Source: Lepidodermella squamata
Lineage: Eukaryota; Animalia; Gastrotricha
Direction: 5' to 3'
NCBI GenBank assembly: GCA_047495785.1
Contig: JBLDXI010000025.1
Coordinates: 186,001-250,000 of the forward strand
Length of the DNA stretch: 64,000 nucleotides
Every line of letters starts with the position of its first letter. Positions within the stretch are counted from its first letter, which is position 1. Below are positions 1 to 64,000 of this stretch, in pieces. The notes under the pieces were generated by a model. It had not been told where the DNA came from. It saw only the letters and a list, made by a program, of their open reading frames with translations, and made no database searches. Made by a program: the position numbers and the translations under genes.

Positions 1-10573: not shown

Positions 10574-13364
10574 TCAGAAGCTGGCACTCTGCGGCGACGC
10601 GACCCCGCCCATGCCGCCTCCGCCGCCCCCGCCGCCCACCATCTCACTGGTGGAGGCGTCGGGCGGCGTGGTCGGGGTGGCCGGCATCATGGCCATGATG
10701 ACGGAGGGCGACATGACGCCGCTGGTCGGCCGCGAGCCCGCCTGCTGCTGCATGAGGGCGCCGGCGCTGGCGAAGTGGGCGGATGGGCCGGGCGTGCCGG
10801 GCTGCGAGTGGCCCCCACCCGAGTGCGCCGACTGGTAGCGCGCGTGCATCGTCCGGCTCAGCTGGTACACGTACGAGATGTCCGGCCGCAGGTCCGGGTT
10901 CGGGTTTATGCACGCCGCCACCAGGTCTCGCAGTTCCTCACTGTTTCAAGAATAAAATGATAAAAATCAAGAACAAATTCAAGGAAAACATAATGCGAAA
11001 TCTTTGCGTCTAAACTCTAAACATTTGCGACGCTAAAAATGAGATTCCAGCTCTAAAATTAAGCGTCCTGGCACTACATTGTTCTGATTCTTAGCGCTTT
11101 CAACTCTGTCGTTTCTTGAACGTTCGTTGAACCTAGGATTTTTATGTTAGAACAATACTCCAAGTTTGTTCCCAAGCCGGTTATCATCGGAAAATCTAAT
11201 TTACTGATGGAACCCTAAATGTAGGGTGCTCGCTTGGTCCACACAGTAACCTCAGTATCTCTAGCTGACTGAATTTTGAAATCTGAAGCCAAAGTAAAAC
11301 AAAGCACTTTTCCAATTTTTTCATATTAAGCCGCGTCACACAGAAATTATGCACTCGTCATTAGTTTACAGAATTCAGTTTTAAGCTTTGCACATCCTTT
11401 GCATTTTCGTGAAAAGAATGCGCATCCTATTGCTCAGAAAAAAAACAGGAGGCAAGTGATAGTGCGAGCATTTTTTCATGTGATTCAGGATTGCCCTGAA
11501 TCCTGGTGGACAATGTTCACCCGTCAATGAGCCCCCTTCATCTCATAAAAATAGCAGTTAAAACTGTCGAAACTATGGGATTGTTGTGGATGATCTCAAC
11601 TTGTTTGGTAATTTACTGAATCGCAGTAAAAAATCCACCCTTCCTATTTTTGAAACCATTCTTTAACCACTTCCCACCCACAAAATTGATTCCAGCACCA
11701 AGTAAACGTCGTAAATTAAGGTTTTCTGAACTACGGACATGGAGCTTACCCGTAAATGTCGGCTGGCAGTGCCGGGTAGTCGCATTGTTCGATTTTTTTG
11801 CACAACGAGTAAAGGTTCATCTTATCGCCGTAGAAGGGGGATTGCAACGCCGCCATCTGCAGAAAAAACAAACAAGCAGCAAATTATTCGAAAATTGTTA
11901 TTGTTGCTGTTTTACTACTTATTCAATTTTCTTTTTTTCAAATCGAATAATTTTTCTTCGTTCTTATATGACAGTTCAACTGCATTACAAGCAATCGCCT
12001 TGAACTGGTACGTACACTTGTGCACCGGTGATTTTTGACGCAAGATCACGCAGATTGCCGCCGAACACGCAAAAGCACAGCCGGTCTTACTAGTGTATAA
12101 TAACAAAAAACAACCCACCACCGTCCTAAAAGTAGCAGCCGTAGTACGCGCCATGCCACTGCTACTACTACTACTACTACAGAGTACCTATACTCTATTA
12201 GCAGGTATATAAGAAGAAGTGGCCGGCGCGTCTTTCACTCACGGCTGCGTCGTCTGTCGCCCTTTCAACGGCCGGCTTCATTACGCGGTGAAAAAAAGAG
12301 GCGCTGTATAAACTTTATTGAGGCGCAGTCGCAAAAACAACTCAACACCACCGCGGCGCGAGATCGATAAATAATAAAACAAGGCTCGCAGAGAGCGGCA
12401 CAGCGTCTGCTGCTGCTGTGCATTTTTAACTTCACATGCCACAGGTGCAAAATCGATTGCGGCGGCGTGTAACGAAACGCAAGGATGCGGTGCAATTTTT
12501 TCTCCGCGGTGTGAGCCGATCGATGATCAGGTGGGAGAGGCGACAAAAAACCTCACCTCATAGAGCAAACAGCCCAAGCTCCAAATGTCGGATTTAAAAT
12601 TGTAACCGGTTTCGTGTATCCGCTCGGGCGACATGTAATACGGAGTTCCAACTGCAAAATTGAACATAAATTATCGAGAAACATTCTAAAGGAATGAAAA
12701 GAAATTTACCCAATGAGTGAGCTGCTGTGGTTTTAGAACTGAAAAATCTACCGAGGCCAAGATCTCCTAATTTCACGATGCCCTGAGCTGTGATGAAAAC
12801 GTTAGCTGGCTTAATATCGCGATGCATGATTCGTTTGCTGTGCATATGTTCTAAAGCACTGCAAATTTGTGTGAAGTACTTCCAGATTGTCTTCTCAGGA
12901 ATGAGACGATTCTGGCGTTTGAAGTGTTTTATCATGCGTGACAAGTCACCGGCGTCAGCTAGCTCGAGAGCTATGTTCAATTCGTTGTTTTCGATGAATG
13001 ACGATAAGTATTTTATAACATTAGGGTGGTTTAGCTGTTTCAATAGATCTATTTCTTTGATGCAATCCTGCCTCGCTTTTGCATCCATCATTTCGAAGAT
13101 CTATGAAACAACAGAACTTAAGATTTCAGAAGACTAAAATGAATTTTTCTCTACCTGAACTTTCTTCAGCGCTACTATTTGCCCATCGACTTTGTTACGA
13201 GCACGCCACACTTCGCTAAACTGCCCCTTGCCGATTTTCTTCTCGACTTCGAAGAATTGGAGAGAACAGTAGCAATTTCTCGTGTCACCTGCGAATTGCT
13301 GTGGTTGCTGAGAGGGCATGCCCATTCCAGCAACTGGAGCCACCGGTGTGCTGTCGCATTCCAT
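10574..13364 (-). CDS. NEK7: NIMA-related kinase NEK6/NEK7; exons 13155-13364, 12710-13100, 12557-12651, 11750-11856, 10574-10940
   Basis: [79 protein letters not shown] and [28 protein letters not shown] are near-identical to NEK6/7. Confidence 0.95.
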
Positions 13365-14205
13365 ATTAGACTACAGCAATATGGAATCTAAATTAGAAAA
13401 TACAGGATAAGGATAAACGAAAGCCATGTGCTGAGATAAGATTTCAGTCGAAATTGCAGTTTAAAAGAACCACATTTCTCATGTTAACATCAAATTCAAG
13501 AGATAATAAGTAGCTATAAAGCAGTTAGCTATAATAATAATAGTTATTTTGCCGATTCAGCCCAAACATCATTTAGCTATTTTGAGCTACTGCAAGCTGG
13601 ATACTACTAAACGCTTAACGAACACCCTGAAGACAATAAAAATGTATTTATGTGGGCTAACAGTTCTCCAGGCCAAGATGCAAATAAACTAATTGACTTT
13701 TCGAATTGTAAGAACGCATTAAGCGAAAAATAGCCTCTGTTGTACGCACTTGGTTCTCATGGGTCATGAGATCAAGGTTCTGAACACCAGTTGAAAAGAA
13801 ACACCAGCGCACTTGGGCTTAAAACGCTAAGCAAATGAAACACTATTGGGAGTCCCACAAGAGGACAAATAAAGCCATGACTAAATAATGTCAAGGGAGG
13901 AGGGAAGAATATGAATAAACCAGAATGGAGTTTAGCGAGTCCCACGTCTCCGGCCAGTGGAATGCGAAAGCTAGCCAATGCAAAAGCTAGCCAAACTCGC
14001 CAGAGGCTGCTGGCATCGCATCAACTCAGCTGAGCGCTCAAGGATTAGCGTTTTCTTCGCATAAATATTTCAAAAAATTGTATATCTTATACTAAACTAA
14101 AGGTAAATAATATGTTACAATTTTTAATTATCTAGCAACGTTTGTAGCAACGCAAAGACCGCGAAGTTTGAAAACTGGTTCGGTTTCGGGATGATCATAA
14201 TAGGT

Positions 14206-15045
14206 TCCCAGCTAGGGTCTCCAAGCTGGATAGCGTGGGCTACAAGTATTTCAAGAGATCACGTGATATCCCGTTTTGTGCTTCCAATCTGTCGACCGGT
14301 TTCACTATGGGAATAATACCTACTAGTCTAAAAGCGAAACTTAATGCTGTTAAATTTGTGTGTGAGCTGACCAGGTGCGATAATCCTTTAGTACAGGATG
14401 CTTTTTCTTTCTACTACCACTCTCGTCCTAAATTGGGTGTTCTTAACCCTATTCATGCAGCTCGAAATTTTCTTGTTTCTTACAATATAACACCTGACTT
14501 TTGGCTATTACGAGATCCAACCTTCATGAACCAGACTTTTAAGCTGGTCAAAGACGTTTACACCACAGAACTTTCAGTGAAGTTTCACCTTAAATACGAT
14601 AATACATATCTATTAGCTAAAAAAGGATACTTCGGTATTAGCAATATTTTCGAAAACTACCCGCCAGATTTACGTGCGACTGCTTTTCAAATTATCACTA
14701 ACACTATTTTTCGTCGTCTAGAGCACATTATTTTTAGAATCACCAAAGTTAAGTGCATGTATTGTGGCGATGATACACCTCTTAGACTGCTAGCATATCA
14801 TCTATCATACGAATGTGCGTCCTTAGTTAGTCATGATCCTGAAAGATTGCTCAGTTCCGACAATAGCATAGTCAAAAACACCTTGATTTTCTTTAAGCGC
14901 CTAATCAAGGCATTTAATTTGGCCATATAAACTGATGTCTGAGGATTGGCAAATTACCTCTGACAATAGGGCCATATTCTGCCCAATGATATAATTTGCT
15001 TCCTAGGGAACCTGAGGTTCCCTAGGTATGAGGGCAGGCAGGCAG
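14206..15045 (+). mobile_element. 5'-truncated non-LTR retrotransposon (LINE 3' end) with a 13-bp target-site duplication
   Basis: GATCATAATAGGT at 14193-14205 and 15046-15058. Open ORF 14235-14930 with a C-terminal CxxC..HxxxxC zinc knuckle (CMYC..YHLSYEC). Perfect 3' hairpin CCTAGGGAACC-TGA-GGTTCCCTAGG and a (GGCA)n tail. Confidence 0.85.
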
Positions 15046-15758
15046 GATCATAATAGGTGCGGATTAACTTCTGTTAACTTCTTAATCGAATCTGTCTGGG
15101 GCGGTACGTATAAAACTGTCGTTGTCTATATTAAGGGGTCGCTGGGATCAATTCAATATCATATTGTGTTCCTACGACCACTTTCAAGTTTGGTACAAGC
15201 TTGAATCTTCAAGTTGAGAAGATTGAACGGCCTCAGTAATCTCTTGAAATAATTATCATGACTTCGAGAGAATTAATGGCGCGACAACAATGCATCAGGA
15301 TGTGACTTTGATTAGTAAGTAGAGGGACTTCAGGCACTCTGACATGCCAAAGACGTTGGTTCATGACCAATCGAACGTAGGGTGTTCAAGACATCGTGAT
15401 TTGGGTACCTTTGGATTTGGGATACCTCGAGCAAACAAACCTGGATGTATGCAGTGTCATGCATTGCTGGATAAGAAATGACAATATTCCTAGAGGGAAG
15501 TTCTGAAAATATCATTTTTGCTATTCATGAGATGACATTGAGGCAATAGCTGAATAAACTGGTCACATTTTGAACTAAGATCCTTCCTGTGGAGTTCAAC
15601 CTAGAAACAACTAACCGAATTTTAACCGAGAAGGATGAATTTGCTGAACAATTTATTCTTGTTTAACAAAACTTGAATACTTGTGTATAGGGAGCGAGTC
15701 CACCTCCCATCTTCCCTCCCGGTCCCCTTACAACCGCGTAAGCGAACACGGAGTGTGT

Positions 15759-15900
15759 GTCGGCCATGGTGGCTCAAAGGTTAGAGCCGTGCCTTCTCAG
15801 AAAGACAGCCCGGGTTTAATCCCCGGGTACGACACTTTTCGAGCACTCGTGTAGCGCGTTACATTGTGTACCTATGCTTTGAAATAACCAAACTCGAGAT
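15759..15900 (+). mobile_element. tRNA-derived SINE-like head or tRNA pseudogene
   Basis: TGGCTCAAAGGTTAGAGC (A box/D arm-like) and CCCGGGTTTAATCCCCGGG (B box/T arm-like), but no proper anticodon stem. Confidence 0.5.
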
Positions 15901-16856
15901 CCAAAATGAACAGCATCTACCAAGATGCGTTAGATGCGATCCATCAAGTACTCTTCAACTGAGAAGGCTGAAGAAATAAAAAGTCGGATGGTAGTTTCAA
16001 TCAATTTGTCACTTTATTCATTTATCATTCTCAAATCTGATTGTACAATAGCCGATATTTATCGTCATCATGCGGAAATAGCTTGAATAATTCAATACGA
16101 TAATGATGATATTTATAATGGTAATGATTGCAGCAACACTAAAGCAGTCATATTCGCGCATGTTTTCTACAGATAGGTATGGATGGTAAAAGAGTGAAGC
16201 TCAGAGCTTGTGGCAAAGATCTCGGTTGTTGATAATTAGCCAGCAGCTGATTTGTACACGACAACAACAACAACAACAAGAACGACAAGAACGAAATGAT
16301 AGATTTCGACAAACAAGCAAAGGAACAAGCGCGCGCAGGGTGGAACAAACAAACGAACAAGAAACGAATTATTTACTAGCAATTTTATTGACACTACAGA
16401 TGTTGGACTACACAGATGTTTGTTTGACAAATAATAATAATAATAATAAGATTGATAATAGTTGATACCACTACTATTACTAGAGGCGGTAGAAGAAGTT
16501 GAAAATTACGAATACCCACTGGATGTTTCGCAGAGTCATTTTCAGGCAGCCTGATTGTTTTGTGTTTCATTGATGCAGCACAGGATGTGAACAAGAACAA
16601 GAACAAGAACAAGAACGTTAAGTATTTGACAGACAGATGAAACAACAATAATTTACAACAATAAGAAGCAGCATTATTTTTTATTGCTTGAAACCAGCAA
16701 AACAATGTAGTAGAAATTTGGCGATTGAGGCGTTGCGTTTATCACAAGAAAACAGCAATGCAGAATTTCTCAGATCTCCGAGAAAAAGTGAATGAAAATA
16801 ACTGCTTTTTTCATCATAATTTCAGACATCTGAGTGTTTCAATAATTGATTAGCGA

Positions 16857-19140
16857 TCAAACTACAAGAACTTCGCGGCCGGCGAATGCATGCGAGCCAA
16901 CCATGCGTGGACTAGTTTGATACGCCTGTTTGCCATTGCTGTTATTCGGATCAGTATTCTGGCCGCCGTCATTCTGGCTATTGCTATTAGGGTCTTTTTG
17001 ATTCAACTCGAGGTGTTGCTTCAGGTGCTTGGACCTGATCTTCGACGCCGCGTCCATCGCCTCGGACGGCGACGACCGGCTGCGGAACAACTGCGACGCC
17101 GATGACGCCGACGAAGAGTCACTCGCCGTCGAGGTCGATGTTATCGACGGCGACGACTCGTCGATTTTGCACGGCGACGCCGATTTCGCGGCGATCAGGT
17201 AGTTGGTGGATGAGTAGCGGCGCTTGAAGTCGAACTTGCGGCGCGAATACCGCGTCTGGCGCGTGCCGAAGCACCGCTCGGGCCGCTTGTTCGGGTCCGT
17301 GTCGTCGTCCGAGTCGTCCTCGTTGTCCTCCGAGTGCGCGTGGCCCGAGTCCGACGACGAGATGAAGTGCGTCGACTCGGAGCCGAGCGACGACAGCGCG
17401 AGCGGCGACACGCTGTTCTCGAGCTCGGCCGCCTCCTCCGCCAGCGACACGATGTCCGTGCACGATTTCGCCGTCTGCTGCTGCTGGTGCAGATGATTGA
17501 GGGAGGTCGTGAATTCGACGACCCGCGCCGGGTCAGAGATGCAGACGCGGTTCTTGCGCAGCCGCGGCCGCGACGCGCCGTTCACGTCCGGCGACGCCTG
17601 CAGCGGCTTCGGCTGCTGCGGCGGCGGCGGCGCTGCGATCGCGTCGTCGGCGAGGCAGCACGTCGACTTGGACGGCGACGGCGACGCCTCGATGACGGCC
17701 GAGACGACGAGGCGGCGGGCGGTGGGCAGCTGCGGCGAGATGGTGTCGCTCGAGCGGAACTTGTCGCGGTGTTCCGGCTTGAGCTTGCGGCTGCTCGAGC
17801 CCAGCTTCGTGAGGCGCAGCTTCAGGCTCGACATTATCGCCCGGCCGAACGTTTTCGGCGCGGCCGCCGATGCGCTGCTCGGCGACGGCAGTAACGCGGC
17901 GGCTAAACCTATCGAGGAAAGAGAACAGGTTAAATGATAATTTCAAGAAGCTGTTCGCTTAATAATTTCTGAAACACCTGTATTTCGTAGGTAATTTTTC
18001 TCAATTTTTAAATAATTTGTTCAAAAAAGTAGTTCCAAGAAAGCTATTCGGCTTGAGAGAAGGATATAATTACGCCAAGGTTCCAAGATTTTCACAATTT
18101 GTTCACTGCATTGTTCACTTGCAAATTCATCTCATAGGTACGATTGGAACCTTAAGGAAATGGAACTGGAAGCCCGAAATTTGATGCTGCGATGTTCGAT
18201 CTTACGAGGCAATTTGAAATGTCATGAAAAGCAGAAGAGCTTGAAAAATTGCCAACGTGAACATGAAAAATCCGGAATGACCGGCCCAGCCAAGGAAAAT
18301 GCCGAAAATGGCCAAACCAGGATAGTGCATTGCTCCCATAAGTTGGGCAACCGTTTCCGATTTCGCATTTTATCGAAAATGTTTTCCCATTATTTGATGA
18401 TAACTGATCGGAGATTTTCGGTGTTTTACCCGGTTGGACCAAATCTCTGCGCATTTTATATTTCCTATAGCACGTTTCACACGAATTTGCTAAATTTGCC
18501 AAATCTAGCGAAATTAAACGCAGATATTTGTACTGATTTTTCATTGAATGGTTTTTCAAAATTTTAGTTTATCGAATATTTGTAAATTTCCGTTATACTA
18601 ACCTGGCGGCGTTGGGGTCGAAGCTGGTTGGAGTTGTCGGCGGGGCGGCGTGGGCACAGGCGCCAGTCGCAACGCCTGCGTCGCATGGGGCGGAGCACTT
18701 GCGGGAGTCGGCGAGCACGACGAACAGCTAATAGACACCGTAGTGGCTTCGGTGACTTTTTTGCGCAGCTGCGCATTCTCGACGCGCAGTTGCGCAATCG
18801 CCGCGTCCTTGGCGCGCAGGGCCGCGGCGACCCTCGCGGCGTCGCGGCGCAGCTGCCCGAGCAGGGTGACGAGCTCGGCGTCGGCGCGCCGCTTCAGCGC
18901 CTCGTTGTCGGCCTCGAGGCGCGCGGCGTGCGACCGCGACGCCGCCAGTTGCTTGCGCAGCGAGAAGATCCACTCGAGGAGGACGCGCGTGAGCACGGGC
19001 GGCGGCGGCTTCTTAAGCCCATCGCCGCTCGTCGTCGCCGCCGCTTTCGATTGGCCGACCACGTGGTCGTCGTCCAACACTTCGAATACCGTCGACTTCG
19101 AGGACGACAGCAAATCGTCGACGGTTATCGTTGCTGACAT
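16857..19140 (-). CDS. Uncharacterised coiled-coil/Ser-rich protein (about 530 aa); exons 18603-19140 and 16857-17908
   Basis: GC-rich open exons joined by a phase-1 GT-AG intron. Heptad segment LEWIFSLRKQL..LRAKDAAIAQLRVENAQLRKKV. Long AT-rich 3' UTR to about 16010. Further 5' exons are possible. Confidence 0.72.
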
Positions 19141-21461
19141 TAATTAATACAGTCAATTCATTAACACAAACATCTATTCCAAAAGTCAGAGAAATTAACA
19201 TGGATGAAAAAACACTCTTGGTCACTTGAGCGCGTGAATGCGTCTCAGTAAAAAATAGTCATAATGACATCACTTTTACGTTAACCAATTTGTAGACGGC
19301 ATGGGTCAGTATTCATGGAACCAGCGGAATTTAGGAGAAAATACCACTTCTTATCCCAGATGGAATTTCATCTGGCTGCCAAGGTGATAACAGCTCATTT
19401 GATGAAAAAAAACTAATTTATCGCGTTTTTCCTGGTAATAAAACGCGCAATTTCCAGCTAATAATTGCGCCCATCTAGATAAGAAAACGTTCATTTTTTG
19501 TCGCAAGGCGTGAAAAATCACGGCGAGATATATACTTAAGTGGACTCCCCCGCAGCAGCTATCCGAATCTAAATTTCCCGTGGTAATAATGAAGAATCGT
19601 CCAATTATTTAGATGCTTAGAAGAAGAAGTTGCGTGTTGACAAAAAATTATCAAGTCAAGACAGTAGCGAAGAGTGCAATTGTCGGCGGCAGCAGCAGGT
19701 GCGTTTTTTATTGCGGCGTAAGAATGTATCTAGGCCGCGCGGTTTAACAACTGATACCCCCGCATGTATTTGCGCGGCACGTGCTGCGCAAAACTCGAAA
19801 TGACCTGACTAAAGTGATGATCGTAAATGAGAGCAACAGCTGCGGTGCTAAATCGACCGGCGCTTTATTAGCCGCGTGCTGAAGCCAAAAGTTAACGACC
19901 GAAGCACGCTGAGGCCGGCGGCGGCGCCAAAACACCTACACTGCTGCTGACCAACACACAATCACAGGTGCGTCGAAAAAAGCAGTCGCTGATTGATGAT
20001 TGCAGCAGCAGCGTGGCGGCCGGCCGTTTTTACGACGCGAACAGTATCAACATCAACAACAGGCCGTTTTTATTGCAGGCCGGGCCTGTGTTTATGCAAA
20101 AAGCGTGCGCGCGTGCCTTTCGCGTGCCTACGGCGGGGTAATCCCCCAACGCGTCTCGAGAACAAAAAATCGGCAGATGCTTCTGCGTCGACGAACGGCG
20201 GACGTGCGGCAGTGAATGGCCGGCGAAAAATACTTACAGCAGCGGCGGTGAATTTACTAGAAAAACACTGCTCATAATAAATTAGACGACGAAATCGAAT
20301 ACCTTCGAACGAACGACGAAGGCACAACAAACAAACAAACAAACAAACATGCGAATAAACAAATACACGCAATTCGATCAATTTTTTCCAACATCAGTAC
20401 GCCTACTGTCACTGTTAATCAGACTCTTGCGCGTTTTCTACATCTCGAGAATAAAAATCATCAACTAAATGCGCGGAAAGAGTTGAGAGAAGCGCGTGAC
20501 CTACATTATTTTTTTATTACACGAACTGCGCCGCGCATTTTAAAAATGCACGATTTTATTGCCCTCAGAAATCGCTCGCATTACAAATTTGTTCACGCGA
20601 AAAATACATTAAATGGGTTAGACTCCTCGGTGTAAATTCTTAAAAAATGGTGTAAATGCGCGGGCCCGAATGCGTGGAAAGCGAAAATTTGACGTAAAAT
20701 CAGTTGTCCACAAAACACATAACGTTAAAGGCAACTAATTCCTTCTCGAAGCTATATCATTCACCTCAACATGTAATAGTGACTGTGAAAGGTTAGACTA
20801 GCCGTTCTAAAAAAAGAAAGATGCATACGCGGAAAGGCTTGATTTTGTTGTACACCGATGAGACGCTTCACTACAAAAAAGTGTTTCGACGATTTTTGTT
20901 GGCAACGCATCGCAAAACAAACGTGAGTAAACGCGACGGCTGTGGAGAAAGAGATAAAAGGATGAGAAAACACGGCGGTGATGGCGTCAGTGTTGGTAGT
21001 GGCAGTAGATGCAAGTAAAAAGCAGTCAGTCATGCCCGTTGGCGTTGTCATCGCCGCCGTCGTCCCTGTTGCTGCCTGCGCTCTCGAACAACGTCAACAA
21101 CGCGGCTAATTGTGCCGCCTGTATTTGCCCGTGCAGCAGCGATGCAACAAAATAACTGCAACAAACAAAGCAACAAAGCCATGGACATGTCACGTCGAGT
21201 CATTTAACGCAACAGAACTACCGAAACAGCGGAATCATCGTGGTGAATCATCGTCGGCGGGTATTTCGCCGGGTTTTCATCGTCAGTGAAATTTAATCGG
21301 CGCGCCTGATGATGATGATGATGATGATGAGGATGAGGATGAGGATGAACTTCGGGGGGTAACTTGGCCGTAAAAGTGAGGATGAGCTCAGAGAAAAGAC
21401 TCAGAAAATGGTGTGGCTCCAAAGACATTTTGCACCTTGAACAGTTTGGGTTTACGCCAAA

Positions 21462-24456
21462 ACTTGGAACAGATGATGCTTGCACGGTTTTCTACGAGTA
21501 AATTCTAGGTTAAACCGCTGGTGTGAAACGTGCGAAATCGGCACTAATTTGACCTAATTAAATAATGTCAGTCGCGCGCTCAATTGCTAAATTTAAAAAC
21601 AGCAACGCACATTTCTGTTTTATTGAAGGGTAATAATGCCGCAAACAGCAAAAATCCCAAACCGGCGCAGAATTCTAAAGAACTTGAGAATCCGCTTTGG
21701 GAGCGGAGGTGAAAGAATAAAGAACTGAGCTCTTGACGACAAGAGAGCAGCAGTGGCGACTAAAATGAGCGATAATTGCCGTGTCGTGCAACACGTTGTC
21801 GTCGTCGTCGTCGTGTTTGTCGTGTTGCTGTGTCGGCGCGGCGCTTGCCGTCACTTAACCCCAAAGTGCAAACAGCAGCCGGGCCGCGCCGCGCTTCGAC
21901 GCCGGCGATACCACCGAGTTTAACACCGCAAACACGACAAACACGAAGATGATATCGTTGAGCGGCAACGCCGGCAAACACCAGTCGCGGCTAACACCAA
22001 GTGGAGGCGATGAGAACGAGGACAGCGGACGGCGCCGGATGAGCCCTCGCCCCCGTTGTCCTCACCCAGGAATGCGACACTGCGCACATTTCGCCTAAAA
22101 AATATTATCAGCTAAACGCTAAATTGTGGTCGCATTATTCCTTAATTATATCCTAGTTGCTACAGCGCAAGACATTTTACTAACACCAAAACAGCAAGTT
22201 CTGATTACGCGCAAGTTACCATCAATGTAAAAACCAGTCAGATGATAATTTTCTAATTTCTAACTTTTACGCATTAGCCAAACGCGCGACTAAATTTTTA
22301 TTACACGCGTTGCTGTTCGTCTGGGTCGGTCCGCGCATTTGGAAAACGCGCGTTTTTTTGGGGGTGTTTTGCGTTTCGCCGATGAAATCTCTACATTTAG
22401 AGGATGCGAATAAAGTTCCGAATGATTGGGAGAGTTATCCCCCGAAATTGCTCAATGTAATAAAAAAAAACAGGCAATGACTAGCTTGAATTGTGACTTT
22501 CTCTGATGAAAATGAAGGCAGTCAACGGCAAAAATAACACACGCAAACACAAACACAAGTAGGTATAGCTATCGGTGAATTTGTTGTTGTTGTTGTAGTA
22601 GTAGTTTTAATCATCATCAACTATAAGAAGAAGAAGAAGGAAGACTGACTGCAATACCTCTTTGCAAAAATCGACGGCATAAAAGGCGAGAAACAAATAA
22701 CACGCGTTTTGTTGATTGGCGGAAGGCGCGGGCGCGCAATTGATCGACAGCAGGCATTGTTTTTTTCACACCACAGCCACAACTGCCGAGTTGGAGGTGT
22801 TATTTTCCTGTTCTCTTGCGCCCCCAACTACAAATCACGCCAATTACGCCGATGTGATTCGCAAGCGCGCGTGATTTTCTCAAAAACTGCACCGCCAAAA
22901 ATGCTTATAAGCAAATGCAGCTTCCACAACTGGGTCAATTTCGCGAGTTTATTTTTTGAAGGAAGAAATGAACTAAGGAAGAGAAGATTTTTCTATCAAG
23001 GAATATTGTAAACGTGTTGAATTTAAGGCATAAATTCAGCTGAAGAGAAGGTTATTTCCTATGACACCAACGAGAATCAGAAAATCCAAATTAAAGCCCG
23101 AATACTTTTACAGAGCTGGAAACGCAAGATTGAAAATTGAGTGCGCGCAAGAATGTTCAAAAAACAAGGTTTGTGTTATAGCTGCCATTTCGGAGAAACT
23201 TGAGACGAGGTATCGCAGAATATCAAAATCGAAACTAAAAAATGCATTTATAGCCTGCCCAATGATGTAGAGCTGATAGTTCTGGGCGAGAAAAAAATAA
23301 GGATAAATCTTGGAACAAGCGACCAGTGATGATGCGGTTTCAGGTGAGTAAATTCGAGGTTAAACCGCATATCTGCTGGTGTGAAACGTGCGAAATCGGC
23401 ACTAGTGCCAACCTTGGTCCTACATTTTTTCAGGCTGGCCATCACGTTGGCCAAACAGTAACCGGCCCAACACTGCGCGCGCTGCTGCCCGGGATGTTTG
23501 CCCGCTGCTTCATATCACATACAGGTAGGTAGGTAGGTATAGGTAGTAGTGACTGGCGAGCGGGCGCGAATCGCTACGGCAAATACCTGTAGCAGCAACA
23601 CACAGCACTCTCATAGCCGCGGCGTCTTTTTTAGCGGCTCCTTATCCACATGGACCACGACGATAAAACCGTAAGAACGGACGCATCATCATCATCATCG
23701 TCATCAGCGGGAGGCTGCGCGCGGGAAGAAGAGCAATCGGCATCGGGCAGCGGGCACGCGCTCGGCAGCAAGCGCAGCACGTGCGATCGTCGCACAGGCA
23801 AACACGCCCAGCCCATGTGGACATTCTAAACAACTACGCTAAGTGGCGTCTTATTTGCCGAGCGCGCGTCGTCTTTTTACGTCCGAGAACGATGAGCTGT
23901 GCTGGCCTCTAATAGCCGCTTAATAGGCGGCGCATGAAACGAGAAGCCGCCTAAGAATAAGCAGCGCAAAAAACCAGTGGCTGGCTGGCTGGTCGCGGTT
24001 CGTCGGCATCGTCATCATCGCCAGCACAACGACGAAAAAAACAATAACAATTTCACGCGCGCGCGTATGAGGTGTTCGCTGCTAAATCGACACTCAATAA
24101 TTGCTAATTGAATGAACCGAGAATTTTCCTATTCTGCAGCCTATTCCTTCCTCCTTATTCTTCCAATCTTACCTTAAATAGAAAGATGTTCTGGTATTAC
24201 GAGTCACTGACGCGAATCAAAATGCGACAATAAATGTAAATTTTAAAATTATTAAGCCTCTATTCGTGTTGCCAAGTGTAGATGCCAAGTGCTACAGAAA
24301 AAGAGCGATTTCGACTCTGTGGCTGTTGCTGTTTGAGGGCCTAAAAAGCCGAGCAAAGGACCGTTTTAAACAACAAATGACGTAGATTGGGCTTTTATTG
24401 ATAGCAATTAACGCACGCGTTTTACTCGTCTGGGTCAGGTCCGCGCATTTGAAAAA
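21462..24456. repeat. Two short dispersed repeat pairs in non-coding DNA (21462-21546 with 23309-23404; 22304-22346 with 24414-24456)
   Basis: Shared cores GAGTAAATTC.AGGTTAAACCGC..GCTGGTGTGAAACGTGCGAAATCGGCACTA and TCGTCTGGGTC(A)GGTCCGCGCATTTG. Confidence 0.7.
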
Positions 24457-27414
24457 TATTGCTTGCGAGTGGCGCACAATTCGTAGGAAAATCGGCAAAA
24501 ACAAAAGAAAATTAACAGTTGCCGCTCAAAATAAATTCTAGAAAAAAACGAGGATTCGCCAAAAAAGAAAAACGCGAAAAATCGCTCAGTTTAAAAATAA
24601 AATAATCTAAATTGAAAAAAATTCGGCAAATGCTTCGCGTTTATAAAAACAAACCCAGCATTTGAAAAAAATTCTAGAAAATTTCGAAAAAAAACAGAAA
24701 AAATGTTGTACTACATGATGTGTATTTAGAAAGAAAACACGTTGTTGTTGTTTATTTTATAGCGTGTTTATTGCGACTTCTGTTGCCGTTCGACGCCCGT
24801 GCTACTTGTTTGCTTGTTTTTTCTACGACGAGTCAGACTGCGAGTCAGACAGTTAGACAGTAACGGTGTTTTTTGGGCGGTACTCGGAGTAACGCGTGCA
24901 AATACTACACATACTCGGATGAGTAGGTGAAAAACAAGCGATGGCCCACAATAAGTTGCTGCGGGCTGTGATGATGAAGTCGTGTATAATCGGCATAATT
25001 AGGCCACAGTAGCAGAATTATCATTACGCGAATAACATGCTGCTGCTGCCGCAATAAAAGCGCGATTAATAAGAGGTAACAAGCAGCAGACAGGCAAGTG
25101 GCGGGCAAAATAAGACACTCATCATCATCATCTTATACCAGCAGGAGTACCTAATAATATAAGGTAGGACACAAAACCTGCGTGTCCGGCGCTCGCGGCC
25201 GCGTTGTTGCGCAACTCGGTTTTATTGCTGCTTCTGATGCTGGCCTAGTTGTCGCATCCGCAGCCATCCGCAACCGGCATGGCGATGCCGATGGCAGATA
25301 TTGCACAGATGATACTCGCATTACGTCGTAAACCTAGAGACATCCGCTTGCCCTAGTTGTGCTTGCACAGCGTGGTGGACAATTCGAGAATTTAAATACC
25401 TAGAATGTTCTCCGCAGAGAAAATAGATAAATTCGAGCCACCAATATCAATCATGAGACGATGTTTTCTTCGGAGTGCTAGAGTGCTACATGTGAGACTT
25501 GAATGTTCCATGAAATCTCACATTCGGCCTATTTTTCAAAACTTCCCAACACCGTATAATGTTATCCCAACATAAATTTCTACAAAGTAAAAAACAACCC
25601 TTAAAATGCCTTTCACCTGAGAGTTCTTAGATTTATACGAGGTACCTAAATTGAATAAAACAAAAAATAATGAAATTGCTCGGTTTTCAGGTGACCCAGT
25701 TTCAAGTGAAAGCAACGCGCCTTATAAAAAGCAATGACCTCGAGAAGAAATTCAACGCAACACGAGAGTGAAATGAATAATAACAATAAAACGAACTGAT
25801 ACGATGATGATGATGATGATGATGACGAATTCGTGGCCTGGCCTGTGCGTTGGTGGCCTTGTTGGCGCGGTACCTGGTTGTTTTGGTGCTGGGCCATTAT
25901 GCTAAGCAGGCTGTTTTCTGCGGATGAGGGCGGATGGCGGATGGCGGCACCGAAATTGCAGTAGGTGGTGGTGGTGTTTAGTACCGCCGGCGCACGCCTG
26001 TTTGCTAATTCGTTGTAGGGGTAGTATACACCAACAACTCAACAAAGTTTTATATCGACGCGCGAATCGGAATAATTACAGCGAAATAATTGCAACCGAG
26101 CTCACGTGGAATTCAGCCCGCGCTTAAAACAGCCGCAGATGTATTTGCTGAAAGAAGAAGAAAGAAATGGCTCCGGAATTTAGGTCCTGAACTCGCGCGT
26201 GTTATCGTCTGGTTTTTCATGGGAACTGCTGTTCAAGCCGGCAGATAAAGAAAGAGGGCGAATTCGGGTCGATGTGCGGTTTTTTTTCGCACTCTCGGAG
26301 ATAAGTAGTGATATAACCCCCATTGTGACTCATCATCACAGTCATCGTTTAAATGATAAGAGGTTGCTTTCAACAACTGCTCCCATCACCGCGAGGCAAA
26401 AACTCGCAGTGTTGAGCTAAAAAAAGAGGGCAATGGCTCTTTGCAATGGTGCCTATCGTGGCGTGAGAAATGCGGCCATTGACGCCCGGAGCCGCGCGCG
26501 TTCTCAAATGGGCGTCTCTCGCGCCCCGGTTTTCAAGTCGCCGAACCAGCCGAGCATGCGTTCTCCGATGGCGACTAAAACGACCTGCTGTGCTTCTTAT
26601 AAATTATTTAATAATAGTAAAAGCAACAGGTTGCCGGCCGAGAAATCCCTTCAACAATTAAGAAGGAGAAAAACACCTCACAAAAATACTGCCTACCTAT
26701 CAGCTTTAAGCTTTCATCATCTTTAATTAAAAAAAATTAGGCACAAGGCATTAGAAGATCGCAGATAACCTAAAACTTGGAGACCAACACAATTTAATGA
26801 TTTCACTTAGTTTTCAATGATATCGGTATGTCCGGATTCCTCGCTCCAAGTTCTAAGATGTGTATACCATTCGATAGAGAGCAAAAGAAGGTGCTTGTTA
26901 CAATGGCATTCCATCGCAATTTTTTGAGATTTTCTTTCCGTGTTCAAGTGACCTTCCTTCGAGCTTGCGGTACCTAGAAGTACCAGTGGCTGTTGCTGTT
27001 TTCAGGGTCAAATGAGCGCGTACGTTTGCTTGTATTTTTTCACGTCGGTCAACGTAATAACCAGTAAGAGTCAATGAAGAATCATCATAAGAATATTCCA
27101 GCTTCGATAACCAAAGCTGAGTCGTGCGGCTGAGTGGTATAGGCCGAAGGCACTAATAGCGTTAGCTGCGTCTAAAACCAGATCAGTATCAAAAGCAACT
27201 TGATACCTCGAATCGGCGTAGCGATGCACGCACTATCCTTCATGTCCACAGGCTGATGCTGCCTACTCGATCTCATTTCACGTGGGAGGTTAAATTTCGA
27301 GGTTCTGGTCACGTTCCAGCCTGCTTGATTAAGTTTTTGATCTTACTTGGTCAATAGGTATTGAAAGTTGCATCGAATTCACATCAAGAATTAACCTAAA
27401 AGATTGCCTCTTAC

Positions 27415-29994
27415 ATGGGCATAGGTTTAGACATTTCTTTACTGGCGATCACTCTCCTACAATTCAGCTATGCAGCGAAGCCGAGGCTCTTGTGGCCGGG
27501 ACTCATGGGTATATAATATTAGGTAATATAATGTAGGGTATGTATAATATTGTAAGCTCGATATAACAGACCCCAGTCAAAACGCCCTGCTAGAACACGT
27601 CAACATGTCCGGGGTCGTTTTGGCGAATTTCGAAATCGTACCTCATGGAATTACTGCCGAAGATGACGACTATCTTAACAGATACGCAAGACTATTGTCG
27701 GAAATGGATCTGCCAAACAACACATACCTGGCACCCGTCATGACTGGTCCAAATGGAAATTGCGACTATTCTGCAGGGACCTATCGGGCAATCAATATGG
27801 TCATGGTAAGGAATTTTAAGTTTAATAAGGATTCCATGGGTTAATTTCGACTCGTTTGAATTGGCATTTTCCCTTCAAAATGTGCTGACTGCATATCATT
27901 TATAAGTTTCGCAATATTTTACATTAAGCTTTATTTTACAAAATTATAAGAATTTATCTTCGCCCATTTCATTCCCTTCAAATGAATCAGATTTCCCAAA
28001 GCTGCGCTGGGCCTTTTATCGAATCGCGAAGATCTAGGTTCTACAACAACCTGTATACAACACTAGGATCGGTTAGCTCGTACAAATATGCGATTTTCCA
28101 CGCTATCAAATCGATCGGCGATTGGAAACGCGTCGGAATGGTGTACTCTTGGTACCTTCGCGATGTCCCAATGCTAGCCGATGAGACTTTCAAGCTTCTG
28201 ACAGCGAGCAACATTGAAGTCAGCGAATTCGTCAGTGTTTACTGGTTTGGGGATTTGCAAGACGCTGATTTGCAACCCTTGCAAAATGTCAGAATTATCA
28301 TGGTATTCCCCTACGGCGCCTGGGAATGCCAGATATTTTTATGCAAGGCCTATCACAATGGCATCAGACCGCCGTTGTACCACTTCATTGTATCGATACC
28401 AGCTTGTTTGACATGGAACTTGGAGCGAGATGTCTCCATGTCAAAAACTTGCACAAGAGAAATTGTGGACATTCAACTGTCAGCGTTGTTTGCTATCGGA
28501 ATTCCGTTATATCCGTTTGATATGCCGAAGCAATCCAGTCTCGGAATGAGCCCTTCAGAATACGACATTTTGCTGAAAGCGAAGTACGTCGAGGTGGGAT
28601 GGCCTCCTGTTTTAGGTATTTCTCGCTACGGTGAGCATGATGGTTATATGTTTACACTGCTCGTCCTGAACAAAACTGAATCTTCGTTGAATCAGCAATA
28701 CAATCTGTCACTGAGTGACTTCAAGAATCCGACATACCAACGCTTGATATACGAAGTAGCTAGAAGAAGTGCTTCGGAGCTCGAAGCAGTTGGATTTCGA
28801 AATCCTAGAATCAAGCGAGATATCAATGGTGAGATGTACCAAGATTTATCAATAATGCAAGCTTACAAGTTGCAACCTCGCCGAGTGGCCCATCTACCGT
28901 ATGACTATGAGAAGCATAACTTTCCATTCCTTATTGACGATGGGCCAATATGGGCTACGAAAACGGGACTCCCTCCGAGAGATCTCACAAACATTGAGAT
29001 AAGAATCGGACATTGCGGCAGCATTTTGCGCGGCATTGTAACTTGTTTAGCGATATCTCTAACTTTGATTCAGAGTCTCCTACTCTTAGCGGCAACTCAG
29101 GCTAAACCTGAGATGTTCTACAGAAATTGGAAGAAGAGCTTTGTTTTCGTCTCCTGTTTAGGCCTTAATACATCGGCCATCTTCCTGGTCATAGGCCATG
29201 ATTATTCCCCGACAACTGAGTGCAGGTGGAAAATAGTTTCGATTTCGATTAGCTTGAGCATGCTTCACAGCCTTATTTTCAGCCAAATTTTCGTCTACAG
29301 CAAGTTCGTTCGGGTTAGGACCTACCGGGTCTACAATCGAGCTATCCGTTATATTAACCACCTTGTGAAATGGAGATGCTCTTTCAGGACGGGTCCTAGT
29401 GATTCTTCGTACGAGATAAAAGGTATCTTTATTCAGAATCACGTTTCCACGCTCGTAAGTGACAGGTATAAAAATGAACTTCAAATGTCGCAAGCTCTCA
29501 GCGTAACATTGGCTATGAATGTGATTGCACTGCTTCTGTGGATCATCAAGGAGCCAATGCAGTTATTTTTCTATCGGAATCCGGTTGCGTTCGACGAAGT
29601 AGCGGATACGTATTTTGAGCTCGATGTCACGTTCTGTAGTTCAGAGAATATTAGCTACTGGCTCGGAGCCGTCCTCACGTTCAATTTCGGACTTCTATTA
29701 CTGGCGAATATGTTTTCACTCGACCTGAGGCGTCGCACCATGCCTAATGAATTCGCTCTGAGTTGCAAGCTAATCAGAGTAGCGGCGGTGAATGCCCTGA
29801 CGATGCTAGCAGCCAGTGTTGTTGTGCTTGTCTTGGTGACAAAGTCCAACAAGCCATGCTTGGTTAACGCAGTATTGGCTTTTATCGAGCTGGTATATTC
29901 TGGGATAATGAGCTTCGTTTTGTTGCTGCCTGTTACTGTGAAAGTTGAAAAGCTCGATGCAGCTGTAAGCTTGGGTAATTCGAATGATACGTGA
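27415..29994 (+). CDS. Divergent class C GPCR, GABA-B-like (Venus flytrap plus 7TM, no Cys-rich domain), copy 1; exons 27415-27508, 27570-27805, 27991-29994
   Basis: Signal peptide; ANF-receptor-like GDWKRVGMVY and FLCKAYHNGI; linker WATKTGLPPRD; seven hydrophobic segments with ECL2 CSSENISYW. Confidence 0.8.
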
Positions 29995-30202
29995 TTTCGA
30001 AAACTATTTTCAGTATCGTTATTATATCCGTTCAAGAAATTTTTGTACATCATAACTCGTCATTGGTCAAAAGCTCAGATCTATCGAGCTGGAACTGACT
30101 TCACCTGGAACATAGTTCTTTAATAAAACAGAAAGTTTTATAATTTCATTGAAAGTATTTAGATATAGATTATAAGAGAGTTCTGGCTGTTTTCTCGTCT
30201 GG

Positions 30203-32453
30203 CTACATACTAGTCCGGGTTTGCAGGGTGACCTAGATGAATCATCCTCAGTTGTTTATTGCTAGCTATCATGTGTGCAGTACTTCTATGTTTAGGCGGT
30301 GGTGGTGCGGTGGTGAGGTGGTGAGGTCGCGCTATCGCGCTGTTCGCTTTTTTGCTCTCCGTTTATTTTCAAATAATTTTGCAATCATTCGATAGCTGAA
30401 TGCGATTAAGACGATCTTAATAATTCAGAGCCGAGAATTGTCAAAAAAACGTCAGAAAGCTTTTGAAAGAGAGATGAACAGTCAACAGTCAACCTAATAC
30501 ATTTTTTACTAATTTTCACACTTAATTTGTTTAATTAATCAGATAACTATTTTTTATTGAAGTAAAAATTTACAACTAATTTATTTAGCAGGGTTCCGAT
30601 TCCTACTGACGGGGTGCGCAGACAGCGGGGATGCATATATCGGGTAGCACTGAAAATCGTTGAGAAATTAGTGCTTAAATTCATGTAATAATCATGAAAA
30701 ATCGAAAATCAGAAAGAGTTTAAGGTATATTTTCACACTTCGCGAATAAATCAAAGTGTAAATTATTTTGACCGTTAATAACAGCATGGAGGCCGCTGCG
30801 ATTAATTTTCCTGATTTTCGAGAAAGGAATAAGTAGTCAGCGCGAGGATTTTACTATCCGCTAAGCGGCGCGGATAACCCTCATACTTAGCGACACCCCA
30901 GGTGTCTCATTGATGGCGCCTGCTAATCGCTGGTAGGGGCGGTGATTATTGGAGTCACCGGCCATTTTTCAGGATGCGGCCTTTATGCTGTAGTTTCGGG
31001 TTCACAAATAATGAATCATGCAGTCATGAAAATGTTGGGGTCCGAGTCCAAATTCTGCGTTCATGCGTTCAGGCCGGCCGGTACGCAGACGGATAGCATT
31101 GATTTGCCGCTCCGCGTTCGGGCCGCTTTCAAAGATGCCCGTGTGTGACGTTTACTGTAAGGTTAAAAATTTCGAAAGATTCACGCTTCACTACACACGG
31201 TGTTAGCCCGAGCACGCCGGAGAACAAAGGAAACCGCAGCGCTATTGCTCAGCGCCGCAGTCAGGCCGCCGGGCTTGGGTCATCCTACAACCATCTCGAA
31301 GGGTACCCGATAAATGTATCAAGTCCCAGCCCAAACCCGGCGGCCTGAGTACGGCGCGCTCGAGCGCCTAACAATGGCACTGGTTTCCATTGCTCTCCGT
31401 CGTGGTCAGGCCAACACATTGGCCGGCTCGTGTGCAGTGAAGCATGATTCTCTCGAATTTGTTAAACTTACAGTAAAGTTCGCATACGGGCACGTTATAG
31501 ACCGGCTCGAGCGCGGAGTGGTAAAGTGCTTTCACCCGGCCGCGTACGGGCTGAAATCGGTCTCGGGCTCAATCAAAAACACGGAATACCTTTCAGCAAC
31601 AACATCAGAGCTTTCTAAATCCCAATATCGATTTGAAGCGTCTCCGCGATGCCGATGGTCTCGATGCGTACTCTACAATTAACTTCACCGATTTTATCTA
31701 CGCGCTGTTACCATTTTTAGAATCGTTATATGCCCCTATTTCGCTCACGATTGCCGATTTTGCAGATGAGCAACGCCCATCAACACTATGGGATTCACCG
31801 TATTCGGTGTTTGATCGACACAACCGCAAAATATAGGCGGCTGGAATTTTGTTGGTGGTGGGAAATCATCATTCGAATATCTCCTTGGTTTTGGTTTCAT
31901 GTCAGCTTAGGTCACAGTTGCGTCTTCACGAAAGCTTCGTCTATCATTTCAAGCAATAACTTGTGTGAGCTAATTAGGCTCCAAGTTCATTATTGTGATT
32001 TTTGAGTTTATGAGAAATATTTATGGAATTCTCGTGAAAACCATGAAAACCATGCAACCCGGCGATCGCTGGTTGCAATTTTTTAATATTGCTGGTAATC
32101 AAATTTGAAAAATTCAATTTTTAATTATTTTCATCAACTACGCGCAGTATGCAGCATCATCAATTGTATGTATAATTCATAGGGTCCTTATCCCGGCTTC
32201 GACTGGGTGCTTCGGCGCCCGAAGCCATTTTGTACATGACACCACAGTGGTATAGATGACGCGAGTGACATCGTGCGTTAATAAGCGGCTGATTTTGGCT
32301 GACAGGCGCGTTGCTGGTAATAAAACCTCACGACCTCACCACCACACCACCGCCACCATCTAAACTTGCAAGTACTGCACACATGATAGCTAGCAATAAA
32401 TAACTGAGGATGATACATCTAGGTCACCCTACCAAACCCGGACTAGTATGTAG
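30203..32453. mobile_element. Non-autonomous TIR element (about 125-bp terminal inverted repeats), non-coding interior
   Basis: CTACATACTAGTCCGGGTTTG..AGGGTGACCTAGATG.ATCATCCTCAGTT.TTTATTGCTAGCTATCATGTGTGCAGTACTT at 30203 is mirrored at 32324-32453. GTCTGG direct repeat at 30197-30202 and 32454-32459. Confidence 0.88.
30590..32320 (+). ncRNA. Candidate large structured non-coding RNA inside the TIR element
   Basis: Nested stems with G-U pairs on the plus strand (for example 30781-30796 with 30976-30991), a cUUCGg hairpin at 32205-32220, and no ORF with recognisable similarity. Transcription is not shown. Confidence 0.5.
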
Positions 32454-33564
32454 GTCTGGCTGAAATCGTTGCTTTACGAAGGATATCATGCATAATTTTA
32501 TGAGGCATCTCTTCATTCGTGTGAGCTGCGATGTGCTATAACCATACATGGTGTTCAAGAAACAATAGGTGGTTATAAATAGCTACTTTTGGCACGCCAT
32601 TCCGCGTTTTCGAGCTACAAGCTGGATATATTATTTAACAAACACCCCGTATAGAGAAAACATAAGAACAAACTTCGAAAAAACTGAGGAAAAAGCAGGG
32701 GTCGAATCTAAGACCTCCGGGTTGAGGCCCATGAGGTGATACCGAAGTACCTATGCAATAAAGCCAAGTAACGGGGTTGTGCGGCAATTTTGCGCATCTG
32801 ATTAACACTCAGTCGCACAACTTTGATCCTGCAAAGCCGAATTATAATGCTCCCCTGGCAGCTGCTCTTTTGGTCTGAAAGCAACAAACAATATACAAGC
32901 CAAGACATACATCGGGCCCGGTTTTAGTTTTTGGCAGCCCCGTTGTGACGCAAAAGCGCGCGGCGAAAAATCGCGAAACATTAGTCAAGCGTCAAGCAAG
33001 CACGTCAGGGCAATGAAGCGATGAGGATCCAACAAGGGAAGGGAGCCGCGGTCGGCGGAGACAAAGGGCCAAAACTGGGTTGCTCAAGAGCCCCAAGAGA
33101 GCAGCGGGTTGTGGAGCCTGAGGCTGTGGTGCGGCCGTAAATGAGCTCCAGCTGAGCATACCGATGTGCAGCATATGTGGCGGGAAGAGCATGGAGTCAA
33201 GCCTCGAAATCAACGGCAACATCCTCGAAGGATGAACTCGACCCCACCGGCCCTTCCGGACGGGGCAGCAGCGAGAACCGGCAGAGCAACAACAAGGATC
33301 GGTTCGAGCAACTGGCTGTGGCGAGGAGCAGGTCCATCGGAACCAGCAGAGGAGGCTAGTCTAGGACCTAGAAATTGGATGGCAGACGAAATAAAGCGGA
33401 AAATATATACAAGCATATCACGGGTCGAATCGCGATGTACAGATTTACCGAAATTTAGCCGTCACGAAAAGATAAACAAAAAGCGACACGGGATCGGTGA
33501 ATGCTCTTTGGTTGTTTCTATCATAACACGGATGTCATAGGTATATAAAGATCCACTAGGTGCC

Positions 33565-33830
33565 GATCTCTACTGTAGTTCTACCGTAGTTCTATCGTAG
33601 CGAAAGCATTGCCGTTGAGTAGGGTACCGCAGTGGGAAAATAAATAAGAAAGGATGGTAGCTAATGAGATTTGAACCTTCTATCCCAGTTTTTAGAATTC
33701 TAGTTTCCAAACAAGGCAGTTTTTCGAAAATTCAATTGCTAGTTTTCAAGAGAAGAAAGTTTTAATCGGAAAACTACGGTACCGTATCGGTAGAATCGGT
33801 AGAACTAAGGTAGAAATACGGTGGATATCG
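33565..33830. mobile_element. MITE-like element with inverted arrays of (TTCTACCGTAG)-type repeats
   Basis: CTACTGTAGTTCTACCGTAGTTCTATCG on the left is mirrored by CGGTAGAATCGGTAGAACTAAGGTAGAAATACGGTGG on the right. Confidence 0.55.
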
Positions 33831-34099
33831 TATACGGTGAGCCGTAGGTAATCAGGTAAGCGCAGGTGAGGGAAGGTAAGATACAAAGGTTGGAGCCACC
33901 TACGGCTTTTGGAGCTTCATCAGGGCGGTCTCAAAGCGTTACGACAAATGTTCTAAAAATGGCTTCATACTTTTCTAGTAACGATCTTATCCTCCTTGAA
34001 TTCTTGCTTAGAGTGGTCATCGCTGACCATAAACGTCTATGCCACGTATTCGCTTTCTGTTGCTGTTGTTGTCAACTGCCTGAACTATAGTATACGCCA

Positions 34100-34214
34100 A
34101 CTCCGTACCACCGTACCGCCAACACGCCGTTGTAGTACTGCACACATTATACTTAGCAATAAAAACGACAAGGACGATTTATCATAGTCACTATACGGAC
34201 CCCGGACTAGTATG
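34100..34214. mobile_element. Solo diverged terminal repeat of the same family as the 30203-32453 element
   Basis: Shares AGTACTGCACACAT, TAGCAATAAA and terminal CCGGACTAGTATG at near-identical spacing. Confidence 0.8.
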
Positions 34215-34482
34215 AACATCTCCCGACTCGAGACTTGGCTTGCTGATCACTGATCCCCTTTACTTCGGTAAGACGTTTTTTCTCAAATATCGCTGATTCC
34301 TCACCCAAACACCCCAGACCTTGAATAGTACCCGGAACTGTCAGCCTACGTTGTGCAATTACGTCAGCAAACTATGCGTGGGACATTCGCGGCTGTATCC
34401 TGTGCATGATCTCTTGTATCGTTTATATGCGATTCAATCGCAGCATCGCTTTCCATTTTCTGATATCACTATAAGCTATAAG

Positions 34483-37212
34483 ATGGCAACACTACTGATA
34501 ACTATTCTGTTTCTTCTCTCGAAAATCGCGCAAGGATTCACGCAAACAAAAACTGCTATGAATGCGTCTATACCACAGAGAGTCACCGCCACTGGCTACA
34601 ATGCGAGCAGTAAAACCGTCAGCATACCGCTGTCTTGCAACTACGCTGGTTTCACGAATTCGCTCGGTCCAATATGTACGGAAGGTATCCGCTACGCTCT
34701 AGACAGCCTCAAACGAATGCCCAACTTTCTGACCGATATCGAGCTGGTAATTGATCCAATTGACGACGTGGTTAGTTTGAAATGGACTAATAACTATTCA
34801 AGATTTTAAAATATAATTCACTTAAAGTGCAACGAACCAACAGCTATGCGCAAGTTCTTTGCGGAAATGTCAGCGAACGAATTCGCCAGCGACCGTCTGC
34901 CCATCTACCTATTTGCATCGTGTTCGGTTCACTACGGCCTAGCTCAAACTCTGCAACACTTCAATGTCATCAGCGTGAGTTACATTTAATCGATATATCT
35001 TTATTCAATCAGTTTAAAGCAATCATTGCTCCTAAAGCCATTTGGGAGGCGTCGGTCCCATTCTTCTTTTTCTAACTGCTATATGAAGTTTGATTCCACG
35101 GTGAGGGATTAGGAACTACTTCAAATTAACAAACCCCGAAAACTTCCAGAAACATGACGCAAGGCAGTTTTCTAAAATATAATTACCCAAATATTCTAAA
35201 TATTCCATTCTGTACTCCTTCTGTTCCAGTTCGCACCGTACTCTGTCCCGTTGGAAATATTTACGAGACGAGGGCGTTATCAAAACTTTTTTGTGACCTT
35301 ACCTTCACTTTACGATACTCAAATGTCTATCGCAGAACTTATGTCAGTGTTGAATTGGCGCAAACTGGCCATAATTTCAGAAATTAAAGATACGACCCTG
35401 ATTTCCGACAGCAGCTTCATCAGCCTCATCGAGAAGAGGTACAACATCACTTCATCCGGGCTGTACAAAATTCCGTTGCTAAACGGCCCTTTACCAGATT
35501 CAGAGAGCATTCGAGGAGCAGTGGAAGAGATGAGTAAAAGCGATCATAGAATCATCCTGCTGTTCTCAGCTTCATCTGTTCGAATAGCTTGCTGGCTTCA
35601 TCGTTACAAACTCTTTGGGCCTAATTATGTAATCTTTGCATCAACTCTTACGGCTTTTAATCCGAATGACCCGTTGAGATTCTCGCCCTGGTGCACTGAG
35701 GCAATGCTCACGGATGTTTTGCAAAGTTTCATTGTCTTCGGATACTCGAGCATGATGGCTCTTGATCAAATGGAGGCGATAGACTCTTTCGGGAATTCCG
35801 GATCAGATTTCGATAAAACGTTGTTGTCTCGAATTGACAATCCTCAAATGCGGAGTGGGTGGTCTCAGCGCCATTACTGCTACGACAGTGTTCTTTTTGC
35901 ATCTCATGTACTCAATGCTACTCAGGAATTACTTCGAAGAGAAAACCAATCCCTGACAGATTGGCTTACTAATAGCGAGAGATTTCGAACTAATGGATCG
36001 TCGATGGTAGCGAAAATGAAGGAAGCCTTATTTTCGACTAGAATCTCTAGCAAAATTGGAGATATTGGCTTCGAGAGAGAAACCACTCTGAATACAGGTG
36101 GCAATGCGATTTTGGGGGTTTTCCAGTACCAACCTGTTCCAGGAGCTCAAAATAATTTGAACTTGATCCCAATCGCTGTATTCAACAGCCGTAGTCGGAA
36201 AATCGATTTTATTCCTGGAAAAATGAAGTGGCAAACCAAAACAGGTTTAGCTCCGTTAGATTCATTGAAAATCATCGATGTTGCTCCGCCGCTGCTCTCC
36301 TTCGATGCGTATGTTACAATAACAGTTTTCAGCTCGCTAGGACTCGCAATCTCTCTGATTCTATCAATTCGTTCGAGCGGTCGTTGGAAATCTTCCGCTT
36401 CAATATTTCTGTTTGTCGGAAGCGCTTTTCTTACGATTTCAAACTTGGTTTTACCTCTAATTCCCATGGCGAAAATGGCCGCCCATTACACGGCCTCATT
36501 CTCGTTTCTACTTGTTGGCGTTGAATTTATATTGCTGGGGCTAATGTTGAAGCTAGAAGTCGCACATATATCCGCACTTCTCCAGATTCAAGCGCAAGGC
36601 GGTAAAAAGAGAAATGGCGATATTTTGACCGTTAGTACTTTCTCTCAAAAATCGAAAGCAAGTAAAATCTCTTCTCGAACGAAGGAAATAACAATGAAAT
36701 CTAGCATGAGGAAATTATACGTATCATTCGCTGTTCTAATAGCAATCAGCCTAGTACTTCTTTTGGTTTGGTTCACGGCGGAACCCATTGAAACGTATTC
36801 AATTAGTGGTCAGCCAACAATCTCGCCAGATGACAACTCAATTGCTTATAGGGATATCACTCACCTATACCGCCTGGGATTGACAGCTAACATCATCATC
36901 GGTCTGTTTTGTTCCACATTCACTGTTCTGATCTTACGAGGAACCTTTTTAGCTTTCGTGCTAAGAAACGTAAGTCCTTTGTCCTTTATGCGCTTGTTTC
37001 ACAGTTTCTGTTTCCAGATCAAGACTGAAGCAATAAATGATTTGCAGAAGGTAGTCAGATGCTTCTACGGAGTTATCCTTCTCCTTGTAGCCGGATTGGT
37101 CATTGGCAAGGCAATTTTCAGTGATCAAGACGATCAGAGGATCGCAATATCTATCATGAATTTAGCAAACGTTGCAATAGTCGTCGGATTTTTCTTCCCT
37201 AAGAGTACCTGA
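34483..37212 (+). CDS. Divergent class C GPCR, GABA-B-like, distant paralog; exons 34483-34770, 34828-34974, 35230-37212 (probable extra 48-nt in-frame intron near 36970)
   Basis: Signal peptide; FLTDIEL..DDVCNE; LNWRKLAII; linker WQTKTGLAPLD; 7TM ending FFFPK. Confidence 0.8.
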
Positions 37213-38523
37213 TATTCATATGATATGAAGTCTGGATTTGCAGGATCCAGAAAAAAAAACAATCCAGCCTGCATCATTCTGCTTCGTTAGTTGGTGCTAT
37301 ACTTATTCTGTTCTGTCTTTTCGTCATTTCGTTGTATTTATTTCTCGATGTGATTTTTATGTTGTTTTCTCTGAGAAATATTGATGTCAGAATTTGAATG
37401 ATCATACAAATGACTACACAGATGAATGATTTAATTTATCCTCCACCAGTGGGATTATTAGAAAAAAGTAGCAACAATTCCAATACCCATGTGGGTTTTT
37501 GGGACGGCGACGGGACGGGCGAGTCCGAGGTCCGAGTGGTTAGTCGTGAACAGTCGCCTTTTATCATGCCAGAATTTGAGTTGAGATTGTGTGCAATTTT
37601 CCGCTCTATAACCAAGTACAAAAATGGAACTATAAGCCCATAAGTGGTGGCAACCTCAGGTGGGCGCCATTTTTTTGCCTTATAATGCAAAGATGCTGAA
37701 AATCATTCTCTTATTATGTGTAAAAAGCCATTTTTTCTTTGAGCTCGATCAAACGATTTTTGCTGGCCACATTTCCTGCTAGAGTCGAGTCCATAAAGTA
37801 TTAGTCCCAAAAGGGATTGGTCCGTGCACGGCGGAGAACAATGGGGAAAAACCGGTGAAAAAGAGAAAACCCGGTGAAAAACATGAATTCAAAGTCTCAA
37901 TTACTTATTCCTGATTTCCAATTGACTGAATTACTATCGAGCCGAATGGCGCATGACTGTCAGCTCGCTTGATAATTACGAAATCTTGGGAAAAAGTAAG
38001 ATATTCAACTGAGGGGGTGGGTGATTTCCATCTTTCGTATCTTGAGTAAAGTCGAATGAGAGGATAAATAAAAACATTATTATTATTATACCACGAGGGG
38101 ACGAGGGACGAGGTAATCCAGACGAGGGACAGAGCTGGTGGCTGATTTTTTATCGGGGGAGAGAACGACGAGGCCTGGATTACCTGGAAATCGGCGTCGG
38201 CATTCACGCGGTCGCCGGAGGAGGGAGAGGCAGATATCGGCGCTGCGGTTGCGCCCTGAAATCCAAAGGTAATGTAATACTCTGTATTAGGCAGAATTTT
38301 TGTAGTGATTTGTCGGCTTGCATGCATACCTAATACACTACATTCTTAGGCTGATGCTGCGTGCTCGATCTCAGTTCACGTGGGAGGCTCAATTTCAAGG
38401 TTTTGGTCACGTTCCAGCCGGCTTAATGAAGTTTTTAACCCTACGTAGTCTCCTGGTGTTGAAATGTGCCTCATATTCACATAAAAAATCTGTCAACCTA
38501 TCTGTCAACACTTTGCCTCTAGA

Positions 38524-41125
38524 ATGTACACTATTGTTGGCCTCACCCTTTTCTTAGCGATCACTCTCCCACAATTACTCTCGTTCAGCTATGCAGCGAA
38601 GCCGAGGCTCTTGTGGCCCGCAATCAAGGGTATATTATTGTTAATATAAAATTGGATATGATGTATCCATATGTTCCATATGACAGACCCCAGTCAAAAC
38701 GCTCTGATAGATTACGTCAACTCGACCGGGGTCATTTTGGCAAATTTTGAAATCGTTCCTTATGGAATGCTTACCGATAAAGAAGACTATCTCAACAGAT
38801 ACGCAAGGATATTGTCAGAGATGGAACTGCCTAACAACACTTACCTAGCACCCATCGTAACTGGTCCAGATGGAAACTGTGATGATTCTGCAGGGACCTA
38901 TCGCGCAATCAATATGGTCATGGTAACAATTTTAATTACGATTTAATAAGGGTTCCGAGGACTAATGTTGACTCGCCAGCCCCATTTCGATTAGCATTTC
39001 CCACACAACATGTGCTTACACAGTGATTTGTTAGTTTCGCAGTATTTAATAATATTAAGCTGTATTTTACAAAATTATAAGAATTTATCTTCGCCCATTT
39101 CATTCCCTTCGAATGAATCAGATTTCACAAAGCTGCGCTGGGCCTTTTATCGAGTCCCGAAGATCTAGGTTCTACAACAACCTGTATACAACACTAGGAT
39201 CGGTTAGCTCGTACAAATATGCGATTTTTAACACTATTAAATCAATTGGCAACTGGAAACGCGTCGGAATGGTGTACTCTTGGTACCTTCGCGATGTCCC
39301 GATGCTAGCCGATGAGACTTTCAAGCTTCTGACAGCGAGCAACATTGAAGTCAGCGAATTCGTCAGTGTTTACTGGTTTGGGGATTTGCAAGACGCTGAT
39401 TTGCAACCCTTGCAAAATGTCAGAATTATCATGGTATTCCCCTACGGCGCCTGGGAATGCCAGATATTTTTATGCAAGGCCTATCACAATGGCATCAGAC
39501 CGCCGTTGTACCACTTCATTGTATCGATACCAGCTTGTTTGACATGGAACTTGGAGCGAGATGTCTCCATGTCAAAAACTTGCACAAGAGAAATTGTGGA
39601 CATTCAACTGTCAGCGTTGTTTGCTATCGGAATTCCGTTATATCCGTTTGATATGCCGAAGCAATCCAGTCTCGGAATGAGCCCTTCAGAATACGACATT
39701 TTGCTGAGAGCGAAGAACATCGAGGTGGGATATTCTCCTATATTAGGTCTTTCTCATTACGGTGAGCATGACGGTAGTATGTTCACGCTGCTCGTCCTGA
39801 ACAAAACCGAAGCGTCGTTGCACCAGGAATACAATCTATCCCTGAGTGATTTCAAGAATCCGATGTACCAACGCTTGATATACGAAGTAGCCAGAAGAAG
39901 TGCGGGTGAGCTCGAAGCGGTTGGATTTCGAAATCCTAGAATCAAGCGAGATATCAATGGTGAGATGTACCAAGATTTATCAATAATGCAAGCTTACAAG
40001 TTGCAACCTCGCCGAGTGGCCCATCTACCGTATGACTATGAGAAGCAATACTTTCCATTCTATAGTGATGATAGGCCCATCTGGGCAACGAAAACAGGAC
40101 TTCCGCCGAGAGATTTGACTAGCATAGAGCTCAGATTCGGATATTGTGGCAGCATTCTGTGTGGCACTGTCACCTGTTTAGCGGTACCTTTAACCTTGGT
40201 TCAGTGTCTTCTTCTCTTTGCCACCACTCATGCTCAGCCTGAAAAGTTCTACAAAAATTGGAAGAAGTTCTTTGTCTTCTTTGCCTGTTTGGGGCTGAAT
40301 GCATCGGCTATATTTCTTATCATGGGCCACGATTTATCTCCAGCGACGGAATGCAGATGGAGAATAGTTTTGATAACAATGAGCTTGAGCATGCTTCACA
40401 GCCTTATTTTCAGCCAACTTTTCGTCTACAGCAAGTTCGTTCGGATTAGGACATATCGGGTCCACAATCGAGCTATTCGTTAAATCAATCATATTGCCAA
40501 GTGGAAAATCTCCTTCAAGGTGAGGCCGCGTGATTCTCAGTATGAGAATATAGGAATCGTCATTCAAAGACGCATTTCCACGCTCGTAAGTGATAGATAT
40601 AAAAATGAACTTGAAATGCTACAAGCTCTCATCGCAGCCGTGGCTATGAACGTGATTGCACTGCTTCTGTGGATCATCAAGGAACCAATGCAATTGTTTT
40701 TCTATCGGAATCCGGTTGCGTTCGACGAAGTGGCGGATACGTATTTTGAGCTCGATGTCACGTTCTGTAGTTCAGAGAATATTAGCTACTGGCTCGGAGC
40801 CGTCCTCACGTTCAATTTCGGACTTCTATTACTGGCGAATATGTTTTCACTCGACCTGAGGCGTCGCACCATGCCTAATGAATTCGCTCTGAGTTGCAAG
40901 CTAATCAGAGTAGCGGCGGTGAATGCCCTGACGATGCTAGCAGCCAGTGTTGTTGTGCTTGTCTTGGTGACAAAGTCCAACAAGCCATGCTTGGTTAACG
41001 CAGTATTGGCTTTTATCGAGCTGGTATATTCTGGGATAATGAGCTTCGTTTTGTTGCTGCCTGTTACTGTGAAAGTTGAAAAGCTTGGCGCAGTTGTCAA
41101 CGTGTGTAATTCCAACATTACGTGA
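38524..41125 (+). pseudogene. GABA-B-like GPCR copy 2 (duplicate of 27415-29994) with a premature TAA at 40481-40483; exons 38524-38629, 38687-38922, 39122-41125
   Basis: The large exon is collinear with copy 1 at offset 11131 without indels. TAT (Tyr) at 29350 in copy 1 corresponds to TAA here, just after TM3. Confidence 0.8.
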
Positions 41126-43496
41126 AATGACCAAATGACCAAATGAATATGTTTTATTTTACGTCCTCCTTTCAGGCATTGTGATGGTAATTGAATAGAA
41201 AAAAAGGAGAAAGCCTTACCCGTGAGGGTTTAGGGGACGGTTGACGGCAGGCGATCGGCGTCTGTGGCCGACAGATCGGTCGCGAACAACCTGCTTTTGC
41301 CCAAAAATGCATAATTTTCGATGCTCCGTGAAAAACGATTGCTATTATTTTGCTAATAATCGTCACTCTGCAGTGAATAGCTATATCCTTTCAAAAAATT
41401 ACAAAGCAGTTTGAGGTAAAGTTTTGAAATTTGCCAACAATTATTCGGATCTCCTCTAACATCGAACTTTCTGAGAGATTCAATTTTGACAATTCCGTAG
41501 AAAGTTTAAGTATACTTCAAAATTACCACCTCCAAATACCTGAGACTTGTTTACAAGTAGTGTTAATTCAACGAATAAATCAATTCAATAAAACCATGAC
41601 GCCCTTTTTTATTATCCCTATTTTAATCGATGATTATTCTTCTTAGCATCGTTGCTGATGCTGCTGCTGATGCTGCTGTTGATTTTGAGGCCTCATCGGT
41701 TGTGAGATTTCGAATGTGCGGCTTCCTTATAATCTTTAGACGTAATTGAATGCCAAGTGGCTGAAAAATAACGACGACAACGACGATACGTGATACGGCC
41801 AATATTTGAGCAGCTAATTAGCATGCAAAGATCCATCCATCCAGCCAGCCAGCCCTGACTGCGCACCTTTCGCCGTCTCATCCGCATCCTAATCATCATC
41901 ATCATGCTCAAATCGCCGCAGCAGTCTATTATAGCTGCAATAATATATTATAGACTTTTATTAATATTTGGTATTTCTCTTCAGAGAAAAGGGCGATAAA
42001 AAAACGCCAGAGCGGCGTGATCATGTCCCGAATTGCTGTTGTTCGATGTTCACACGACGACGATATTTTGGTGCGTGAATGCTGTGGCCGGAAGCAGCGC
42101 GCGTGGGCGGGCGAGAGACGGTGAGCCGCTGGACACGGCGCTGCCATCGTCGATGCTTATTGTGTTTTACATAGCGCAGCCAGCCCATTTTCATCGTCTA
42201 CGCGCGCGCTGCAAAAAATATCGGCGGCGCGCGCGAGCTCGCGATCGCTTATCGCGCCTCTCTCTCGGCGATACTAATATTATAATAAACTTATTGTCGG
42301 CGCCCTTGTCGTACACACACACACACACGGCGAGTCTATTACTATTACGGCGGCGCTGAGGCCTCGCCCGTCGTCCGTCCGCTCGCCCGGCGCGCCGTGG
42401 TGTTGACGCGCTTCGGTGATTATTCGGCTGGAGAGCGGCGGCGAACCTCTCAGCTGCTCGCGACTTGTTCACTATGACCATTGGTCATCAGCTGCTTTCA
42501 AATCGCTGCGAAAACAAATTAACTAATTTTCATACATACAATACTATTACTTACACTATGCAGTAAGATTTCTATAGCCACGTCGTCTCAGGTTGCGGTA
42601 AAAATTTCAATTATTCTTTAACTTGCCAAATTTTTCAAGTTTTTTTCAATTTATCTTCAGTCTTTATTTCACTGACCTATTTTCTTAGATGATGACGTCA
42701 TCGGTGTCTGAATCATTCAATTTTTACAAATGGCCTTTCCGGAAAATCTCACGTGTTTTTTAATCATCAGCTCGTTTCATTGGACGGATATTGATGGCTT
42801 TTTCGCTATTTTGTAAATACTCGAGAATGAGTCAGCAGAGTTTTCCCCCCGCTATTTTTAATAGCCCGTTCCTAGATCAAGCGTCAACTTCCTTTTACCT
42901 AATTAACTTATTCATTGATCACTTTTTCTTCACCGGCTTGTTAACACAGGTTAAGGAAATATTTTACGAGCACATGTGCTGATAATGCGTCTTCTCATTT
43001 TTTCTCATCAATGATCTGATTTAGTCTATCCTGAAACTAGAAGTCTTCGGCCCGGTGCTATTCAGCAAATTCTCACTTGCGATTGTAAAATTCAAGCCAT
43101 CGAAAATCCTCTGATCATGTGACATTATAACCTCAATCTTCTTAACTCGAAAGGTTTCTGAGGATTGTGAGAAATTACAAAAATTCGGGAAATTATTCAA
43201 AAAATTAGCTAAAATCGAAATTAAAATTGCAGCTTGAAATTGAACATTTTATATTAGAAATAAATTAATTAATTGTTTGTTGAATTTTTAGAAATTTTAT
43301 ATGTGCGATAAAATCGCTTATAACTTAATTAGGACAACATTATAAGGTCGCGAACTCGATTATAGCATGTGACCGATTCTACGCCGCCAATTGTTTCAAC
43401 GATTTTCAAGTTAAAACTAAGCATTCCGTTCATGAGAAAAAAGATGCGCTGTGGCTCTGTTGTTACGTGATTGATTTTTGCTGAGCAACAAAATAC

Positions 43497-45393
43497 ATGG
43501 CATCGTCACTGAAGCGTGACTCGAGCAGTGAAGGCGCCTCCGCCGGCCTCCATCGGCCGCGCTTCGTGCTCGGCGGCGGCGAAAGCTCGGCCGAACTGCT
43601 CGATCACGAAGCCGCCGGCCCGCCGCCGACCGAAACCACCAGCCTGCTGCGCCGCTCGTCGTCCGTTCGCGTGCAACAGCGCGAGGTCATCGCGCCGCCC
43701 CGACGCCTTTTCCGCGCCGATGCGTGTAAGTTTATTCCACTACTACTACTACTACTACTGTGACCACAAATTAGAGCGCGTGGGTTATTCGCCTTTTTTA
43801 TTATCAAAATTTGCATAATCGCGCGCAAATCGAGCGTATTAAAACGGGCGATAACAAAACCTGAGATGATAAAAATTCACCTGTGCGCCCAGTGCTATTG
43901 ATTTCGCCAATAGTATAAAAACATCTCAATTTTTAAATTATTTCTGGCTTTCTTTTCTGGTTTTGTTATGGCGACCAGCTATTGTGGAGAGCGAGGAGGA
44001 AGGCGCGTCGCCGACACTTGCTGCTGAGGACCCAGGTGAAGACATGTCGTCGGTGGCTGGGCTCGGCCGTTTCCCGAGTTTCGTCCGCCGCAAGTCATCG
44101 CGCCTTTCGCCCAACAGCCAACTCGCGCAAATGTTCGACGAAGCCGATGCCGGGTAAACGCACTTTTTCATCGCTTTTTCATATGATGTCCAATTATTAT
44201 TCATCCAACTGCCAGTATTAGAATATTTCAAAAAATCTGAAACCAAAAGTAGTTGTTACGGCACATAACTGTAAAAAATCAGTTCGAAATATAGCCTGTG
44301 TCTTGCCGTGGAGTCACAGATCCAAGGCTCAGATTAGTTTTTACTAATGAATTTCAAGGCAACAATGACGAAGATATTGAATAAGAATTTTGAAAGCCGC
44401 GAGGTGGGCCTGGATCGACTAATTTACCACTAGAATTGAGCTTGAACATTCACATTTTACTGTGTGATTTCGAGTTTCGACACTTCCTTTCTTGATCGAT
44501 AATGATGCTCCTTTTAATCCTGGTTTTTTTATTATAGTTACCTTGGCTATTTAGGAACTTTCCCATTTCTTCCGCACACCATATTCGGCACCATATTCAA
44601 ATTTTGAATCCAAATTTGATTTCAAATTTAATGTCCGAAAAAATCGCTGATTTGTAGACTCGGTAATTTGGATCGATATGGGCCCCGCTGGCTGAAGTAC
44701 TTATAACTCGTGAACTGGCCGCAAGTAGCGCAAAAGACGCGTCACTTTGAGATAAATCGGATAGGCTGGGTTTGGATTATATATTTCAGATTTTCTGGAC
44801 AAAGTAAAGCTCGAAAAACTATATTCAAGTGTTTGGCCACTAAATGTGGGGTTTGCAATAGGTATTTTGTGAAATAATGTTGCCTCGAGCTTAGATGCAT
44901 CGAATTTGGTAATTTAATAGCTAAAATCGATAATCGCATAATTTTGCCGTGGTAACTTGTTGTTTCTTTCATTCAACATTCATGTATTTGTATTTGTGTC
45001 GCTCATTCACAGCGCTGCGAGCGGCGTGGTGGTGCGCGAAAGCCGGCGCGTGGCGCTGAGCGGCTTCGAGGCGGTGCGCGACTGCGCCCTGGTGCAGGCG
45101 GCGCTCAAAACCGGCGCCACGAGCCTGGACGTCGACGTCGACTCGCCAACAACAACCGCAACCACCTCGGCGGCGAACACGCATGGCCGGCCTTCCGGAG
45201 ACGGCGGCGGGCCCAACCAGCAGCAGCAGGTGCCGCCGCACGCGACGCTGTCGACGGAGGCGCTGCAGCAGATGGTGATCAGCCTGGCGGCGAACGCGAA
45301 CAACCCGTTCCAGACGCTGCAGCCGGGCACCAGCATACAGGCGCAGTGGGTGCGCCAGGCCGCGATGACGCCGGCGCAGAAACGCAAGGCAAG
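43497..45393 (+). CDS. Probable extended N-terminal exons of Cav2 (43497-43725, 43979-44153, 45013-45393)
   Basis: Three GC-rich exons splice in phase. The phase-2 donor at 45393 is compatible with the Cav2 acceptor TTGTTAG|G at 47194, giving ..KRKAR-MARQTG. Confidence 0.55.
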
Positions 45394-47176
45394 GTACTTG
45401 AGCGCACACAATTTTGCTTCATCTAATTACAGGTCACGCCGCGCTCGCTCGCTCTTCGTCGACGTCAATTAGCCGGACGGCCGACCGACCGGCCGGACTC
45501 ATCATCGTCGTCGGCCGCGTAGAATCAGTAGAAAAAAAAATCAGCTCTCATCATTCAGCAGCAGCCGATACAGAGGAAAAACTAGACCGCGATGATTGCT
45601 CGCTTCATTTCTGTGATTCAGAGATAATTTTATGTAATAATGCCGCTGATTTCGGCGGTGACCGACGGCGGCCGGCGGCAATTTTCGCTGGGCGCCGTTC
45701 TTTTTCTTCGTGTGTGTGTGTGTCTGTCTGTCTTTAAGTCACCCTGCAGCGATGATGATGTGTAGTCACTGCTGATTATTATTATCATCGACTACTACTA
45801 CTGCTATTACTTCTATTTCAAAAACAACATCATCGACTTTATCGACGATGAGTGTGTGTGTGTGTGTGTGCATGTATGTAAGTTTTGTCGTAATCATAAT
45901 CTCCATATGCAGCAGCTCGTAGATGGATGGCTAGATAGTACTTAGGCGCGTTGTAGTGAGGGGCACTATCATCGTCGGCGTATCGGCGCGTTGTCGGCAT
46001 CCGCTGCGTGTCGTCTTCATTACGGCGTGTAATAAAAGCGCGAGGCGAGAGGGGCGACTACGACCGCGAGCGACTACGCGTTGCTTCTGCAGCCGTTGCT
46101 TCTGCAAGTCAAATCACTTTTTTCCATGCAGCAGCCATGCGCGATTGTTGTCGTCGTCGTCATCACTCTTATTATCGACATTTAGCATTATGTAAATAAA
46201 CCGCGCCGCTTCGGTGGCTCGCAGCTTCCGTGAAAAAACCAGCAGCCACGCCGGCCGTGGCATAGCCGCAACAGCAGGCGCTCATTAGCGCGCATGCATA
46301 TTATTAATCCGGTCAAGTTAAAGTCACGCCAATCACTCCGCTGATGACATCTAGTGGCGTTGCGCGGCCCCGTGGTGCCGATTTGACTTTGCATGACACT
46401 CTCCCACCCGCAATCATCGCCACCATCTGCCGGTCGTTGGCGCCTTTTTTGGCCCCCGGCTGCGCGCTTCGATCAATGCAAGCGCGAGCGCATATCTCGG
46501 CTTATTTCAGCGCGCTTGGGACTCGAAATTTTCTGATCCCTAAACTATTGAACGCTCCTGCTAAGAGAATCCTCTGTTTTGATTTTTGATTTTTGACTTT
46601 TGATTTACTGATAGTCTCCGCGAAATCGGGTTTAAGGTCTACAGAATCGTGCATGAACTCAAGAATCAGCCTAATTAACTCGCTAGACTTTTCTAAACAA
46701 TATTTGGTTCTTTTTAGCAGATTGTCAAACCTCAAAGCTGGGGAGTTAAGAAGGATATTCCTTCCCATTAGCTCAATTAATAAGGCGTCAAATTTCTGTC
46801 CGTTTTGAGTGGCCGCATCATTTCAGGTGGGCAGATTTTCCGCGGTTTCTCTGAAATCCTTTTCATCATATGACTTTTTTCAAAATCAGCATTCGCGCGG
46901 AATCCTCCCACTAAACATCTAATTTTTCTGAAGTACTCGTCTGCTGGAACTAAAATGATTATCGCTATTTAGTATTATTCATCTTCTCTTCGCTAAGACT
47001 AGTTTTCCCTGTTTGAATTTTTCGCTGAGCCCGTTTTGTGATCAACCGCTTTTCGATTGGCTGCTTTGCTGAGTGCCTCTGATATCTGGATGCTCAGGAT
47101 GGCGATGATGAGTCCGGCCCGGCCCACCTAGAGCGCGCCGTGGCCGCCATGTCTCGACGCCATCGCGTCTCTAACC

Positions 47177-50100
47177 ATGAACAATGTTGTTAGGATGGCG
47201 CGCCAGACCGGCGCTTCAGCCGGTTCCGCTGCCTCGACGCAGGGCGGCTCCAGCAACGCCCTCACAGCAGCGGCTGCGAATTCGGGCTCGTTAGGCGAAA
47301 AGGCCCGCCGCTCCAAGGGCATCAACATCCCCGGTATCACCAACAACTCACGGTCACTGTTCATTTTCTCCGAGGACAACTTCATCCGCAAGTACGCGAA
47401 GGCCATCATTGAATGGGGGTGAGTATTCTATGCAGTAAGATTTATGAGCAAATCAATTTCAATCTATATTCTTAGGCCATTCGAGTACATGGTTTTACTG
47501 ACCATTATCGCGAACTGCATAGTGTTAGCCTTGGAGAAGCATTTGCCGCGGGATGACAAAACACCGCTGAGTTTGCAGCTCGAGGAGACCGAAATATACT
47601 TTTTAGTTATTTTCTGCGTCGAAGCCACATTCAAAATAACAGCTCTTGGCTTTCTGTTCCACAAGGGTGCGTACCTACGCAACATGTGGAACATCATGGA
47701 TTTCATCGTAGTGTTCACCGGCCTGCTCACCGTTGTCTACTCAAGCTCGAGCTCTTTCGATCTGCGAACCCTGCGTGCTGTTCGCGTGCTCCGACCGCTC
47801 AAGCTCGTCTCAGGAATTCCAAGTGAGTTCAACCTAAAGTTACTTGACTTACTATGATTTTCCCAGTTACCGTCAGCTTCTTCATTACCTCTTGTTTTTT
47901 AAAATAGGTTTGCAAGTTGTGCTCAAGTCGATCATCCGTGCGATGGCGCCGTTGATGCAAATCGCGCTGCTGGTCATGTTCGCCATTCTCATATTCGCTA
48001 TCATCGGCCTCGAGTTCTACAACGGCATTTTCCACCAGACGTGCATGACGAACGACACGGGCGAAATACCGCCCGAGATTATCCAGCCGACGCCGTGCAA
48101 CACGGCGGTGGGCTGTTCGAACAACCGCACCAAGTGCCAGGCGTTCTGGATCGGGCCCAACTACGGCATCACGTCGTTCGACAACATCGGCTTCGCCATG
48201 CTCACCGTCTTCCAGTGCATAACCATGGAGGGCTGGACCAACGTCATGTATTGGACGAACGACGCTGTCGGTTCGACGCTCAGCTGGATCTACTTCGTCC
48301 CGCTCATTGTTATCGGCTCATTCTTCATGCTCAACTTGGTACTCGGTGTCCTCAGCGGGTATTAAGCTTCTTCCTTCTGTTATCTACAATTCTGATAATT
48401 TTTCTAAATTTCAGTGAATTCGCAAAGGAGAGAGAACGTGTAGAAAAACGGCGTGAATTTTTGAAAATGCGCCGAGCCCAACAAATAGAGCTCGAACTCA
48501 ACGGCTACCTCGACTGGATAATGAAGGCCGAGGAGGTTATTCTCAACGAGGATAAGACCACGGACGAGGAGAAAATGCGCATCATTGAAGCGAGACGGCG
48601 GGCGGCAGCCAGGCGAATAAAACAAATGCGCGACGGTCTGACCAAAGACCGGTCTCATTCTGTTGAACGCGCCGATGGCCCTGGGGAGGATGGTGACGAC
48701 GCAGGTGCGGGGGATCCGCTCAACCGCCGCAACGAGTCTCTAACCGCGCTAACTGTCGGCCCAGGTTACGAAGGCCGTAGGTCTTCAGTCGCTGCGTTGA
48801 GGAACAAGCGAAAAACTGAGCAGCATGGTTGCTGCCAGCGCATTTGCTGCTTTTCTGCGATTGCCGAGCGGCGGTTGCGGATGCGGCTGCGTCGCATGGT
48901 CAAAACACAGTACTGGTTCTGGATCGTGATTGTTCTCGTCTTTCTCAACACTTTCTGCCTCGCTGTCGAGCACTACGGTCAGCCTGAGTGGCTAGATGAA
49001 TTCCTAAGTAAGTTTCTTTATCTGAGAGATGTGATTCGGTTATAATCCTGAAATCCTGCGATGAATTCCCACCCTGTTTTGCTCAGAGCTAATTGTGGGT
49101 TTTCTTCATTACAGAGTACGCTGAGTACATCTTTCTTTCACTGTTTATGCTGGAAACGGTTGTGCCCATGTACGCCGTCGGGCCGCGAATCTTCTTCCAA
49201 TCAACGTTCCGCCTCTTCGATACAGTTGTTATTTTCTGTTCGCTGTTCGAAGTCGTGTGGAGCGAGTACTACGTCGACGACTCGTTCGGTTTCTCCGTGC
49301 TGAGGTCGTTGCGTTTACTTCGCATATTCAAGCTTACCCGCCACTGGTCATCACTGCGCAACTTGGTCATATCGCTGATGAATTCGATGCGCTCGATCGT
49401 ATCGCTGCTGTTCTTGCTCTTTCTGTTCATTCTCATCTTCGCCCTGCTCGGCATGCAAGTCTTCGGCGGCAAGTGGAACTTCCCCGAGGGCAGGCCGGCT
49501 GCCAACTTCGATACTTTTCCCATCGCCATGCTCACCGTTTTCCAGATCCTCACGGGCGAGGACTGGAATGAAGTGCTGTACTATGGCATTCAATCTATGG
49601 GCGGAGTCGATAGAGGCGGCATGATTTTCTCCGTCTATTTCGTAGTCCTGGTGCTTTTCGGCAATTGTACGTTTTGATTAAGCCTAAATGATTTGGAATC
49701 TTGAGCATTTTTTACAGACACACTGCTTAACGTCTTCTTGGCTATCGCCGTCGATAACTTGGGCAATGCCCGTGAGTTGACTGCTGCTGAGGAAGCCCAA
49801 AAGGCTCAAGAAGAAGCGGTAAGAAAAACAGCTTTCTCTTTTTATTTTGTTAATGCTAAATTTCTTTACAGGAAAGGAAAGCTGCAGAGGCTATTGTAAG
49901 TTTTTTGCAAGTCATAAGTACCTGTTAGATATTACTTGTTTATTCCGCTCGATCAGGCTAAGGGAGAAGATCCTAATGCGATCCAAATGTGAGTAATTTC
50001 CTTTCGTAAAGTCTGGCGGAAAATCAATGTCTTCGGTTCTAGAGACGAGGAGAAGGCGGATGAAAAAGAAGAAGAAGAGAGTCCTCTCGGTGGCCCTCGA

Positions 50101-53100
50101 GCTATGCTGCCCGTGTCTACCTGTTTCCTGTTCGGCCCCACCAATCCGTAAGAAAGATAAATAAGCGAAAAGCAATACAAATAATTTGTTTTCTGTAGAA
50201 TTCGGCGTTTTTGCCATTGGATTGTCACACTGCGCTACTTCGATCTTTTCATTATGATCGTTATCGGCGCGTCAAGTATATCACTTGCGGCCGAAGATCC
50301 AGTCGAAGAGGGCTCTTTCCGTAACATCATTCTTGGCTACGTCGATTACATCTTCACCGGAGTGTTCACCGTCGAAATGCTGCTCAAAATGCTGGATCTA
50401 GGCCTTGTCTGCCACAAAGGCGCATATTTTCGCGATTTGTGGAATTTCTTAGATGCAATTGTCGTTATCTGCGCATTGATCGGATTCGCTTTCAAGTAAG
50501 TTTTCTGCAGCCTGTATATAAAATCAATTTTTAACGAACTGCTTCAACTCTAACAGCGCTGGTGGAAGGTTACAAATTTTCTTAATTTAGCCGTGATATA
50601 GATAGCGGATAATGATCCTAGATCATTAAATCCTCGTTTTTACCCCAAATTTAGTTGTATAAAATTTATGCACGGCCCTTAAAATGGCTGACGTTGTAAG
50701 CTGAAAAGAATTTTTCGCATGCCCTTTCAATTTCCGTTGATGTAAGTGTAAATATTCGCCCACCAGACACAATTTAGACTCGAGCAGTTTCGATCCATCG
50801 GCCATCCATCGACAGTAAATAGAAATCGCTTCGGATTGAAAGAGTGCTCTGCGTTCCTGACCAATTTCTACTACAAAAAATCGCTTTTGACTCTCATTAA
50901 TCGCACCTATTTTTCAGTTTGAACTGTAGCTGTGTGTTATCTTTTACTCACCTATCGCTTTTTTGATCACGATTTTTCGAATGTGTGGACTCACGTTTTT
51001 CTTGATTTTCCAGTGATCATGGCGGGGCCGGTAAGAACTTGAACACAATCAAATCACTGCGAGTTCTTCGCGTCTTACGACCTCTCAAAACTATAAACCG
51101 AGTTCCCAAGCTCAAAGCTGTGTTCGACTGCGTTGTCAACTCGCTGAAGAACGTCATGAACATCTTGATCGTCTACCTGCTCTTCCAATTTATTTTCGCC
51201 TGCGTCGCTATCCAACTTTTCAAAGGCAAATTTTTCTTCTGCACGGACGAGTCGAAAACCAACCCTGAAGAGTGTCAAGGCGAATTCTTCGTCTACGATC
51301 TCAAAGACCCGATGCCTAGGGTGGAAAAACGGCTGTGGAGAAGGACGGATTTCCACTACGACAATTTGATAGCCGCAATGTTGACTCTGTTCACGGTGAC
51401 GACGGGCGAGGGCTGGCCGCAAGTTCTCAAATCATCGATGGATGCGACTCGTGAAGGCTTTGGCCCAGTGCCAGGCTACCGCATGGAAATGGCCATCTTT
51501 TACATAGTCTTCTTCATCGTCTTTCCCTTCTTCTTCGTCAACATCTTCGTCGCCTTGATTATCATCACCTTCCAGGAGCAGGGCGAGACAGAGTTGGAAA
51601 GCCATGAAATCGACAAAAACCAGAAGCGGTGTATCGAATTCGCGATTAACGCTAGGCCGTTGTGTAGGTACATGCCTGCGGATAAAAATTCGATAAAATA
51701 TCGAATATGGCGGCTGGTCGTCTCGGCGCCGTTCGAGTACTTTATCATGGTCATGATTTCAATGAACACTATCATTCTGATGATGAAAAGCTTTCAACGA
51801 GAAGAGTCCTCTGCAGCGAAAATGTACGAGTTTGCGTTAGGTCGCGTCAACCAAGCTTTCACGTCCATGTTCACGCTGGAATGCATTCTCAAACTTATAG
51901 CATTCGGAATTAAGGTAAAAGGCAAATTGTTGAGCCAGTAAATGCTCTGAACCCTTATTTTTAGAATTATTTTCGAGACGTGTGGAACGGCTTCGATTTC
52001 ATCACCGTGGTTGGATCTATCACTGACGTGCTGGTGCAGGAATTCGGCAAAAATTTCATCAACCTCGGATTTCTGAGACTCTTCAGAGCAGCTCGCCTAA
52101 TTAAGCTGCTTCGATTGGGAGGCACCATTCGAATCTTGCTGTGGACCTTCGTTCAATCTTTCAAAGCCCTGCCTTACGTCTGTCTGCTGATTGGCATGCT
52201 GTTTTTCATTTATGCTGTAATGCTTTTTGCATTTACTCTTTATCTCGGTTTTTACTTGTTTTTATTTTTCAGATAATCGGGATGCAAGTGTTTGGGAATA
52301 TAGCTCTAGATGAGACGGGTGTTTCTCAGATAAATCGGCATAACAACTTCCGAAATTTCTTCACCGGCCTACTACTGCTGTTTAGATGTGCCACGGGCGA
52401 GTCTTGGCAGCTGATAATGCTGAGCTGTTTGAGTGGCCGGCCTTGCGATCCGCTCGCCATTCAAACCCCGGGCCAAACCTGCGGTCAAGATGTGGTCGCC
52501 TATCTGTACTTCGTCACCTTCGTATTTCTGTCGACATTCCTTATGCTGAATTTATTCGTCGCCGTCATTATGGATAATTTCGATTATCTTACAAGAGATT
52601 CCTCAATTTTGGGACCACATCACCTTGACGAGTACATTCGAGTGTGGTCTGATTACGATCCTGCTGCTACGTAAGTTTAGGATTTGAAGTTTATTGAGAA
52701 TCACTAAGTTTTCTTTGCTTTCAGTGGCCGCATTCATTACAGCGAGATGTACGAACTGTTGAAGAACCTTGAGCCGCCAGTCGGTTTCGGCAAGAACTGC
52801 CCGGCAAAATTAGCCTACCGAAAGTTGATTCGCATGAACATGCCAGTAGCAGAGGATCAGACTGTCCAGTTCAACACAACACTTTTCGCGCTGATTCGCG
52901 AGTCGCTGAAGATCAAAATGGGCGAGGCAGAAATGATGGACCGCAAAGACGAGGAGCTGCGGCAGACCATCTACAAGCTGTGGCCGATTCAGTCGAAGAA
53001 AATGGTCAAGATGCTCGTACCACCGACTGAGGAACTAAGCACGCAACGACTTACTGTCGGGAAGATCTACGGCGGTTTGATGATCCTAGAAAACTGGCAT

Positions 53101-55545
53101 CAGTACAAGCAATGCAAAGCGTCAGGATTCAAAGTGGTTAGTTATAACTGTCATCTGTATTTTAATCATTTAGGAAGCGCAAACCTGAAGTCAGATTTGG
53201 CAAACTAAAGGAGCCTTAGCTTTTAGACAAATTGATGCCTCAAGTCTTGAAGTGATGACAGTTACCTCTGAAAATTATCGAAATCGGTTGAAGATTCCAG
53301 TGGACTTTAATTGCCTCTTTGATATAGCAGCCATTCCGAAGCATCATTCCTAGCATATTGCTAGCAGATGCTATGTGCAGAGTAAGAAATATCTTCAAGG
53401 AAAGCATGTCACGAAACATCGTTTTACAATCAATTTAGCCAAGCATGACTGTGTGGGCCTGAAACGGCCATTATTTGAATTGCGAGTGTATATTTCATGA
53501 TTAGCAGCAACTCCCTTAGCTTTGTAGCGCTGTTTCCTTTGTTTTGAAACAAATTAACGATAATTTTCTGACTGCTTTACCAACAGAAGCCTGTATCGCT
53601 TTTCGATCGAATCGTGGATGTCATGTGGCAGCATTCTCCAACTCACCCCGAGGCACCACGTCCTGGGAGCACTGGCTTATCGCCAATGACCAGTGATCCT
53701 TACGCACCTGTGCACATGCCACAGCCGTTTTCATTCCTACGCCAACGCTCGCCACAAACCACTCCATCGCGAGAGCATGCGCCATCGATGACGCCCGTTA
53801 TCAAAATTCCTCTCCAACCTGGTTTACCAGATGGCACTCAGTTATCAGCAACTCTGGCTAGTGTTCAATCTGTGTCCCAGGAAAAGCTCAATACCGCTGT
53901 ATCCCTGAGGCCGTGTATTTCTGGTCAGCCATCAACTATTGTCACGCAGTTGGTTGAAGTCATTCCGGAACAAACCGCTACCTTGAGACCTGAGCCGCCG
54001 AAACATTCTAGAGGTCGGAAGCTACCTGTTCCAGGAGACCAATCAGGATCATCATCGTCTCCAACCTCCACTATGCCTGTTCGAAGACCTGGACGAAATC
54101 TACCCACCCCTGCGGTGATGGCCCCGCCCCCTCAGCCTCCGACGAATTCGGTCAGCCCAATAATCAGTGAAGTTCAGCAACAATATCAACCGCAGCAGCA
54201 ACAGCAACAACAGCAGCAGCCGCCGCAGCCACAACCTCAACTGCCTATTAGAAAATCAAGGCGGTCTATCGTGCCGGAGCCGCCACCAATGGCCCCGCTG
54301 TCTCAAGTGATAACTATGCCTCAAGCAACTCAACAAATCAGTTTATCGACAGTCGTAGTTCCAAGTACAACCCCAGCCCCGGTTCAAGTGCCGCCGAACA
54401 CAGCGGTTGTTACTCAACTACCGCAACAAACTACGTCATTCATCGTCCCGCCGCAACGCCCAACGGAATTGACCCCGGGCGTAAGGCTACTGCCTCAGAT
54501 AGAAGGGGGGCGCATCTTGGCTGCGAAACACAGCCAGCGATTCAGTAACGTAGTATCGCCGTCGACAACCTGGGGGGCGTCAGCATCGTTTGGGGGCGCT
54601 GGGCAAACGAGGATGCTTCCGTCAGTACCTCCGACCCGGTCAAACAGCCACCAAGCTGAGGTGAGAACTGGTCGTCGACGGCTTCCTGTTGTCAGGGGGA
54701 AAACGGTACTACCAGCAGCTGAAGTTGGCCGAGATCCGACTCACGAGCGAGGAATTCTGTTTAAAAGCGCATCGCTCGAGACGAGGTCTAGGAGTCCGTC
54801 TCCTTCTCGCATTGTTCCATCCTGGACTCAGCCGTGCCTGGACGAGGCCCCACTCACCGAACCTTATTATCTCGCTGCTTCGAATTCTACAGGCGATGAG
54901 TGGTGGGTGTCAACGAATGACGTTGGTGGGGACACTTCATCCTGCAGCCCGTTACTTGCTGCATCGCGGCGAAGGCTGCTCCCCACTCCAGGCCGAGTGA
55001 TTCCATCTGCAATCGGTTTCCGACGGCGTATGCCCACTGCTCCACCGATACCTCTCTCGAAATCAAGCCACGGTACTTTCGTGACAAGCAACGAATCTTC
55101 ATCGTCGTCTGACGCGATGATCGGAACCGGGATCCTGCCATCAGCTATTGCTCCCGGGATCCCCGCCGTGTCACCCGGGTATAATTTGCCTCGATTACTC
55201 CCGTCACCCACTGCTGTCAAGCGAATGCAGTTGACGAAGCAGATAAATCATCAGCAAGCTGTGCGCCAGCTTCCTGAAATTCCCATCACGTCGTCCGGGT
55301 CGGGTTCTGGGTCAAGCGGAGGCAGGCGATTGCCCGATGTCGCCAGGGTGAAGCAAGAGGCGACCCTCAGGAAACAGCGGACTATGGACGAATCTGCTCT
55401 TTCGATGGCGGTGGCGCCGTCGCCGATCAAAACAATGCGGGTTGTAGCTACGAGCTCGACAACAAAACCACCTGGAATTTCAGTAATATCTCTGCTTCCC
55501 AGCGACTCTGATGAAGGTGATGACGATGAGGTCGACTGGTTTTGA
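47177..55545 (+). CDS. Cav2: Voltage-gated calcium channel Cav2 alpha1 subunit (cacophony/UNC-2/CACNA1A-B-E ortholog), multi-exon
   Basis: [27 protein letters not shown]; four S4 repeats; EEEE filter (TMEGW, TGEDW, TGEGW, TGESW); [23 protein letters not shown]; [11 protein letters not shown]; IQ region [14 protein letters not shown]; C-terminus DDDEVDWF. Confidence 0.97.
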
Positions 55546-56236
55546 TTTTTCGTTCTCTTCATGTAGATAGGATGAAGCCTGCCAGTTTATCTGATGTGCT
55601 GCGATTCATTCGTAGCGCCTCTTCTTGTTATTATATTTTTCTGTGTTCTCCAGTGTAGCATCGTTTTCGCGAGTTACGATGCAAAACGGGTATTTGAATC
55701 AAATGCTGCGATTATAATGAAATAAATATAAAAGAATCCAATGAAATGGTCAATTTTTTCGCAATTCATAAATGGTTATTTGCCTCGCGAGTCTTTGTAT
55801 GCTTGTGTTATCGCTTCTCGTTGAGAGAGAAGCCCAAGAAATCGCCCGAAGGCTCATTGAATGTTCCCACGCACGGAAATCTTTAGTAAAAGGCGAAAGA
55901 TTTGTTCGTTTTGCGCGGAAACCAGAGTAATTAGACGACTGTTTTTCAAACATTTGGACCTTGCCGATTCAAGGTCAGGCGAGTGGCTCGTGTCATTTGA
56001 ATATTCATCTGTCAATTGCGCATTTCAGCTTCATCATCTGCTCAATAGTTTGAAACAGCACGAACTGGTGCTACTAAATTCGTCGGCTAGCTATTTGCCT
56101 ATTGAAACGAAAGCGAGACTAACCGTTCGACAAATGCTTGCAACAACCTACTCAACCGTCAAGTTGCTCGGGCCAGACGGCGGTGCTGAAGGAAAATCTG
56201 CCGGCAGTAATGCACTCTGCGTCTGAGACCACATCT

Positions 56237-56310
56237 GGCCGCTTAGCTCAGTTGGTTAGAGCGTCGTGCTAATAACGCGAAAGTCGTGAGCTCGATCCTC
56301 CCAGTGGCTA
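56237..56310 (+). tRNA. tRNA-Ile(AAT), T arm degenerate (possible pseudogene)
   Basis: GGCCGCTTAGCTCAGTTGGTTAGAGC, anticodon arm TCGTG-CTAATAA-CGCGA. The T loop reads CTCGATC and the T stem is mismatched. Confidence 0.7.
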
Positions 56311-56338
56311 CACGATGTTTTTGGCTTTTGGCTCTATA

Positions 56339-56454
56339 CAGGGCGTTCGCGTAATAATACTCTGCTAAAAATAGCTTTACTACTTTTTGCATTCGTTTTA
56401 GCTTTTTTGTAGCTATTTTTAGCTCACCCAGAGTATTATTACGCGAACGCGCTG
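56339..56454. mobile_element. Tc1/mariner-type MITE with TA target-site duplication
   Basis: TA-CAGGGCGTTCGCGTAATAATACTCTG ... CAGAGTATTATTACGCGAACGCGCTG-TA. Confidence 0.85.
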
Positions 56455-56546
56455 TACTGAGAGGAGACTCTATACAGGAAAGTCAACAAGCGGGCGTTCA
56501 ACAAGCACATTTTTTATTCCAAAAAATTGCAGAAAATCGTAAGATT

Positions 56547-57359
56547 TCAGTCCAAGTCACACTGGTAGCAGTCAAACGACTTGTCATTGATACAATCACG
56601 CAAGTAGGACAAGTCAGCTAAGTAACAACTGCACTTGTGACCAAGTCCGCAATGATAGAACCGTTCGCTGATAACCGATCCATCATCATCTTTGCATTGT
56701 GAATTGAAGTTCTCGCCAAAGCCGCAGTCGCACAAATGCCACCTCGTCATGCCTCGCTGATTATAGCCATTGTTCTTCATAGCCTTTATCAGTTCGAAGT
56801 ATACGCCCTCGCGAGTTGAATTGCTTCGAGCCAGTGACAAAGCTGTAACCTGCTTTGATTGATCGAACGCCGCGCCGGTTATCTGGGTGTTTGTGCCGAG
56901 TTCATGTAACTTTTCAACTGTATCGAGATGATTGCCTTCAACGGCCAGCATCAGCGGAGTCCAACCAACAGTGTTTTGGGAGTCAAGATCCGCGCCTTTC
57001 TCAGCAAGATACGCCACGACATCTGTAAAACCTTCGGCTGCAGCTCTAGCTAGCGGGCTGAAACCTTCTCGGTCCTTGGCATTAACAACAGCTCCAAAAG
57101 TAATCAGAGTTCTAACAGCTTCAAAGTTGCCGAGACTGGCAGCGTAAGTTAGCGGTAACGCGCCATCCTCCAGTCGGTGAGCGACAACACTTGCTTCTTC
57201 CACGAATATGAGACGGAGAATCATACTGACGTTGTTGGCGTCAATTGCCGTGAAAAGATCGGCGTTGAAATTTCGACCAGTTGCAGGAAGGCGGCACGTG
57301 AATTTCTCACTGCCATAGTCGATGCATTGTCGGCGGTAGTTCGCGTCACCGATCGCACA
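56547..57359 (-). CDS. Ankyrin-repeat protein with Cys-rich N- and C-terminal segments (putative signal-peptide exon about 57418-57480 lacks an ATG)
   Basis: GALPLTYAASLGN, GFSPLARAAAEGF and GWTPLMLAVEGNH ankyrin repeats; Cys-rich tail of 9 cysteines. Confidence 0.75.
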   Translation of the reverse strand, partial: CAIGDANYRRQCIDYGSEKFTCRLPATGRNFNADLFTAIDANNVSMILRLIFVEEASVVAHRLEDGALPLTYAASLGNFEAVRTLITFGAVVNAKDREGFSPLARAAAEGFTDVVAYLAEKGADLDSQNTVGWTPLMLAVEGNHLDTVEKLHELGTNTQITGAAFDQSKQVTALSLARSNSTREGVYFELIKAMKNNGYNQRGMTRWHLCDCGFGENFNSQCKDDDGSVISERFYHCGLGHKCSCYLADLSYLRDCINDKSFDCYQCDLD

Positions 57360-57520
57360 CTGCAGATATAAAAAAGGTAAAGTAGGCCCACTCTACTAAA
57401 TTCCTTAAACTTCTTACCAAACGTGTTTTCAGTACAAAAATAGAAAAAAATATGAATCGAATAGGAATTTTCTTCTTTATAGGGAATTTCTTACAAATTT
57501 GAAATTCGGTCGATCATTTA

Positions 57521-58378
57521 TCACAACGAAAAGGAACGTACAGAGCAGTCAGGATAACTGCCGCAGTGGAAAGTGTCGAAGGTTTTGTCGTCGAAACAGT
57601 GCTGTTTGATGTATTGTTTGCCATAAGAACAGTTGCACAGGTGAAAGTCAGCGAGATCGTCCGTCTCGGGAACGCAACGAACATTGACCCACCAGTTAGC
57701 GGACCAAGAGCATTTAACATGGTAGTCGTTTGGATTGCCTTGAAGCAGCTTGTAGCCAGGGTCGCATTCAACGTAACGGTAAGAGCGATAGCTTGAAGAC
57801 CCGGGCAGCACTTTCCCGTTCGCAACAGTCGGTGGCAAACCACATGAAGCCGCTAAAGGGAGAAATCACAGACTTCAATATAAAGCAAGTAATTTATTAG
57901 AAGAATCGTGAATCGTCATAATAATATAAAGGATTTTAAAATAAAAAAGATAGGAGATAGGCAGAAACTCAGCGAAATTTTGAGCAATCTAGGAATAAAT
58001 AAATTCGATAATAATTTCATATTTTCCTCAAATTCTGTGGAGATTCTATAGCTTCTCTGAATTTTCGAATTCTGAAAACAACTCGAGTGTCTTACGTGCA
58101 CAGAAGCCGTTTATCTGCCACTTGTTATTGCTGTTGCAAACAAGTACCGGCCAGCCTTCGAAATGGTAACCCTTGTCACAGATGATTTTCAGCTCTTGTT
58201 CGCCGCTGCACTGGCCACCTTCGATGCGCCCATTGACTATCTCAGGGAGATCTTCACTGCATCGCCGTGAGTACGAATAGCTCCGCTTCGCTTTATCGCT
58301 TTGGGTTTCATTCAACGCATTGGCACCGAGGGCCGCAATAAAGATAATAAGAGTAAAAATCACCGCGAAATTGACCAT
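57521..58378 (-). CDS. Secreted protein with two sushi/CCP domains and a Cys-rich tail; exons 58096-58378 and 57521-57852
   Basis: Signal peptide; C..LPEIVNG..CDKGYHFEG..C..W..C and CGLPPTVANG..CDPGYKL..C..W..C. Confidence 0.85.
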
Positions 58379-58749
58379 TTTTGTTATTTACGAGAAAAGG
58401 AACATTCCCAGCGGTTTAAAAGGGTAATGCTTATTACAACATCTGCAAATAAAAATGGCGTCGAACTATTGTAACGCGCGTTACGCCAAACAGAATGACA
58501 CTTGCAAAACGTGGGACACGTGTCACGCCAAATTTTTAAACATAAGAAACCACATTGAAAGAGAACATTTTCAACCTCTCAGCTAACATTTAAAACAAAA
58601 CGCTGATCAACTTCTATAAGAGTCATATATCAAATTTATTTGACTTTTCCATTTCTGATCCTGAGGAGATTCCAAAGAATTAAACTAAACTGCCTTGATT
58701 AAAAGCGACTTGAGGTAAGTGAAAGTGAAAAATCGGATGAAAAAGAGGT

Positions 58750-59290
58750 TCAACCTTCGACGAGCAGCGTATTCGTTTGCGATCGGTATTGCGCACAATT
58801 GTTGCGAGTGCTGACTTGCCGCGCGTACTTCGGTAGGCAGAAGGTGCTCACCACATGTACAAATACTTCCTTGGCGTAGTCGCACCACCGATAGGCCAGT
58901 ATACGCTGAACCAAGTCCGTGCAGTTGGGCCGCCGCAAGAATTGTCGCTCGAAAAGGGTCTAAAAACATATGAAATTGAAATAATATTTAAGATTTCGTG
59001 ATAAAATTGAAGAAAAAATTATGATTTCTCCTGTAGGCTTATTCACGTACCGAGGCAGCGCGCTCGTCAAATCCAGAATTAAGATGCTTGAAACGCCACA
59101 TTGGGTCAAGACCGCCGTTATTATCTACGGCCCGCCTCTCCAGCTCAGCGACTTCGATGTTAGAATCCACTGCGAACAATTGATCGGATAGTGTGTTGTC
59201 ATCGTCATCGGCATCGATGATCGTAAGCGCAGAGCTCAATTTCATCCCCGATAAAATAATAGAAATTATTAAGTAGTGACAGTTCGCCAT
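58750..59290 (-). CDS. Unknown secreted prepropeptide A (4-Cys C-terminal domain); exons 59051-59290 and 58750-58959
   Basis: Signal peptide, acidic pro-region, RR sites; phase-0 intron; paralogous to the neighbouring gene. Confidence 0.75.
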
Positions 59291-59963
59291 TTACTAGAAA
59301 CAATGAAATAGAGATAATGGACTAATAAATTAATTATTTGCGATTCATACAATTTTTAGTTTGGTATTCGTTCAATTTTTCGGTTCAAAGGACGCGCGGG
59401 TAAATTTGGTTAAAAATGCATGCTGTCTTGGCCTTGGCATCGGTCTGCGAGAGCCTCGAAAAACGGGTTTTTAATGGGTGGCGGGATTTTATCATCACGT
59501 CACGTATGTCATCTTCAATTTATGGCCGTGTTTAGTTGCCTCACGGCTTACTGGCCGCTTTTTATGTTTGTTTTTCTTTGCTATGGGACTGGATTAAGAT
59601 AGCCATAATGCGATAACTCCTCGGGTTTACCAGGTGGTAGCCTAAAGAAAGGGCCAATTCAAATATTCTGGAACTAATTACAATCAGGCCTGAGCTGTAA
59701 TAAGGGACTAATTGTTTTGTCGACTGAGCCGAAAAATGACGGAAAACGATTACCAATTTTTACTGCATAGCAAGATTTTATTTCAAACGCATCTCGGCCT
59801 CATTCAAACCGCAGAGCAACGAAAACCTGAAAACTTTATTGCACAAAATTTATCCCGGCCCGATTTTATACCTTACAGACACGCGCCACAAAAACTTGAA
59901 TATCTTTGCGAAATATAGTATTGAGTTCGAAAAGCGATTTTCTGAGATGAATTTTCCTCAAAG

Positions 59964-60582
59964 TTATGCGTTGATGAACTGCGTCGATCCAGTATATGAC
60001 CGGCACTTCTCGCGCTTGTTGATATCGTCAATCATTTTCTGCGGGCAGTAGGTGATAACAATGTGGCGCAGAGCTTCGCGAGCTGGGTCGCAAGTTGGAT
60101 TGGCCTGTATACAGAAGAGTAATTAATACCGGTTGACAGTTTCTCAAGAAAGTAAGAGCAACTTACGTCAAGCTGGTCACAAACGTCACGGCAAGTCAAC
60201 TGACCATTGCGAAGCATACTTTCGTGCTTTTGCTAAGGAAGATTTTAAAATAAGCAATGAACAAAAACAGATTCGTGTGAAATCTTACGACAGCGTAGCG
60301 GTGGTCGAAGATCTGAGCTGCCTCGCGCATTTTCCAATCGTCGCGCAGCCCTTCGTCATCTCCGCGCTCTTCGAATTCAGACTCCTCGAAATCACCACGC
60401 TGATTTCTCTGCTCATCTTGGACAGCCCGCAAGAACGCCGCTTGGCGAGCCGCATCCGCCGCTGTCTTAACCAGACCAACCTCAGCAAGCTCGGTCGGGT
60501 CGTTCCATCGGCGGTGAAGGGGCGAAGCTGAGGCGATGGCAGCTACAACAGCCAAATAGCAGTAGGTTGAAAAAAGAGACAT
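59964..60582 (-). CDS. Unknown secreted prepropeptide B; exons 60289-60582, 60167-60232, 59964-60104
   Basis: Signal peptide, RR site, acidic pro-region, then LTCRDVCDQLDANPTCDPAREALRHIVITYCPQ..EKCRSY. Introns are phase-0 GTAAG..AG. Confidence 0.78.
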
Positions 60583-61614
60583 GTTTGAGAACTAATTAAG
60601 TATTGGCGAAAAAAAGATATGTCTTGTCGGCAGGGTTACGGTGTTTATATAGCCCGGTTAGTCATGACAGGTTTTCCGCAGTTTTGCTCCGGTTGCGTTG
60701 GCGGCGTTTCTCGCCCAGCCATGCGGTATATTCACAGGTGTCTCACCTCTGTAACGGAACTTTTCGGCAATTTCCAGCCGCTTAGTCATCTGAAGCACAA
60801 ACCCGCCTTTAAACCTGCTGTCACTGAGTGCGCATATTTCTTCACGCGTGGTTTTGCCACTTGATGTGTTTTCTCATGCTGTAAGATCAGAACTTGCTAG
60901 AGCGTAAATTGCTGCATTTTTACGACGCAAAAGACAGTCGTTAAAGATGCGGGGTGTTTTCGTCTTACTCATTATGCTTGTCACATGATATACCAAGTCT
61001 TGCAATTCGAAATAATTCCTGTCTGCTAACAACAGAATTTCTCGTCAACGAAAATGAATTTAAGCAGAGATGCACACTGATTTGGGAACCAGATTTAGCC
61101 ACCGCGGCTCATAACAATGGCCTCTTCCATCCTCCAAATTCGTTGCTTGCTAGCAAGGTGTCACGAAAATGAATGTAAAAAGCTAAAGCAATATTTCATC
61201 CTATTGTTAGTGCAAAGTATTAATAAAGGCTATCTGAACAAAATTTTCTTGCAGTTTTTTAGCAAAATGCATCGCCTTCATTCAACGGAAATCGCTTCAA
61301 AATTCGTGACTATTTTTACCTCGTTGCGTTGAGCAATGCGCAAGGCGGAGATGAAAGATTTAAAAATTTGACAGCGGGATGCTCTGCAATAAATTTTTCG
61401 CATTATTTACTCAACTCTGGACGGATAACGTTTCAAAGTTTCGCTCGCTGCAATAAACTGTTGATCGATTGACGTGTGAGCAATAATTCGAGATTGATTG
61501 AAGCTGAAAAGTATTAAACGCAAACAAAACATACCAGCCAGCTACGAAAATCAAACAGTCACCGATTCTGATGGTTAGAAATCGAGAAAAAATTATAAAA
61601 TCCACTGGCACAGC

Positions 61615-62833
61615 ATGCTTGGAAACCACTCCCTTTTATTTTTTGTCATTATTCTGTTCAGCCTAAATTATGGTAAGATAATGATTGATTTAACCCAGTT
61701 TGATAGCATTTCTTTCAGTCGAGGGTTACTGGGATCTCCAAAAGATCCTCAACATCGAGCTGCCACCAGCTCAGGCCGTTCCTTCGCTCAGTGTTCCGGA
61801 TCTAGTCGCCAACTGCCGAGGAATATGGCCAGATAATCGAAGTCCGCGCTACGACCTAGAGGTGTTCATGGAACTAACTGTAGATCGTTTTGTCAGTATT
61901 GATGACGTGCTTGAGAGCGTGACTGTAACCGGGTCACTACAAGCAATTTGGGGCGCGACATGCAACAACACTGAGAAACTGAAAGTAACCCAACCTAAGG
62001 ATCGCATCATGATTCCTGACCCCTCGGCTATCTACAAGCCTGCCATCGGCTTCCGAAGTTCGGTTGATGACATTGCGATGCAAAGCGAGTTATTCTATGA
62101 CCGTATGGAGCTCTACTACGAAAAAGTCGACAATGCTCTGGAACTCGCGTTCTTCTGGAAACGCCGCGGCATCTTCACGTCCGTCTGCAACTTGAACCTC
62201 GCGAAATTTCCATTCGACAGCCAAACTTGCAACTTGCAATTTAACATGGTCGAATCAAACACCCTGGTCAAGTTTACGCAGGCGAATATCATCCAAAACA
62301 CCGTTAGCTCTCGCGTCGACATATGGACGTTGCAGAAAGGCGGTTATTCATTTCAAAACATCACGCCTGATGGGGAGGATACAGTCAGCCAGGTGACTTA
62401 CACGTTGGCCTTTCAACGCCACCCGATGTATTTCCTCAGCAACTTACTAGCCCCGTGTTTGGTTTTGAATTTCCTGGAGCTGGTCGCGTTCCTCATCCCG
62501 CCAGATAACAGCGACCGGCTTTGCTTCAGTGTTTACTTGGTGTTGGCCTTTGCTGTCGGCCAGACGCAAGTCCTGGCCAGCATCCCGCAAACTCCGCAAC
62601 ATGTGTTGCTGAATGATTACATCCAGCTGTTGGCAATCGTCTGCGTCGCTTGCAACCTGCACGCTATTGCCATGTTCTGGTTTGTCACTACATTCCCGCG
62701 TGTTGCTAAAAAGAAAGTTTGCGCCAAGAAGTTGTGTGTTAGCACGGTTGTTGATATCGTAGCGTTCAGCCTAGCCCTGGCAATGCTACTCGGCGTCAAC
62801 ATTTATGCCATGTCGGCCGCAGGGTACATTTGA
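61615..62833 (+). CDS. Divergent Cys-loop ligand-gated ion channel subunit (nAChR-like, non-alpha); exons 61615-61672 and 61719-62833
   Basis: Signal peptide; Cys loop CNLNLAKFPFDSQTC; pre-M1 FQRHPMYFLSNLLAP; four TM segments; no vicinal cysteines in loop C. Confidence 0.88.
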
Positions 62834-63219
62834 ATCCTTATCATCATCAGCATCATCTCTGCTTTATCAGCTTCTAAGAAATCCGGTGTTACCCGTCGTG
62901 AAATGTCGTCCCCTTTAAATTTCATTCGAAACTCAATGTTTAGCTTAGATCTATCACGCTTATGGAATAAACATGAAACGTGGAAAATACTTGTTAATTT
63001 CGAGCGAAACACGTCGTGCGAATTCCCACATCCATATTCTTCAGTGAGAATCAAGTTTATTCAAGTATATGCGTATATTCTTCAATGAGGCAAAAATAGT
63101 ATCGCACCAGTTACCAGCAGAGCTAAAAACTTGGCGGATTCCAGTGCAGTTGCATGGCTCATAATCGTTCTGTGAGGGAAAAATGATGAATTAAGTTGCA
63201 TTTAAATTAATATCTAAAT

Positions 63220-63744
63220 TTACGGTGGCGCTACGCCGTGAGGTGTTTTTTGGAAGAGACTTTTGTCCATTCCAACTTTGTCTTTGAAAACCTGGAAGCC
63301 TTTGTCCTCTTCTGCCTGGGTTATTGTGTTGTTTCGAGCCAGAATCCAACCGTAGTTGGAAGTGCTCCATACTACAGCCATTCGATAATCGCCGCCAATG
63401 TAAAGAACCTGATAATCGCCACAGACAGGTGCAGCTGGGAATTTTACGCAGAGCTTCGCATTATCCTTGATAGTGGCGTAGCCGCGAATGATGTTCCATT
63501 CTTTTGTTCCAGTGAGCCATTCGCGATTGATGACGCCGATTGTTCCATTGTTGTAATTTGTGTAAAACGCAGTGGTGTCAACTCCTGATTGGAAAATGTT
63601 ATTCTTCGTTCGCCAGATTTCGTACCAGAGACCGACGTATTTGTTGACATCGAATGGTGACTGTCTATCAGGGTTTGGTTGAGGCGGACATGCGTGCACA
63701 ACTCCTATAACGACGGCAGATAAGAAAATAATGGGCAGGTTCAT
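63220..63744 (-). CDS. Lipocalin, Blc/ApoD-like, intronless CDS
   Basis: SCR1 FDVNKYVGLWYEI, SCR2-like YQVLYIGGDYRMAVV, SCR3 YGWILAR; signal peptide ending VHA-C. Confidence 0.9.
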   Translation of the reverse strand: MNLPIIFLSAVVIGVVHACPPQPNPDRQSPFDVNKYVGLWYEIWRTKNNIFQSGVDTTAFYTNYNNGTIGVINREWLTGTKEWNIIRGYATIKDNAKLCVKFPAAPVCGDYQVLYIGGDYRMAVVWSTSNYGWILARNNTITQAEEDKGFQVFKDKVGMDKSLFQKTPHGVAPP

Positions 63745-64000
63745 TTCAGACACGTCAACTATTTATGAATTTTATGTTTGCTTTTATACTCACATTTAAG
63801 CATCCCAAATCCCAAAGGCATCTCGTTTGAATTTGAAGGGATTAAGTCCTAGTTTTCGTATGGATTTGTGCATTTTTTCAAGTATCGATGACCAACAGGT
63901 GTGAACTTAGTGAAAAGAATGCACCAAACAGGGAAATTGCACTTGAATATATTTTCGTGATCCGATACCATCTCATTTGGTGTACCTGGAATGGCCAGTG

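What the first reader, a model, noticed from the sequence alone, without database searches (positions are those of the whole stretch)
30203..32453. TIR-bounded mobile element whose only cargo looks like a ~1.7-kb highly structured RNA
Seen: about 125-bp TIRs enclose an interior with no recognisable ORF but dense nested pairing. One multibranch domain is closed by ACAGCATGGAGGCCGC (30781-30796) with GCGGCCTTTATGCTGT (30976-30991; two G-U pairs). It contains TAAGTA/TACTTA > GAGG/CCTC > TATCCGC/GCGGATA, plus GACACC/GGTGTC and CGGTGATT/AGTCACCG. Further hairpins include CCCAT/ATGGG, CACCG/CGGTG, TGGTGGT/ATCATCA, TTTATGAGAA/TTCTCGTGAA, TGCAACC/GGTTGCA (32053-32077) and GGCTTC..GGGTGC-TTCG-GCGCCC-GAAGCC (32195-32226). 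Non-Watson-Crick positions in these short stems are mostly G-U on the plus strand. Established: cUUCGg is an exceptionally stable RNA tetraloop, and strand-specific G-U pairing indicates selection on RNA rather than DNA structure. Inference: a DNA-transposon-like vehicle carrying a large functional ncRNA (ribozyme, guide/scaffold or silencing decoy). I could not match it by eye to rRNA, group I/II introns, RNase P/MRP or small ribozymes. This is the best candidate for an undescribed system in the window.
Basis: partly seen in the sequence, partly recalled or inferred. Interest (0 to 1): 0.85.

Follow-up and report, generated by a model that had tools for sequence, protein, structure and literature searches.

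The report
Ordinary passenger transposon, no RNA cargo
This is a real 2.25-kb jumping element with matching inverted ends and no gene of its own. Its "highly structured RNA" interior is mostly a patchwork of other repeats, including one large DNA palindrome, so it is an ordinary non-autonomous transposon and not a new RNA-carrying system.

Summary
The element is real. TIRs of about 125 bp (30203-30329 / 32325-32453, 89% alike) are flanked by an exact direct repeat, GTCTGG. A third, diverged TIR lies at 34103-34216. There is no ORF over 122 aa, no Pfam match and no Rfam family.

The claimed 1.7-kb structured RNA does not hold up. Folding beyond dinucleotide shuffles occurs in only two blocks, and on both strands alike:
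- a 574-bp palindrome (31032-31605; z -16/-14)
- a 211-bp block closed by inverted repeats (30781-30991; z about -5/-5)

The other 1.2 kb folds at background level (z +0.3 and -1.0 on the plus strand). G-U pairs show no significant strand bias. The two G-U pairs in the closing stem are private A-to-G changes of this copy. Contigs of the one public run that holds the locus show that the interior parts match very different numbers of look-alike contigs (2-3 up to 39), so the interior is a mosaic of repeat families. Segment B has a mild plus-strand excess of short hairpins, but several other spots in the same window equal or exceed it.

Verdict: an ordinary non-autonomous cut-and-paste transposon lying between two class-C GPCR-like genes. 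Transcription and covariation could not be tested. The scan's earlier notes hold no look-alike of this element on other DNA.

The parts
30197..30202 (.). Left copy of the flanking direct repeat GTCTGG, the putative 6-bp target-site duplication. The alternative reading is a TA duplication at 30204-30205 with the element starting at CATAC (30206).
   Evidence: Read directly. The exact repeat recurs at 32454-32459.
30203..30329 (+). Left terminal inverted repeat, about 125 bp. Its inner part (30295-30329) consists of GGTGGTGAG-like subterminal repeats.
   Evidence: It is 89% identical to the reverse complement of 32325-32453.
30330..30780 (.). Segment A: AT-rich non-coding filler. A sub-stretch around 30547-30562 matches 9-12 other contigs.
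   Evidence: Fold z is +0.27 (plus) and -2.5 (minus).
30781..30991 (.). A 211-bp block closed by a 16-bp inverted repeat and holding several short palindromes. It belongs to a multi-copy repeat whose homology runs beyond the block on the left.
   Evidence: z is -5.4/-4.3 and -4.9/-5.1. Six or seven other contigs cover 30779-30788. The G at 30788 and 30789 is private to this copy, and other copies have indels in the stems. A TTTTT run at 30965 lies inside the block.
31032..31605 (.). A 574-bp palindromic (foldback-type) repeat with arms of about 250-275 nt and its centre near 31304. It is a member of a high-copy family.
   Evidence: Searches give the arm alignment: 190 Watson-Crick pairs, 10 G-U on plus, 14 G-U on minus. 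z is -16.0/-14.1. Up to 39 other contigs cover 31428-31533. The weak mir-769 hit on its centre scores 31.6 bits against a gathering score of 57.
31606..32324 (.). Segment B: non-coding and low-copy (summed depth about three times that of the exact-match contigs).
   Evidence: z is -1.0/-1.6. Hairpin counts are, individual hairpins. One diverged contig copy has 99 other letters in place of 32089-32213.
32325..32453 (-). Right terminal inverted repeat.
   Evidence: An X1 contig spans 32385-33921 with 0 differences, so the right junction is present in the reads.
32454..32459 (.). Right copy of the flanking direct repeat GTCTGG.
34103..34216 (-). Solo, diverged TIR of the same family (73-77% identity) in right-end orientation, with no partner in the window. 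Its homology to the element's TIRs begins exactly at CATACTAGTCCGGG.
27982..29994 (+). Upstream neighbour: a 670-aa ORF resembling class-C GPCRs (7tm_3 / ANF_receptor). It is a multi-copy gene family. Its stop codon lies 209 bp before the element.
   Evidence: feature score 0.95 to 7tm_3/ANF_receptor clusters. One search shows 7-10 diverged contigs. Pfam gives nothing.
35251..37212 (+). Downstream neighbour: a 653-aa ORF with a weak ANF_receptor match and transmembrane segments. It is probably a paralogue of the upstream gene.
   Evidence: PF01094, E 8e-5, below the cut-off. The sequence is shown.

Best explanation
A non-autonomous class II (cut-and-paste) DNA transposon of 2,251 bp sits in the spacer between two tandem class-C GPCR-like genes. 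It encodes nothing. A transposase made elsewhere by an autonomous relative would move it, by recognising the ~125-bp TIRs and their GGTGGTGAG-type subterminal repeats. That step is inferred, because no autonomous copy could be searched for. The interior is non-coding filler built from unrelated repeat families. These include a 574-bp foldback palindrome of a high-copy family and a 211-bp multi-copy block closed by inverted repeats. The conspicuous 'RNA structure' is the self-complementarity of these DNA inverted repeats, plus the ordinary scatter of short hairpins. The superfamily is unassigned. The ends read either as 5'-CTACATAC with a 6-bp duplication, or as 5'-CATAC with a TA duplication.
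For: Shown:
- TIRs and flanking duplication.
- A third family TIR 1.65 kb away.
- No ORF over 122 aa and no Pfam hit even at E<=1. No translated similarity to the rest of the window apart from the TIRs.
- Fold excess limited to two blocks and alike on both strands.
- Palindrome mismatches unbiased by strand, 10 against 14.
- G-U counts of 68 against 56 track the G+T content.
- Very unequal numbers of look-alike contigs along the interior: 2-3 at 30441-30464, 9-12 at 30547-30562, 6-7 at 30779-30788, 12-13 at 31130-31161 and 19-39 at 31428-31533. No position of segment B appears among the best-supported differences, and 2 contigs show small indels there. 4 contigs lie on the TIR.
- The closing-stem G-U pairs are private transitions, and other copies have indels inside stems.
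- No Rfam family at gathering score.
- Eight runs of at least five T on the plus strand, one of them inside the 211-nt domain, argue against a long Pol III transcript.
Against: - Segment B has more short plus-strand hairpins than its shuffles (12 against 4.5, 0 of 300 shuffles), while its minus strand does not. The 211-nt block shows 5 against 1.
- The 211-nt block is truly unusual for this region: z is about -5, and the flanking background never falls below -2.9.
- No target-site duplication was found around the palindrome or the 211-bp block, so 'nested insertion' is inferred from copy number, not proven.
- Contig depth is not a clean copy number.
- No RNA data exist, so transcription is not excluded.
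Confidence: 0.85

Rival explanations
1. The element carries a functional structured non-coding RNA, read from the plus strand. It would be either the 211-nt multi-hairpin block or segment B. The TIR vehicle would spread this RNA gene.
For: The domain folds at z -5.4 on the plus strand. Plus-strand hairpins are in excess in the domain (5 against 1.1 expected) and in B (12 against 4.5) but not on the minus strand. The cUUCGg-capped hairpin has z -3.4 on plus and -1.4 on minus.
Against: - The minus strand of the domain folds equally far beyond its shuffles.
- B as a whole has z -1.0.
- Equal or stronger asymmetric hairpin hot spots occur about every 10 kb in the same window.
- The G-U pairs of the closing stem are private mutations, and other copies carry indels in the stems.
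- No Rfam family matches.
- T-runs interrupt the plus strand, one of them before the domain's 3' closing strand.
Confidence: 0.05
2. The 574-bp palindrome acts as a long-hairpin precursor. If it is read through from the upstream gene or an internal promoter, it folds into about 250 bp of imperfect double-stranded RNA and is diced into small RNAs that silence the high-copy family it belongs to. This can be true alongside the main explanation.
For: The hairpin energy is very strong on either strand, about -293 kcal/mol with z about -15. The family is high-copy, with up to 39 contigs. A weak, sub-threshold match to a miRNA-precursor model falls on the centre. From established knowledge, foldback and MITE hairpins are known sources of endogenous siRNAs and miRNAs in plants and animals.
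Against: There is no RNA evidence at all. The arms are only 68-74% paired by blastn and the repeat finder, about 80% over the gapped local alignment, and carry several indels. The Rfam hit is far below its gathering score (31.6 against 57).
Confidence: 0.12
3. It is not a mobile element. The inverted repeats would be a chance or rearrangement product, such as a local inverted duplication.
For: Only one full copy could be read. No empty site was available.
Against: An exact flanking direct repeat is present. A third, diverged copy of the same terminal sequence lies 1.65 kb away. Further contigs in the read set carry TIR variants (4 at 32366), and there is a diverged copy of B plus the inner TIR edge (record 6).
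Confidence: 0.02

Closest known systems
Non-autonomous class II DNA transposons (Ds-type or '-N' families, large MITE-like derivatives)
   Same: Long TIRs with subterminal short repeats, a flanking target-site duplication, no transposase, a non-coding interior unrelated to any gene, and a small family with diverged ends.
   Different: No autonomous partner has been identified. The superfamily is unassigned because the duplication length is ambiguous (6 bp or TA).
The CATAC-ended, 2-bp-duplication CMC/Mirage-like transposons that earlier notes of this scan report in the same genome (s1-431970, s1-430020, s1-365904)
   Same: The part of the terminus conserved among all three TIRs starts with CATAC, and TA lies directly outside it on both sides of this element.
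   Different: Here a 6-bp exact direct repeat lies three bases further out, and the TIR complementarity extends through those three bases.
Superfamilies with 6-bp duplications: IS3EU/GingerRoot, Polinton, Dada
   Same: A 6-bp duplication (PMC10045372 gives it for IS3EU, GingerRoot and Polinton). From memory, Polintons also have TIRs of 100 bp or more.
   Different: IS3EU has TA..TA termini (PMC10045372), which are not met here at any register that keeps a 6-bp repeat. Dada inserts in small-RNA genes (PMC3706591), whereas this target is a gene spacer. No Polinton genes are present.
Foldback or palindromic MITE families, and hairpin-RNA loci derived from them
   Same: The 574-bp internal palindrome is high-copy, non-coding, and decays symmetrically on both strands.
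   Different: No terminal duplication could be found around it, and no small-RNA data exist.
OMEGA systems (TnpB/Fanzor with omega-RNA)
   Same: The idea of a transposon that carries a structured guide RNA next to its end.
   Different: No nuclease ORF is present. There is no fold excess next to either TIR: the 200-nt windows beside and overlapping the right TIR (32100-32399) give z -1.4 to +0.9 on either strand, and the plus strand beside the left TIR gives about 0 to +0.7. The only dip is -2.6 on the minus strand of 30300-30499, within the range of the flanking background.

Membership tests
Class II TIR transposon, non-autonomous | Terminal inverted repeats | tested here: met
   About 125 bp at 89% identity, with the terminal 21 nt perfect.
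Class II TIR transposon, non-autonomous | Target-site duplication directly flanking the ends | tested here: met
   GTCTGG lies on both sides. The alternative register gives TA. The length is therefore ambiguous.
Class II TIR transposon, non-autonomous | More than one copy in the genome | tested here: met
   A third TIR lies at 34103-34216. Four TIR-variant contigs and a diverged contig of B plus the inner TIR edge are in run X1. The family is small.
Class II TIR transposon, non-autonomous | No transposase of its own | tested here: met
   The longest ORF is 122 aa and overlaps the palindrome. Nine ORFs give no Pfam hit at E<=1.
Class II TIR transposon, non-autonomous | An autonomous relative with the same TIRs, or an empty site | not testable with these tools
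   The genome is not searchable here. Metagenome and viral scans found nothing. The organism's proteins are absent from the protein collection.
Structured non-coding RNA gene | Match to a curated RNA family | tested here: not met
   No Rfam hit at gathering score. The best is mir-769 at 31.6 of 57 bits, on the palindrome.
Structured non-coding RNA gene | Fold stability beyond shuffles, stronger on the transcribed strand | tested here: not met
   A +0.27/-2.5, domain -4.9/-5.1, palindrome -16/-14, B -1.0/-1.6.
Structured non-coding RNA gene | Compensatory changes among copies | tested here: inconclusive
   Only fragmentary variant tables were available. They show that the closing-stem G-U pairs are private A-to-G changes and that other copies have indels in the stems. 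No alignment of copies could be built.
Structured non-coding RNA gene | A discrete transcript | not testable with these tools
   No RNA run holds the locus.
Nested MITE or foldback element (31032-31605) | Long inverted arms, non-coding, many copies elsewhere | tested here: met
   Between 19 and 39 other contigs lie on the right arm.
Nested MITE or foldback element (31032-31605) | Own target-site duplication marking an insertion | tested here: not met
   No direct repeat flanks 31032/31605 or the better-aligned core. The ends are too diverged to place.
OMEGA (TnpB/Fanzor) element | RuvC nuclease ORF next to a structured RNA at the transposon end | tested here: not met
   There is no such ORF and no Pfam hit. 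Fold z beside both TIRs stays within the range of the flanking background.
IS3EU | TA..TA termini with a 6-bp duplication | tested here: not met
   With ends set at TA (30204 / 32452), the flanking hexamers are TCTGGC and GGTCTG, which differ. The criterion is from PMC10045372.

The most novel reading that the evidence does not exclude
The 211-nt multi-hairpin block closed by an inverted repeat (30781-30991) is itself a multi-copy unit. It, and perhaps the hairpin-rich segment B, could be transcribed from the plus strand as a structured RNA that hitch-hikes on DNA transposons. That would be a non-coding 'passenger RNA gene' spread by cut-and-paste elements in this animal.
Probability: 0.04. 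Interest if true: 0.6.

Novelty: new member of a known kind. Interest (0 to 1): 0.1.

Why it matters
It matters little beyond annotation. The finding adds one small family of non-autonomous DNA transposons, and a high-copy foldback repeat, to the repeat catalogue of a poorly sampled animal genome. The useful lesson is methodological. Self-complementarity inside transposons mostly reflects nested DNA inverted repeats. Eye-picked G-U pairs on one strand are not evidence of RNA-level selection unless both strands and the genome's own background are scored.

Tried and rejected
- Rfam, permissive on the element and at gathering score on the whole window: nothing in the element.
- ARAGORN: no tRNA in or beside the element.
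- Pfam on nine interior ORFs at E<=1: nothing.
- Six-frame pieces against the rest of the window by tblastn: only TIR matches, so no captured fragment of a local gene.
- Exact-pattern scans for the TIR core in metagenome contigs and in viral contigs, and for the palindrome arm in metagenome contigs: 0 hits.
- Search for an allelic or orthologous empty site through the neighbouring GPCR-like protein. The exact look-up found nothing, and the homologue search returned nothing at E<=1e-20. The organism is not in those collections.
- Earlier scan notes searched by sequence for the TIR and the palindrome: blank.
- Shared words between the U5 snRNA upstream region and the element, as a snRNA-type promoter test: no word of 10 nt or longer. 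A- and B-box scans gave only weak matches with 1-2 mismatches.
- Target-site duplications around the palindrome and the 211-bp block: none convincing.
- Registers of 3, 8 and 9-10 bp for the element's own duplication. The 8-bp GTCTGGCT register works only if the left end is two bases shorter than the right end. The 3-bp and 9-10-bp registers fail.

Full report
**What is there.** The stretch 30203-32453 is bounded by inverted repeats of about 125 bp. By blastn these are 30203-30327 against 32453-32325, with 89% identity over 129 columns. The terminal 21 nt are perfectly complementary. They occur only at these two places in the window, where 0 matches are expected by chance. The inner part of each TIR is a run of GGTGGTGAG-like short repeats. 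An exact hexamer, GTCTGG, lies directly outside both ends at 30197-30202 and 32454-32459.

A third copy of the terminal sequence lies at 34103-34216. It is 73-77% identical, sits in right-end orientation and has no partner in the window. Contigs of the one public run that holds the locus (X1) cross the right junction without a difference (32385-33921). I take this as a true insertion of a small TIR-transposon family.

**End register.** Two registers fit the ends:
- 5'-CTACATAC ends with a 6-bp duplication. This is favoured by the exact hexamer and by TIR complementarity that runs to the first base.
- 5'-CATAC ends with a TA duplication. This is favoured because homology with the third TIR is 14/14 from CATAC inward and 1/3 outside it. 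Unchecked earlier notes of this scan also report CATAC/CATA-ended elements with 2-bp duplications in this genome.

I could not decide between them with one full copy. The superfamily stays open. IS3EU (TA..TA ends plus 6 bp; PMC10045372) fails at every register.

**Coding capacity.** The longest ORF in the element is 122 aa and lies on the palindrome arm. Nine ORFs give no Pfam match at E<=1. Six-frame pieces match nothing else in the window except the TIRs. The element is non-autonomous.

**Context.** The 670-aa ORF that ends 209 bp upstream (27982-29994) resembles class-C GPCRs by language-model features (score 0.95, all top clusters 7tm_3/ANF_receptor). The 653-aa ORF downstream (35251-37212) has a weak ANF_receptor match. 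The element therefore lies in the spacer of a tandem receptor gene family, which is itself multi-copy in the reads.

**Is the interior a highly structured RNA?** I scored folding against dinucleotide shuffles on both strands, in three ways.

Sliding 200-nt windows from 27 kb to 35.7 kb gave background z between about +2.4 and -2.9. Inside the element only two places stand out: 31200-31399 (z -7.0 plus, -8.8 minus) and 30700-30999.

By segment, plus/minus z-scores are:

| Segment | Coordinates | z plus | z minus |
|---|---|---|---|
| A | 30330-30780 | +0.27 | -2.5 |
| Palindrome | 31032-31605 | -16.0 | -14.1 |
| B | 31606-32324 | -1.0 | -1.6 |
| Flanking control | 32470-33188 | -0.1 | not obtained |

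The tool's 200-shuffle run gives the domain -5.4 on plus and -4.3 on minus.

The excess is therefore confined to two blocks that are self-complementary as DNA and fold equally well on either strand. About 1.2 kb of the claimed 1.7-kb RNA folds like shuffled sequence on the plus strand.

**G-U asymmetry.**
- In the palindrome, 10 mismatches would be G-U on plus and 14 on minus.
- Over the four segments, G-U pairs in the MFE folds number 68 on plus and 56 on minus. The differences follow the local G+T content, which is 55% in the domain and 53% in B.
Seven other contigs carry A at 30788. The loose-end consensus of two contigs ends in AA just before 30790. Either would pair as A-T with 30984/30983. 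These G-U pairs are private transitions in this copy of an originally better inverted repeat. They are not a conserved RNA feature.
- Other copies show a 12-nt skip (30828-30841) and a 4-nt insertion (behind 30832) inside the TAAGTA stem, and a shortened 30950-30972 region.

I counted short hairpins (at least 7 bp, at most 2 G-U, loop 3-14). Segment B has 12 on plus against 4.5 +/- 2.2 in shuffles (0 of 300 reach it) and 5 on minus. The domain has 5 against 1. Against the window's own background this is the upper tail, not an outlier. Of equal-sized tiles, 1.9% reach 12. Four or five other places have equal or higher counts with equal or stronger strand asymmetry: 14.8-15.5 kb at 15 against 1-3, 16.4-17.5 kb, 18.7-19.1 kb, and 23.3-23.8 kb at 2-4 against 12-13. 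I read this as local composition, not selection.

**Mosaic interior.** Laying X1's contigs at 80% likeness or more put 504 contigs on 5.7 kb. The two exact-match contigs have depths of 63 and 79. The number of other contigs that differ from the window at a given place varies more than ten-fold along the interior:

| Place | Other contigs |
|---|---|
| 30441-30464 | 2-3 |
| 30547-30562 | 9-12 |
| 30779-30788 | 6-7 |
| 31130-31161 | 12-13 |
| 31346-31418 | 8-14 |
| 31428-31533 | 19-39 |
| TIR (32366) | 4 |

No position of segment B appears among the best-supported differences, and 2 contigs show small indels at 32023-32034. Summed depth follows the same pattern: about 210-230 over B, about 350 over the TIRs, and about 6,600 over 31374-31564. 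Depth is not a clean copy number, so I rely on the contig counts. The parts of the interior belong to repeat families of very different size.

I did not find duplications around the palindrome or the 211-bp block. That they arrived by insertion is therefore inferred.

**Known RNAs and transcription.**
- No Rfam family reaches its gathering score in the element. The best permissive hit is a miRNA-precursor model on the palindrome centre, at 31.6 bits against 57.
- There is no tRNA in the element.
- The plus strand has eight runs of at least five T. One of them (30965) lies inside the 211-nt domain before its 3' closing strand, so a long Pol III product is unlikely.
- No RNA run holds the locus, so expression is untested.

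**Limits.** The genome itself cannot be searched with these tools.
- Metagenome and viral scans for the TIR core, and a metagenome scan for the palindrome arm, were blank.
- The neighbouring protein has no homologue at E<=1e-20 in the protein collection.
- I could therefore build no alignment of copies, run no covariation test, find no empty site and look for no autonomous partner.

**Verdict.** The observation of a TIR-bounded, ORF-less element is right. The interpretation as a vehicle for a large structured RNA is not supported. It is most likely (0.85) an ordinary non-autonomous DNA transposon whose filler is a patchwork of repeats, including a high-copy foldback palindrome. A by-product role of that palindrome as a hairpin small-RNA source is possible (0.12, not exclusive). 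A dedicated structured RNA cargo keeps about 0.04-0.05.

Noticed in passing
window 8928-9831: A tight cluster of six tRNA genes (Arg-ACG, Lys-CTT, Val-AAC, His-GTG, Ser-GCT, Asp-GTC) on mixed strands, spaced about 90-100 bp apart.
   Followed up: no
window 55813-55930 (-) and 56237-56311 (+), 56332-56461: A U5 snRNA gene (94 bits) lies about 300 bp from a tRNA-Ile gene. Directly after the tRNA lies a 130-bp hairpin-like inverted repeat with 33-nt arms, 91% complementary. It may be a small MITE.
   Followed up: no
window 27982-29994 and 35251-37212: Two long single-exon ORFs on the same strand look like very divergent class-C GPCRs (7tm_3 / ANF_receptor-like). The first has no Pfam hit and no homologue at E<=1e-20 in 5.8 billion proteins, yet 7-10 diverged paralogous contigs appear in the reads. 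This looks like a lineage-specific expanded receptor family.
   Followed up: partly
window 14800-15500, 16400-17500, 18700-19100, 23300-23800: These spots have strongly strand-asymmetric excesses of short G-U-tolerant hairpins, for example 15 against 1-3 around 15 kb and 2-4 against 12-13 around 23.5 kb. The cause was not examined. The 21-26 kb region holds (GAT)n-type runs.
   Followed up: no
window 32582-32629 and 33716-33738: Short stretches in the unique flank are covered by 3-6 extra diverged contigs. Small interspersed repeat fragments are therefore scattered outside the element too.
   Followed up: no
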